A DNA stretch of 55,567 nt from an uncultured bacterium (GTDB lineage Bacteria; DYJV01). The DNA lies in NCBI GenBank assembly GCA_964543655.1, contig CAZIZE010000058.1:1-55567 (forward strand), read 5' to 3'. A model generated the notes under the pieces. The model was not told the origin of the DNA. It made no database searches and worked only from the letters and a program-made list of their open reading frames with translations. Both the position numbers and the translations under genes were made by a program. Positions 1 to 55,567 of the stretch are shown here, piece after piece (the stretch's first letter is position 1; each line of letters opens with the position of its first letter).

Positions 1-177
1 CTCCGATAATGTATCAAGGAAAAGTGATTTGCCAAATCTTCTGGGACGGGATAGAAAATAATACTTGCCTGAATTTATTAATTTATGAGCAAAACCTGTT
101 TTATCAACATATAAATAGTTTTCCTGGATTATTTCACTAAAGGTCTGCATACCTATGGGAAGTTTTTTTAAATTCAT
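1..177 (-). CDS. AAA-ATPase-like protein (predicted AAA-ATPase / PD-(D/E)XK family), 5' part, runs off the window edge
   Basis: Not in the ORF track. Manual translation from ATG at 177: [27 protein letters not shown]...[21 protein letters not shown], with the family-typical LPIG..F, YVDKT and Walker A RPRRFGKS motifs. Confidence 0.9.
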
Positions 178-183
178 ATTGAT

Positions 184-212
184 AAATTATCAGAAAATTT
201 AGGAGAATTCAA
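184..212 (-). promoter_or_regulatory. sigma70-type promoter, probably leaderless, for the AAA-ATPase gene
   Basis: TTGAAT-17 nt-TAATTT with extended -10 TG; only 6 nt between -10 and the ATG; no Shine-Dalgarno (SD). Confidence 0.5.
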
Positions 213-220
213 GATTTTAT

Positions 221-318
221 TAGTCATTAGTCGATAGTCAATTGTAAGGGTAATTCGTTAATTGGACTTACCAAATCCTAATTTAACTATAAACTTTGAA
301 CTGATAACTGTAAACTAT
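221..318. repeat. Heptamer tandem repeats flanking a degenerate REP-like palindrome
   Basis: TAGTCAT/TAGTCGA/TAGTCAA (221-241); imperfect palindrome GTAAGGGTAATT-CGTT-AATTGGACTTAC (244-271); TAACTAT/AAACTTT/GAACTGA/TAACTGT/AAACTAT (284-318). Confidence 0.55.
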
Positions 319-379
319 TTTGAGGTTTTTAGTCTGAAAAATCTTTTAATTCAAGGCTTTTTTGTATTATAATTTACCT

Positions 380-492
380 AAAAAAGGACTATAGCCCTTT
401 CGTCGGGGTAAGAGAGGTGGTTCTGCTCTTTCCCTGGCACTTCTCTGCAATTTGGAATCCACCCATACAAAGCAACCTCGAACTATAGTCCT
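380..492 (-). ncRNA. Putative structured small RNA (~110 nt rod-like hairpin), family unknown
   Basis: Perfect 10-bp terminal inverted repeat (385-394 / 483-492). Inner helices GUUG/CGAC, GGGUGG/CCACCU and UUC/GAA need G.U pairs that favour the minus strand. GC-rich island followed by a U6 tract; upstream promoter at 500-527. Confidence 0.55.
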
Positions 493-499
493 AATAGAT

Positions 500-527
500 A
501 ATTTAATTAATTTTTATAAAAAATCAA
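500..527 (-). promoter_or_regulatory. Putative sigma70 promoter of the hairpin RNA
   Basis: TTGATT-16 nt-TAAATT; predicted start ~492-493, at the first base of the stem. Confidence 0.45.
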
Positions 528-632
528 AAAAATTTTGCAAGTTAATTGTATTAATGTTTTGATAGAATTTTATTCGGTAATTTTCTTGAATTTACCATTT
601 CTATTTTTCAACTTATAATTTTAAATCATATC

Positions 633-710
633 CTTTAATTGCAAACCAAAACAATTCAAAACTAAGGACTATAAGCTAATACTTTATATCCCACAATTGG
701 GAGCTAAAAC
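633..710 (-). CRISPR. Mini CRISPR array: repeat - 19-nt spacer - divergent repeat
   Basis: R1 710-682 GTTTTAGCTCCCAATTGTGGGATATAAAG (TCCCA/TGGGA stem, I-B-like GTTTT...ATATAAAG ends); spacer 681-663 TATTAGCTTATAGTCCTTA; R2 662-633 GTTTTGAATTGTTTTGGTTTGCAATTAAAG (AATTG/CAATT stem). Co-oriented with and downstream of the cas genes. Confidence 0.7.
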
Positions 711-765
711 CCATTTGAGTATGATAAAAAAAATTAATATAACCTACCTCTTATAAAATTCATAA

Positions 766-776
766 TTTCAAAGAAC
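766..776 (-). promoter_or_regulatory. boxA-like antitermination element upstream of the mini-array
   Basis: GTTCTTTGAAA on the minus strand, 55 nt upstream of repeat 1. Confidence 0.45.
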
Positions 777-810
777 GTTTAAATTTTTCTCCAATTGTCA
801 GTAATGCATT

Positions 811-1068
811 TCATATTAAATTTTCAGTAGGATTAAAATCTATTCCTATGCTTTCTCTAATGATATTATTTTTATTGTCAATCCTAAAAAATATTACATA
901 GTCAAAGTTATTATCAATTATCCCTTCAGCGGATTTTTTTAATGAAAAAAACTTTGCTTCACTTAATTCTCCTTCAAACACCGACTTTTGAGTATGATGA
1001 AGATATTTTCTTTTGCAAACAAAATAGTAATTAATCTGGGTTCCTGTAATTATAAGATTTTCATACAT
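811..1068 (-). pseudogene. cas4/cas2: In-frame cas4'-'cas2 fusion remnant (most of cas4, all of cas1 and 5' cas2 deleted)
   Basis: N-terminus ITGTQINYYFVCKRK is a Cas4 start; the remainder YLHHTQKSVFEGELS...DYVIFF...ESIG is the C-terminal two-thirds of Cas2; directly follows cas3. Confidence 0.85.
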
Positions 1069-3231
1069 TTAAATAAAATTGTCAAATTCTTTCTGTTTAA
1101 AAGTAAGTCCGATTTCGGAATTATATTCTGCATTTATTGTAAAAATTTGATTTTTTAACCTGTTTGAAATTAATGCGGGAGAAAACTCTTTAATTCTATA
1201 AACAGGAACACTTAATGTAAATGAATTTATTTCTTTTAATGCTTTTATTCTTTCAATAACAGGTTTGGAATAATCAAGAGATATTGCAATCAATTGTTCT
1301 AATAGATTAAAGTTTTTCTTATAAATCTCAAAAGGAATTACTGAAACATTATAAATTTTTCTAAACAATTTCTCTGCTTCATTTTTATTTTCAGCTTCAA
1401 AGCCAAGTTCAAGGATATTTGTATAATTTTTGAACTTTTCATAAAATTTTGTATTTTTAATCTTTGACTCATTATAAATTTCATTCATTAAATTTTGCTT
1501 GTCATTTTCTTTTAAAATATTTCCATCAAATTTTAATAATTCATCTTTTGTAATAGCAACAATCTCTTTATCATAGATATATCCATTATCAGAAGGTGAT
1601 TGAGAGAAAATAAAAATATTTGGCTCACAATTTTTTGAAATTTTTCTTCCTTTTCTCCTGTAAATTCTTCCCATTCTCTGAGTTAGAGAGTCAAAAGATG
1701 CAATTTCTGTAAATAATACATCATAATCTATATCAAGTGATGCCTCAACTATCTGAGTTGTTATCCATATAACAGGGGTAGATTGTTTAAAATCGTTTAA
1801 AATCTCTTTTTCTTTTTTGTATCTGTCTTTCCATATAAACAACGAGTGAAGAAGTTTAACATTTCCAATATAATTTAATTTTTTATATAAAGATTGAGCT
1901 TTTTTTACAGTATTGACAATTATTAAAATTTTTTTCCCTTTTTTGTACAAATTTTTTATTAAACTAAAATCATCATCTATAAATTTAATTTTATGTTTTT
2001 CTTCCTTATTGAATACATGAGGCAGTATTTCACAATAATGTTCAAGTTGTGAAATTATAAAAGGGTGAATTGTTGCACTCATAAAACAAAATTTTCCACC
2101 AAGTTCAGAAATTTCTTTCAATCCTTTAATTATTACTGCAATAGTTTCTGGAGAGTAACTTTGTGGTTCATCAAGAACTATTTTGGAATAACTCATTGTA
2201 GCATAAATTTTCTCATAACCTGCATATTTAAATACAGCAGTAAATATCTGGTCAGCTGTTGTAATAGTAATTGGCATACTTAATTGCCTTGATAGTTTTA
2301 TATTGTTAATATGAATTTCAATTTCGTCATTTTTATCTATTTTATAAAAGATGCTTTCTCCATGAAGCAAGCCTATTGAATTGCTACCAAAAATCTTACA
2401 AAATCTTTCATACATGGCATTTACTGATACTTTTAAAGGAAGAACATAAAAAGCTTTATCATCACCTATCCAATTAATAGCAAATTCTGTCTTTCCCATG
2501 CCAGTAGATGCTATTTGAAGAATGCTTTTTTCTCTATATTTTGAAGCATTTTTCTGAAATTCTTTTAGATTAGATTTTAAATATGCGCATAATTTTTCTT
2601 CAAAATTTCTTATTTTTTCATTTTCTACAAAAATATGTGCAGAAGATGCATAATCAATTCTATGAAGAAAACCTTTTAATAATATAAAAAATTTTGATTT
2701 TTTAAGTTCTTTTACTCTTATAGATGAATTATTCTGATATTCAATTAATTTTTCATAATAAGAATCAAAAATTTCATTAATTTTGTACTGAGAGTAATTT
2801 GATAACCAGTTAAGATAGATTGTCTTTCTTTTTAAATCATTATTTATTTTTTCTTTTAACTCTTGTTCTGAAAAATTTATCTCTCTTGAATGATGAAAAG
2901 CAACTGCATAAATAATTTCTTCTATTTTATCTAAAATTTTTTTATTGTTTTTTATGTTTTTTAAAAAAGCAACAGATAGGAAATTATGAGGTATTTCATG
3001 TGGATAAAATTTGTTATTAATAATTTTGTTTTGAAATTCTTCTGAGATTTTACCAAGGTCATGGAATATTGCAGCAGTCTTTAGGCATTCATATAACTCT
3101 TCATCAATGTTATAATATTTTCTTAATATATCTATATTTTTTAAAAGCTTGTCAGTATGCTCTTGAATTGTTTCATATTCTACATTCCCATTTTTATAAA
3201 ACTTTTTTGCAACAAAATTTTTATATATCAT
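1069..3231 (-). CDS. cas3: CRISPR-associated helicase/nuclease Cas3 (HD + SF2 helicase)
   Basis: TIQEHT, HDLGK, PHN, AFHH, DYASS (HD domain); STGMGKT, DEPQ, SAT, QRMGR (helicase). Exact start (3231-3237) uncertain. Confidence 0.97.
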   Translation of the reverse strand: MIYKNFVAKKFYKNGNVEYETIQEHTDKLLKNIDILRKYYNIDEELYECLKTAAIFHDLGKISEEFQNKIINNKFYPHEIPHNFLSVAFLKNIKNNKKILDKIEEIIYAVAFHHSREINFSEQELKEKINNDLKRKTIYLNWLSNYSQYKINEIFDSYYEKLIEYQNNSSIRVKELKKSKFFILLKGFLHRIDYASSAHIFVENEKIRNFEEKLCAYLKSNLKEFQKNASKYREKSILQIASTGMGKTEFAINWIGDDKAFYVLPLKVSVNAMYERFCKIFGSNSIGLLHGESIFYKIDKNDEIEIHINNIKLSRQLSMPITITTADQIFTAVFKYAGYEKIYATMSYSKIVLDEPQSYSPETIAVIIKGLKEISELGGKFCFMSATIHPFIISQLEHYCEILPHVFNKEEKHKIKFIDDDFSLIKNLYKKGKKILIIVNTVKKAQSLYKKLNYIGNVKLLHSLFIWKDRYKKEKEILNDFKQSTPVIWITTQIVEASLDIDYDVLFTEIASFDSLTQRMGRIYRRKGRKISKNCEPNIFIFSQSPSDNGYIYDKEIVAITKDELLKFDGNILKENDKQNLMNEIYNESKIKNTKFYEKFKNYTNILELGFEAENKNEAEKLFRKIYNVSVIPFEIYKKNFNLLEQLIAISLDYSKPVIERIKALKEINSFTLSVPVYRIKEFSPALISNRLKNQIFTINAEYNSEIGLTFKQKEFDNFI

Positions 3232-3943
3232 CACCAATTAAATCAATAATTCTTCCAGAAGGCTCTTCATATTCATCAAAGAAGTATTTTCCATTTTGTA
3301 GGATTCCTTCGTCAATATAAACAACATCCTTTTTTTCAAAATATCTTAATAAAGTTTTTTCCAATAATTCTTCATTGTATTTGAAATTCATTCTGTAATG
3401 TATTCCGTTTAATCCTTCATTTTCTACAGTTTTTTTATTTAAATATATTCCATAATTTATAGAATGTGGATTAAATATATCAAAAGTTTTAATATCAGTT
3501 TCAATAAAATCCAAAAAATCAATTCTCGCTAAATCTTCTCTGCGGCCAAGTGATGGGTATTCTATTTTTAATAAATTTTCTTTAAATTTTTGTAAAAATT
3601 TTTCCTCTGCTTTTAAGTAGATAATAAGCTCTATATTAAAAATATTAGCAACATAAGTGGGTGATTTTGAAAAGACTTTTTTAAAGTTTTTTAACAAAAT
3701 CTCTCCTTTTTTATTTCTAACTCTGTCAAATTTAATTAAAGTCTGCATATCATAAACAACAGAAGAAAAATTTCCCTGAATACTCATTGAAAGAGGAATA
3801 TATTTATCAGCATTTATAACTGAATGAAACCATCCTCGTATTGTAGAAAGGGAAGGCAGTGGATATGTATCCCAAAAATTAAAACTCATTGGTTTACGAT
3901 AATTAGCAAAAATTTGATATGCTTTTATTTTTAGAATTCTCAT
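3221..3943 (-). CDS. cas5: Type I-B Cas5
   Basis: N-terminal ANYRKP...TYPLPSLSTIRG and SLGRREDL motifs. Confidence 0.95.
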   Translation of the reverse strand: MRILKIKAYQIFANYRKPMSFNFWDTYPLPSLSTIRGWFHSVINADKYIPLSMSIQGNFSSVVYDMQTLIKFDRVRNKKGEILLKNFKKVFSKSPTYVANIFNIELIIYLKAEEKFLQKFKENLLKIEYPSLGRREDLARIDFLDFIETDIKTFDIFNPHSINYGIYLNKKTVENEGLNGIHYRMNFKYNEELLEKTLLRYFEKKDVVYIDEGILQNGKYFFDEYEEPSGRIIDLIGDDI

Positions 3944-4287
3944 TTTTTCTTAATTAATATTTTTTCAATTTCTTGCAAAATAGAATAGCAGTCTATATTT
4001 GTATTTTCAAAAATATTTTCTTTTAAATGTTTATGATGTGGGAAAGTATATAAATGGGGATGATGTGGAGCATTATCCCACCGTGCAATTAATTCTCCAT
4101 TTCTATTTTGCAAATGATAGGAATAATTTCTTTCTTTATCATCAACAAATTCTCTAATAAAAAGAAGCTCTCCATTTATAAGCTCTGCTTTTATCTTTAT
4201 ATAGAATCCTTCTTTAAATAATTTAAAATCTGTAATATTAAAGTTTTTTATTATTTTTGATTGATTAAGACACTTTAATATCTGCAT
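3940..4287 (-). CDS. DUF6516-like putative toxin (TumE-like family)
   Basis: YSYHLQ..GELIARWDNAPHHPHLYTFPHHKH signature; overlaps both neighbours. Confidence 0.75.
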   Translation of the reverse strand: MQILKCLNQSKIIKNFNITDFKLFKEGFYIKIKAELINGELLFIREFVDDKERNYSYHLQNRNGELIARWDNAPHHPHLYTFPHHKHLKENIFENTNIDCYSILQEIEKILIKKK

Positions 4288-4525
4288 TTTCCAAATCTTT
4301 CAATTGAGTTTGTAATTCTTGATAATATTTGAAAGCAGCTTTCCATTCTAAATAATCATCCCATTTTTCAAAATTTTCTTCACTATTTTGAATTTCTTTT
4401 TCAAAATCTTTTAAAGTTGTTTTATACTTCTTTTCAAAAAATTTAATTTCTTCTTGAGCTTTGTGCAAATTGTATAAAATATCTGCAATAAAATATCTTT
4501 TTACTATTTCTTTATTGATTTTCAT
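4265..4525 (-). CDS. Small helical putative antitoxin partner of DUF6516
   Basis: FEKKY..TLKDF...EENFEKWDDYLEWK motif; SD GAAGGAG before ATG at 4525 (ORF track start 4555); overlaps the cas7 stop. Confidence 0.65.
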   Translation of the reverse strand: MKINKEIVKRYFIADILYNLHKAQEEIKFFEKKYKTTLKDFEKEIQNSEENFEKWDDYLEWKAAFKYYQELQTQLKDLENADIKVS

Positions 4526-5447
4526 TTTTTTCTCCTTCTTTATAGTAATTTTCAACTTCCATTTTTAATTTTTCAAAAAAATTATTAATACTTAAAACTC
4601 TATTATTTTCAATGAGTTGTCTAAAATTATTTTCATTAGCCCAATATCCATTTACATATCCAATGTAGGTTTTACTTTTTACAGACTTGTTATTAAATTT
4701 CATATCTAATGTTGATGCTAAGATTTCAGTATTAATACTATATTTTCTAATATCTTTATTGAATTCAACCTTTAATTTTCCAAGAAAATAAGGATTTTTA
4801 ACATTATAAATTCCACCAATAGCAAATAATGGATTTAAGCTTTCCATTCTACCTTTAATATTTCTATTTAAAATCTTAACAACATCCAAAAGCATATTTA
4901 TTCTTTTAATTTTTTCATCAGAGGAGAGTTTTATATTATCATTTTCATCAATACCAACCTTGTCAAGTTCAACAGTAATAGTGTAAGTATATAAAGAGGA
5001 ATGGTGTTCAAATTGAAATGGGTCAGGATTAGTCCCCACTCTTTGAGCAAAATTCAAATTAGTCCCAAATTCAATATCTGAATGCATTGGTTCAAGTGAA
5101 ATTGCAGGAGTTATTCTAACTACAGCAGGTCTTATAACTGAACCTTTATTTTTTTCTGTTTTCATATAGCCAAATAAATCTGCTTCAATATAATCTTTTA
5201 TAGTAGTTTCTGAAGCAAATTGGATTACCTGTTGGGCACTTGTTAAAGGCTCTTTTTTATCAGAATCTATATTAAAAGTTTCCTTTAACATTCTGTAAAT
5301 GTCATATCTAATAGCTTGCCTTGAAATATATGAGTATAGTTCACCACTTCTTGTTAATTTTTTTAATTCAGATATATTTCCTATTCCTTCTCCATAATTT
5401 AAACTCATTGCATCAAAAATTATTGATATGGTTAAGCCTCCACTCAT
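4512..5447 (-). CDS. cas7: Type I-B Cas7 (Cst2/DevR family)
   Basis: SLNYGEG.GNISELKK, YISRQAIRY, DLFGYM, AISLEP motifs. Confidence 0.96.
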   Translation of the reverse strand: MSGGLTISIIFDAMSLNYGEGIGNISELKKLTRSGELYSYISRQAIRYDIYRMLKETFNIDSDKKEPLTSAQQVIQFASETTIKDYIEADLFGYMKTEKNKGSVIRPAVVRITPAISLEPMHSDIEFGTNLNFAQRVGTNPDPFQFEHHSSLYTYTITVELDKVGIDENDNIKLSSDEKIKRINMLLDVVKILNRNIKGRMESLNPLFAIGGIYNVKNPYFLGKLKVEFNKDIRKYSINTEILASTLDMKFNNKSVKSKTYIGYVNGYWANENNFRQLIENNRVLSINNFFEKLKMEVENYYKEGEKNENQ

Positions 5448-5460
5448 TTTACTCCTCCTT

Positions 5461-5748
5461 TTATTGTTCTTTCCCTAAAAGTCCATTTAAAAAACTATAG
5501 CCAATTGCATAAAAATCGTCTAAATTTGATAATGATTTTATAAATATTGAAGGAATTTCCATATTTTGAGCCATATAAGTTCTCATTAAGATATCCATAA
5601 ATTGATTGATATTTCCTATCTTCAAACTATTAAGAAGTTTGTATGATATAGTTGTAAGTTTATTTTCAGCTTTAGTTTCATAATATTTTTTTCTAAGGTC
5701 TAAACCAATATGATAAATCTTCCATAATTGTTTTTCTTCAATTGACAT
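5461..5748 (-). CDS. cas11: Putative Cas11 small subunit from an internal in-frame start in cas8
   Basis: GAGGAGG SD (5755-5761) 6 nt before an in-frame ATG at 5748; 95 aa, MSIEEKQLWKIY... Confidence 0.75.
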   Translation of the reverse strand: MSIEEKQLWKIYHIGLDLRKKYYETKAENKLTTISYKLLNSLKIGNINQFMDILMRTYMAQNMEIPSIFIKSLSNLDDFYAIGYSFLNGLLGKEQ

Positions 5749-7074
5749 TTTACGCCTCCTCACAACTAATTTAAAAAAATCGTAAGTTAAAATATTTAAA
5801 ACTTGTAAATGATAAGAATTAAACCACTTTTGATAATAAATAGACCCATTTTCAACTGAGATAAATATTTTTAATAGCTTATAGATATAGCTATAAGATA
5901 CTTTATCTTCAACTATTTGTCTAATAAATTCTGGTAAAATATAAAAACTATCTTTAATTTTATAATATGTTTTTGATAAAGTTTTTAATTTTTCATAATA
6001 ATTTTTAAAATAAATGGCTTTATTCTTTGAAATATTAAAAGAATGTATTTTTGGGAAAACTTTATTTGTCAACTGCATCTCAATTATAGCAATATTTTGA
6101 AGAGAAAAAATAGCCTTTTGCTTTTCTATTTCAAGAATATATTGAGTAAAAAAGTCTATTAAGAAATTTTCTTGATTGTTTTTTAATGTTTCTTTTAAAA
6201 GTGCATTAGTAATATATAACTGTGAAATTGATGTGTCCATATTTACAAAATAATAACTGTTTTTATATGGAGTTAATCCAGCAAAATATGAAAAGTAGAT
6301 AATTTCACAAATTTCACATAAAGGCAATTTAGGAAAAAAATTCCATGAGAAATTTACATTATCTGAATTTAAACCAAAGAATGGTGATATTCCAGTGTCA
6401 AAAAAGGCATCTTTTTTCTGAAACCTTTCATTGCAATTCAAACAAATATAATGCTTATTCTTTTTGTTTGAATTTTTAGAAAGAGGTATTTCAAAATCAT
6501 TTTTAAATTTTTTAAGCCTCTCTTCATTGCAAGAGCGATTTAAAAAACTTTTTTGTCCATAAATATTTCTCAAATAAATTTGCACATCAGTTTCAAAAAA
6601 TTCTTGATAATTATCATCCATTACTTTGATAGCTTCCTTTAATTTATCAATTAGAACTTGATAGTTATTTATAACTGTTTTTTTATCTGGTAATCCTGAT
6701 AGCTTTTTCTTTAATAATGTAAAATTATTAAGAATGTTTTTAAAACTATTAAAAATTTTTACTATAATTTCATCCTTATTTTCCTTTAAATTATTGCAAC
6801 TTTTTAACAGCTCTAAATCATTAATAAAGTTGTAAAAAAGTGATTTTATATTTCCAAATCTCCCATACTGCTCAAATGCAGTTTTGAAAAATTTTTCTGA
6901 AAATCCTTTAAAAATATCTCTGCTAAATTCAATATAATTTTCTCCAATTTTTAATATACTTTCATCATTAGAAATCAATTTATTCTTTTCAATTTTAAAT
7001 AAATGATAATTAATATTTAAAAATCCTATAATCCCTGCGTTAAATAACCAATCATTTAAATAAACTCTTTCCAT
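5461..7074 (-). CDS. cas8b1: Type I-B large subunit Cas8b1/Cst1 (CxxC-CxxC)
   Basis: DWLFNAGIIG start, CLNC...CEIC, C-terminal Cas11-like domain ending AIGYSFLNGL. Confidence 0.92.
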   Translation of the reverse strand: MERVYLNDWLFNAGIIGFLNINYHLFKIEKNKLISNDESILKIGENYIEFSRDIFKGFSEKFFKTAFEQYGRFGNIKSLFYNFINDLELLKSCNNLKENKDEIIVKIFNSFKNILNNFTLLKKKLSGLPDKKTVINNYQVLIDKLKEAIKVMDDNYQEFFETDVQIYLRNIYGQKSFLNRSCNEERLKKFKNDFEIPLSKNSNKKNKHYICLNCNERFQKKDAFFDTGISPFFGLNSDNVNFSWNFFPKLPLCEICEIIYFSYFAGLTPYKNSYYFVNMDTSISQLYITNALLKETLKNNQENFLIDFFTQYILEIEKQKAIFSLQNIAIIEMQLTNKVFPKIHSFNISKNKAIYFKNYYEKLKTLSKTYYKIKDSFYILPEFIRQIVEDKVSYSYIYKLLKIFISVENGSIYYQKWFNSYHLQVLNILTYDFFKLVVRRRKMSIEEKQLWKIYHIGLDLRKKYYETKAENKLTTISYKLLNSLKIGNINQFMDILMRTYMAQNMEIPSIFIKSLSNLDDFYAIGYSFLNGLLGKEQ

Positions 7075-7075
7075 T

Positions 7076-7819
7076 TTAATTCCCTTGTTTAACTACCTCC
7101 AACATTCCAAAGCCTTGAGATCTTTTTGCTCCAATCCCTGCATCATAGAGCATCTGTAATATTTTTACTGGTGATTTTATTGTGATTATTCCTTTGTTTG
7201 CTATTTCATTTCCATAGAGGCTTACCTTTTTTGATTCAAATTTCATTGAAATAATCTCAAATTCTTCTCTTTTAAGTTCATAATTTAAAAAATTTCTTGA
7301 AAGCGATTTTACATTGTAAAATAGATTTTCTTTAAAATCTGGATGATTTGCCTTTAAAAAACCTTTGCCTTTTTTATTTTCAATATGTCTAACTAAAATT
7401 GGTGAAAGGGTTTTAAAAGTAACTGTATCATTGCTTATCTTTTTTTGTTTAATATAAAAAAAATCTCTTATTTCAATGTTATTGTTTAAAAAATTAAGTT
7501 TTTTACCTTTTAACTTATGAAGGCCATTATACACAGTGATTAAAAATTCATAAGAAAAAGATGAAAAAAACAGATTGATGATATTTGATGAAAGGACAAT
7601 TTTACCTTTTTCTCTTTGATTTTCAGCAACATGTAAAAAAACAGAAAAGGTGAAGGGTTTCTGCAAATTTTTTAATCTATTATCATAATACAAATTATAT
7701 ATAGCACTGTTTTCAGCAAGTATTGCTTCTTTAATAAGTGACAAGATATGTCTCCTGTAATTAAAAGGAACATAGAGCTTGTCACTTTTATTTAAATAAA
7801 TTTTTACACCAAATCTCAA
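7076..7819 (-). CDS. cas6: CRISPR endoribonuclease Cas6
   Basis: KPFTFS, TLSPI and C-terminal G-loop GIGAKRSQGFG; TTG start after AGGAG. Confidence 0.96.
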   Translation of the reverse strand: MRFGVKIYLNKSDKLYVPFNYRRHILSLIKEAILAENSAIYNLYYDNRLKNLQKPFTFSVFLHVAENQREKGKIVLSSNIINLFFSSFSYEFLITVYNGLHKLKGKKLNFLNNNIEIRDFFYIKQKKISNDTVTFKTLSPILVRHIENKKGKGFLKANHPDFKENLFYNVKSLSRNFLNYELKREEFEIISMKFESKKVSLYGNEIANKGIITIKSPVKILQMLYDAGIGAKRSQGFGMLEVVKQGN

Positions 7820-7885
7820 AAAATTCTCCTGTTTTTACATAATATTACCTCACTTTTCTTGATAGAATTTTTCCATGACCATATT

Positions 7886-8902
7886 TTACATATAATCCCT
7901 TATCAAAACTTCTGCTATTTGGACTGCATTTAAAGCAGCACCTTTTCTAACATTGTCAGCAACAACCCACATATTTATTCCATTTTCTATTGAAAAATCT
8001 TCCCTAATTCTACCAACATACACTGGGTCTGTGCCAGCTGCATCAATTGGCAAAGGATAAACATTTTCCTCTACATTATCAACAAGAACCACTCCTGAAG
8101 CATTTTTCATCAAATCTTTAACCTCATCTGCTGTTAATTTGGATTCTGTTTCAATATTAACAGACTCTGAATGGCCATAAAATACAGGCACCCTAACAGT
8201 AGTTGCAGTAACCTCAATAGAATTATCACCCATTATTTTCTTTGTCTCATTAACCATTTTCATCTCTTCCTTAGTATAACCATTATCAAGAAAAACATCT
8301 ATGTGAGGCAAACAGTTAAAAGCTATTTGATGAGGATAAACTTTTGAAACTATCTCTTTTTGATTGAAAATAGCAGTAGTTTGGTTGGCAAGCTCCTCAA
8401 TAGCTTTGTATCCACTACCAGAAACTGCTTGATATGTGGAGACAACTATTCTTTTAATCTTTGCTTTATCATGTATTGGCTTTAGAGGTACTACCATCTG
8501 AATTGTGGAGCAATTAGGATTAGCAATAATATTTCTATTTTTATAATTTGCAATATCGTGTGGATTCACCTCTGGTACAACTAAAGGAATATCTGGCTCC
8601 ATTCTCCATGCACTGCTGTTATCAATAACCACTGTACCATATTCAGCAGCAATTGGTGCAAATTCTTTGCTAATTGCACCACCAGCTGAAAAAAGAGCAA
8701 TTTCTACACCTTTAAAAGACTCTTTTTTTAGTTTTTCCACTTTAACCTTTTCCCCTTTAAATTCAACAACTTTCCCTTCTGACCTTTCTGATGCAAGTAA
8801 CTTAATCTCATTTACAGGAAAGTCCCTCTCTTCTAAAATCTCTCTCATTGTTTTGCCAACTTCACCTGTGGCACCAACAACTGCAACATTGAATTTTTTC
8901 AT
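7886..8902 (-). CDS. asd: Aspartate-semialdehyde dehydrogenase
   Basis: VVGATGEVG, IIANPNCSTIQ, STYQAVSG, DNVRKGAALN. Confidence 0.98.
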   Translation of the reverse strand: MKKFNVAVVGATGEVGKTMREILEERDFPVNEIKLLASERSEGKVVEFKGEKVKVEKLKKESFKGVEIALFSAGGAISKEFAPIAAEYGTVVIDNSSAWRMEPDIPLVVPEVNPHDIANYKNRNIIANPNCSTIQMVVPLKPIHDKAKIKRIVVSTYQAVSGSGYKAIEELANQTTAIFNQKEIVSKVYPHQIAFNCLPHIDVFLDNGYTKEEMKMVNETKKIMGDNSIEVTATTVRVPVFYGHSESVNIETESKLTADEVKDLMKNASGVVLVDNVEENVYPLPIDAAGTDPVYVGRIREDFSIENGINMWVVADNVRKGAALNAVQIAEVLIRDYM

Positions 8903-8921
8903 TTTTCCCTCCATCTATTTT

Positions 8922-9380
8922 TTAATTTAAGATTTTAATCATTGCAACTTCATCACAATCTGGAAATTTCGGGCAATTTACACATTCTGCCCATACTTTA
9001 TGTGGCAAAATTTTTTTATCAACTATTTCAAATCCTTGTGATTTAAAAAAATCAATCTGATAGGTTAACACAAAAATTCTTTTCAATCCTAATTCAATTG
9101 CATCTTTAACACAGGCATCAGACAAAATTTTACCATAACCTTTTTTTAAAAACTTCTCTTTTACACAAATAGACCTAATCTCTCCTAAATCTTCCCAACA
9201 AACATGAAGAGCAGCAATACCCACTATCTCACCATTACTCTGTTCCAATATTTTAAAATCCCTTATATTATCATAAATATTGCTAAGTGTTCTTAAAAGT
9301 AGCAAACCCTTTTTACTATAAAATTGTAAAAGCTCATAAATTGCTTTTGCATCATGAACAGTTGCATTTCTAAGATTCAT
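8922..9380 (-). CDS. GNAT N-acetyltransferase (short ArgA-like amino-acid N-acetyltransferase)
   Basis: ALHVCWEDLGEIRS, FVLTYQ, LPHKVWAECVNCPKFPDCDE. Confidence 0.85.
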   Translation of the reverse strand: MNLRNATVHDAKAIYELLQFYSKKGLLLLRTLSNIYDNIRDFKILEQSNGEIVGIAALHVCWEDLGEIRSICVKEKFLKKGYGKILSDACVKDAIELGLKRIFVLTYQIDFFKSQGFEIVDKKILPHKVWAECVNCPKFPDCDEVAMIKILN

Positions 9381-11004
9381 TGCTCATCCCCAATTGAAGC
9401 AGTTCTTTTGCATTTGCAATTGCCTTTTCTGTAACAGTATCACCTGAAATCATTCTTGCTATTTCAGTTATCTTTTCATCTGGTGTTAATTTTTTAATTT
9501 TACTAATAGCTTTATTTTCTTTTATAATCTTTTCTATTTTATAATGTGAGTCAGAAAATGCTGCTACCTGCGGCAGATGTGTAATTGCAAAAACTTGATG
9601 TTTTTTGGCTATCTCCTTTAATTTTCTGCCAATTGCAAATGCAACTTCTCCACCAGTGCCACTGTCAACCTCATCAAAAATTAATACAGGTATTTTTAAA
9701 TAATCACTTAAAACAGTTTTAATTGCCAGCATAATCCTTGAAAGCTCACCACCTGATACTATTTTATTAAGTGGTTTCAATGGCTCTCCAACATTGGTTG
9801 AAATTAGATACTCAACATCATCAATACCATTTTCTGAAAAATCTTCTAATTTTTCAAAATGAATTTTAAACTCCACCTTCCCCATTTTTAAATCTTCAAG
9901 ATGCCTTTTCACTTCCAACTGAAGCCTATCTGCCATCTCTTTTCTTTTTTGAGAAAGAGCTGCTGCTTTTTCATTTAAAATTTTAAGTAACTGCTCCTTC
10001 TCCTTTTTTAACTTCTCTATGTCAAAAAAAATATTTTCAAGATTGCTAATCTCCTCTTCCAGCCTATCCTTTAATTTGATTAATTCTTTTATACTTGACT
10101 TATTAAATCTCTTTTTTAATTTATTTATTAAATTTTGCCTCTCATACAGTTCATCAAGAGACATTTCAATATCATTAAAATCTCCTAACTCTGCAACTAT
10201 TAACTTTTCTACTTCTTCAAGATTGATTTCAACATCTGATAAAATATTAAAAATTTCTTTAAACCTCTCTTTAAAATTTGAAATATCAGAAAAATCCCTC
10301 TTTACTTCATCAATCTTTTTTACAATTGAATTATCATGTTCAAACAGCTCATAATATCCTGAATTTAAAACCTGCTTAATCTTTTCATAATTCTCTGCAA
10401 CCTCTATATTTCGGCGAATCTGCTCCTCTTCATCAATGTTTAACAGAGACGCTTTTTCTAAAATTTTTAAATCTTCTATTACTTCGCCTTTTCTTAAATT
10501 AACTTCTGATTCCTTTTTCAAAAGCTCATTAAGACTACTACTAACTGCTTTATAGCTTTTATAAGCTGAATAATATTCAAATAGATACTCTTTTAGATTC
10601 CCAAAAATATCAATAAATTTTAACTGCTCTAATCTGTTAAAAAGTATCTGGTTTTGATTCTGTCCTGAAAATTCAATAAAATTTTTTGTTAATTCTTTTA
10701 ATTCATTTAAAGATGCAAATTTTCCATTAATAAAAACCTTACCCCTTCCATCTCTAACTATTTCTCGTCTAATAACTATATCCTCATCATTATTCCAGAA
10801 AATCGCCTCTACTTCTCCAGTAGTGGCACTTGCCCTTAAAATTTCTGTGGGGCTTAATTTTTTCCCAAGTAAAAGAAGTATTGAATTTAAAAAAACAGAT
10901 TTACCAGCACCTGTTTCACCAGTAATAATGTTTAAGCCTTTATCAAAATCTATTTCAATATTATCAATAATTGAAATATTTCTTACCCTAACAGAGCTTA
11001 ACAT
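9370..11004 (-). CDS. recN: DNA repair protein RecN
   Basis: TGETGAGKS, SGGELSR, DEVDSG, ITHLPQVA; ATG at 11004 overlaps the nadK stop (TAATG). Confidence 0.97.
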   Translation of the reverse strand: MLSSVRVRNISIIDNIEIDFDKGLNIITGETGAGKSVFLNSILLLLGKKLSPTEILRASATTGEVEAIFWNNDEDIVIRREIVRDGRGKVFINGKFASLNELKELTKNFIEFSGQNQNQILFNRLEQLKFIDIFGNLKEYLFEYYSAYKSYKAVSSSLNELLKKESEVNLRKGEVIEDLKILEKASLLNIDEEEQIRRNIEVAENYEKIKQVLNSGYYELFEHDNSIVKKIDEVKRDFSDISNFKERFKEIFNILSDVEINLEEVEKLIVAELGDFNDIEMSLDELYERQNLINKLKKRFNKSSIKELIKLKDRLEEEISNLENIFFDIEKLKKEKEQLLKILNEKAAALSQKRKEMADRLQLEVKRHLEDLKMGKVEFKIHFEKLEDFSENGIDDVEYLISTNVGEPLKPLNKIVSGGELSRIMLAIKTVLSDYLKIPVLIFDEVDSGTGGEVAFAIGRKLKEIAKKHQVFAITHLPQVAAFSDSHYKIEKIIKENKAISKIKKLTPDEKITEIARMISGDTVTEKAIANAKELLQLGMSNES

Positions 11005-11870
11005 TAAAAAATGCCCCATTTAAGCTTATTTCTCAATAATTCAAAATAATCTTTTTTAGGATGCTTTAAAATATAAGTTTTTTTGGGAGATTTCTGAATT
11101 TTAATTAAATCTTCATTCTTAACAGGAATCCCTATCTGACCATCAAGTGTAGCAAGCACATCACTGTCATGTGAATTAACCTTTACTTCAACAATATCAT
11201 CACCTGAAACTACTATTGGCCTATGAGTAAGGGTATGAGGGCAAATTGGTGTAATAATAATTGAATTTAAATCAGGGTAAAGAATAGGTCCTCCTGCTGA
11301 AAGCGAGTAAGCAGTTGAACCTGTGGGAGTAGCTATAATAAGTCCATCAGCTCTATATGTTGTTAGATATTTGTTGTTAATTGAAGTCTCTATATTTATA
11401 ATTCTTGCAAGTGCACCTTTATTAATCACAACATCATTTAACACAGTATATTCATTTAATTTTTTATTGTTTCTAAAAATTTCAGCTTTTAACATCATCC
11501 GTTTATCAATAATACACTTTCCTGTAAATATCGCTTCAAGTGTTGAATAAATTTCTTCAAGTGTTATTTCTGTGAGAAAACCAAGGCTGCCCAAATTTAT
11601 TCCCATTAGTGGAATATCTCTATCAATAATGAGCCTTGCTACTGAAAGAAATGTCCCATCACCACCAAGCACAAATGCAATGTCACACCTTTTGGCTATT
11701 TCCAATCTCGTATATTTAGAGAGATTCAATTTTGAAGAAACTTCATCTTCAGCAAGCACCTCAATATCCTTTTTTAACAACCATTTTGCAATATTTACAC
11801 CTATATTAATTGCATTTTCCTGTCCTTGCTTAATAAAAATCCCTATTCTTTTAAAATCTTTATAAGCCAT
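11004..11870 (-). CDS. nadK: NAD+ kinase
   Basis: GGDGT, GSLGFL, NDVV, TPTGSTAYSLSAGGP. Confidence 0.98.
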   Translation of the reverse strand: MAYKDFKRIGIFIKQGQENAINIGVNIAKWLLKKDIEVLAEDEVSSKLNLSKYTRLEIAKRCDIAFVLGGDGTFLSVARLIIDRDIPLMGINLGSLGFLTEITLEEIYSTLEAIFTGKCIIDKRMMLKAEIFRNNKKLNEYTVLNDVVINKGALARIINIETSINNKYLTTYRADGLIIATPTGSTAYSLSAGGPILYPDLNSIIITPICPHTLTHRPIVVSGDDIVEVKVNSHDSDVLATLDGQIGIPVKNEDLIKIQKSPKKTYILKHPKKDYFELLRNKLKWGIF

Positions 11871-11871
11871 A

Positions 11872-13350
11872 CTATTTCCTTAACTGAAAACAATTTATTT
11901 TGTAAAAGCTATTATAAAATGTATTTACAACGTACGCTGCAACAGGGTAGGAGGATTTAATCTCTGCCCAATAAACAGTGGAGTTGTCACTATTTAAAAT
12001 ATCTGGAATTTTAATAGAATGAAAATCATTTTTGGCAAGCTCAAAGATTTTTTTTGAAATAAATTTACCATTGTAATTAAAAAAAGATACTGAAATATTG
12101 TTACTATAATCTGAGTCATTTGAAATAAATAGATACGCAACTGAGTAATTATCTAAATTTACCAGTAAAGGCACTGCCATATCAGTACCTGTTAACTCAA
12201 CATTGTAGGGGATAATTGAAGAGATAATGTTGTAACTGTTGTCAATAACAAGAAGTAATGGTGAAAAAATTGTTGAATCAGAAGTTATCTGAAGCTGTGT
12301 AACATTATCTATTGTGTTTATTGCCATGCTTTTTGCATTAATTGTGTAATCTTTTGAACTATTGTCTATTAAATTTTTAACAGTTACACTACCCTGACTA
12401 TCAGTATAATTGGTCATTATCAATGCTGTTATACTGTTACCAGAATTAAGATATGGAAACTTGTAAATGTATGAAGATTGAACAACAGAGACATTTAGAG
12501 TAAATTTATCAACTGTCTGAAGAGTGCTATTATAGATGTAAAGATATATTGTCCCTTTATAATTTATCCTGTTCCCATCTATTTTAAGCTGAAAATCAGT
12601 GTAAGAGCCATTATCAAGAAAATATTCTTTACCAGACATTGCAGCAGCAGTTATATTGGTATTATCATTAAAAATTTCAAAAGAATCTGTTGGTAATTGG
12701 GAATCTACAAGTTTTATAATAAAGCTTCCAAGAATATTTCCTCTATTTTTTACCCTAAAATTTAGATAATATCTCTGATTTTTATTAACAAAAAGAGTAT
12801 AGGAACTTGAAGTTGTGTTATATTCATAATTGCCTATAGTTGTGCCATTATCTAAAAGTAGCGAAAGGTCAAAATTACTTTGTTGAACAACATTTACATT
12901 AACAGTAAAAGAGTCAGCAAGGTTATTAGTTTCAATTGCACTTATAATAAAAGGGTATGTAACAGCTTCAGCACCATCAGGTGGCTTAACATATAGGTCA
13001 AAATCAAGTGAAGAGTTATCTGACATAATATCTGTAGCCCAGGTGCCTGTGTATTTTTCTCCTTTGTAAACAATATAGTAATCCCACTCTGTTGAAGGTG
13101 GAGTGAAACTAACAGGATAAATCTGCTCTTTAGTAGTTGATGCATTATCAGGATCATTGTCAATGGTAAGTGAAATTTTATTATATTTACCTGCAATAGC
13201 ATTGTAAAGTGTAGCTTCACCGCCGCCACCTAAACCAAATGTACCGTAAAGGTTATCTCCTATGCTACCTATTCTTAAATCTGGTCTTGCAATCAATAAA
13301 GTGGAAAAAGTTAAAAATAAGATAAAAGTTGCAAAAAATTTTTTAATCAT
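11872..13350 (-). CDS. Secreted beta-rich hypothetical protein (possible surface glycoprotein)
   Basis: Signal peptide [24 protein letters not shown]-rich; many N-x-S/T sequons. Confidence 0.8.
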
Positions 13351-14677
13351 TTAAAATTTCTCCTTTTAAGGAGTTTTGAAATCCTTTTAAAATTTTTACA
13401 TTTACAAAAGTGCCCAACAGCTCTTTTCCCCCTGAAAAATTCACTATTCTATTATCCTCTGTTCTCCCTGTAAGCTCATTTTTATCCCTTTTGCTCTTAC
13501 CATCAACAAGCACTCTAAATATTTTCCCTTCTGCATTAATATTATGTTTTAATGTAATTTTTTTCTGGATATTTTGCAAGATTTTTAATCTTTCCTTTTT
13601 AACATCCTCCTGAACATTATCTATATCTGAAAATTTTGAAAAAGGCCTTGGTGAATATTTAAATGAAAAAGATGAAAGATATTCAAGCTCTTTTACAATA
13701 TTAACAGTCTCCTGAAAATCCTCATTATCTTCAAAAGGGAACCCCACAATTATATCAGTTGTGAATTTTATATTCTCAACTCTTTTCTTCAATTTTTCAA
13801 CAATATTAAGATAATCTTCTTTACTATATTTCCTGTTCATTAATTTCAAAATTTTATTTGAGCCAGATTGAAGTGGTAAATGTATCTGCTTGCAAACTTT
13901 ATCTATTTCTGCAATTGCATCTATTAATTCATTGCTAAAATCCTTTGGGTGAGATGTTGTAAATCTAATTCTCTCTATTCCATCCACTTTACTTAACTTG
14001 TATAAAAGCTCAGGAAAAGATATTTCATTCTTATTCTTCTTCCCATATGAATTAACATTTTGGCCAAGTAGGGTAATCTCCTTTACACCTCTATTTGCAA
14101 GAAATTTTGCTTCTTCTATAATATCATTGCTTTTTCTGCTATACTCTCTGCCTCTAACAAATGGTACTATACAGTATGTACAAAAATTTTCACAACCTTG
14201 CATAATAGTAATATAAGCTTTAACACCTGTGGAATCGTATGGATCTGTGAATACATTGATTGAATTAATTTTATCATAAAATTCAGTAACAGCAATTTTC
14301 TCTTTTTTGACAATTACCTGATTTAAAATAGAAGGAATTTTATCTATATTATGAGTACCAGCCACAAAGTCAATGTATGGGCTTTTATTTAGTAATTCCT
14401 CTCCATATTCCTGGGCAACACAGCCTATTACACCAACAATTTTTCCTTTTCTTCCTATTCTCCCAACTTCACTAAACACTTTATGCTCAGGCTTCTCTCT
14501 AACACTACATGTATTTAAAATTACAATATCTGAATCTAAAAGAGATGGATTATAAAAAAAATTCCCACTTTCAGTAAGAATTTTTTTTAATTGAATTGAG
14601 TCATTTTCATTCATCTGGCAGCCAAATGTAATTATATGAAAGGTGTATTTCCTCATATATTTAGAAGATAAATTCAA
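13343..14677 (-). CDS. miaB: tRNA-2-methylthio-N6-dimethylallyladenosine synthase
   Basis: [22 protein letters not shown] radical SAM motif, C-terminal TRAM domain; start may be 14656. Confidence 0.96.
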
Positions 14678-16424
14678 ATTTTTTAAATTTCTCTTTCATA
14701 ATATTTTTTAAATTTTTCTCAATAGATGTGCAATCTTCCAGTTCTTTGATTTTATTATATATTTCTTCAGCTTCTTTTAAAGTCATATTGCAGATAATCT
14801 CCTTAACAAACGGTATTGCAACAGGGTTCATACTAAGAGTATCTATTTTTAATGCAAGTAACAGAGGTACATAGATAACCTCTCCTGCCATTTCACCGCA
14901 CATAGCAACAGGTATATTTGCACTTTTAGCTGCTTTAACTGTAAGCTCAATTAATCTAAGTACTGCTGGATGAGCAGGCTCATACAGGTAGCTTACATCC
15001 TGATTTAATCTATCTATTGCAAGTGTGTATTGAATAAGATCATTTGTACCTATACTGAAAAAATCAACATATTTTGCAAAAATATCAGCAATAACAGCAG
15101 TTGATGGGATTTCCACCATAATTCCAACAGGAACATTGTCTTTAAATTCTTTCTGCTCATCTTTTAGCTCAGCTTTGCACTCATCTATAATATCTTTTAT
15201 TGCAAAAACTTCTTTAATACCAGAAACCATTGGAATAAGCATTTTAATATTACCATAGAGAGCTGCTCTAAAAATACCTTTTAGTTGAGCTTTAAAAATC
15301 TCTTTTTCTTTAAGGCAAAACCTAATTGCCCTTAAACCCATAGCAGGGTTAAGCTCAACTTCATTATAATTTTTCAAAAATTTATCACCACCAACATCAA
15401 GGGTTCTAACCACAATTTCTCTATTTTGAAACTTCTCTGCAAGATCCCTGTAAACTTCAAAATGCTCATCTTCTGTTGGTAATTTCTCTTTATCAAGATA
15501 GAGATACTCTGTTCTAAAAAGCCCAATACCTTCACCACCATGGTCAATAACACTCTCAATTTCATTGGGCATTTCTATATTTCCAAAAATGTTAACTTTG
15601 TATCCATCTCTTGTTATTGCTTCTCTATCTTTTTTCTCCATTAATTTATTTATAAAAAACTCATACTCCTTTTTTCTATTAACAAATCTATCTATAATTT
15701 CATTGTCAGGGTTAATGTAAATAGTACCAGTAAAACCATCAATAATAACATCATCGCCACCATTTACAATATCAGTAATATTCTCCACTCCAACAATAGC
15801 AGGTATTTCATTTGACCTTGCTATAATAGCTGTATGCGAAGTTTTACTACCAACTTCAGTAATAAATCCTTTTATTTTAGAAAAATTCATCTGTATTGTT
15901 TCAGCAGGTGAAAAATCATGCCCAACTAATATAACAGGTTTTTTTATTTCATTTATATCATTGTACTTTTTACCCATTAAACAGTTTAGAACTTTTTGAA
16001 ACACAAAATTTATATCATTTCGCCTTTCTGCAATGTATGGGTCATCCATTTCATCAAACTTTTTTAAAACCTCTTCAAGTGAAATGGATAATGCCCATTC
16101 AGAATTAATCTTTTTATCCTTAATAATATCAACTGTTTTTTTACTAATCATGGAATCATTTAAGAGAAGAAGCTGCATATCAAGGAGTAAAATTTCCTCT
16201 TTGTAAAGATCTTTATTTTTTTTAGAAATTTTATTTTTTATCTCTGTAATTTCCTCTATTGCATTATTAAGACAATTATAGAACTTCTCCACTTCTTCAG
16301 AAACATCATTGTAATTAATCTTTACCTGAGGAATTTTAAGCTTTTCCCTGTCAACAAGAAAAGCTTTGCCAATTGTGATCCCCGGTGATGCGGGAATCCC
16401 TTTTACTTCCTGTGATTTATTCAT
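14661..16424 (-). CDS. ptsI: PTS enzyme I (PEP-protein phosphotransferase)
   Basis: [36 protein letters not shown]. Confidence 0.97.
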
Positions 16425-16683
16425 TCTCTCCAAAGCCATTTTCTATTAACTCTCCTAATTCTTTAATTGCTTCATCTTCATCTTCACCAATTGCTATTAA
16501 TGTAATTTTGGTACCTTTTGATGCAGCAAGCATTAGAACGCCCATTATACTTTTTCCACAAACAACAACATTATCTTTTTTTACCTTAATATCTGATTTA
16601 AACTTTGAAGCAAGCTGGACAAATTGAACTGCTGCTCTTGCATGAAAACCCAATTTATTCACAATCTCAAAATCTTTTTCCAT
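16417..16683 (-). CDS. ptsH: Phosphocarrier protein HPr
   Basis: GFHARAA (His15) and KSIMGV (Ser46). Confidence 0.96.
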   Translation of the reverse strand: MEKDFEIVNKLGFHARAAVQFVQLASKFKSDIKVKKDNVVVCGKSIMGVLMLAASKGTKITLIAIGEDEDEAIKELGELIENGFGENE

Positions 16684-16685
16684 TT

Positions 16686-17093
16686 TTAAAAATCACCCTC
16701 CATTAACTTTGATGCTATGCAAATATTCCTTGTGCCATAATTTGCTATAAATTTTGATAACTCAAGAAGAGAATACTCATCCCTAATAAACAACAGCTTC
16801 AGTAACATTGGCAAATTAATACCTGTAACCACTTCAACTTCACCTTCATTTAAAAAAGTAAGTGAAAGATTTGAAGGTGTGCCACCAAACATATCAGTAA
16901 GAATGAGAACTCCATCACCTTTATTTATTTTTTTGATTTTCTTTGCAATAATATCTCTAATCTTTTCAATATTATCCTCTGGAAATACATTTATAAAATC
17001 TACATTATCAAGTTTTTTAGGGTTCATATCTTTTAAAATATTGTAAAAAGTTTCAGGTAAATTTCTGTGACCAATAATTAATATGCCAACCAT
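16686..17093 (-). CDS. PTS EIIA component, mannose/fructose family
   Basis: LIIGH, LTDMFGGTPSN, GINLPML. Confidence 0.93.
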   Translation of the reverse strand: MVGILIIGHRNLPETFYNILKDMNPKKLDNVDFINVFPEDNIEKIRDIIAKKIKKINKGDGVLILTDMFGGTPSNLSLTFLNEGEVEVVTGINLPMLLKLLFIRDEYSLLELSKFIANYGTRNICIASKLMEGDF

Positions 17094-17103
17094 TTTTTCT
17101 CCC

Positions 17104-17943
17104 TTATAAATCTCTGTGTCTTAACACAACTAAATAATTTTTTTCTAAAAGCTTAGATAATCTATTGGCAATGGCAACGGATCTATGAATTCCTCCAGTG
17201 CAGCCTAAGCCAATTATAAGAAAATTTTTCCCCTCATTTTTATATTCAGGAAATAAAAACTCAAATAAATTAAGTAGTTTATTTAAAAAAATTTCAGCTC
17301 TATTATCTGAAAATATATAATTCTGCACCTCTAAATCATTGCCTGTTTTATTTTTTAATTCTGGTACAAAATATGGATTTTTCAAAAATCTCACATCAAA
17401 AATAAGATCACCTTCTGATAAAATTCCATTTTTAAAACCAAATGAAACTAAATTAACTTTAAATGACTCCCTTTTATTTAATGAAAAATTGTTGTAAATA
17501 AACTTTTTCAAACCATGTAGATTAAAATCAGATGTATCAATTATAATTTCAGCTACTTCCTTTAAATAGCTGAGTTTTTCCCTTTCAAGCGTAATTGCTT
17601 TTAAAAAATCACCTTCTTTTAATGGATGATTCCTCCTTGTCTCTTTGAATCTATTCAATATAACTTCATCTTTTGCATCAAGATAAATTATCTTTATAAA
17701 TGGGTAAATCTTTTTTAATTTTTCAAAAGTCTTTTGAAAATAGTCTAAAAATAACTTCTCTCTAATATCAACACCAAGTGCTACCCTGTCCAATTTATTA
17801 TTATACTTAAAAATTACTTCAAAAAAATTTTCAATAAGCACAACTGGCATATTATCAACACAGTAGAAATCAAGATCTTCAAATGCTTTTAAAACTGTGG
17901 TCTTACCTGAACCTGATGTGCCAGTAATTATATAAGCTTCCAT
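17104..17943 (-). CDS. rapZ: RNase adapter RapZ/YvcJ P-loop protein
   Basis: TGTSGSGKT, CVDNMP, ETRRNHP, SFGFK, DVRFL.NP, GCTGGIHRSV. Confidence 0.96.
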   Translation of the reverse strand: MEAYIITGTSGSGKTTVLKAFEDLDFYCVDNMPVVLIENFFEVIFKYNNKLDRVALGVDIREKLFLDYFQKTFEKLKKIYPFIKIIYLDAKDEVILNRFKETRRNHPLKEGDFLKAITLEREKLSYLKEVAEIIIDTSDFNLHGLKKFIYNNFSLNKRESFKVNLVSFGFKNGILSEGDLIFDVRFLKNPYFVPELKNKTGNDLEVQNYIFSDNRAEIFLNKLLNLFEFLFPEYKNEGKNFLIIGLGCTGGIHRSVAIANRLSKLLEKNYLVVLRHRDL

Positions 17944-18884
17944 TACAATTTAATGCTTTCAGGGTTTTTATATATTCTTTCTAAAAATTTCTTTGTGGGA
18001 TCATAGTCAAAATTATTATGTTTTTTTAACATATAAATTCTTGCTGCCATCTCAACAAGAGTGGAAACATTTCTACCATGTGATATTGGTAATTTAATAA
18101 ATGGCAACTTTACACCAAGTATTTCCTTGGTTTCATTTTGAATGATTATCCTTTTAATTTCATGCATTGATTTGGTAAGCTCTATTATCATATCTATCCT
18201 TTTTTCTTCTCTTAAAGAAACAACACCAAAAAGTTCCTCAACATTTATAATCCCAAGACCTCTAATCTCAAGATGTGACTTCAAAGCTTCTGGACTTCTA
18301 CCAACAATAGTATTTGGTGGTATAAATTTTATATTAATAATATCATCTGCAACAAATCTATGTCCCTTTAAAATCATATCAAGAGCAAGTTCACTTTTAC
18401 CAATACCAGCTTCTCCCTCAATTAAAATCCCAATTCCATGAATATCAAGCAACACTCCATGGTATGGAATTGTAGGTGTTAAAAAATCTTCAAGCACCCG
18501 TGTAATTTTAGGAATAAATTCTGAGGTGCTTAAATCTGTTTTAAATAATGGAACATTGTATCTATTAGCATGAATTTTAAAAGCTTTAGGTATTTTATTA
18601 TTATTGGTAAATATTATTGCAGGAATCTTTCTTTCAAAAATAGTCTCAACAAGGGAATTTAATTCACTTTCTGAAAATCTTTTTAAAAATTCTATTTCTG
18701 AATTGCCAATTATTAATATTCTTCCATCACGTAAAATTTCAGTTAAACCTGCAAATGCAAGCCCTTTTTTCTGAATCTTAGGGGCATTTATAAGATTAAT
18801 AATACCTTTTCTACCTGCAATTAAAGTAAGATTTAGCCCAAACCGCTCATCTAAAATTGACTTAACTTCTATAGAATTTCCCAT
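17943..18884 (-). CDS. hprK: HPr kinase/phosphorylase
   Basis: HGVLLDI.G.GILIEGEAGIGKSELAL, VADD, LEIRGLGII. Confidence 0.96.
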   Translation of the reverse strand: MGNSIEVKSILDERFGLNLTLIAGRKGIINLINAPKIQKKGLAFAGLTEILRDGRILIIGNSEIEFLKRFSESELNSLVETIFERKIPAIIFTNNNKIPKAFKIHANRYNVPLFKTDLSTSEFIPKITRVLEDFLTPTIPYHGVLLDIHGIGILIEGEAGIGKSELALDMILKGHRFVADDIINIKFIPPNTIVGRSPEALKSHLEIRGLGIINVEELFGVVSLREEKRIDMIIELTKSMHEIKRIIIQNETKEILGVKLPFIKLPISHGRNVSTLVEMAARIYMLKKHNNFDYDPTKKFLERIYKNPESIKL

Positions 18885-18887
18885 AAC

Positions 18888-19337
18888 TTAATATTGCTTT
18901 AATAATTCTTTAAACTCAAAAAATGAGGTGATATTTAAAAGCTTTTCATTAAATTCTTTATTCATTAAAAGCCTTGAGATTTTAGCTAAAACTTTTAAAT
19001 GCAGATTAGTTGCATCTTTTGATGAAATTAAAGTAAAAAAAATTTTAACCGGCTTTTTATCAATTGAATCAAAATCAACACCTTCATTGCTAATAGCAAC
19101 TGCACCTATTAAATTTTCATCTATATCAAGCTTTCCATGTGGTATTGCCACATGATTGCCAATACCTGTGGAACCAAGCTTTTCTCTGTCCATTAATACT
19201 TCAAATACTTTATTTTTATCAATATTTTCTCTATTTTTACAAATTAACTCAGATAATTTCTTTAAAGCTTCCTCTTTATCTTTTGCTTTAAATTGAAAAT
19301 CTGCATTATCCTCACTGAATAATTCTATTAACTCCAT
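18888..19337 (-). CDS. ptsN: PTS IIA nitrogen-regulatory protein
   Basis: REKLGSTGIG..VAIPHG, HLKVLAKISR. Confidence 0.93.
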   Translation of the reverse strand: MELIELFSEDNADFQFKAKDKEEALKKLSELICKNRENIDKNKVFEVLMDREKLGSTGIGNHVAIPHGKLDIDENLIGAVAISNEGVDFDSIDKKPVKIFFTLISSKDATNLHLKVLAKISRLLMNKEFNEKLLNITSFFEFKELLKQY

Positions 19338-19354
19338 TTTTAATACTCCATTAT

Positions 19355-19876
19355 TTATTTTGGCTCTATCCAGCCATAATTGCCATCTCTCTTTTTATAA
19401 AGCACATTAATTTCATTTGTTTCTGCATTTCTAAAAACAATAAACTCCTGCTCAAGAGTATCAAGCTGCATAGCAGCTTCCTCTATTGTAAGTGGTTTTA
19501 CAACATAGTTTTCTGATTTAATAATCTGTTTCTCAGTTAAATTTCCTGATTCAACTTTATTGTTATCTGAATAAGAATGTGCATGTTTTCTCTCTTTTAT
19601 CTTTTCTCTATACTTTTTTGCCTGTCTGTCAATTTTGTCAAGCACAAGGTCTATTGCTGAATACATATCCTCAGCAGATTCCTCTGCTTTTATAATATTG
19701 CCACCAATATTAACTATAACTTCTGCAAGTTGCCTAAATTTCTCTGTGCTTAATACAGCTTTTACTTCAAATTCTTTTCTAAAAATTCTTTCAAGCTTTT
19801 TAGCCTTTTTTTCAAAATACGACTTTAAAGCATCAGTTGGCTCAATATTTCTGAAAACAATATTAATTTCCATCAT
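19355..19876 (-). CDS. hpf: Ribosome hibernation promoting factor (long HPF)
   Basis: DMYSAID, C-terminal KPLTIEEAAMQL...NVLYKKRDGNYG; follows rpoN. Confidence 0.95.
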   Translation of the reverse strand: MMEINIVFRNIEPTDALKSYFEKKAKKLERIFRKEFEVKAVLSTEKFRQLAEVIVNIGGNIIKAEESAEDMYSAIDLVLDKIDRQAKKYREKIKERKHAHSYSDNNKVESGNLTEKQIIKSENYVVKPLTIEEAAMQLDTLEQEFIVFRNAETNEINVLYKKRDGNYGWIEPK

Positions 19877-19883
19877 TTCCTCC

Positions 19884-21311
19884 TTATTTAAATCTTTTTC
19901 TTTTACTGGAAGGTAAAATATTCATCTGACTTCTATACTTTGCAATTGTTCTTCTTGCTATTTTTATATTATGTTCTTTTTCCAATATTTCTGATATTTT
20001 TTCATCACTGTACGGCTTGTGAGGTGGCTCATTTTCAACAATATTTTTAATTTTTTCCATTACTACCCTTGTTGAAAAATCATCTGAACCATCAGAGGAG
20101 CTAATACCTGTGCTAAAAAAGTATTTTAACTCAAAGATACCATGAGGTGTACTAATATATTTGTTGTTAGTTGTCCTGCTGACAGTAGATTCATGCAGAT
20201 TTAAATCTTCTGCAACATCTTTTAAAATTAATGGTTTTAAGTATGATGGACCTTTGTCAAAAAATTCTCTCTGAAATTTCAGTAAACTTTCAACAACTTT
20301 ATAAATAGTTCTCTCCCTCTGCTCAATGCTTCTTAGCAACCATTTGGCATTATTAACCTTTTCCTGTAAAAATTGCTTAATATTCTCCTTTTTTTCTTTT
20401 GCAAGCATTTTTACATATTCTTCATTAATTCTAAACTTGGGTATTCCATCATCATTTAAAACTATTGTATAATCATCACCTTTTTTATAAACATATACAT
20501 CTGGTATAATTGTCTGGGCAATTTCAGATGAATAATTCCTCGCAGGTCTTGGTTCAAATGAATGGATAAGCTCTATTATATCAAAAACCTCTTTTTCAGA
20601 GATGTTGTAAATTTTTGCAAGAGTTTTTATATTTTTATTTTCAAGAAGCTTTAAATTATTTTTTAATATATCTTTTGCTATTTCATTGTCACAATTATAA
20701 AATTCCATCTGTATTAAAATAGCTTCTCTGAAATCTTTTGCACCTATTCCAACAGGGTCTAAAAAATTTATTGTTTTTAAAACTCTTTTTACATCTTCCT
20801 CAGTAACATTTAGCTCTTTGGCTATCTCTTCTTCTGTAACAACTAAAAAACCATCTTTGTTAAGGTTGTAAACAATGTATTCAGCTATTTTCAAATCCTC
20901 CTCATTGTTATGAGCCATTTTAAATTGCCAGAGGAGATATTCTTCTAATGTCTGTTTTTTAGATGTAAATTTTTCAAAATCTGGTGTTTCTTCCTGAAAA
21001 TTTGCTGGATACTTATTGAAACTTGCATAAGCTATATTTTCAAAATAAGATTTCCAGTCCATATCTTCAACAGCTTTGCTGTTGTATTCTTCATTATTAG
21101 ATGCACTGTTTTCAAATTCTGCAATTTCATCAAAAGATTCTTCATTGGAAAATCTTTCCTCTTCTATAACAGGGTTAATCTCCATTTCCTCTTTAATTGT
21201 ATCAATTAGCTCTATTCTTGAAAGCTGCAACACTTTTATTGACTGTTGCAACTGCGGAGTCATAACTAAATTTTGACTGATTTTCAAATTAGTTGTTAAA
21301 ACTTGCTTCAT
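19884..21311 (-). CDS. rpoN: RNA polymerase sigma-54 factor
   Basis: MTPQLQQSIK, HESTVSR, RpoN box ARRTIAKYR. Confidence 0.98.
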   Translation of the reverse strand: MKQVLTTNLKISQNLVMTPQLQQSIKVLQLSRIELIDTIKEEMEINPVIEEERFSNEESFDEIAEFENSASNNEEYNSKAVEDMDWKSYFENIAYASFNKYPANFQEETPDFEKFTSKKQTLEEYLLWQFKMAHNNEEDLKIAEYIVYNLNKDGFLVVTEEEIAKELNVTEEDVKRVLKTINFLDPVGIGAKDFREAILIQMEFYNCDNEIAKDILKNNLKLLENKNIKTLAKIYNISEKEVFDIIELIHSFEPRPARNYSSEIAQTIIPDVYVYKKGDDYTIVLNDDGIPKFRINEEYVKMLAKEKKENIKQFLQEKVNNAKWLLRSIEQRERTIYKVVESLLKFQREFFDKGPSYLKPLILKDVAEDLNLHESTVSRTTNNKYISTPHGIFELKYFFSTGISSSDGSDDFSTRVVMEKIKNIVENEPPHKPYSDEKISEILEKEHNIKIARRTIAKYRSQMNILPSSKRKRFK

Positions 21312-21322
21312 TTAAACCTCTT

Positions 21323-22039
21323 TTAAATTGTAAAATTGTCACCAAGGTAAACTTTTCTTGCTGTAACATCATTAATTATTTTTTCTGGAGTGCCTTCAAG
21401 CAAAATTTCACCTTTATTTAAAATATAAGCTCTATCACAAATCTTTAATGTCTCCCTAACATTGTGATCAGAAATTAAAACACCTATATTCTTCTCTTTT
21501 AACTTTTTTATTATATTTTGCAAATCATTTACTATTATTGGGTCAATACCTGCAAATGGCTCATCAAGAAGTATAAAAGATGGTTTTAAAACAAGTGTTC
21601 TAACTATTTCAACTCTCCTTCTCTCACCACCTGAAATCTCATAACCTTTGCTATCTTTAATATTTATTAGATTAAATTCTTCAAGTATATCCTCCAAATC
21701 TTTATTAATATTATCAATCTCTTCTTCCACAAGCTCAAGAACTGCAAGTATATTCTCCCTAACAGTTAATTTTCTGAAAATTGATGATTCCTGTGGTAAA
21801 TAACTAATACCAATTTTAGCTCTTTCATAAACTGAATAATTGCTGATTTTTTTATTATCAAAAATAATTTCTCCATTATCAGGAGATATTAATCCTGTGA
21901 TAATATAAAAAGTTGTGGTTTTTCCAGCACCGTTTGGCCCAAGCAAACCAACAACTTCACCTCTGTTTAAGTTTAGGCTAACATTATCAACAACTTTTCT
22001 TTTTCTGTAAACTTTAGTAATATTTTTTGCTTCTATCAT
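21323..22039 (-). CDS. lptB: LPS export ABC transporter ATPase
   Basis: GPNGAGKTT, YLPQESSIFRKL, DEPFAGIDP, DHNVRETL. Confidence 0.97.
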   Translation of the reverse strand: MIEAKNITKVYRKRKVVDNVSLNLNRGEVVGLLGPNGAGKTTTFYIITGLISPDNGEIIFDNKKISNYSVYERAKIGISYLPQESSIFRKLTVRENILAVLELVEEEIDNINKDLEDILEEFNLINIKDSKGYEISGGERRRVEIVRTLVLKPSFILLDEPFAGIDPIIVNDLQNIIKKLKEKNIGVLISDHNVRETLKICDRAYILNKGEILLEGTPEKIINDVTARKVYLGDNFTI

Positions 22040-22539
22040 TTTTGACCAGAAAAGAGTGTTTTTATCCTTTTTTTACCACCTTTAAAATAACTTTTATTAT
22101 TTAATAAATCAATGTCAAGTTCAGAGCCATAAAATACATTGCTGCCCTGTAAAATTTTAACATTTCCAGAAATTATAATTGATTGTTTTGCTAAATTGTA
22201 TTTAACCTTGTCACAATTGCATATAATATCTCTGCTCTTTATTTTAACATTACCATTAATATCTGCTTTTAAAATCTTCTTATTTAACTTGTTATAAAAT
22301 ATTTTCATTGTATCAGAATATATTTTACTATCACCTTGAATTAAAACAACATTTTTTTTGTAAAAAAATATATATAAATTTTTATTTGATGTATCAATCT
22401 CCAAAAAATCAGAACTAATTTCAACTGGCAACTTTGAGTTAAATTTTAGAGCATTGCCTATTAATAGCGGTTCTTTTGCATAAATTGAATTAATTATAAC
22501 AGATACCATTAAAAAAATAAATAAAATAATTTTTTTCAT
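22036..22539 (-). CDS. lptA: LPS transport periplasmic protein (LptA/OstA family)
   Basis: Signal peptide, beta-jellyroll pattern (PVEISSD, GNVKI); position in lptCAB. Confidence 0.85.
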   Translation of the reverse strand: MKKIILFIFLMVSVIINSIYAKEPLLIGNALKFNSKLPVEISSDFLEIDTSNKNLYIFFYKKNVVLIQGDSKIYSDTMKIFYNKLNKKILKADINGNVKIKSRDIICNCDKVKYNLAKQSIIISGNVKILQGSNVFYGSELDIDLLNNKSYFKGGKKRIKTLFSGQK

Positions 22540-23069
22540 TTTTTACTCCACATGCTTTTTACTCTACCATTTATTAAAAATCTCTTTTCATCTATTAAAA
22601 GTTTCAATCTACTACCATTAACATAGAAACCTTTGCCAAAAAATTTAAATTTTGAATTAAGAATTATCATTCTATTTCTATTATCAAGAAAAGCTTCATT
22701 ACTCTTTATCTTCCATAATTTGCTATAAATAGTAACATTATCTATTAATTCACCATTTTTACTTTTTAAGTAGTATAGACCTTTTGCTGATTTAGCTTCT
22801 ATGCTTTTTTTATAAAACTTAATGTAGACCTCTGTTAGCTCAGCTATATTTTTGTTTTTATCAATTTTTGCTTTATCAGCTATTAGCTCCCACACAACCT
22901 TGCCATTTTTACTATTGGTAAATTTTACACCATTTAAAATAATTGTGTTGGTAGTAACTGATTTTAAATCTGCTTTTAATTTATTCTTATCTTTCTCCTC
23001 TTTTTTACTACATGAAAATGAGATTAACAAAATAATAACAAAAAAAAATAACTTAATCTTCAATTTCAT
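22536..23069 (-). CDS. lptC: LPS export protein LptC
   Basis: N-terminal hydrophobic segment, GKVVWELIADKA motif; position between kdsC and lptA. Confidence 0.85.
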   Translation of the reverse strand: MKLKIKLFFFVIILLISFSCSKKEEKDKNKLKADLKSVTTNTIILNGVKFTNSKNGKVVWELIADKAKIDKNKNIAELTEVYIKFYKKSIEAKSAKGLYYLKSKNGELIDNVTIYSKLWKIKSNEAFLDNRNRMIILNSKFKFFGKGFYVNGSRLKLLIDEKRFLINGRVKSMWSKK

Positions 23070-23583
23070 AACGAACCTTTACTTCCTTCCAGAAACCTTT
23101 TGCCTTTAAAATAAGATCAGTTATTTCTCTAACAGCGCCACAGCCTCCATCTTTTGCAGTTATATAATCAGCAATATTTTTGCACTCATCCACAGCATTA
23201 TTAACAGTAAAAGCAACACCTGCTCTTTTCAATACAGGTATATCAACTATATCATCTCCACAATATGCAATTTCAGAGTATGTAAGATGATACTCAGATA
23301 AAATTTTATCAACAATTTCTAATTTTCTCCTTACTTTTTGAAAAATAATTTCTATTCCAAGCTCCTTAGCTCTATGAATTACAACGTCTGATTCTCTACC
23401 TGTAATTAATCCAACTTTAATTCCATAGCGATGCAACATTTTTATTCCATGACCATCTTTTACATCAAAAAACTTCATTTCATTACCGTTATTATCAATA
23501 ATTATTTTTCCATCTGTTAAAACACCATCAACATCTGTTAAAAACATCTTTACTAAATTTAATTTTTTAAATAATTTCTCCAT
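23053..23583 (-). CDS. kdsC: KDO 8-phosphate phosphatase (HAD)
   Basis: DVDGVLTDG, KDGHGI, GDDIVD, GGCGAVRE. Confidence 0.95.
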   Translation of the reverse strand: MEKLFKKLNLVKMFLTDVDGVLTDGKIIIDNNGNEMKFFDVKDGHGIKMLHRYGIKVGLITGRESDVVIHRAKELGIEIIFQKVRRKLEIVDKILSEYHLTYSEIAYCGDDIVDIPVLKRAGVAFTVNNAVDECKNIADYITAKDGGCGAVREITDLILKAKGFWKEVKVRYEIED

Positions 23584-23593
23584 ATATCTCCCT

Positions 23594-23869
23594 TTAATAA
23601 ACTATTTTAAATACTTTAAATTCATTTGTTGCATCTGACCATTGCTCAATAATTTCATTAACAACAGCATATTCCGGACCCTTATGGCACCATTTAATAA
23701 GCTCTTTTAATTTTCCCTCATCTCCTTCTGCAACAACTGTAACAGAGCCATCTAATTCATTTTTAACCCAGCCAGTTATCCCAAGATTATCAGCAACTTG
23801 CTTTGTAGAAGCTCTATACCATACACCCTGTACTTTCCCTCTTATATTAAGTTTAACTCTCTTTTTCAA
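23594..23869 (-). CDS. acyP: Acylphosphatase
   Basis: GKVQGVWYR, GWVKN..DGSV, GP. Confidence 0.96.
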   Translation of the reverse strand: MKKRVKLNIRGKVQGVWYRASTKQVADNLGITGWVKNELDGSVTVVAEGDEGKLKELIKWCHKGPEYAVVNEIIEQWSDATNEFKVFKIVY

Positions 23870-23925
23870 TTGAAACCTCCAGAGAAATATTGCAAAATAT
23901 TAAAAATAGTGCAACTCTTTTTTTA

Positions 23926-23954
23926 ATTATAAAGAATTTTTATAAAAAATTCAA
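23926..23954 (-). promoter_or_regulatory. sigma70 promoter for the acyP-kdsC-lpt-rpoN-pts run
   Basis: TTGAAT-17 nt-TATAAT. Confidence 0.7.
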
Positions 23955-23998
23955 TGCTGATTTTAATGGAAATTAATTGGCAGGTAAAACAAAATTGA

Positions 23999-24070
23999 CC
24001 TATAATCAAGAGATTTTTAACTCTAAAGCCCTTAAATAGTTTACTGTTATCAGTTTAAAGTTCAAAGTTT
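23999..24070 (-). repeat. Second copy (inverted) of the heptamer-containing intergenic element at ~291-356
   Basis: Reverse complement of 24034-24062 matches 292-320 at 27/29 nt; similarity continues through AAAAATCT.TT.ATT. Confidence 0.65.
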
Positions 24071-24158
24071 AAATATTTTAAATATATTGATGTTATTTCA
24101 AATTAAAAAGCTTATAAGAATACTTGTAAAAAAATTACTGTTGATTTTGAATAATGTG

Positions 24159-25130
24159 TTATTTTCTTATTCTTGGATCAGCAATTGCATAACCTACATC
24201 AGCAAGTAGATTGCCTATTAAAGTTAAAACTGCTACTATTGTGAGAATACCCATAATTACAGGGTAATCTCTTGCCATTACACTTTGATAAAATAGCATA
24301 CCCATTCCAGGAATACCAAAAATTGATTCAAAAATAACACTTCCACCAATTAAACCTGGTACAGATAAACCTAAAATTGTTATAACAGGGAGTAAAGCAT
24401 TTCTTAAAGCATGTTTCAAATAAACCTTGCTGTTTGAAAGACCTCTTGCTTTAGCAGCTAAAATATAGTTCATTTTAAGAACTTCAACCATATTACCCCT
24501 AACATATCTTGAAATACCAGCAAGACCACCAATTGCACTTACAAGTAAAGGTAAAATTAAATGCCTTGTATAGTCCATAATTTTTCCAAAAAAATCAAGA
24601 TTAGCATGATTTAATGATTTAATTCCTGAAACAGGTAACCATCCTAATTTAATACTAAATAGCATCATTAAAAGTAGTGCTATCCAGAAAGTTGGCAGAG
24701 CAAAGCCAATATATACAAAAAAAGATAAAAATTTATCAATAAACCTATTTTCATAAATAGAGCATATAACACCTATTGGAATACCAATAATAAAAATTAT
24801 TAACATTGATAAAATATTAATTGTAATTGTTATTGGTATTCTTTCTTTGATTTTATCAATAACTTTTCTATGGTCAGGTGAAAAAGAGATACCAAAATCA
24901 AGATGAGCTAATTTAATTACCCAATTTTTATACTGAACATATAGTGGCTTATCAAGTCCATAAAGCTTTCTGAGCCTCTCTTTAGTTTCTTTTGTAATTT
25001 TTGGATTAAGAGAGGTTTCCATGTCAACTGGTGAGCCTGGTGCAAGATGTATCACTGCAAATGATATTATTGTTATACCAATTAGCAGTGGTATCATTCC
25101 AAAAATTCTCTTTAAAATATAGATAAGCAT
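24159..25130 (-). CDS. Peptide/nickel ABC transporter permease (OppB/DppB family)
   Basis: [48 protein letters not shown]. Confidence 0.95.
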
Positions 25131-25134
25131 TTTT

Positions 25135-25605
25135 CTAACCTACATTATATGTTCCTGTACCAAGGGCAATTAATTGATTAGAATCATTTATTAGTTCCAT
25201 TCTACTAACTGCTACTTTATTTCCAAGTCTTAAAATTCTTCCCTGAGCAATAAAATATTCACCTTTACCGGGAATTAAATAATCTACTCTTAAATCAATA
25301 GTTGCAAGTTTTGTTAATCTTTCCATTTTCTCCATTGAATTTAAATTGTCAAGTTTTAAAAGAAGTGCATGAAATGCTGTAAAACCACCTATTAAGTCAA
25401 GAGCTGCTGAAATAACTCCTCCATGTAAAATTCCATGGTAAAAATTTCCAATAAGGTCTTCACGCATATTAAACTTAATTGATGGCCCCTTTTCTGTAAT
25501 TTTATGAAATTTAAAACCAATAAGGTTGTTAAATGGTAATTTTTCTATAATCTTTTTTAAAATTGTTATATTATCCAAATTATCATCTGGTTTAAATGAA
25601 ATCAT
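25135..25605 (-). CDS. Hotdog-fold thioesterase (PaaI/YigI family)
   Basis: [27 protein letters not shown]. Confidence 0.9.
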
Positions 25606-25620
25606 AAATTAATCCTCCGC

Positions 25621-27533
25621 TTAATTAAAATTTTTATCCATCCAGATTTTTAAATTTAACAACATCCATACCTTTAATCCATTTTTACCATAAATAATTT
25701 CATTTATAAAGCTTTGAATGTTATTGTAATTAAAATATTCATAAAATGATGAATTTTTATTTTCAAATTTTTTTATTAAATAATTTTTAAATTTTCCATT
25801 AAACCAATCATTTAGTGGAACAGGAAAACTGAATTTATTTCTATTTAAAACTTTAGGTGGTATTCTATTTTCAAAAGCTTTTCTTAAAATATATTTTGTA
25901 ATGTCAAATTTTTCAGAAATTTCATTTGCTGTTGATAATATAGCAGCTGATATATTTTTATCATCTCTCCATTTTAATTTAAATTCAAATGGAATGTTAA
26001 ATGAAAATTCAATTAATTTATGATCAACAAATGGCACTCTTCCTTCAACTGATGCAGCCATTGTAGCATTGTCAAGTCTCAGCAAAAGCCCCTCAAGGTG
26101 ATAAAAATTTAAAAAATATAAAAGTTTATCATAATATGTTGATTTGTCACAACTATTTAAAATAGAGCTAAAAAATTCAATTATAAAGTTGTCATTTTCC
26201 AATTCTTTGAAATATTTATCATTAAAAATAAACTTTTTTTCATTAATTGAAAAAACTGAATAGATATTATATAAAAAATTTTCAAATGGAATAAAACTTA
26301 TATCTTTATAGTAAGATAAAAGCTTATCTTTTAAAAAAAGATTAATTTCATTATTAAAAAAATCAGGGCATCTATTTAAAATAAAAATTTTAAGATAATC
26401 ATAAGCTGATCTTAACAATAGACCGTAACCACCAAAAAGTTCATCAGCACCTTCTCCAGAAAGAACCACAGTTATATGCTCTTTTAATTTTTTTGAAAGA
26501 GAATAAATTAATACTTCATTTGGTACATTTAAAGGAAAATCTTTGAAATCAATAAGGTTTTCATTTAATTTAAAATATTCATTTTCATTAAAAATAATTT
26601 TATAATGCTCAATATTAAATAGCTCTTTAATAAAATCTGAGTATTCAAATTCATTAAATTCTTTCTCTTTAAAACCTATACTAAAAGTTTTTAATTTATG
26701 ATTAAAACTATCCTTGATTATTGATACAAGTATACTTGAATCAACTCCACCACTTAAATAAGCACCAAGTGGAACATCTGAAATCAATCTCATTTTAGTA
26801 GAATCTTCAAGTCTACTAAGTAGATTGTTAATGAAAAATTCTTCACTTTCATTAAAATCAAAAAATTTTAAATTCCAATATCTAACTTTTTTTAAACCAT
26901 TTATATCAAACTTTAAATAATTACCCTTTTCAAGTAATAAAATATCTTTGTACAATGTTTCATCAATAAAATTAAAATTATGAGATGTTAAATAGTGTGA
27001 TAATGCTTTTAAATTAGGCTCTTTTTTTATTGGAAAAAAAAATAGAGCCTTTGGCTCTGAGGAAAAGATAAGATTATCTTTAAAAATAGTGTAATAAAGT
27101 GGTTTAATACCAAGTCTATCTCTGTAAAGATATAACCTTTTTTTCCTTTTATCATAAATGGCAAATGCAAACATGCCATTTATCTTTTCAACAAAAGATT
27201 CTCCCCACTCTTTGTAAGAATAAATTAATACTTCTGTATCAGAATTGGTACGAAATAGGTATCCACACCTCTGTAATTCTTTTCTTAATTCTTTAAAATT
27301 ATAAATTTCTCCATTAAAAACAGTGTAAATATTTTCCTCTATATCGCACATTGGTTGATTGCCATTATCTATATCAATAATGGACAATCTCCTATGACCC
27401 AGAGCACAATTATTATCAATATATGTGCCTTTACTATCAGGGCCTCTATGATATAGAGACTCTGTCATTTTATTTAAAATTTCTAAATCAAAGTCTATTT
27501 TTAATGGATTAAAAAAACCTGTTATTCCACACA

Positions 27534-27534
<1 letters not shown>
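25621..27534 (-). CDS. asnB: Asparagine synthase (glutamine-hydrolysing) family amidotransferase
   Basis: MCGI, HRGPD, FNGEIYN, LSGGVDSS, SGEGADELFGGY, VEGRVPF. Confidence 0.93.
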
Positions 27535-29903
<2,369 letters not shown>

Positions 29904-29915
29904 CTATTACTCCTA

Positions 29916-31028
29916 TTAAATGTCAGTTGGTTGAATAAAATATTTAAAGTTTGGGTTATTACTATCTTCTATTAAAAAAGGCAAATCTAAATTTTCAAAT
30001 CTAATAATAATTTTTTCTGATAGGAAATGATTCTCAATTTCTAAAATATGTGATGGTTTTATAGCAAAATTAATTGGTTCAAATTCATATGTAACTGGTA
30101 ATATATTTTTAGATCTTCCACTTGATGAATCTTCTGAAAATAGAGTCATTTTACTTTTTTCAAGGTTAACCACAACTGACTTATTACCATCATTTGTAAA
30201 TATTGCAGATTTTTTAAAAACTTTGAAAAAGTCTGAACTATTAACCTCTATATAGTTTGGAAATTCATGATTAACAATATGTGTTATATCTGGAAATTTA
30301 TCTTCAATTAATTTACTATTAATTGTGAGATTATCCATACTGATTGATAGAAATTTATCTGAGAATTTTATTTCTATATTTTCTTCTTCAAAATTTTCAA
30401 GAAATGTAATAATCTGTTTGGCTGTTCTTTTAGGAAGTAGAATGTCAAGGTCAAATGGAATATCAGTATCAGTTTTAATAAAAGATGTTGATAATCTGAA
30501 ATTATCTGTTCCTGAAAATAGGATTATATTTGATTCAATCTTTCTGATACTGATACCTGTGAAATATTTTTTAAGAGCAACTGTTTTAACTGTAAAGTAA
30601 GTTTCTTTTAATGCTTTTTCAAGTATTGTTTTTTTTATAAAAAATGTATTAAACTGTTCATCTTCCACTGAAAATTTTGAGAAATTTGATGAATCATATG
30701 TGTATAATTCATAAGTTGAAGTTTCATCAGATAGTATTAAACTTGTTCCTTCTGTTTCTAAAGTTACTTCATCTTGATCTGATAATTTGATAATATTTAA
30801 AAGTTTACTTGTGTTTGTAAGTATAGAGCCTTCTTCTAAGATTTCAATATTATCTTTAATTGTAAATATTCCTTCAACAACGAGATCAGTTGCTGTAATA
30901 ATAATAGAGTTATCCTTTGCTTCAATAAGTGCATTTGAAAGAGTGGGTAGTTTATTGGCTTTGTTAATAAAGGAGTTTGCACTTAATAAGTTTTTTTCAA
31001 AAGTTTTGTTTTTAATTTTAAATTTCAT
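29916..31028 (-). CDS. dnaN: DNA polymerase III beta clamp
   Basis: 370 aa, ATDL, GTDNFRL, KLIEDKFP; between dnaA and gyrB. Confidence 0.93.
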   Translation of the reverse strand: MKFKIKNKTFEKNLLSANSFINKANKLPTLSNALIEAKDNSIIITATDLVVEGIFTIKDNIEILEEGSILTNTSKLLNIIKLSDQDEVTLETEGTSLILSDETSTYELYTYDSSNFSKFSVEDEQFNTFFIKKTILEKALKETYFTVKTVALKKYFTGISIRKIESNIILFSGTDNFRLSTSFIKTDTDIPFDLDILLPKRTAKQIITFLENFEEENIEIKFSDKFLSISMDNLTINSKLIEDKFPDITHIVNHEFPNYIEVNSSDFFKVFKKSAIFTNDGNKSVVVNLEKSKMTLFSEDSSSGRSKNILPVTYEFEPINFAIKPSHILEIENHFLSEKIIIRFENLDLPFLIEDSNNPNFKYFIQPTDI

Positions 31029-31242
31029 TTTTTCTCCCCTTTAACTTTATTAACATAAATTAGTAATAGTAATATTAGTGTGTGTTAAATTGTGGAAATA
31101 GTAAGTAAATAGTTGAAATTGTTTTAAAAAAAACTGTGAATAACTTGTTGATACTTTTTTGATTTCTTTTGAGTTATTAACAGTTTTCATGATTAAACAT
31201 CTTTTTAACAATACTTTTTTTAATAGGTTGTTAATATCCATT
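31029..31242. other. oriC: Chromosomal replication origin oriC
   Basis: dnaA-dnaN intergenic region. DnaA-box-like 9-mers TGTGAATAA (31135-31143), TGTGGAAAT (31091-31099), TGTTGATAC (31146-31154), TTATTAACA (31174-31182). DnaA-trio run TAG TAA TAG TAA TAT TAG (31061-31078). Confidence 0.85.
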
Positions 31243-32586
31243 TTAATAGTTTGATTTAATTATGTTAATTATAGTATTTATCTTGTTATTAAGTTCTGTA
31301 TCTGTTTGAATTTTCTTTTTTATCTGATTTTCAGCATGAATAACAGTGGAGTGATCTTTGCCAAATTTTTCACCAATATGTGGATAAGACATTTTTGTAA
31401 GATATCTTGATAGATACATTGCAACTTGTCTGGCTATTGCAATCTGTTTTGATTTTTTCTTAGATTTTAATTCATTTACTTTAATACCAAAAAATTCACC
31501 AACAACTTTTATAATGTACTCAACAGTTATATCTTTTTCCTTGATTCGTAAAGTGTCTTTTAAAATTCTTCTGATAAATGGCTCTGAAATTTCAACTTTT
31601 TCAAAATCAGCCATTGCCTTGAGCCTTGTAAGTGCTCCTTCAATGGTTCTAATGTTTGCTGGTAAATTATTTGCTAAAAAGAATGCAAGTTCATTTGATC
31701 ATTTTATTTCAAGTTCTTGAGATTTTTTAATAATTATTGCAACTAATGTTTCAGGATCAGGTGTCTGTATATCTGCAATTAACCCCCATTCAAATCGTGT
31801 TTTTAGTCTATTTTCAAGACCTGTAATTTCTTTTGGAGAGCTATCACTTGTAAAAACAATCTGCTTTTCTTTATCGTAAAGTGCATTAAAAGTGTGAAAT
31901 AGCTCTTCTTGAGTGGATTGTTTACCAGCAATGAATTGAATATCATCTATAAGTAGAATATCAATACTCCTGTATCTATTTCTAAACTCATTCATTTTAT
32001 CTTCTCTAATTGATTTTACAAGATCATTAGTAAAATCTTCACTTGTAACATAAGCTACATTAAGATTAGGATTATTTTTGGAAATATAGTTGCCAATTGA
32101 ATTTAGCAGGTGTGTTTTTCCAAGTCCAACTCCGCTATATATAAAAAGAGGATTGTAACTTTTACCGGGATTTTTTGCAACAGCTGTTGCTGCTGCATGG
32201 GCAAAACGGTTAAACTCACCTACTACAAATCTTTCAAAAGTATATTTAGGATTAAGTCCTTTTTCAATAAATTTATTTTTTAATTTAAATGGGTCTTTAT
32301 TTATTAATAGTTGATTATTTTCATTGTAATCACTTGTGTTTTTTTCATTTATTTTAAATTTATAATTAAACTTTTCTTTTAAAATATCTTTTAAAGTTTT
32401 TTCAATAAGTTCACTGTAATTATTCTGTAACCATTCACTGTTAAAATTACTTGGTGCAATAATGGTAATAACCTTATTATTAAAGTCTATATTTTCAATA
32501 AGTAATGATTTAAACCAGCTGTTGAACTCCTCTTCGCTTATTCGTTCTTTAATAAGAGAGAGAAATTTATAGGTAAATTCCTTCAT
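31243..32586 (-). pseudogene. dnaA: Chromosomal replication initiator DnaA, interrupted by one in-frame TGA at 31699-31701 (nonsense allele, read-through or sequence error)
   Basis: The two track ORFs share one frame: ...ELEIK*SNELAFFLANNLPANIRTIEGAL...; motifs [35 protein letters not shown]; 447 codons in total. Confidence 0.93.
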
Positions 32587-32621
32587 AACATATTAATAGC
32601 AAAATTTAAAAATAAAAACAA

Positions 32622-33725
32622 TTACAAATTAAAAATTTCTAAAGGTTCTTCTTTGTAATCATCAAACCAGGTTGCTTCAGGATTCCTTTTGAATATCATA
32701 ATTTTTCCACTGTTTTCAGGATTAGCTGATCTATGATATCTGAATATAATATTTTCTTTAGTGAGCCCGAGTATCTCTATTTTACCAGTTGAATGTGACA
32801 TTACATATCTTGCTCTTTTTGCAAGACCTGAGCAAAGATTTTTTGCTTTTTCAAATATTATGTAACCTTCCTCAATTGGAACAGTATATATTTTATTTCC
32901 TGATGCTGGTCTGCATTGGAAAAGATAGTATGGAGGAACCCCAATATAAGAGAGATTATTAAATAACTCTGATAAAACTTCTGGTTTATCATTTATTCCT
33001 CTAATCAGTGGAGTTTGATTTGCAAGGGTAACTTTACAGTCAAATAAAGCATCAATGCATTTTACTGATTCTTTAGTTATTTCATTTGAATGCACATAAT
33101 GAGTAATAATATATATTCTTTTCTCAGCATAAGAAAAATTTTTTAGTAACTTAAGAAGCTCTTTATCATCAGTAATTCTCATTGGAAAAAATTGTGGCAT
33201 TCTGGTGCCAAACCTGATAATTTTAACATGCTCGATTTTTCTTAGATTTTCAAGAATATATTTTATTTTATCAGTTTTAAGTATAAAAGGATCACCGCCA
33301 GTTAATAACACATTGTTAATCTCTTTATGAGATTTTATATATTCAAATGCACTGTTGTAGTCAGTTAGAAAATCTTTTTTATTGCTATTAAACAATCTTT
33401 TTCTAAAACAATATCTACAGATTCCTGCACAAACATTACTTAATAACATTAAACAAACAGATGGATACTTATGCTCAAGTCCTTTAATAATAGTGTATTT
33501 CTTTTCATTAGATGGATCTAAATCTCCCCATGTAACAGATATTTCATCATATTGAGGTATTATAAGGTTTTTAATAGGATCATTTTCATCATTCCAGTTA
33601 ATTAAAGATAAATAATACTCATTTGCTTTAAAAGGATAAATTTTAGTAACTTCTTCAAGTCTCTTTTTCTCATTTTCTGATAATTCTTTTATCTTAGATA
33701 TTCTGTTAATAATTCTATAATTCAT
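32622..33725 (-). CDS. KamA family radical SAM protein (lysine 2,3-aminomutase-like)
   Basis: GLEHKY, CAGICRYCFRKR, LLTGGDP, NQTPLIRGIND, PYYLFQC. Confidence 0.92.
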   Translation of the reverse strand: MNYRIINRISKIKELSENEKKRLEEVTKIYPFKANEYYLSLINWNDENDPIKNLIIPQYDEISVTWGDLDPSNEKKYTIIKGLEHKYPSVCLMLLSNVCAGICRYCFRKRLFNSNKKDFLTDYNSAFEYIKSHKEINNVLLTGGDPFILKTDKIKYILENLRKIEHVKIIRFGTRMPQFFPMRITDDKELLKLLKNFSYAEKRIYIITHYVHSNEITKESVKCIDALFDCKVTLANQTPLIRGINDKPEVLSELFNNLSYIGVPPYYLFQCRPASGNKIYTVPIEEGYIIFEKAKNLCSGLAKRARYVMSHSTGKIEILGLTKENIIFRYHRSANPENSGKIMIFKRNPEATWFDDYKEEPLEIFNL

Positions 33726-33812
33726 AACACCTCCTGAAAAATTTGATACATCAATACATTTAGGATAAATTTATGTGAAAAAGGTTTTTGTTTGAAAGGT
33801 TGAAAGCAAAAT

Positions 33813-33841
33813 ATTTTAACAGAATTTTATAAAAAAATCAA
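33813..33841 (-). promoter_or_regulatory. sigma70 promoter upstream of the KamA-family gene
   Basis: TTGATT-17 nt-TAAAAT with extended TG. Confidence 0.6.
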
Positions 33842-33864
33842 ATTAAAGTTTATTAACAAAATTA

Positions 33865-33909
33865 TTGACAAATAAAATATTAAGGAGTAAATAATTAGCA
33901 GGCTAATTA
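33865..33909 (+). promoter_or_regulatory. MarR gene promoter with palindromic operator
   Basis: TTGACA at 33865-33870; perfect inverted repeat TAATTAGC-AG-GCTAATTA (33892-33909) over the -10/start region. Confidence 0.6.
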
Positions 33910-33929
33910 ATAATAATAGGGGGTTTAAG

Positions 33930-34373
33930 TTGAAATTAAATGAATGTGTTTATTTTTTAACAACAAGGCTCTCAAGAGAGTTAAAAAAACTTTTTGATAA
34001 ACGCCTTGAAGAGCTCTCTTTAACATCTTCTATGTGGTGTGTTTTAATGGCAGTTATAGAAAATGGTGAGATAACACAAAAAGAGTTGTCAGATATATTG
34101 TCAATTGAGGGACCAACAACAACCAAAATTATAGATAACCTTGAAAAAAGGGGTTTTATTAAAAGAGTTCCACATGAAACAGATAGAAGGGCATATAAAA
34201 TATCCCTTACAGAGAAGGGAAAAGCAATAGAGAAGGATATTTTTAAATATGGTGACTGCTTTATGAAGGATGTTAAAAGCAGTTTAACTGATAAAGAAAA
34301 GAAGGAGCTGCATAAGCTTTTAAATAAAATTTACAATAATATTAAAACTATTCCTTCTTCTTCATGTTATTAA
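33930..34373 (+). CDS. MarR family transcriptional regulator
   Basis: ITQKELS, LEKRGFIKR...DRRAYKISLTEKG winged HTH. Confidence 0.95.
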   Translation: MKLNECVYFLTTRLSRELKKLFDKRLEELSLTSSMWCVLMAVIENGEITQKELSDILSIEGPTTTKIIDNLEKRGFIKRVPHETDRRAYKISLTEKGKAIEKDIFKYGDCFMKDVKSSLTDKEKKELHKLLNKIYNNIKTIPSSSCY

Positions 34374-34818
34374 AAACTTTTGAATCTATCTTAAATGCAT
34401 AGATGAACCAGCTGTCACCATGCTTGATAATTGTAAGCTTAATTATTGCATCACCATTAGAAAATTTAGCTTTTGCAGTATATTTTGCATAAACCAACTT
34501 CCCTTTTTTAAAGGAAAAAGAAGTTTTAACCTTTCCTTTACTACCTATATATTTTTCATATTTTCCAAGTTTTTTATAAACATTAAATATTTTTTCCACT
34601 TTTTCTTCAGGAACAGCTCTGATAAATTCAGGTGCTGCGTATTTTAAAAATATATCTTTATTTAGAGAATGGAGAATATGTGGCAGGGTTTCATCAACAT
34701 ACCTTTTGCTTTCAAGTTTTAAGCTATCATCAACTCTCGCAGTGTAAATCATCAACCCTATTAATGATAATCCAAAAATTATTAAAAATGCCATAATTAA
34801 ATTTTTCATTTTTAGCAT
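34348..34818 (-). CDS. Membrane-anchored hypothetical protein (DUF3887/DUF4019-like)
   Basis: N-terminal transmembrane segment; KKLG.Y...AKY.AKAKFSNG.A.I.L......W pattern. Confidence 0.6.
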   Translation of the reverse strand: MLKMKNLIMAFLIIFGLSLIGLMIYTARVDDSLKLESKRYVDETLPHILHSLNKDIFLKYAAPEFIRAVPEEKVEKIFNVYKKLGKYEKYIGSKGKVKTSFSFKKGKLVYAKYTAKAKFSNGDAIIKLTIIKHGDSWFIYAFKIDSKVFNNMKKKE

Positions 34819-34921
34819 TATAAGCTCCTTATTGTTTTTATTGTTTATTAATTTCTAAATCTGAATTTTAAAATCCATTTTCATTCCTCTTAATTTCACA
34901 TACTCAACTTTATGCTATAAT

Positions 34922-35932
34922 TTAACCATCTATTAATTTTATAACTTTATCATAAACTTCTTCTACAGTAATACTTTCCATGCATTTATTGTTATTTTTA
35001 GGGCAAATTCTTTCTTTGCAGGGGGAGCAATCTAAATGCTTATATAACAGATGCTCCCTTTTTGTAAAGGGTGGAGTTTCTTCTGGGTCTGTTGGGCCAA
35101 AAATAGCTATTATTTCAACATTAAGAGCATCAGCTATATGCATGGGACCAGTGTCGTTTGTTATAAATATTTTACACATTTTAATTAAAGCAGCAGATTT
35201 GTCTATTGTAAGCTTTCCTGTAAGGTTCAGGCAATTTTTGATATTGTTAAAGATAGAGTTGTAATTGGAATTATCTTTACCACCAAAAATTAAAAATTGT
35301 AAATTTGAAAATTTGTTATTTAATTTATCAATTAATTTTAAAAAATTCTCCTTTTTCCAGCATTTTGCTTCACCATAAGTTGCACCAGGATTTATACCAA
35401 TTAAAATTTTGTCTTTAATTTTTTCATTTTTCAAAAAATTTTCAGCCCATTCTTCGCATTTGTTAGAAAGAATCAGTTGAGGTTTTAAATTATTGTAATC
35501 AAAATGTTTATACAGGTTTAAAACATCTAAATAATAGAAAACTCTATGTTTTGATAGAGAGTGATTATCACGTTTTAGAGATTTTGTTAGAAAGATATTT
35601 TTAAAAAGGTCCCCATAGCCATACAGCTCTTTAATGTTTGAAAACAAACTTATAATGAACATTCTGTATGAGCGAGGGAGGATGAATGCTTTATGGAATT
35701 TCTTTTTCTTAATTGCTTTTATTAAATTTAAGGTTGTTTTAAAATTTTTATCTTTATAAAAAATTGGCAAAATATTTAAAGTATCGCAATTTTCTTCTAT
35801 TAATGGAAAAATTTCTTTACGAATTAATATGTATATATTATGATTTTTAAAAATCTCCCTACTTTTTTTTACAGTAGGAAGGCTCATAACAACGTCACCT
35901 ATCCAGTTTGGTAAGATTATTAAAATATTCAT
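34922..35932 (-). CDS. waaF: LPS heptosyltransferase II (GT9)
   Basis: PNWIGDVVM, INPGATYGEAKCW, TNDTGPMH, IFGPT, CSPC. Confidence 0.92.
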   Translation of the reverse strand: MNILIILPNWIGDVVMSLPTVKKSREIFKNHNIYILIRKEIFPLIEENCDTLNILPIFYKDKNFKTTLNLIKAIKKKKFHKAFILPRSYRMFIISLFSNIKELYGYGDLFKNIFLTKSLKRDNHSLSKHRVFYYLDVLNLYKHFDYNNLKPQLILSNKCEEWAENFLKNEKIKDKILIGINPGATYGEAKCWKKENFLKLIDKLNNKFSNLQFLIFGGKDNSNYNSIFNNIKNCLNLTGKLTIDKSAALIKMCKIFITNDTGPMHIADALNVEIIAIFGPTDPEETPPFTKREHLLYKHLDCSPCKERICPKNNNKCMESITVEEVYDKVIKLIDG

Positions 35933-37482
35933 TTTTTTCCCAAAATGGTTTTGATTTCATTAATACCAAAAATTATACATGAACCTATGTATAAAAAAAT
36001 GGAAAATGATACCATTAATATAATGTATAAAAATTTATTTAAAAAATTTGCAGAATAATTATATGGAAGGAATTTTTGCAAAAAAATTAAAAATAGCGAT
36101 ATTATTAAAGTGGGCCAAAATATTTTTAATAAGAACTTTAACAACTCAGAAAGATTTATTTCTAAGTATTTATTTAAATAAAAAAGGAGTAAAATAAAGT
36201 TGAGCATTGATGCAAGCGCTGTAGCTATTGCAAGTCCCATATGGAGAAGATATTTCATTAAAATAATACTTAAAATAATATTTGCTATCAAAGATATAAA
36301 GGAAGCTTTAACAGGGGTTTTTGTGTCTTTAAAAGCATAAAATGTTGGAACAATAACTCTAATTCCTGCATATGCCCATAGGCCAAGACCGTAGCCTACT
36401 ATTGCAAGGTATGTTTTATTGAGAGCAATTAGGTCAAACTTTCCTCTCTGAAAAAGAAAAGAAATTATAGGTTTTCCTGCGAAAATCAATCCTGCAGTAG
36501 CAGGAAGTGTTATTAAAAATATCAGTTTCATTCCAAAGATAAATGAATTCTCCATTTCATTAAACTGTTTTTTAGAATATTGCTCTGATAGTAGTGGTAA
36601 AACAGCAGAGCCAATTGATACTGCAAAAATTCCAAGAGGAAATTGAATAAGTCTATCAGCATAATAGAGGTACGATATACTGCCAGTTGGTAGAAATGAG
36701 GCAAGTAAAGTACCTATGAAAATATTAATCTGAGTTATTGCAAGGCCAATAATGGATGGTCCCATTAAAATTAATATTTCTTTAATAGCTGGATGATTAA
36801 ATTGAAAGCATGGAAAAATTTTTACATCTAACTTTTTTATAAAGAATATTTGCAGTAAAAGTTGCAAAACTCCACCAATAACCACTCCATATGCAAGGCC
36901 AAACACGATACTTTTATTGTAAAAATATGCAAATAAAACTGAACAAATCATTGCTATATTTAAAAAAGCTGGAGCAATTGATGGAGCAAAAAAATGTTTT
37001 AGAGAGTTTAATATTCCCATTGAAAGAGCAACAAGGCTAATAAAAAAAATGTAGGAAAACATTATTCTGTTTAGCTTTACCGTTAGAAAAAACTTATTAA
37101 CCTCTTTTTCAAATCCTGGGGCTATAATTTTTATAATAAGAGGAGAAAAATATATTCCAATAATTGTAATGAAAATTAAAGTTATGGTTAAAAAAGTAAA
37201 AGAAATTGATGCAATTTTATCTGACTCATCTTTTCCTTTTTCTATATGATAATTGGTAAAAACAGGAATAAAAGAAGCTGTTAAAGAGCCTTCACCAAAA
37301 AGCCTTCTAAGTAAGTTTGGAATTCTGAAAGCAACAAAAAAAGCATCAGCCTGATAGGTAGAGCCTAAAAAATTAGCAATAACAACATCTCGAACAAAGC
37401 CAAGGATTCTGCTAACAAAAGTAGAAGAGCCCATAATTAGTGCTGATTTGAAAATAAATCTTTTATAGCTTATATTTTTCAT
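35929..37482 (-). CDS. murJ: Lipid II flippase MurJ
   Basis: SRILGFVRD, AFRIPNLLRRLFGEG, LYYADRL.QFPLG, DTKTPV; likely start at 37482. Confidence 0.97.
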   Translation of the reverse strand: MKNISYKRFIFKSALIMGSSTFVSRILGFVRDVVIANFLGSTYQADAFFVAFRIPNLLRRLFGEGSLTASFIPVFTNYHIEKGKDESDKIASISFTFLTITLIFITIIGIYFSPLIIKIIAPGFEKEVNKFFLTVKLNRIMFSYIFFISLVALSMGILNSLKHFFAPSIAPAFLNIAMICSVLFAYFYNKSIVFGLAYGVVIGGVLQLLLQIFFIKKLDVKIFPCFQFNHPAIKEILILMGPSIIGLAITQINIFIGTLLASFLPTGSISYLYYADRLIQFPLGIFAVSIGSAVLPLLSEQYSKKQFNEMENSFIFGMKLIFLITLPATAGLIFAGKPIISFLFQRGKFDLIALNKTYLAIVGYGLGLWAYAGIRVIVPTFYAFKDTKTPVKASFISLIANIILSIILMKYLLHMGLAIATALASMLNFILLLFYLNKYLEINLSELLKFLLKIFWPTLIISLFLIFLQKFLPYNYSANFLNKFLYIILMVSFSIFLYIGSCIIFGINEIKTILGKK

Positions 37483-37708
37483 GATTATAATGAGGATAAC
37501 ATTTTTAATATTTTTATTCAAGTTGAATAGAAATGATTAAAGTAATTGTTATTTGTTTCTCAAGTTATATAATTTATTGATTTATTAATTCATTTGTGAT
37601 AGATAAAAAACAGAAAAGTATAAAAATTTATTAATATCTATACCTTATATAGTTATATTGTTAATTATTAGCTGTATAAATACAATTTTAAACTTTAGGA
37701 GTTACAAA

Positions 37709-38437
37709 ATGAAGGGTAATAAAAAAATATTTTTATTAATTTTCTTTTACATATTTACATTTAGTATATATATTTATGCTGAGACAGGTACTGAGGTTTC
37801 AACTTTTGAAGATGAATTTTCAGAAAGCAGTGATATTGTTGCGGATCCACTTCAGCCATATAACAGGGTAATTACTACCATTAATGACAGAATGTACTTT
37901 TGGGCATTGGAGCCAGTTGCAAAAGGTTATTCTCATGTGGTTTCAGAGGGACCAAGGATAAGTATAAGCAATTTTTTTAGAAATATCACATTTCCAGTTA
38001 GGTTTATTAATAGCTTATTACAATTTAAATTTAAAAAAGCAGGTATAGAGACTGTTAGGTTCATTATTAATAGCACAATTGGCCTTGCAGGGTTTGGAGA
38101 TGCTGCTAAATACAGCTTGAAATTGCAGCCACAAGATGAAGATTTTGGTCAGACTCTTGGTTTTTATCATATGGGTAGTATATTTTATATTCAGTGGCCA
38201 TTTTTAGGTCCTTCAAACTTAAGAGATAGCATTGGTTATATTGTTGATTTCTTTTTAAACCCAATTAATTATATACCAAATATGTGGATAGTTACAGGTA
38301 TCCATGTTTTTGAAAAAATTAATAAAACATCTCTTCATTTAGGTGAATATGAAAAGTTGAAAAAAGAATCAGTTGATTATTATATACAGATTAGAGATTC
38401 TTATGAGCAGTATAGAAATCAACAGATAAAGGAGTAA
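37709..38437 (+). CDS. mlaA: MlaA/VacJ family protein
   Basis: DPLQPYNR, RFIINSTIGLAG, EDFGQTLG, PFLGPSNLRD; SD AGGAG before ATG 37709. Confidence 0.93.
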   Translation: MKGNKKIFLLIFFYIFTFSIYIYAETGTEVSTFEDEFSESSDIVADPLQPYNRVITTINDRMYFWALEPVAKGYSHVVSEGPRISISNFFRNITFPVRFINSLLQFKFKKAGIETVRFIINSTIGLAGFGDAAKYSLKLQPQDEDFGQTLGFYHMGSIFYIQWPFLGPSNLRDSIGYIVDFFLNPINYIPNMWIVTGIHVFEKINKTSLHLGEYEKLKKESVDYYIQIRDSYEQYRNQQIKE

Positions 38438-38441
38438 TAAA

Positions 38442-39038
38442 ATGATAAAAAAATTTTTATTAAGCATAATAATTGTTTTTATAACAGTATCAATGGGTTT
38501 TTCTGCTGTTAGTGACAAAGATTATGTTAAAAATTTAGTAAAAACAAAAACAGATAAAGCATTAAAACTAATAAATGATAAAAATTTAACAGAAAAAGAG
38601 AAAAAAGATAAAATTTTTCAAATTATTGGCCCAACATTCGATTTTAAAATAATGTCAAAACTTGTTTTAGGGAAAAAATATTGGCCCAGGTTAACAGAAG
38701 CCCAAAAGAAGAGATTTATAACACTTTTTGAAAAAAGAATAAGAATGGTTTATCTTGATAGGGTTTCAATTTCAGGAAATTTAAAAGTTGAATATAAAGA
38801 GCCTATTCAGAAGAATAAAAAAATTATATATGTTCCATCAATATTCACAGTTAAAAATAAAAATTATTCAGTTGTGTTTAAGCTGTGGAAATCACCAAAT
38901 GGATGGAAAATATATGATATCTCAGTTGAAGGTATCAGCATAATTAGAACTTATAAATCACAATTTTACGCTATTTTAAGTAAAGGTACAATAGATGACC
39001 TTTTTAAAAAATTAGAGGCTACTACTAATTCCAGATGA
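38442..39038 (+). CDS. mlaC: MlaC/Ttg2D (HpnM-like) periplasmic lipid-binding protein
   Basis: FDF..MSKLVLG..W, WKIYDISVEGIS...Y.SQF. Confidence 0.9.
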   Translation: MIKKFLLSIIIVFITVSMGFSAVSDKDYVKNLVKTKTDKALKLINDKNLTEKEKKDKIFQIIGPTFDFKIMSKLVLGKKYWPRLTEAQKKRFITLFEKRIRMVYLDRVSISGNLKVEYKEPIQKNKKIIYVPSIFTVKNKNYSVVFKLWKSPNGWKIYDISVEGISIIRTYKSQFYAILSKGTIDDLFKKLEATTNSR

Positions 39039-41533
39039 GAAAGTATATTAATAGAGGAATCGACCTATTTGATAAAATAGTTTTAGGTCATCCTATTTTA
39101 ACTATAATAATTTTTCTTGGATTTATAGCATTTTTTACCTATCATGCAAGAGATTTTAGAATAGATGCATCTTCAGAGACTCTTCTAAATGAAAACAATA
39201 AAGAATTGAAATATTATAGAACAATTTCAAAGAGATATGAGTCAAAAGATTTTATAATTATCACTTATAAACCTTATAAATATGACCTTTTTTCTCCAGA
39301 AATCTTATCAAATATTGCAAATTTAAGTAAAGAACTAAAGAAGATAAAAAGAGTTGAAAGTATAACTTCTATTTTAAATGTCCCTCTAATTGAGACTGCT
39401 CAAAAGATGCATATTAAAGATTATACTAAAAATATTCCAACATTGCAAACTCCTGGTATTAATATTAAATTGGCTAAAGAGGAGTTTAAAAATAGTCCAT
39501 TGTATAAAAATTTGCTTGTTAGTCCTGATTTAAAAGCAACTGCTATTCAGGTAATTTTTAAACCAACAACTAAGTATAATAAATTAATTGAAAAGAGAAC
39601 AGCACTTGCTGAGAAACTTGAAAAAAGTGGCTTAACAGAGAAAGAAAGAGCTGAGTATGAACAGTTAAATAAAAAAATTAGAAAAGCTCTTGATAGAATT
39701 AATGACCAGCGCCACAGAGATATTACAAAAATCAGACATATTGTAAAAAAATATAAAAAAGATGCTAAAATAATTCTTGGTGGCGTTCCTTTAATTGCAG
39801 ATGATCTAATTCTCTTTATAAAAAATGATTTAAAGGTTTTTGGTGTTGGGGTTTTTATTTTTATGCTCCTTACACTTGCTATTTCATTTAGAAAAATCAG
39901 ATGGATTCTCCTTCCTATGCTCTGCTGTGCTTTTTCAGTTACAGTTATGATGGGAATATTGGGTCTTTTTGACTGGGAGGTTACAGTTATATCCTCTAAC
40001 TTTATTTCATTACAACTTATTCTTACTATGTCAATAGCAATTCATTTAATAGTGAGATATGAAGAGTTTCACACTGAAGATATAAATATTCCCAATAGAG
40101 TTTTAATAAAGAAAACAATTCAGGATAAATTTACTCCCTGTCTTTACACAACATTGACTACTATTGCAGGATTTTCTTCTCTGCTGCTCTGTAACTTAAA
40201 ACCTGTAAGGACATTTGGTTGGATGATGAGTGTTGGGCTACTTGTATCTTTAATTTTAACATTTATTTTTTTTCCAGCACAGGTAATGGCATTAAAAAAG
40301 GCTACACCTCTTAAAAAGAAAGAGTCTCACTCTACCAAGCATCCATTTTTAAGTAAAGTTTCAGAGTTTATTGATGGTAAAGAAAAATTAATTATTTTAG
40401 CCAGTATTTTTATTCTTATTTTAAGTATAATGGGGATTTCAACATTAAAGGTAGAAAATAGCTTTATAGACTACTTTAAACATTCCACAGAAATTTATAG
40501 AGGCTTAAAATTTATAGATCAAGAGTTAGGTGGCACAACTCCATTTGATGTAATTTTAAAATTTGAGAAAAAAAAGATGTCTACTGATGATAATGGTGGT
40601 GATACTCTTTTTGATGAGTTTGAGGAAAGTAATGAATCAAGCAATCCTGCTTACTGGTTTACAGAAGATAAAATGTCTCTAATTAAAAAGGTTCATGATT
40701 ATCTTGAAAAAGTTCCACATGTAGGCAAAGTTTTATCTTTGGAGACTTTTTTACAGGTAATTCAAAAAATTAATAATGGCAAGCCTCTTGATAATTTTGA
40801 GCTTGCTCTTTTATACAAAAATCTTCCACAAAAAGTTAAAGATGAAGTTATAAAACCATATGTTTCAATTAAACATAATGAAGCGCATATTGTTGCAAGG
40901 GTAAAAGATTCTGATAAGGGATTGAGGAGAAATGAGCTTCTTAAAAAGATAAATTACGATTTTATACATAAACTTGGTCTTAAAAAAGATAGGTTCCACA
41001 TTACAGGTATTCTTGTTTTATACAACAATATTCTTCAGAGTCTCTTTAAATCGCAGATTTTAACACTTGGTTTTACAGTACTGCTTTTAATGATAATGTT
41101 TTTAATTCTCTTTAGATCCTTTAAAATATCATTAATTGCAATTTCACCTAATATTTTACCTGTGCTTTTTGTGCTTGGTTTTATGGGTTGGACCAATATT
41201 CATTTAGATATGATGACCATAACCATTGCAGCAATTACAATGGGAATTGCTGTAGATGATACCATCCATTATATTCATAGATTTGAGCAAGAATTTAAAG
41301 TTAATAGAGACTACAGGAAAACAATGCATATATGTGGTAGAACCATAGCTTTTGCAATGTTCTATACATCTCTTGTAATTACAATAGGTTTTTCTATTCT
41401 TGTTTTTTCCAATTTTATCCCAACAATATATTTCGGCCTTTTAACAGGACTTGCAATGGTGGTAGCATTTATTGCTAATATAACACTGCTTCCTGCCTTA
41501 ATTGTTGCATTTAAACCTTTTGGCAAAGAATAA
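39035..41533 (+). CDS. MMPL/RND superfamily transporter
   Basis: Two-repeat RND topology; TTLTTIAGF, GIAVDDTIH, LLPAL. Confidence 0.92.
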   Translation: MRKYINRGIDLFDKIVLGHPILTIIIFLGFIAFFTYHARDFRIDASSETLLNENNKELKYYRTISKRYESKDFIIITYKPYKYDLFSPEILSNIANLSKELKKIKRVESITSILNVPLIETAQKMHIKDYTKNIPTLQTPGINIKLAKEEFKNSPLYKNLLVSPDLKATAIQVIFKPTTKYNKLIEKRTALAEKLEKSGLTEKERAEYEQLNKKIRKALDRINDQRHRDITKIRHIVKKYKKDAKIILGGVPLIADDLILFIKNDLKVFGVGVFIFMLLTLAISFRKIRWILLPMLCCAFSVTVMMGILGLFDWEVTVISSNFISLQLILTMSIAIHLIVRYEEFHTEDINIPNRVLIKKTIQDKFTPCLYTTLTTIAGFSSLLLCNLKPVRTFGWMMSVGLLVSLILTFIFFPAQVMALKKATPLKKKESHSTKHPFLSKVSEFIDGKEKLIILASIFILILSIMGISTLKVENSFIDYFKHSTEIYRGLKFIDQELGGTTPFDVILKFEKKKMSTDDNGGDTLFDEFEESNESSNPAYWFTEDKMSLIKKVHDYLEKVPHVGKVLSLETFLQVIQKINNGKPLDNFELALLYKNLPQKVKDEVIKPYVSIKHNEAHIVARVKDSDKGLRRNELLKKINYDFIHKLGLKKDRFHITGILVLYNNILQSLFKSQILTLGFTVLLLMIMFLILFRSFKISLIAISPNILPVLFVLGFMGWTNIHLDMMTITIAAITMGIAVDDTIHYIHRFEQEFKVNRDYRKTMHICGRTIAFAMFYTSLVITIGFSILVFSNFIPTIYFGLLTGLAMVVAFIANITLLPALIVAFKPFGKE

Positions 41534-41544
41534 CCTTAAAAAAA

Positions 41545-41573
41545 TTGACTAAAAAAAATAAATATGTTACTTT
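41545..41573 (+). promoter_or_regulatory. sigma70 promoter, probably leaderless, for the ahbB-hemL-suf-gat run
   Basis: TTGACT-17 nt-TACTTT with extended TG, 7 nt before the ATG; no SD. Confidence 0.55.
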
Positions 41574-41580
41574 TTAACTT

Positions 41581-42054
41581 ATGATTGATAAAAAAGATAT
41601 TGAAATTATAAAAATTATTCAGGAATCCCTTCCTTGCTCAAAAACTCCATTTAAAGATATTGCAGAGCAGGTTAATATTGATGAAAATGAAGTATTAGAA
41701 AGAATAAGGAGAATGAAAGCAGCAGGAGTTATTAGAAGATTTGGTGCAATTTTGAGGCATCAAAGAGCAGGTATTACTGCAAATGGAATGATTGTATGGA
41801 ATATTCCTGATGAAAAAGTAGAAGAGATTGGTAAAAAATTTGCCTCTTTCAAAGAAGTAAGCCACTGTTATGAAAGGCCAAAAAATGAAAAATGGCCATT
41901 TAATGTTTATACAATGGTACATGGCAAAAGTAGAGAGGAGTGTTATAAGATAGCTGAAAAGCTTTCAGAGATTTCAGGGATTAATGATTATAAGATTTTA
42001 TTTAGTGAAAAAGAATTTAAAAAATCATCAATGAAATATTTTGTAGAGGAATAG
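41581..42054 (+). CDS. ahbB: Siroheme decarboxylase beta subunit (AhbB/NirH, Lrp/AsnC-like)
   Basis: IRRFGAILRHQRAG..ANGM.VW, VSHCYER, YTMVH, LFSEKEFKKSSM; next to hemL. Confidence 0.9.
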   Translation: MIDKKDIEIIKIIQESLPCSKTPFKDIAEQVNIDENEVLERIRRMKAAGVIRRFGAILRHQRAGITANGMIVWNIPDEKVEEIGKKFASFKEVSHCYERPKNEKWPFNVYTMVHGKSREECYKIAEKLSEISGINDYKILFSEKEFKKSSMKYFVEE

Positions 42055-42094
42055 ATTAAGTTGTGAACTATTTAAAATAGAGTAGGGGGTATAT

Positions 42095-43387
42095 ATGAGC
42101 AATAAATCTTATGAATTATTTAATGAAGCTAAAAAATTTATCCCAGGTGGTGTAAATAGCCCTGTTAGGGCATTTAAATCTGTTGGATTAAGCCCTCTTT
42201 TTATTTCAAAAGCAAAGGGTTCAAAAATTTATGATGTTGAAAATAGAGAATACATTGATTATGTTGGCTCCTGGGGACCAATGATTTTAGGTCACAACAA
42301 CCCTGCAATTACAAATGCTTTAAAAGAACAGCTTGAATATGGTACAAGTTATGGAGCACCAACTGAAAAAGAGATAGAAATAGCAAAACTTATAATAGAA
42401 GCTGTGCCATCAGTTGAAAAAGTTAGGCTTGTTAATTCTGGTACAGAAGCTACTATGAGTGCCATTAGAATTGCACGTGGTTATACTGGTAGGGATAAAA
42501 TTATAAAATTTGAAGGTTGTTATCATGGCCATGTAGATGCACTACTTGTTAGAGCTGGCTCTGGAGCACTTACCTTTGGTACTCCTGATTCACCTGGTGT
42601 ACCAGCAGATTTTGCTAAACTTACACTACTTGCTGAGTTTAATAATATAGAATCTGTTAAAAACTTAATAGTTGAAAATAGAGGAGAGATTGCAGCAATT
42701 ATTTTAGAGCCAATACCTGGAAATATGGGAGTTATAGAACCTGATATTGATTTTTTAAAAGAGCTAAGGGAGATAACAGCAAATGAAGGGATAGTTTTAA
42801 TATTTGACGAAGTTATGAGCGGTTTTAGAGTAGCCTATGGTGGTGCTCAGGCTCTTTTTAATATTACACCAGATTTAACAACTCTTGGTAAAATAATTGG
42901 TGGTGGTTTGCCTGTTGGAGCCTTTGGTGGAAAAAGGGAAATTATGGATTGTGTTGCACCAGAAGGGAAAGTTTATCAGGCAGGTACATTATCTGGTAAT
43001 CCACTTGCTGTTACAGCTGGTATAGAAACATTGAAACTCCTTCAAAATGGCAAAGCTTATGAAAAATTAGAAGAATCAGCAAAATATTTAACAGATGAAA
43101 TGAAATCAATTATTAAAAATAGCAAAGTACCACATTGCTTTAAACGTGTTGGCTCAATGTTTTGCCTATTTTTTACAAATATTAATGTGAATAATTTCAA
43201 AGATGCAACAACTTCAGACACGAAGCTTTTTGCAAAATATTTTAGCTTAATGATTAAAGAGGGTATTTATATTGCGCCATCACTATTTGAAGCTGGTTTT
43301 TTATCAACAGCACATAGTGATAGTGACATTGAGCGAACATTAAAAGCTTTTGAAAAAGCAATAGAAAACTTATCAAAAGAGGTTTAA
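42095..43387 (+). CDS. hemL: Glutamate-1-semialdehyde 2,1-aminomutase
   Basis: PGGVNSPVRAF, NSGTEATM, FDEVMSGFR, GKIIGGG, QAGTLSGNP. Confidence 0.99.
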   Translation: MSNKSYELFNEAKKFIPGGVNSPVRAFKSVGLSPLFISKAKGSKIYDVENREYIDYVGSWGPMILGHNNPAITNALKEQLEYGTSYGAPTEKEIEIAKLIIEAVPSVEKVRLVNSGTEATMSAIRIARGYTGRDKIIKFEGCYHGHVDALLVRAGSGALTFGTPDSPGVPADFAKLTLLAEFNNIESVKNLIVENRGEIAAIILEPIPGNMGVIEPDIDFLKELREITANEGIVLIFDEVMSGFRVAYGGAQALFNITPDLTTLGKIIGGGLPVGAFGGKREIMDCVAPEGKVYQAGTLSGNPLAVTAGIETLKLLQNGKAYEKLEESAKYLTDEMKSIIKNSKVPHCFKRVGSMFCLFFTNINVNNFKDATTSDTKLFAKYFSLMIKEGIYIAPSLFEAGFLSTAHSDSDIERTLKAFEKAIENLSKEV

Positions 43388-43388
43388 A

Positions 43389-44123
43389 ATGCTTATAATT
43401 GAAAATTTAAAAGTTGAAGTAGAGAAAAGAGAGATTTTGCATGGCATTAACCTTAGAATAGCCAAAGGTGAAACACATGTTATTTTTGGAAAAAATGGAA
43501 GTGGGAAATCAACATTGCTTATGACTATTATGGGTTTTTCAAAATATAAAGTTACCTCTGGTAAAATTTTTTACAAAGGTAAAGATATTACCAATCTGCC
43601 AATGTATGAAAGAGCAAAACTTGGTCTTGGAATGGCTTTTCAAAGACCACCTTCTATTAAAGGTTTGAAAACCATTGATATGCTGAGGTTAATCAAAAGA
43701 GTTGATGAAAAAACAGAGGAACTTGCAAAGAGGGTGGATTTTGAAAAGTTTCTTTATAGGGATTTAAATTTTGGATTTTCAGGTGGTGAATTAAAACGGT
43801 CAGAGCTACTGCAATTAATGGCTCAAAATCCAGATTTTATAATGCTTGATGAGCCAGAATCAGGAGTTGATGTAGAAAATATTAAAATACTTGGTAAAGT
43901 TGTGAGACATCTCCTTGATAAAAATGTTAGAATTAAAGAGGGTAGAAAAAAATCAGGGCTGATTATAACCCATACAGGATATATTTTAGACTATGTTGAT
44001 GCAGACAGAGGCCATGTAATACTTGATGGATACTTAATGTGTAGTGGTAATCCAAGGGAGATGTTTAGGGAAATTCAGGAAGCTGGTTATGAAAAGTGTG
44101 TTTCATGTATGCTTGCTGGCTAA
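43389..44123 (+). CDS. sufC: Fe-S assembly ABC ATPase SufC-like (SmsC)
   Basis: GKNGSGKST, GFSGGELKR.E, DEPESGVD, IITHTGYIL, C-terminal CVSC. Confidence 0.88.
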   Translation: MLIIENLKVEVEKREILHGINLRIAKGETHVIFGKNGSGKSTLLMTIMGFSKYKVTSGKIFYKGKDITNLPMYERAKLGLGMAFQRPPSIKGLKTIDMLRLIKRVDEKTEELAKRVDFEKFLYRDLNFGFSGGELKRSELLQLMAQNPDFIMLDEPESGVDVENIKILGKVVRHLLDKNVRIKEGRKKSGLIITHTGYILDYVDADRGHVILDGYLMCSGNPREMFREIQEAGYEKCVSCMLAG

Positions 44124-44153
44124 AATAGCAATATTCTTTTTCAGGAGGAATAG

Positions 44154-45263
44154 ATGAATGATATAAATAATATTTTTGATGATAAAGATAAAGAGATTCT
44201 TGAAAGCACAGGTATTGACATAAAAAGAGAGACAAGGTCAGGTACATTTATTCAAAGTAATCACTCTGTTGTTAGCTGCAATATTAGACAGGATGGAATA
44301 GAGATTTTACCTACAAAGGAAGCTTTAAAAAAATATTCATGGTTAAAAGATTTAATGTTTAAATCTTTTAACAACAATGTTGATGATTTCTTGAAAAATG
44401 CAGAAAAAAAAGTTTCCAATGGTTACTTTATCTATGCAAAAAAGGGAGCTAAAACCAAATACCCGGTTCAAGCATGCCTATACATTAGCAATGACAATGT
44501 TGAGCAGTATGTTCATAACTTTATTGTTGCTGAAGAGGGAGCAGATTTGCATATAATATCCGGGTGTGCTACATCTCATAAAGTTTCCTCAGCACTACAT
44601 GTTGGAATTTCTGAATTTTTTGTTGGTAAAAATGCTAAAATATCTTTTACAATGATTCATAAATGGGGAGAAAATGTTACTGTTACACCAAAGAGCGCAG
44701 CTCTTGTTGAAGATAATGGAGTGTTTATATCAAACTATATTTCATTTGAAAAAGTTAAATATTTAAAAATGTATCCCACTGTATATTTAAATGGCAAAGG
44801 TTCTATTGGTAGATTTAATTCAATAGTTTTTGCACCAGAAGGCTCTCATCTTGATCTTGGCTCAAGATGTGTATTAAATGGTGTGGGGTCAAAAGCAGAG
44901 ATTGTTTCAAGGACAGTGTCAGCAGGAGGTGAGATTATTGCAAGGGGACATCTTGTTGGCGCTGCTAAAGATATAAAGGCACATCTTGAATGTAATGGGT
45001 TATTATTAAAGGAAAAAGGTTTAATCCATGCAATTCCAGAGCTTGAAGCTCATTTGAGCGATGTTGATATGAGTCATGAAGCAGCTGTTGGCAAAATTGC
45101 AGAAGAGGAGATTGAGTACCTTATGTCAAGAGGCTTAACAGAGGAAGAAGCAACATCAGCAATTGTTAGAGGTTTTTTAAATGTTAAAATAGAAGGGTTG
45201 CCAGAGAGACTGGAAAAACAGATAGAAACTTCTCTAAATGAATTAAGTGATAAGTTTTTTTAG
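44154..45263 (+). CDS. sufB: Fe-S assembly SufB/SufD-family protein (SmsB)
   Basis: PVQAC, ISGC, HLEC.GL, SHEAAVGKI, YLMSRGL. Confidence 0.88.
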   Translation: MNDINNIFDDKDKEILESTGIDIKRETRSGTFIQSNHSVVSCNIRQDGIEILPTKEALKKYSWLKDLMFKSFNNNVDDFLKNAEKKVSNGYFIYAKKGAKTKYPVQACLYISNDNVEQYVHNFIVAEEGADLHIISGCATSHKVSSALHVGISEFFVGKNAKISFTMIHKWGENVTVTPKSAALVEDNGVFISNYISFEKVKYLKMYPTVYLNGKGSIGRFNSIVFAPEGSHLDLGSRCVLNGVGSKAEIVSRTVSAGGEIIARGHLVGAAKDIKAHLECNGLLLKEKGLIHAIPELEAHLSDVDMSHEAAVGKIAEEEIEYLMSRGLTEEEATSAIVRGFLNVKIEGLPERLEKQIETSLNELSDKFF

Positions 45264-45289
45264 ATAAAAAATGTTTCTGGAGGAAGTAG

Positions 45290-46729
45290 ATGTTAAATAT
45301 TTATGAAAAAGGTATCTTGGAGCTTCATAATCTATTGAAAAAGAAAGAAATTACTTCTAAAGAGGTAACAGAGATTTTTTTGCAAAGAATAGATGAATTG
45401 AATAAAGATATAAATGCATATATTACAATATGTGCTGATATTGCAATGTCTCAGGCAGAAGAAGCAGATAAGAAAATAGCCAAAGGAGATATAAACCCCC
45501 TTACAGGAATCCCACTTGGTATTAAAGATTTAATTACCACTAAAGGAATTAAAACCACCTGTGGCTCAAAAATGCTTTATAACTATGTGCCCACTTATAA
45601 TGCAACAGTTTATGAAAAATTACTAAATAAAAGCATAGTTACTCTTGGAAAAAATAATATGGATGAATTTGCAATGGGCTCTTCAAATGAAACATCATAT
45701 TTTGGAGTTGTTAAAAATCCCAATGATTTAGAGAGAGTCCCTGGAGGTTCAAGTGGTGGCTCTGCTGCTGCTGTTGCCTCCAATCAGTGTGCAGCTTCAC
45801 TTGGTTCTGATACAGGTGGTTCAATTAGGCAGCCCGCAGCATTTTGCGGAGTAGTTGGATTAAAGCCAACATATGGTCGGGTATCAAGGTATGGTCTTGT
45901 TGCATTTGCATCATCACTTGACCAGATTGGACCAATTACAAAAAATGTGGAGGATTGTGCTGTTTTGCTTGAAGCTATAAGTGGATATGACCCAAAAGAT
46001 TCAACTTCTATAAATAGAGAAGTTCCAAATTATTTTGAAAATATTAAAAAGGATTGTTTAAAAGGATTAAAAGTTGGGGTTCCAAAAGAGTACTTTATAG
46101 AAGGTATTAACCCTGAGGTAAAAAGCACTGTTGAAACTACTTTAAAGGAGCTTGAAAAAAATGGCTCTGAAATTGTAGAAATATCCCTTCCACACACTGA
46201 GTATGCAGTTGCTGTTTACTATATTATTGCACCAGCAGAGGCAAGCTCTAACCTTGCAAGGTTTGATGGAGTTAAATATGGTTTTAGAGCTTCAAAATTT
46301 GAGGATCTCCTTGATATGTATAAAAAAACAAGAGCAGAAGGTTTTGGTGATGAAGTTAAAAGGAGAATAATGCTCGGCACATATGCACTTTCTTCAGGTT
46401 ATTATGATGCATATTACTTAAAAGCATCTAAAGTTAGAAATTTAATTAAACTGGATTTTGTTGAAGCATTTAAAAAAGTTGATGTAATAGTGTGTCCTGT
46501 TACACCAACAACAGCATTTAAACTTGGAGAAAAGGTTGATAATCCTCTTGAAATGTATTTAAATGATATTTTCACAATTCCACTTAACCTTGCTGGCAAT
46601 TGCGGTATATCTCTGCCAGTAGGAAGAGATAGCAGTAATCTACCTATTGGTATGCAAATTATAGGCAATTTTTTTGAAGAAGATAAAATTTTAAATGTTG
46701 CATACAATATAGAACAACTTGTTAATTAA
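45290..46729 (+). CDS. gatA: Asp/Glu-tRNA amidotransferase subunit A
   Basis: [33 protein letters not shown]. Confidence 0.98.
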
Positions 46730-46752
46730 GAAGTTTTTTGAGAAAGGAGTAA

Positions 46753-48189
46753 GTGATGGAATATGAAGTTGTTATTGGTTTAGAAGTTCATGCACAGCTT
46801 CTTACAGATACAAAGATTTTTTGTGGTTGTTCCAATAAATTTGGGGAAACACCAAATGAAAATACATGCCCTGTTTGCACAGGTCAGCCAGGAAGTTTAC
46901 CTGTTTTAAATAAAAAAGTTGTAGAATTTGCAATTAAAGCAGGTCTGGCTACAGATTGTAAAATTAATAAAAGAAGTATTTTTGCAAGAAAGAACTATTT
47001 TTACCCAGATTTACCTAAAGGTTATCAGATTTCTCAATATGAACTACCCATTTGTGAGCATGGCAAAATAAAGATAAATGTAAATGGCAAAGAAAAAGAG
47101 ATTGGTATTACAAGGATTCATATGGAGGAGGATGCAGGGAAATTATCACATGAAGGTATTGATAGAAATTCAAGCTATGTTGATTTTAATAGAACAGGCA
47201 CACCTTTAATTGAAATAGTTAGTGAGCCTGATATAAGATCACCAGAAGAAGCAGCAGAGTATTTAAAGCAGTTGAGAAACACTGTTGTTTACCTTGGGAT
47301 TTGTGATGGTAATATGGAAGAGGGTAGCTTCAGGTGTGATGCAAATATCTCTCTGAGGCCAAAGGGAAGTGATAAATTTGGTACCAAAACAGAGCTTAAA
47401 AATATGAATAGTTTCAGGAATGTTCAAAAAGCCCTTGAATATGAGATAAAGAGGCAGAAAGAGATACTTGAAGAGGGTGGGGTAATAGTTCAGGAGACAA
47501 GGTTATGGAATGCGGATAAAGGTATTACAGAGAGTATGAGAAGCAAAGAGGAGGCACATGATTATAGATATTTTCCAGACCCGGATCTTTTGCCACTAAT
47601 AATTGATGACAGTTGGATAGAGGAGATTAAAAAAAGCATTCCTGAGCTACCATATGAAAAAGAGAAAAGATTTATTCAGCAGTATAAAATATCCAGGGAT
47701 GATGCTGATGTACTTGTAAGCTCAAAAATATTAGCACAATTTTTTGAAGATACTGTTAAATATTGCAATGATCCAGTTGCAGCAAATAACTGGATACGTG
47801 TGGAATTGCTTGGTAGTCTCAACTATGAAGGTAAATCAATAGAGGAATGCAAGTTAACTCCAGAGCATATTGGTGAATTAATTTCCCTTATCAAAAAAGG
47901 TACAATTAGTGGTAAGATAGCTAAAACAGTTTTTAGAGAAATGTATGAGACCCTCAAAAAACCTGAGCAAATAGTTAAAGAAAAGGGACTTACACAAATC
48001 TCTGATGAAGGAGAGTTAAAGGGAATAATTGAAAATATAATCAAGAATTCACCTGCACAGGTTGAGCAATATAAAAATGGGAAAACTAAAGTTTTTGGTT
48101 TTTTTGTTGGTCAGGTTATGAAAGCTACAAAAGGTCAGGCTAATCCACAGGTTGTTAACAGGTTGTTAAAAGATATGCTTGATAAATAA
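46753..48189 (+). CDS. gatB: Asp/Glu-tRNA amidotransferase subunit B
   Basis: [37 protein letters not shown]. Confidence 0.98.
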
Positions 48190-48190
48190 A

Positions 48191-49024
48191 ATGAATTCTA
48201 ATGCTAAACTAATTTTACTTTTCTTTTTATCAGCCTTGCTCTTTTTAAGTATTAGGGTAGAGGCTGATTTCCTTGATTATTACCCAAATATAAAGCCATT
48301 AAATGATTATGCATATAATTTTAAAAATTATTTTAAACAGGTTAAAAAAAATATTTTTATTGTTAGAGAAAGAAATATTTTTAAATCACCAGAAGAAATT
48401 TTAAAATACACTCAAAAAAATTATATTAATATTGCTATAATTCCACTTAAAACTTTAAGAAAGCTTGATATTAACAATAACCTGATTCCTTTAATTAACA
48501 AAGCATTTCAAATTAAAAATAACTCATTAAGCTATTCAGAGCTAATACCACTTCGGCTTGAGCTCAATAAATATGGTATATTTATTTTTAATATATTACC
48601 TGGTAGTAGATATTTTCTCTTTACCTCATTTAAAAGTCTTAAAAAGGATAAATTAAGCATTGCAGTTTTAAATGATTATTTTTTAAAAAAATTTAAAAAA
48701 CTATTTCCTAATTCACTTTATTTTGGAGGAGATGCTGCGGATATTAACAGATTTGTTAAATCTGGGATTTTCAATAGTGTTGTTATGAGTAGTGTAGATT
48801 ATTCAATTTCAAATGTAAGTTTTAAATATGCGTACAATTTTGGACTTGAAAGGGAGAAGTATTGCATTATTGCTAATTTAAATTATTGGAATAAACAGAG
48901 TGAAACTGTTAAAAATATTATTTGGAGTTTTATATCAAAATATGATAAGATATTTTTACTTGATATAAAAAGGTTTCAGGATAAAGTACTCAATAAATTA
49001 AAAGTAAAAAATCTATTGTGGTGA
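48191..49024 (+). CDS. Exported protein, possibly a very divergent TRAP solute-binding protein (DctP-like)
   Basis: Signal peptide; weak DctP-like segments (EILKYTQKNYINIA, VKSGIFNSV, IIANLNYWNKQS..VKNII). Confidence 0.45.
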   Translation: MNSNAKLILLFFLSALLFLSIRVEADFLDYYPNIKPLNDYAYNFKNYFKQVKKNIFIVRERNIFKSPEEILKYTQKNYINIAIIPLKTLRKLDINNNLIPLINKAFQIKNNSLSYSELIPLRLELNKYGIFIFNILPGSRYFLFTSFKSLKKDKLSIAVLNDYFLKKFKKLFPNSLYFGGDAADINRFVKSGIFNSVVMSSVDYSISNVSFKYAYNFGLEREKYCIIANLNYWNKQSETVKNIIWSFISKYDKIFLLDIKRFQDKVLNKLKVKNLLW

Positions 49025-49029
49025 ATTAG

Positions 49030-49440
49030 ATGAAAAAGAAAATATTTTTATTATTAATGATTTTTTTTATTGCTTATGGTTGCTCAGAAGTTTATTCTCC
49101 TACAATTATAAAAAATCCAGTTTACAGCTCTTTTGATATTGCTATAAAGTGGAAGTTTTATAACAATAAATTATTTTTATCAGGCTATAACAATTTTTGG
49201 ACTGAAATCTTTGATTTTGAAATTACATTAACACCTGTTGACAAAAATATGAAATCTGTTGGAAAAAGCTACAAAAAATATATTGGTTCACTTGATATGG
49301 ATGAAAAATTTAATTTAACATGTCAATTCACATGCCAAAATATCTATTATATAAAGCTTGATTATTACTACACCTTTTATGGTTACAACTCAAGTGGCAC
49401 AAGGTTGAATTATTATACTTATTATTTAAAAGTTAAGTAA
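49030..49440 (+). CDS. Hypothetical lipoprotein
   Basis: MKKK-hydrophobic-AYGC lipobox-like start. Confidence 0.7.
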   Translation: MKKKIFLLLMIFFIAYGCSEVYSPTIIKNPVYSSFDIAIKWKFYNNKLFLSGYNNFWTEIFDFEITLTPVDKNMKSVGKSYKKYIGSLDMDEKFNLTCQFTCQNIYYIKLDYYYTFYGYNSSGTRLNYYTYYLKVK

Positions 49441-49959
49441 AAGCAAATTAGATTTATTGATTTGTGCATGAATGCACACTCTGAAATATATAATGCTTAA
49501 AGAAAATGAGATTTCAAGGAAAGATAATACAATACCAATGTAAAATCCTATAGAAATTTTTTTTATTTACCACAAAAGCTGTCATTTTGAGGGCTTCAGC
49601 CCGAAAAAGCTCTTGCTTTAAAGTTGATTTTGTATAACACCAGAAGGTATTTAAAGCTTTAAGAAAAATTTTTATCAAATACATGGAGGCCGAATGTAGC
49701 TGCCTCATGTAGAAAATAAATCAAGAAAAATAAGCATAAAAATAAATAGAGCTGAGATATAATTGGAATAGAATAACAAGAAAAAGTAAATAATTAAGAA
49801 AATGGTTGATATTTTATAAAAGTACAATTTAAAAATTAATAAAGATTGACTTTTTATTTTTAATCATATATCTAAAATAAATAAAGTTTTAAAAGTGCCT
49901 ATTATCTTTTTCAAAGCCATTTATTAATGCTTGACAAATAAAAAAGAGGAGAGAATATT

Positions 49960-50349
49960 ATGACAAAAATTAAATTAAAAACAATATTATTATTTTCAAT
50001 AATTTACTCTGTTTTTTTTACTAATTTTTTATTTGCAAATAGTGCCACATTTAACAGCCATACAAATACTGTAGAATTACCATGTGTAAGAATTTCCCAA
50101 AATGGAGCTATTTTGAATTTATGTTATCCAGTTAATATGGTAATACAAGGAAGCGGTCTACTTATTACTGAAATTTCCAATCCCTATACAACACCAGTAG
50201 AATCTGACGATCAGGTATTTTATGCTGATAACAGGACTATTTATATACCTGTTATCCACGTTTTAGACAATGATTATACTGTTGAATTACAATTTACAGA
50301 TACAGATCTATTTCTTGAAATACTTTCTGTATACGAAATCTCCCATTAA
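49960..50349 (+). CDS. Small secreted hypothetical protein with two internal repeats
   Basis: SD GAGGAG; signal peptide; ATFNSHTNTVELPCV...Y.V.M and VFYADNRTIYIPVI...YTVEL units. Confidence 0.75.
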   Translation: MTKIKLKTILLFSIIYSVFFTNFLFANSATFNSHTNTVELPCVRISQNGAILNLCYPVNMVIQGSGLLITEISNPYTTPVESDDQVFYADNRTIYIPVIHVLDNDYTVELQFTDTDLFLEILSVYEISH

Positions 50350-50538
50350 GTTTTCATAAAAAGTATAAAAGTGGTTAAAAATAAATTATTTATGTTGTAA
50401 TAAAAATGGGTAATGCTGAGCATAAATGATTGTTGTATTGTTTAAGTTGTTAATATTCTCAGAAAAAAAATTGAAAACATTAAATTTATATTAGATTTAA
50501 AAATATAGAGCATGGGATTATAAACACACCATTAAATC

Positions 50539-51387
50539 TTAAATTATGTTGTTTCCCCCCTCACCTCTAATTAATTTTTCCATTTCAAAAATCTGCTCTG
50601 AGATGGAGGCATCATAAGTGCCATAATTTGTCTCAACTATACAATCTCCTATTTCCAATTTTTCCATTTTTTCTATTTTAACATTTTCAAGGTTAAATGA
50701 GTTTTTAACTTGTTCAATATTATTCTGCAAAAAATCGTATAAAAAAGGGGATATAGAAATTTTAACAAAACTTTTATCCACTATTTTATGTAAAATATTT
50801 TTTAAATTCTCCATTAAAACCTTTTCAGGAAAGGTTTCAACTTCTTTTTTTATAATTTTTTTTGTCAAATCTACTATTATTTCACCTATTTTATCGTTAT
50901 ATTTAAGGAGATTCTCCTTTTCAAAATTTGCTAATTTTTCTATTAGATTATTAAAGTGCATAAATTTTTCTTTCTCTTCTTTAAATCCTTTTTCAACACC
51001 ATCTTTGTATCCTTTATCAAATCCAGCTTTATATCCTTCTGCTTCTTTCTCTTTCTTTAATTTTTCTGCTTCAGATTTTGCATCTTCCACAACTTTATCA
51101 GCTTCAGCCACTTTTTTTTCATAATACTCATTTAACTCTTTTTCTAATTTTTTCTTTTTTTTCTCAAAATATTCCTCAATCTTTTTTTCTCTGTCCTTAA
51201 GACTTATTTTTTTACCACCAACAAACATAGGAGAAAATTCAGATTTATCCTGTGAAATATCAAATTCATATTTAAAGTTATCCTCTTTTTTTATTTCAAA
51301 TTTTATTAATTCACTTTTATTCTTTTCTTCATTTTCTGAATCAAATTTTAAAAATTTAAATTCTCTAACATTATTAGACAACGACAT
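50539..51387 (-). CDS. fliH: Flagellar assembly protein FliH
   Basis: GxxxG repeats (GYKAGFDKGYKDG), GDCIVET.YG..DASI; follows fliG. Confidence 0.9.
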   Translation of the reverse strand: MSLSNNVREFKFLKFDSENEEKNKSELIKFEIKKEDNFKYEFDISQDKSEFSPMFVGGKKISLKDREKKIEEYFEKKKKKLEKELNEYYEKKVAEADKVVEDAKSEAEKLKKEKEAEGYKAGFDKGYKDGVEKGFKEEKEKFMHFNNLIEKLANFEKENLLKYNDKIGEIIVDLTKKIIKKEVETFPEKVLMENLKNILHKIVDKSFVKISISPFLYDFLQNNIEQVKNSFNLENVKIEKMEKLEIGDCIVETNYGTYDASISEQIFEMEKLIRGEGGNNII

Positions 51388-52396
51388 CTCCACCGCCTCC
51401 ACCTTTAGCTATAACAATTTTACCTTCATCTTCTAATCTTTTAGCTATCTGAATAATATTTTGCTGAGCTTTTTCAACATCTGATAATTTCACTGGTCCC
51501 ATTGATTCAAGATCCTCTTTAATCATATCAGCAGCCCTCTGGGACATATTTTTAAAGATCTTCTCTTTAATCTCTTCAGTTGCTGTTTTTAATGCAAGTA
51601 AAAGATCTTCATTTGAAACCTCTTTAAGAATTGTCTGAATACCTCTATCATCAACATAAACAAGATCTTCAAATACAAACATTTTCTTTCTAATTTCTTC
51701 AGCTATATCTGGATAAGTCTCCTCTATTGAGCCAATTATCCTCTGCTCAAGTTCTTTAGGAACATTGTTCAATATTTCAGCAACAGGCTCAACACCACCA
51801 ACCTGATGGCTTTCAGCTCCACCTGCTGACTTAACTTCCTCTTCAAGAGCTTTTTCAAGTTCATTAACAACATCTGGTGAAACAGTTTCTAATCTTGCTA
51901 TTCTTAATACAACATCTGTTTGTAAATTTTCTGGTAAATTTGCCAAAACTTCAGCTGCTTGTACCCCATCTAAATGAGCAAGAATAACAGCTATTGTTTG
52001 TGGATGCTCATTTTTAATAAAATTAGCAATCATTCTTGGGTCAATATTAGCAAGGGTATAAAATGGAACCTTTTTCAAAGGGGTACCTATTTTCTCTATC
52101 ATAGATTTAGCTTTCTCTTCTCCAAATGCTTTTATTAGAATCTTTTTTATATGATCAAGACCACCCTCAATTTCAGGCTCTTTGCCAAGGTCTCTTAAAA
52201 ATTCATTCATATATTGTTTTAGTTCATCTGGGGAAATACTATCCATAAATGTCATTTCATTACCAAGCATATGCAGATCAATTTCATCAAGATATTTTAA
52301 TACCTTTGATGCAACTTCATCACCAAGAGCCAGCATAATAGCTGCTATTTTCTTTTTTTTGGACATTCCTGTGCTACTACTTTTATTAGTAGGCAT
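51374..52396 (-). CDS. fliG: Flagellar motor switch protein FliG
   Basis: EHPQTIA, GGVEPVAEILN, MFVFEDL, NMSQRAA, VEKAQ. Confidence 0.98.
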   Translation of the reverse strand: MPTNKSSSTGMSKKKKIAAIMLALGDEVASKVLKYLDEIDLHMLGNEMTFMDSISPDELKQYMNEFLRDLGKEPEIEGGLDHIKKILIKAFGEEKAKSMIEKIGTPLKKVPFYTLANIDPRMIANFIKNEHPQTIAVILAHLDGVQAAEVLANLPENLQTDVVLRIARLETVSPDVVNELEKALEEEVKSAGGAESHQVGGVEPVAEILNNVPKELEQRIIGSIEETYPDIAEEIRKKMFVFEDLVYVDDRGIQTILKEVSNEDLLLALKTATEEIKEKIFKNMSQRAADMIKEDLESMGPVKLSDVEKAQQNIIQIAKRLEDEGKIVIAKGGGGGDVVV

Positions 52397-54033
52397 TATT
52401 TACTCCTTATCCATTTTTGAACATGTTTAGCCACTTCCTGAGGATTCTGATCTATTAACTCTATTAATATCTCTTTTGGATCTTTAACACTCTTTTTAAC
52501 TCCACCTTCCTCTTTAGTTGTTATCTCTTTTTTCTTTGCTTTAACTTCTTTCTCTATTTCCTCAAGAGTTCTTGGTGCTTTTTTCAGTAATTCTTCTGGT
52601 GGCTTAACTCTCTGCAATATTACCTTTAGGAAAGGCCTGAACACAAAGAAGAATATAATTAAAAGAGCAAGTATTGTCAACCCATATTTAGCTGCAAGCA
52701 TAATAAGCTCTGTTCTCTTTTCTTTAGCTATTTGGGCTGATATTTCATTTAATTCATTATAATTAAACTGAACACAACTAACTTCAACTTGATCATTTCT
52801 TTTTGGATTAAATCCAATAGCTTTTTTTACAATATCAGTAAAAATTTTCATTTCACTTTTACTTCTTGGAACAAACTCTTTTATCTCTTTTTTACCCTTT
52901 TTTACTTCTTTATATTGACCATCAACAAGAACAGCAACAGAGATTCTTTTAATTACTCCAACAGGGTCAACTATTTTGCTGACAGTTTTACTAACTTCAT
53001 AATTAACAATTTCTTGAGTTTTTGATTTATCTTTTTGAAGATTCTGATTTTGCAAATTTTTTTGTTGTTGTGCTTTAACAGAAGGGACATTTGATACCAC
53101 TCCGGGAATCCCCCCTTTTCTTGGATTATACTCTTTTGTACTCTCTATTACCTTTTGATGACTTCTTTCTGCTATTGTGTCAGGGTCAAAAGCTTCAATT
53201 GTTTTTTCACTTTTTGTAAAATCAATATCAACTGCTACCCTTGCAATGACTTTACCTTTACCAACAACTTTTTCGAGCATTGATTGAATTCTTTTTTCAT
53301 AATATTTTTCGATTTTTTTCTTATATGTTAATTTCTTTGAAACTTCACCTGTAATATCCTCCTGATCTTCTTTTAAAATATCTGTTAGCACATTTCCAAA
53401 ATTATCTATAATTTTAATATTGTCAGGTTTTAATCCTTCTACTGAATTGGCAACCAGGTTAACAATTCCCTTAACCTGTTCCTTTGTTAGCTTCCTATAA
53501 CCAAGCTCATAAGTAATGATAATAGATGCAGTTGCTGGAGCCTGATCCTCAACAAATAAACTCTCTTTTGGTATAACTATATGTACTCTTGCTGATTTTA
53601 TACCTCTAATGGTTTCTATTGATCTTGCTAATTCTCCCTGTATAGCTCTAATGTAATTTATATGCTGAACAAATTCTGTTTCTCCAAGTTTTGTTTTATC
53701 AAATATTTCCCAGCCAACTCCATTTTTTGAAGGAATTCCTGCTTTGGCAAGAATCATCCTTACTTCATAAATTTCATTTTTAGGAACTTCAATTAACCCA
53801 TTTTTTTCATTAACTTTATAAGGAATTCTATGCTTTTTTAAATATGCTATAATTTCTCCTGCCTGTGATGCAGGCATGTTGTAATATAAGGTTGCATAAT
53901 TTTTAGAATTTGAAAATGCGATTAATAAAATTATTGCACTTAAAAATAGAGTAATTCCTGCTATTACCAGCATTTTATGCACAGATTCCAAATTATTAAA
54001 TTTATCTAATATCTTTTTTAAACTTTCAGGCAT
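52396..54033 (-). CDS. fliF: Flagellar MS-ring protein FliF
   Basis: GWEIFD...GETEF, RAIQGELARSI, ARVH, GIPGVVSN, RISVAVLVDG. Confidence 0.97.
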   Translation of the reverse strand: MPESLKKILDKFNNLESVHKMLVIAGITLFLSAIILLIAFSNSKNYATLYYNMPASQAGEIIAYLKKHRIPYKVNEKNGLIEVPKNEIYEVRMILAKAGIPSKNGVGWEIFDKTKLGETEFVQHINYIRAIQGELARSIETIRGIKSARVHIVIPKESLFVEDQAPATASIIITYELGYRKLTKEQVKGIVNLVANSVEGLKPDNIKIIDNFGNVLTDILKEDQEDITGEVSKKLTYKKKIEKYYEKRIQSMLEKVVGKGKVIARVAVDIDFTKSEKTIEAFDPDTIAERSHQKVIESTKEYNPRKGGIPGVVSNVPSVKAQQQKNLQNQNLQKDKSKTQEIVNYEVSKTVSKIVDPVGVIKRISVAVLVDGQYKEVKKGKKEIKEFVPRSKSEMKIFTDIVKKAIGFNPKRNDQVEVSCVQFNYNELNEISAQIAKEKRTELIMLAAKYGLTILALLIIFFFVFRPFLKVILQRVKPPEELLKKAPRTLEEIEKEVKAKKKEITTKEEGGVKKSVKDPKEILIELIDQNPQEVAKHVQKWIRSK

Positions 54034-54052
54034 CTGTTGCTCCTTTTAAATT

Positions 54053-54352
54053 TTAAATTTGAATCCTTATAATCTCTTTATAAGCATCAATAAGTTTGTT
54101 TCTAATCTGAGTAAATAACTGAAGTGAAATATCTGCCTTTTCAATTGAAATCATTGTGTTATGGATATCTTTCTCTTCTCCTCTTAAAAATTTCTCTATT
54201 GCTTTATTAGCATTAATCTGATCATCATTGACACTTTTTATATAATTTTTCAAAGTATCTGCAAAACTACTAACTTTTTTACTATAAGGAGTTTTATCTA
54301 AATTAGTTGAGTTTAAATTATTAATTAACTGGTTATTAATTCTATCTATCAT
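54053..54352 (-). CDS. fliE: Flagellar hook-basal body protein FliE
   Basis: SFADTL, DIHNTMI..EKA, QIRNKLIDAYKEI. Confidence 0.96.
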   Translation of the reverse strand: MIDRINNQLINNLNSTNLDKTPYSKKVSSFADTLKNYIKSVNDDQINANKAIEKFLRGEEKDIHNTMISIEKADISLQLFTQIRNKLIDAYKEIIRIQI

Positions 54353-54368
54353 TTTACCCTCCAATTAA

Positions 54369-54806
54369 TTAAGTTCTAATAATATCAATGGCTTTCATTG
54401 CCATATCTTTTGAGGCTTTTAAAGTTGTAACACCAGCTTCATAACTTCTTGAAGCATTAATTAAATTAACCATTTCTTCCATAATATTAATATTTGGATA
54501 AGCAACATATCCATCTTTATTAGCATCAGGATGACCAGGATCATATTTCATAATTGGTGGTCTTTTATCCTCAACAATCTTTGCAACTTCAACCTTTTTA
54601 AGATTTACAGTATCATTTAATGTTTCGTCAAAAGATTTCTCTTTAAAAGGAACAGCTTCAAAAACAACATCTTTCCTTTTGTAGGGCCCACCTTCTGGAG
54701 TTCTTGTGGTATTAATATTTGCTATATTGCTACTAATTACATTTATTCTCAATCTTTCAGCACTAAGACCTGAAGCAGAAATATTAAATGAATCTAAAAA
54801 ACTCAT
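54369..54806 (-). CDS. flgC: Flagellar basal-body rod protein FlgC
   Basis: SASGL.AER.R, SNIAN, YDPGHPDA..DGYV, ASRSYEA. Confidence 0.98.
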   Translation of the reverse strand: MSFLDSFNISASGLSAERLRINVISSNIANINTTRTPEGGPYKRKDVVFEAVPFKEKSFDETLNDTVNLKKVEVAKIVEDKRPPIMKYDPGHPDANKDGYVAYPNINIMEEMVNLINASRSYEAGVTTLKASKDMAMKAIDIIRT

Positions 54807-55225
54807 TATCTACCTCCTTGTGTTATTACATCTTTTAATATTTTAAATTCTTTGACAAGAATTTGACTATCAGCATTATAGAGAAGATGATTCTTTGACA
54901 TTTTTGCCATTTCTTTATCAAGGTCAACATTGTTATTGTCATTTCCAATAACATTATTTTCACAATATTCTACCTCTGGCTCGTAGCCATCAAGTTTTTC
55001 TGGTTCTATTTTAAAATGTCTTTTATTTGTTGTTTCAAGCTGAATAGTGTCTTGTGGGTGCAAAATTCTGTTAAGCTCTTTTTGAAAATTAATATTTTTG
55101 CACTTATAACCGGGAGTATTTATGTTAGCAATATTTGAACTAATAACATCTTGAATTGTACTTCGAATATTCATAGAATATTCAAGCATCTGAAATTTTT
55201 TGCCAAATAACTCTATTCGTGCCAA
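54806..55225 (-). CDS. flgB: Flagellar basal-body rod protein FlgB
   Basis: SNIANINTPGY, DNNNVDLDKEM; true start is probably TTG at 55225 after AGGAGG. Confidence 0.96.
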   Translation of the reverse strand: MARIELFGKKFQMLEYSMNIRSTIQDVISSNIANINTPGYKCKNINFQKELNRILHPQDTIQLETTNKRHFKIEPEKLDGYEPEVEYCENNVIGNDNNNVDLDKEMAKMSKNHLLYNADSQILVKEFKILKDVITQGGR

Positions 55226-55256
55226 GGTATCCTCCTTTTTCGATTTTTTATAATAA

Positions 55257-55272
55257 TGCAAACATAGTGCCA
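55257..55272 (-). promoter_or_regulatory. sigma54 (-24/-12) promoter of the flgB operon
   Basis: TGGCAC-TATGT-TTGCA matches TGGCAC-N5-TTGC. Confidence 0.88.
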
Positions 55273-55384
55273 ATATATATACATAAAACAAAAATTTATA
55301 GTCGACATATTTTTATTAATATTGTATATTAAATATAAAATACATTTTTTTATATAGGTAGAAATTTAATAGAGGAGGTGGGAC

Positions 55385-55567
55385 ATGTTTAAAATTACAG
55401 TTTTGTGTGAAAACAGTGTAATTGTACCCTTTGGAGTTGTTGGGGAGCATGGCTTTGCAGCTTATATAGAAACACCTAACGGCAATTTTCTCTTTGATAC
55501 CGGTCAGGGCAAAGGAATTTTGCAAAACAGTATTGTTCTTAAAAAAGATTTGGCAAATATAAAATAC
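55385..55567 (+). CDS. MBL-fold metallo-hydrolase, 5' part, runs off the window edge
   Basis: Not in the ORF track. SD GAGGAGG; MFKITVLCENS...GEHGFAAYIE...FLFDTGQG. Confidence 0.88.
   Translation, partial: MFKITVLCENSVIVPFGVVGEHGFAAYIETPNGNFLFDTGQGKGILQNSIVLKKDLANIKY

Follow-up and report, generated by a model that had tools for sequence, protein, structure and literature searches.

A putative TumA/TumE toxin–antitoxin cassette between cas7 and cas5 of a bacterial type I-B cas operon

The sequence analyzed here (hereafter the window) is a 55,567-nucleotide stretch of contig CAZIZE010000058.1 from an uncultured bacterium (GTDB lineage DYJV01; GenBank assembly GCA_964543655.1). It carries, on the minus strand, a type I-B cas operon in which two small genes lie between cas7 and cas5. 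The features of this region are as follows.

7076..7819, minus strand: cas6, the first gene of the type I-B operon (TIGR01877, 3.4e-28; PF01881, 4.2e-23)
5461..7074, minus strand: cas8b1/cst1 (TIGR01908, 1.6e-75)
4512..5447, minus strand: type I-B cas7/cst2, 311 aa (TIGR02585, 4.6e-85; residues 8-301 span the whole model)
4532..4537, minus strand: Shine-Dalgarno sequence AAGGAG for the p86 gene, within the cas7 tail and 6 nt ahead of the ATG at 4525 (from the sequence)
4265..4525, minus strand: p86, 86 aa, a TumA-type (MJ0235-like) putative antitoxin (conserved upstream partner; AF2 model; complex model)
3940..4287, minus strand: TumE (PF20126/DUF6516), 115 aa, a putative translation-inhibiting toxin (Pfam, PADLOC, motif, AF2 model)
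3944..4534, minus strand: inserted cassette, approximate extent about 591 nt (junction alignments with G005 and insert-free Aquificota operons)
3221..3943, minus strand: cas5b, 240 aa (TIGR01895, 9.5e-55; model covered from position 1)
1069..3237, minus strand: cas3, HD nuclease and helicase (TIGR01587, 1.7e-73; TIGR01596, 1.7e-22)
811..1068, minus strand: an 85-aa ORF, remnant of the adaptation module, joining a cas4-like N-terminus to a cas2 C-terminus (PF09827 Cas2, 3.4e-11, residues 18-67)
682..710, minus strand: a single CRISPR repeat, with one mismatch to the G005 repeat

By NCBIfam, the effector genes cas6, cas8b1, cas7, cas5, and cas3 of this type I-B (Cst/Tneap-like) system are all present and intact, and their lengths are similar to those of G005, a genome of the same order whose Cas7 is 72% identical to that of the window. 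An initial annotation, made from the sequence alone, had described an 86-aa helical protein and a 115-aa DUF6516-like protein between cas7 and cas5, and ORF calls, Pfam, and NCBIfam bear this description out. The overlaps that it reported likewise agree with coordinates and sequence: 14 nt are shared by cas7 and the p86 gene (4512-4525), 23 nt by the p86 and TumE genes (4265-4287), and 4 nt, ATGA, by the TumE gene and cas5 (3940-3943), with the cas5 ATG placed on the TumE stop codon. The p86 reading frame spans 4265-4555, where the ATG at 4525 yields 86 aa and a TTG at 4555 is an alternative start; the 86-aa start is preferred because AAGGAG lies 6 nt ahead of it and homologs are about 86 aa long. 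The G+C content of the cassette is 22-24%, as compared with 22-26% for the cas genes.

Contigs of three public vent-metagenome runs, from three studies, span the cassette junctions (3427-4863 in X1 record 5; 3427-4078 and 4085-4819 in X2 records 12 and 13; 4179-4658 in X3 record 20). The source sample may itself be among these runs, and the remaining metagenome-contig joints, mostly with sides shorter than 30 letters, were left out. Because contigs from three runs bridge the junctions, this gene order was not created by assembly.

Junction alignments place the cassette of about 591 nt where relatives have a cas7-cas5 spacer of about 5-10 nt. The two genes overlap directly in G005, and the estimated gap between them is at most 32 nt in 26 of 29 Aquificota operons with a cas5 match; the earlier proposal that the cassette was inserted between normally adjacent cas7 and cas5 thus stands. 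The insertion is scarless in these alignments and both neighbors stay translatable: the cas7 tail departs from its relatives after ..NYY, and the last 10 cas7 codons run into the ribosome-binding site and start region of the cassette. The initial annotation had further held that there is neither room for a separate promoter nor any sign of IS ends. The latter part is upheld, as a search for terminal repeats or IS ends flanking the pair returned low-complexity matches, none of them convincing; the former is only partly checkable, as cas7 could itself hold a promoter. Promoter-like hexamers (e.g., 4576->4548) were not in excess (65 vs. 55.8 +/- 7.5 in shuffles) and no terminator-like site was found in 600-8300, in scans that are uninformative in A+T-rich DNA of this kind. 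Rfam searches returned no family in the window at the gathering score, and none in positions 1-8000 at E <= 1. Since the genes overlap, terminator-like sites are absent, and promoter-like hexamers are not enriched, it is plausible that the pair is co-transcribed with Cascade. Among the sequencing runs listed for positions 3200-5500, none was of RNA.

The 115-aa protein is a clear member of the TumE family by sequence, matching PF20126 with an E-value of 2.2e-22 (79.3 bits, where the gathering score is 23.4; residues 35-110 align to positions 2-79 of the 81-position model) and PADLOC PDC-M44B at 1.7e-17. Across 84 homologs, Y55, R69, W70, D71, N72, A73, P74, H75, and H76 (window numbering) are invariant, and P83, H85, and H87 are kept in at least 90%, giving the motif RWDNAPHH...P.H.H. 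The AF2 model (pLDDT 93.6) has helices at residues 2-9 and 100-114 and seven to eight strands in eight segments; this predicted fold fits the description published for TumE, in which two helices pack on an antiparallel sheet of about seven strands (PMC10584680). Comparisons with solved structures gave no sequence match for the TumE profile at E <= 1 and, for the fold, nothing from Foldseek at E <= 0.001; the best VIA Z (VIA-wide), 6.5, fell under the level taken as meaningful. The match to the NCBIfam equivalog NF045777 reaches 58.9 bits, under its cut-off of 90, which places the window TumE outside the experimentally validated subcluster; judged by sequence, it is a family member and not an equivalog of the assayed proteins. 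Toxicity and translation inhibition are described in PMC10584680 as demonstrated for only six gammaproteobacterial members. TumE genes are also present on plasmids (10) and in an archaeal provirus (one). In one X1 contig (depth 7.8), the gene is frameshifted by a 16-nt deletion that would end TumE after 24 codons, which suggests that at least one strain can do without the toxin.

The smaller protein, p86, is predicted by AF2 to form three helices (pLDDT 91.2) and has no match in the Pfam copy searched. Of 159 loci, 120 have a homolog immediately upstream of TumE and in the same orientation; when only the 143 loci that offer 300 nt or more of upstream sequence are counted, 116 do. Across relatives the two genes mostly overlap by an estimated 15-22 nt. 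Pairwise identities of p86 and TumE correlate over 84 loci (r 0.84; maximum of 0.13 in 200 shuffles), which is weak evidence because linked genes share their history. The affiliation of p86 with TumA is traced through its relatives: NCBIfam TumA (NF045776) does not match p86 itself but is weakly matched by 7 of 84 family members (best E 5.8e-4), and PF27273 "MJ0235" is found on 18-49% of the members of atlas clusters neighboring p86. Similarly, p86 has no match to PADLOC PDC-M44A at 1e-6, a model that is matched at 8.6e-9 by the upstream ORF in locus L074. A search of solved structures with the p86 profile gave six hits, all at chance level (best E 0.038). All invariant residues of the p86 family are present in the window protein, as they are in TumE.

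A predicted complex of the two proteins scored 0.80, with a best control of 0.00, agreement among three runs, and a partner pLDDT of 86; a score of 0.80 was attained by 116 of 157 solved complexes and by 2 of 215 mismatched pairs. In the model, the conserved WDD..EW motif of p86 sits on the invariant RWDNAPHH motif of the toxin, with an interface formed by residues 55, 69, 71, and 73-76 on the toxin side and 55-56, 58-60, and 62-64 on the p86 side. The model supports binding of TumE by p86. Pfam assignment, motif, predicted fold, upstream partner, and the complex model, which passed its controls, together support the view of the initial annotation that this is a TumE-type toxin–antitoxin (TA) module; the profile and structure searches that it had called for assign TumE to PF20126 (79.3 bits) and leave p86 as a three-helix model with no match in the Pfam copy searched.

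Related operons carry other TA pairs at the same junction. Between cas7 and cas5, locus L186 has a Phd/YefM homolog (1.1e-8) with a YafQ-like toxin (2.4e-7), L187 has RelB (2.9e-14) with a Phd remnant recognized by eye, and L188 has TA fragments, such that the junction is occupied in 4 of the 13 operons of this Cas7 clade, the window included. This junction is a recurrent landing slot for TA cassettes in this operon clade, and the pair is accordingly a new example of a known habit and not a new kind of system. TumA/TumE genes lie at other cas junctions as well, between cas4 and cas1 in L002 and in L168/L185, and between cas3 and cas4 in L093; genome G177 holds a CcdA-like/PIN pair and a TumA/TumE pair within one cas locus. 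G177 also has two small ORFs at its cas7-cas5 junction (L185, 16303-16795); they looked by eye like MNT/HEPN remnants, a reading dropped because Pfam gave them no match. The possibility, raised at the outset, that the insertion is unique to this genome is thus answered by TumE-family pairs at other cas junctions and by other TA families at this one. Cas genes adjoin the pair in only 3 of 175 related loci, equivalent to two independent events, in screens of unequal sensitivity; an association with cas genes beyond chance is suggestive at best.

This operon copy lacks cas4-cas1-cas2, which G005 has in the corresponding position, about 2.9 kb downstream of the cassette; what is found is the 85-aa ORF, whose N-terminus resembles, by eye, the start of G005 Cas4. 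A second cas1-cas2 is located on contig C19. The CRISPR repeat at 682..710 is the only copy in the genome assembly, with no further copy in or near the pair. One X1 contig reads repeat, 36 nt, repeat at this position, which weakens the reading that a solo repeat implies the absence of crRNA; the array may have been collapsed by assembly.

Several described systems share parts of this architecture. TA pairs within cas cassettes are already known from Sulfolobales, and TumE-like pairs figure as a PADLOC candidate. The window pair resembles the TumE-TumA superfamily (Durairaj et al. 2023, PMC10584680) in its PF20126 domain, helix-sheet-helix arrangement, bicistronic organization, and small upstream partner of about 80-90 aa. 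It differs from that superfamily in that its TumE, a putative toxin, is below the NF045777 cut-off, its partner is only weakly TumA-like (7 of 84 relatives), and the pair lies inside a cas operon without room for an intergenic promoter of its own. According to Payne et al. (2024, bioRxiv 10.1101/2024.01.29.577857), the PDC candidates originate from cassettes nested within multi-gene defence operons. The PDC-M44B match of the window TumE and the embedded architecture both agree with PDC-M44 (PADLOC-DB v2); however, p86 does not match PDC-M44A at 1e-6, and PDC-M44 is itself a candidate defence system. The terms "CRISPR-Cas," "PDC-M44," "TumE," and "DUF6516" are absent from the main text of that preprint. 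Among the titles and abstracts listed on TumE/TumA, DUF6516, TA genes with cas, vapBC with CRISPR, and PADLOC PDC systems, none linked TumE to cas operons.

The cas cassettes of Sulfolobales are described as interspersed with vapBC pairs, sometimes several, for which a maintenance role was proposed (Garrett et al. 2015, PMC4390879; Vestergaard et al. 2014, PMC3973734). These too are type II TA pairs between cas genes of thermophiles; however, they pair a PIN toxin with archaeal type I-A/III systems, whereas the window has TumE in a bacterial type I-B operon, and the covered sections of the Sulfolobales accounts do not describe different TA families at one precise junction or chained overlaps. 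CreTA, a CRISPR-regulated TA RNA pair whose antitoxin needs Cascade to repress the toxin, guards Cascade genes (PMC9458426; PMC8730458); like the window pair, it is a small TA module nested in a type I cas locus, with the proposed effect of making Cascade genes hard to lose. CreTA is RNA-based and Cascade-dependent, whereas the window pair consists of conserved protein-coding genes with no extra repeat nearby. A further parallel is the PrrC anticodon nuclease, held inactive by the restriction enzyme of the EcoprrI type I restriction system (bioRxiv 10.1101/2024.01.29.577857): a translation-directed toxin within a defence operon, serving as a backup if the host system is inhibited, and hence a model for a guarding role. 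PrrC is silenced by the restriction enzyme itself, whereas the window TumE has a dedicated putative antitoxin.

We consider it probable that the pair is a type II TA cassette residing at the cas7/cas5 junction mainly as a selfish hitch-hiker, not as a Cascade subunit, and that it stabilizes the Cascade genes as a by-product. The identity of the genes, the insertion, and the recurrence are observed and the complex is modeled; co-transcription, toxicity, lability, and stabilization we infer. The cassette was inserted, together with its own ribosome-binding site, into the short cas7-cas5 spacer of a type I-B (Cst-type) operon, and the pair would be read from the cas promoter within the Cascade message, its translation chained to that of cas7 and cas5. 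By masking the RWDNAPHH site of the toxin, p86 would keep TumE silent. Should the antitoxin decay faster than the toxin, as it does in classical type II systems, TumE would be set free once the region is lost or shut off, and would block protein synthesis as published for validated family members. The Cascade genes would thereby become harder to delete. A possible internal promoter within cas7 is a point against the shared cas transcript of this account, and any stabilizing effect did not avert the loss of cas4-cas1-cas2. The loss of the adaptation genes, the TumE frameshift in one contig, and the location of 172 of 175 relatives away from cas genes all argue against a strongly selected role.

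The same observations bear on two other readings of the pair as a TA module. It could instead serve specifically as a guard or backup coupled to the expression of Cascade, acting through abortive infection or addiction: shut-off by a phage or an anti-CRISPR, or deletion of Cascade genes, would free TumE and halt translation, making the pair a protein analog of CreTA or PrrC. With no apparent promoter for the pair itself, and with its translation chained to that of its two neighbors, the amount of antitoxin would report expression of the cas operon. Overlaps at all three junctions, a cas5 gene that has no Shine-Dalgarno sequence of its own and starts on the TumE stop codon, the different TA families at this junction in related operons, and the PDC-M44 candidacy of TumE-like pairs (1.7e-17) are consistent with such coupling, as is locus L130, where the pair adjoins HsdS and a ResIII fragment; PrrC and BrxU have been named as embedded backups (bioRxiv 10.1101/2024.01.29.577857). 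Against this, the majority of homologous pairs are solitary or lie among other TA genes, some of the TA copies found at cas junctions have decayed (L187, L188, L002), and one strain variant has a frameshifted TumE; with adaptation genes lost and spacers absent in this assembly, there may moreover be little immunity left to back up. We regard a dedicated guard as unlikely. Alternatively, the pair could be a neutral passenger in a decaying cas locus, its overlaps being accidents of landing with no effect on CRISPR-Cas. The adaptation genes shrunk to an 85-aa fusion ORF, the one repeat in the assembly, the 16-nt TumE deletion, and the decayed TA remnants at the same junction elsewhere all fit a passenger, as do the plasmid and proviral copies of TumE and locus L093, where the pair lies amid REP-like palindromes and an IS200-like Y1 transposase (PF01797, 3.6e-9). 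Such neutrality is nevertheless quite improbable: cas6, cas8b, cas7, cas5, and cas3 are intact, with Cas7 and Cas5 covering their family models fully; every invariant toxin and antitoxin residue is present; the scarless insertion leaves both neighbors translatable; the same gene order recurs, at about 99% identity, in runs from three studies dated 2017-2025; and the presence of three TA families at a single junction, spread over 4 of 13 related operons, amounts to more than one accident.

It is highly improbable that p86 and TumE are accessory Cascade components, for example a Cas11-like subunit and an associated nuclease, respectively. Their location between cas7 and cas5 and the small, helical nature of p86 would suit such roles, and type I-B operons are not known to have a separate cas11 gene. 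However, the genes occur together as a module in 120 of 159 loci, cas genes adjoin such pairs in only 3 of 175, G005 and 26 of 29 related operons have no gene at the junction, and other operons carry unrelated TA pairs there; on this distribution, p86 was rejected as a Cas11-like subunit.

A broader and rather doubtful conjecture is that small promoter-less TA cassettes serve as interchangeable "operon guards" in a fixed slot of a defence operon, where, with their translation chained between cas7 and cas5, they would meter Cascade expression. The families observed in this slot are TumA/TumE here and Phd-YafQ or RelB-type genes in sister operons. Shut-off or deletion of Cascade by phage, anti-CRISPR, or recombination could conceivably let the antitoxin run out and so stop translation, though we think this improbable too. 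If true, this conjecture would explain why TA families converge on one junction and why TumE-like pairs occur inside other defence operons.

The occurrence of three TA families at one junction in closely related operons makes the question testable with natural variants of the same operon, which include forms that lack a cassette and forms that carry TumA/TumE, Phd-YafQ, or decayed remnants. If the pair is a mere hitch-hiker, it would provide a clean natural example of cas operons as sinks for TA cassettes, and would widen the picture drawn from Sulfolobales vapBC to include bacteria as well as TumE, a family named only recently. If the pair does guard the operon, it would represent a simple protein-based means of countering the loss or silencing of costly immune operons, and would suggest a function for this clade of TumE.

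A type I-B (Cst/Tneap-like) CRISPR-Cas operon occupies the left end of the window on the minus strand, and two small genes, encoding a protein of the TumE family and an 86-aa partner (p86), stand between its cas7 and cas5 genes:

7076-7819, minus strand: cas6 (TIGR01877, NCBIfam)
5461-7074, minus strand: cas8b1/cst1 (TIGR01908, 1.6e-75)
4512-5447, minus strand: cas7/cst2 (TIGR02585, 4.6e-85)
4265-4525, minus strand: p86, 86 aa from the ATG at 4525
3940-4287, minus strand: TumE, 115 aa (Pfam PF20126, formerly DUF6516)
3221-3943, minus strand: cas5b (TIGR01895, 9.5e-55)
1069-3237, minus strand: cas3 (TIGR01587/TIGR01596)

ORF calls and family matches confirm the placement of the pair proposed in the initial annotation, and the overlaps it described are exact in the window sequence (14 nt between p86 and cas7, 23 nt between p86 and TumE, and ATGA at TumE/cas5). 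AAGGAG lies 6 nt upstream of the p86 ATG at 4525, and homologue lengths give no support to a longer form beginning with TTG at 4555. In three public metagenome runs from hydrothermal vents (X1, X2, and X3, from three studies), contigs bridge the cas7/p86/TumE/cas5 junctions at ~99% identity; the source sample may be among these runs.

The cognate operon of G005, a genome of the same order, encodes a Cas7 72% identical to that of the window; it has the full set of eight genes and an array of eight repeats, and its cas7 and cas5 overlap directly. A survey of Aquificota recovered Cst2-type cas7 matches in 67 of 178 genomes; among 30 loci fetched, the estimated cas7-to-cas5 gap is at most 32 nt in 26 of the 29 having a cas5 match, bearing out the claim that the pair separates normally adjacent genes. 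Junction alignments place a cassette of ~591 nt (roughly 3944-4534) where a spacer of ~5-10 nt would otherwise stand. After ..NYY, the window cas7 continues through the ribosome-binding site of the cassette to a stop at 4512, and the GGAG preceding cas5 in G005 is gone, with cas5 starting on the TumE stop codon. Cas7 and Cas5 of the window still cover their family models fully. A search around the pair gave no terminal repeats, in agreement with the noted absence of IS ends. Judged by these alignments, the pair is an insertion into the cas7-cas5 spacer. At 22-24% G+C, the cassette equals the cas genes (22-26%) and lies below the genome as a whole (29.7%). The entire cas block looks like an acquired insert in a row of housekeeping genes, because only 66 nt (window 7820-7885) separate the cas6 start from asd, a housekeeping gene transcribed in the same direction, and because the G+C content of the cas genes is far below that of asd (35%).

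TumE-TumA pairs were defined by Durairaj et al. (2023; PMC10584680), who describe the DUF6516 fold as a seven-stranded sheet carrying two helices, with a small partner gene usually upstream; toxicity and its neutralisation were demonstrated in E. coli for six gammaproteobacterial pairs, and one TumE toxin lowered methionine incorporation. The window protein fits this family. It matches PF20126 with 79.3 bits (E 2.2e-22), above the Pfam cut-off of 23.4, which upholds its original DUF6516-like assignment, and it possesses all residues invariant across 84 homologues (Y55 and R69 to H76, RWDNAPHH) as well as the nearly invariant P83, H85, and H87. Its predicted structure (pLDDT 93.6) runs helix, strands, helix; neither sequence nor fold searches returned a resembling solved structure. 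Since it scores 58.9 bits against the NCBIfam TumE equivalog, under the cut-off of 90, it is a family member outside the experimentally validated subcluster. In PADLOC, it matches component B (PDC-M44B) of the candidate system PDC-M44.

The partner p86 has no family in the Pfam copy searched. Of 159 related loci, 120 have a homologue immediately upstream of TumE in the same orientation; among the 143 loci where 300 nt or more of upstream sequence is available, the figure is 116. NCBIfam TumA is matched weakly by 7 of 84 p86 relatives, and the ESM Atlas groups p86 with clusters bearing PF27273 ('MJ0235') on 18-49% of members. As anticipated, the protein is helical, modelled as a three-helix hairpin (pLDDT 91.2). 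The p86-TumE complex model scores 0.80, as against 0.00 for the best of three controls; this mark is attained by 116 of 157 solved complexes versus 2 of 215 mismatched pairs. Contacts agree across three runs (partner pLDDT 86), and the model supports binding of p86 to TumE. The conserved p86 stretch W55-D56..E60-W61..A63 sits on toxin residues 55, 69, 71, and 73-76, which suggests neutralisation by masking of the conserved TumE site. The two genes are thus a putative TumE-type toxin-antitoxin (TA) module.

In the three remaining Aquificota operons, the cas7-cas5 gap is long (514-609 nt) and holds other TA genes:

L186: Phd/YefM antitoxin (1.1e-8) and YafQ/RelE-like toxin (2.4e-7)
L187: RelB antitoxin (2.9e-14) and after it, judged by eye, a Phd gene of the L186 type reduced to its C-terminal two thirds; no toxin gene at the junction
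L188: fragments of a Phd-YafQ pair; the cas5 match does not begin until residue 85

A quick Cas7 tree unites the window with G005 and 11 Aquificota operons in a single clade (SH-aLRT 88); of these 13 operons, 4 have TA genes or their remnants between cas7 and cas5. On this tree, the TA label must change three times, and well-supported branches force at least two of these changes. The cas7-cas5 junction of this operon clade is a recurrent slot for TA genes.

TumA/TumE pairs of the window pair's clade also occur between cas4 and cas1, in L002 (titled Persephonella sp. MAG), where the antitoxin is truncated and cas1 split, and in L168/L185 of genome G177, where the pair is intact and adjoins a seven-repeat array. 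Because the Cas4 proteins are 99.4% identical, these insertions are counted as one event. The type I-B locus L185 (G177:C1, 8594-18569) has in addition a CcdA-like antitoxin and PIN toxin pair between cas5 and cas3; its array lies mid-locus, and its cas7-cas5 interval holds two small ORFs (111 and 54 aa) without known family. A more distant TumA/TumE pair lies between cas3 and cas4 in L093, with three copies of a 21-nt palindrome around it and an IS200-like Y1 transposase (PF01797, 3.6e-9; 880-2340) as its neighbour. This arrangement resembles a REP/RAYT-type cluster and suggests one way in which such pairs move.

In a survey of DUF6516 genes in cas operons, at least 3 of 175 loci (the 159 related loci and 16 further Aquificota places) had cas genes next to the pair, a lower bound since many contigs are short; enrichment beside cas genes is only suggestive. 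All loci were screened by tblastn with a type I-B Cas set, L001-L025 by Pfam on ORFs within 4 kb, L026-L164 by PADLOC on the nearest ORF per side (Cas7 and Cas5 controls positive), and 17 Aquificota loci by PADLOC on ORFs within 1.5 kb.

Other neighbourhoods were also observed. In L130 (6252-9421), TumA-like and TumE genes directly follow HsdS (type I restriction specificity) and a 106-aa ResIII fragment, and the TumE stop and the start of a 367-aa ORF without known family overlap. A CARF-PIN protein (PADLOC CARF_m1--CARF_PIN, 1.4e-14 and 2.9e-16) adjoins TumA/TumE in the Thermococcus-type loci L033 (3982-4977) and L103 (920-1921). L007 (1-4200; titled Desulfamplus sp. MAG) is a tandemly repeated TA block, with three p86 matches ~1950 nt apart, PIN-domain genes between them, and a PF20126-matching TumE gene beside the middle copy.

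TA pairs within cas operons are of a kind already known. New here are the TumE family in such a role, the bacterial type I-B setting, the chained overlaps, and the occurrence of three different TA families at one junction in a clade of related operons. The literature searched yielded no paper linking TumE to cas operons, and the available part of the main text describing the PDC method (bioRxiv 10.1101/2024.01.29.577857) makes no mention of CRISPR-Cas, TumE, or PDC-M44.

Downstream of cas3, the window retains only an 85-aa ORF (811-1068, minus strand), which appears to join the first ~20 residues of Cas4 (by eye, similar to the start of G005 Cas4) to the last ~68 of Cas2 (3.4e-11). This junction points to an in-frame deletion that took out cas1 completely, together with the greater part of cas4 and the beginning of cas2. 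A single CRISPR repeat (682-710, minus strand; one mismatch to that of G005) is the sole copy in the 2.26-Mb assembly. One X1 contig reads repeat, 36 nt, repeat at this site, and another tracks window 682-1008 with 141 of its 468 letters not aligned to the window; a subset of cells may thus retain spacers together with an undeleted cas2, or assembly may have collapsed the array. The genome has a second CRISPR system: cas1-cas2 lies on contig C19 (46% identical to G005 Cas1), and contigs C6 and C65 end in arrays whose 30-nt repeat is a different one, similar to that of the G177 array. At 370-510, very A+T-rich intergenic DNA contains a G+C-rich stretch of ~110-140 nt with CTATAGTCC-like words on either side; the stretch occurs once in the genome, has no Rfam match, and could be a structured RNA.

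Several readings of the pair were weighed. That it is a neutral passenger in a decaying locus seems quite unlikely; one X1 contig (depth 7.8) does carry a 16-nt deletion (4233-4248) that shifts the TumE frame after codon 13, with a stop at about codon 24, and leaves p86 intact, a deletion absent from the X2 and X3 contigs. It is highly improbable that the two proteins are Cascade subunits. A dedicated guard of type I Cascade genes is known in CreTA, which is described as RNA-based and Cascade-dependent (PMC8730458); a comparable guard or abortive-infection backup tied to cas expression, as first envisaged for this pair, is unlikely.

We consider the pair to be, probably, a selfish cassette with a stabilising by-product. 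The initial interpretation stands in part, as regards the TA module and its insertion; as to transcription with the cas genes, we infer that the pair would form part of the cas message, since no terminator-like site was found in 600-8300, promoter-like sites were not above shuffled sequence, and overlaps occur at every junction. Binding of p86 to the conserved site would keep TumE silent, and freed TumE would, by analogy with validated TumE, block translation. Like other chromosomal type II modules, the cassette would resist its own deletion, and hence also the loss of the surrounding Cascade genes.
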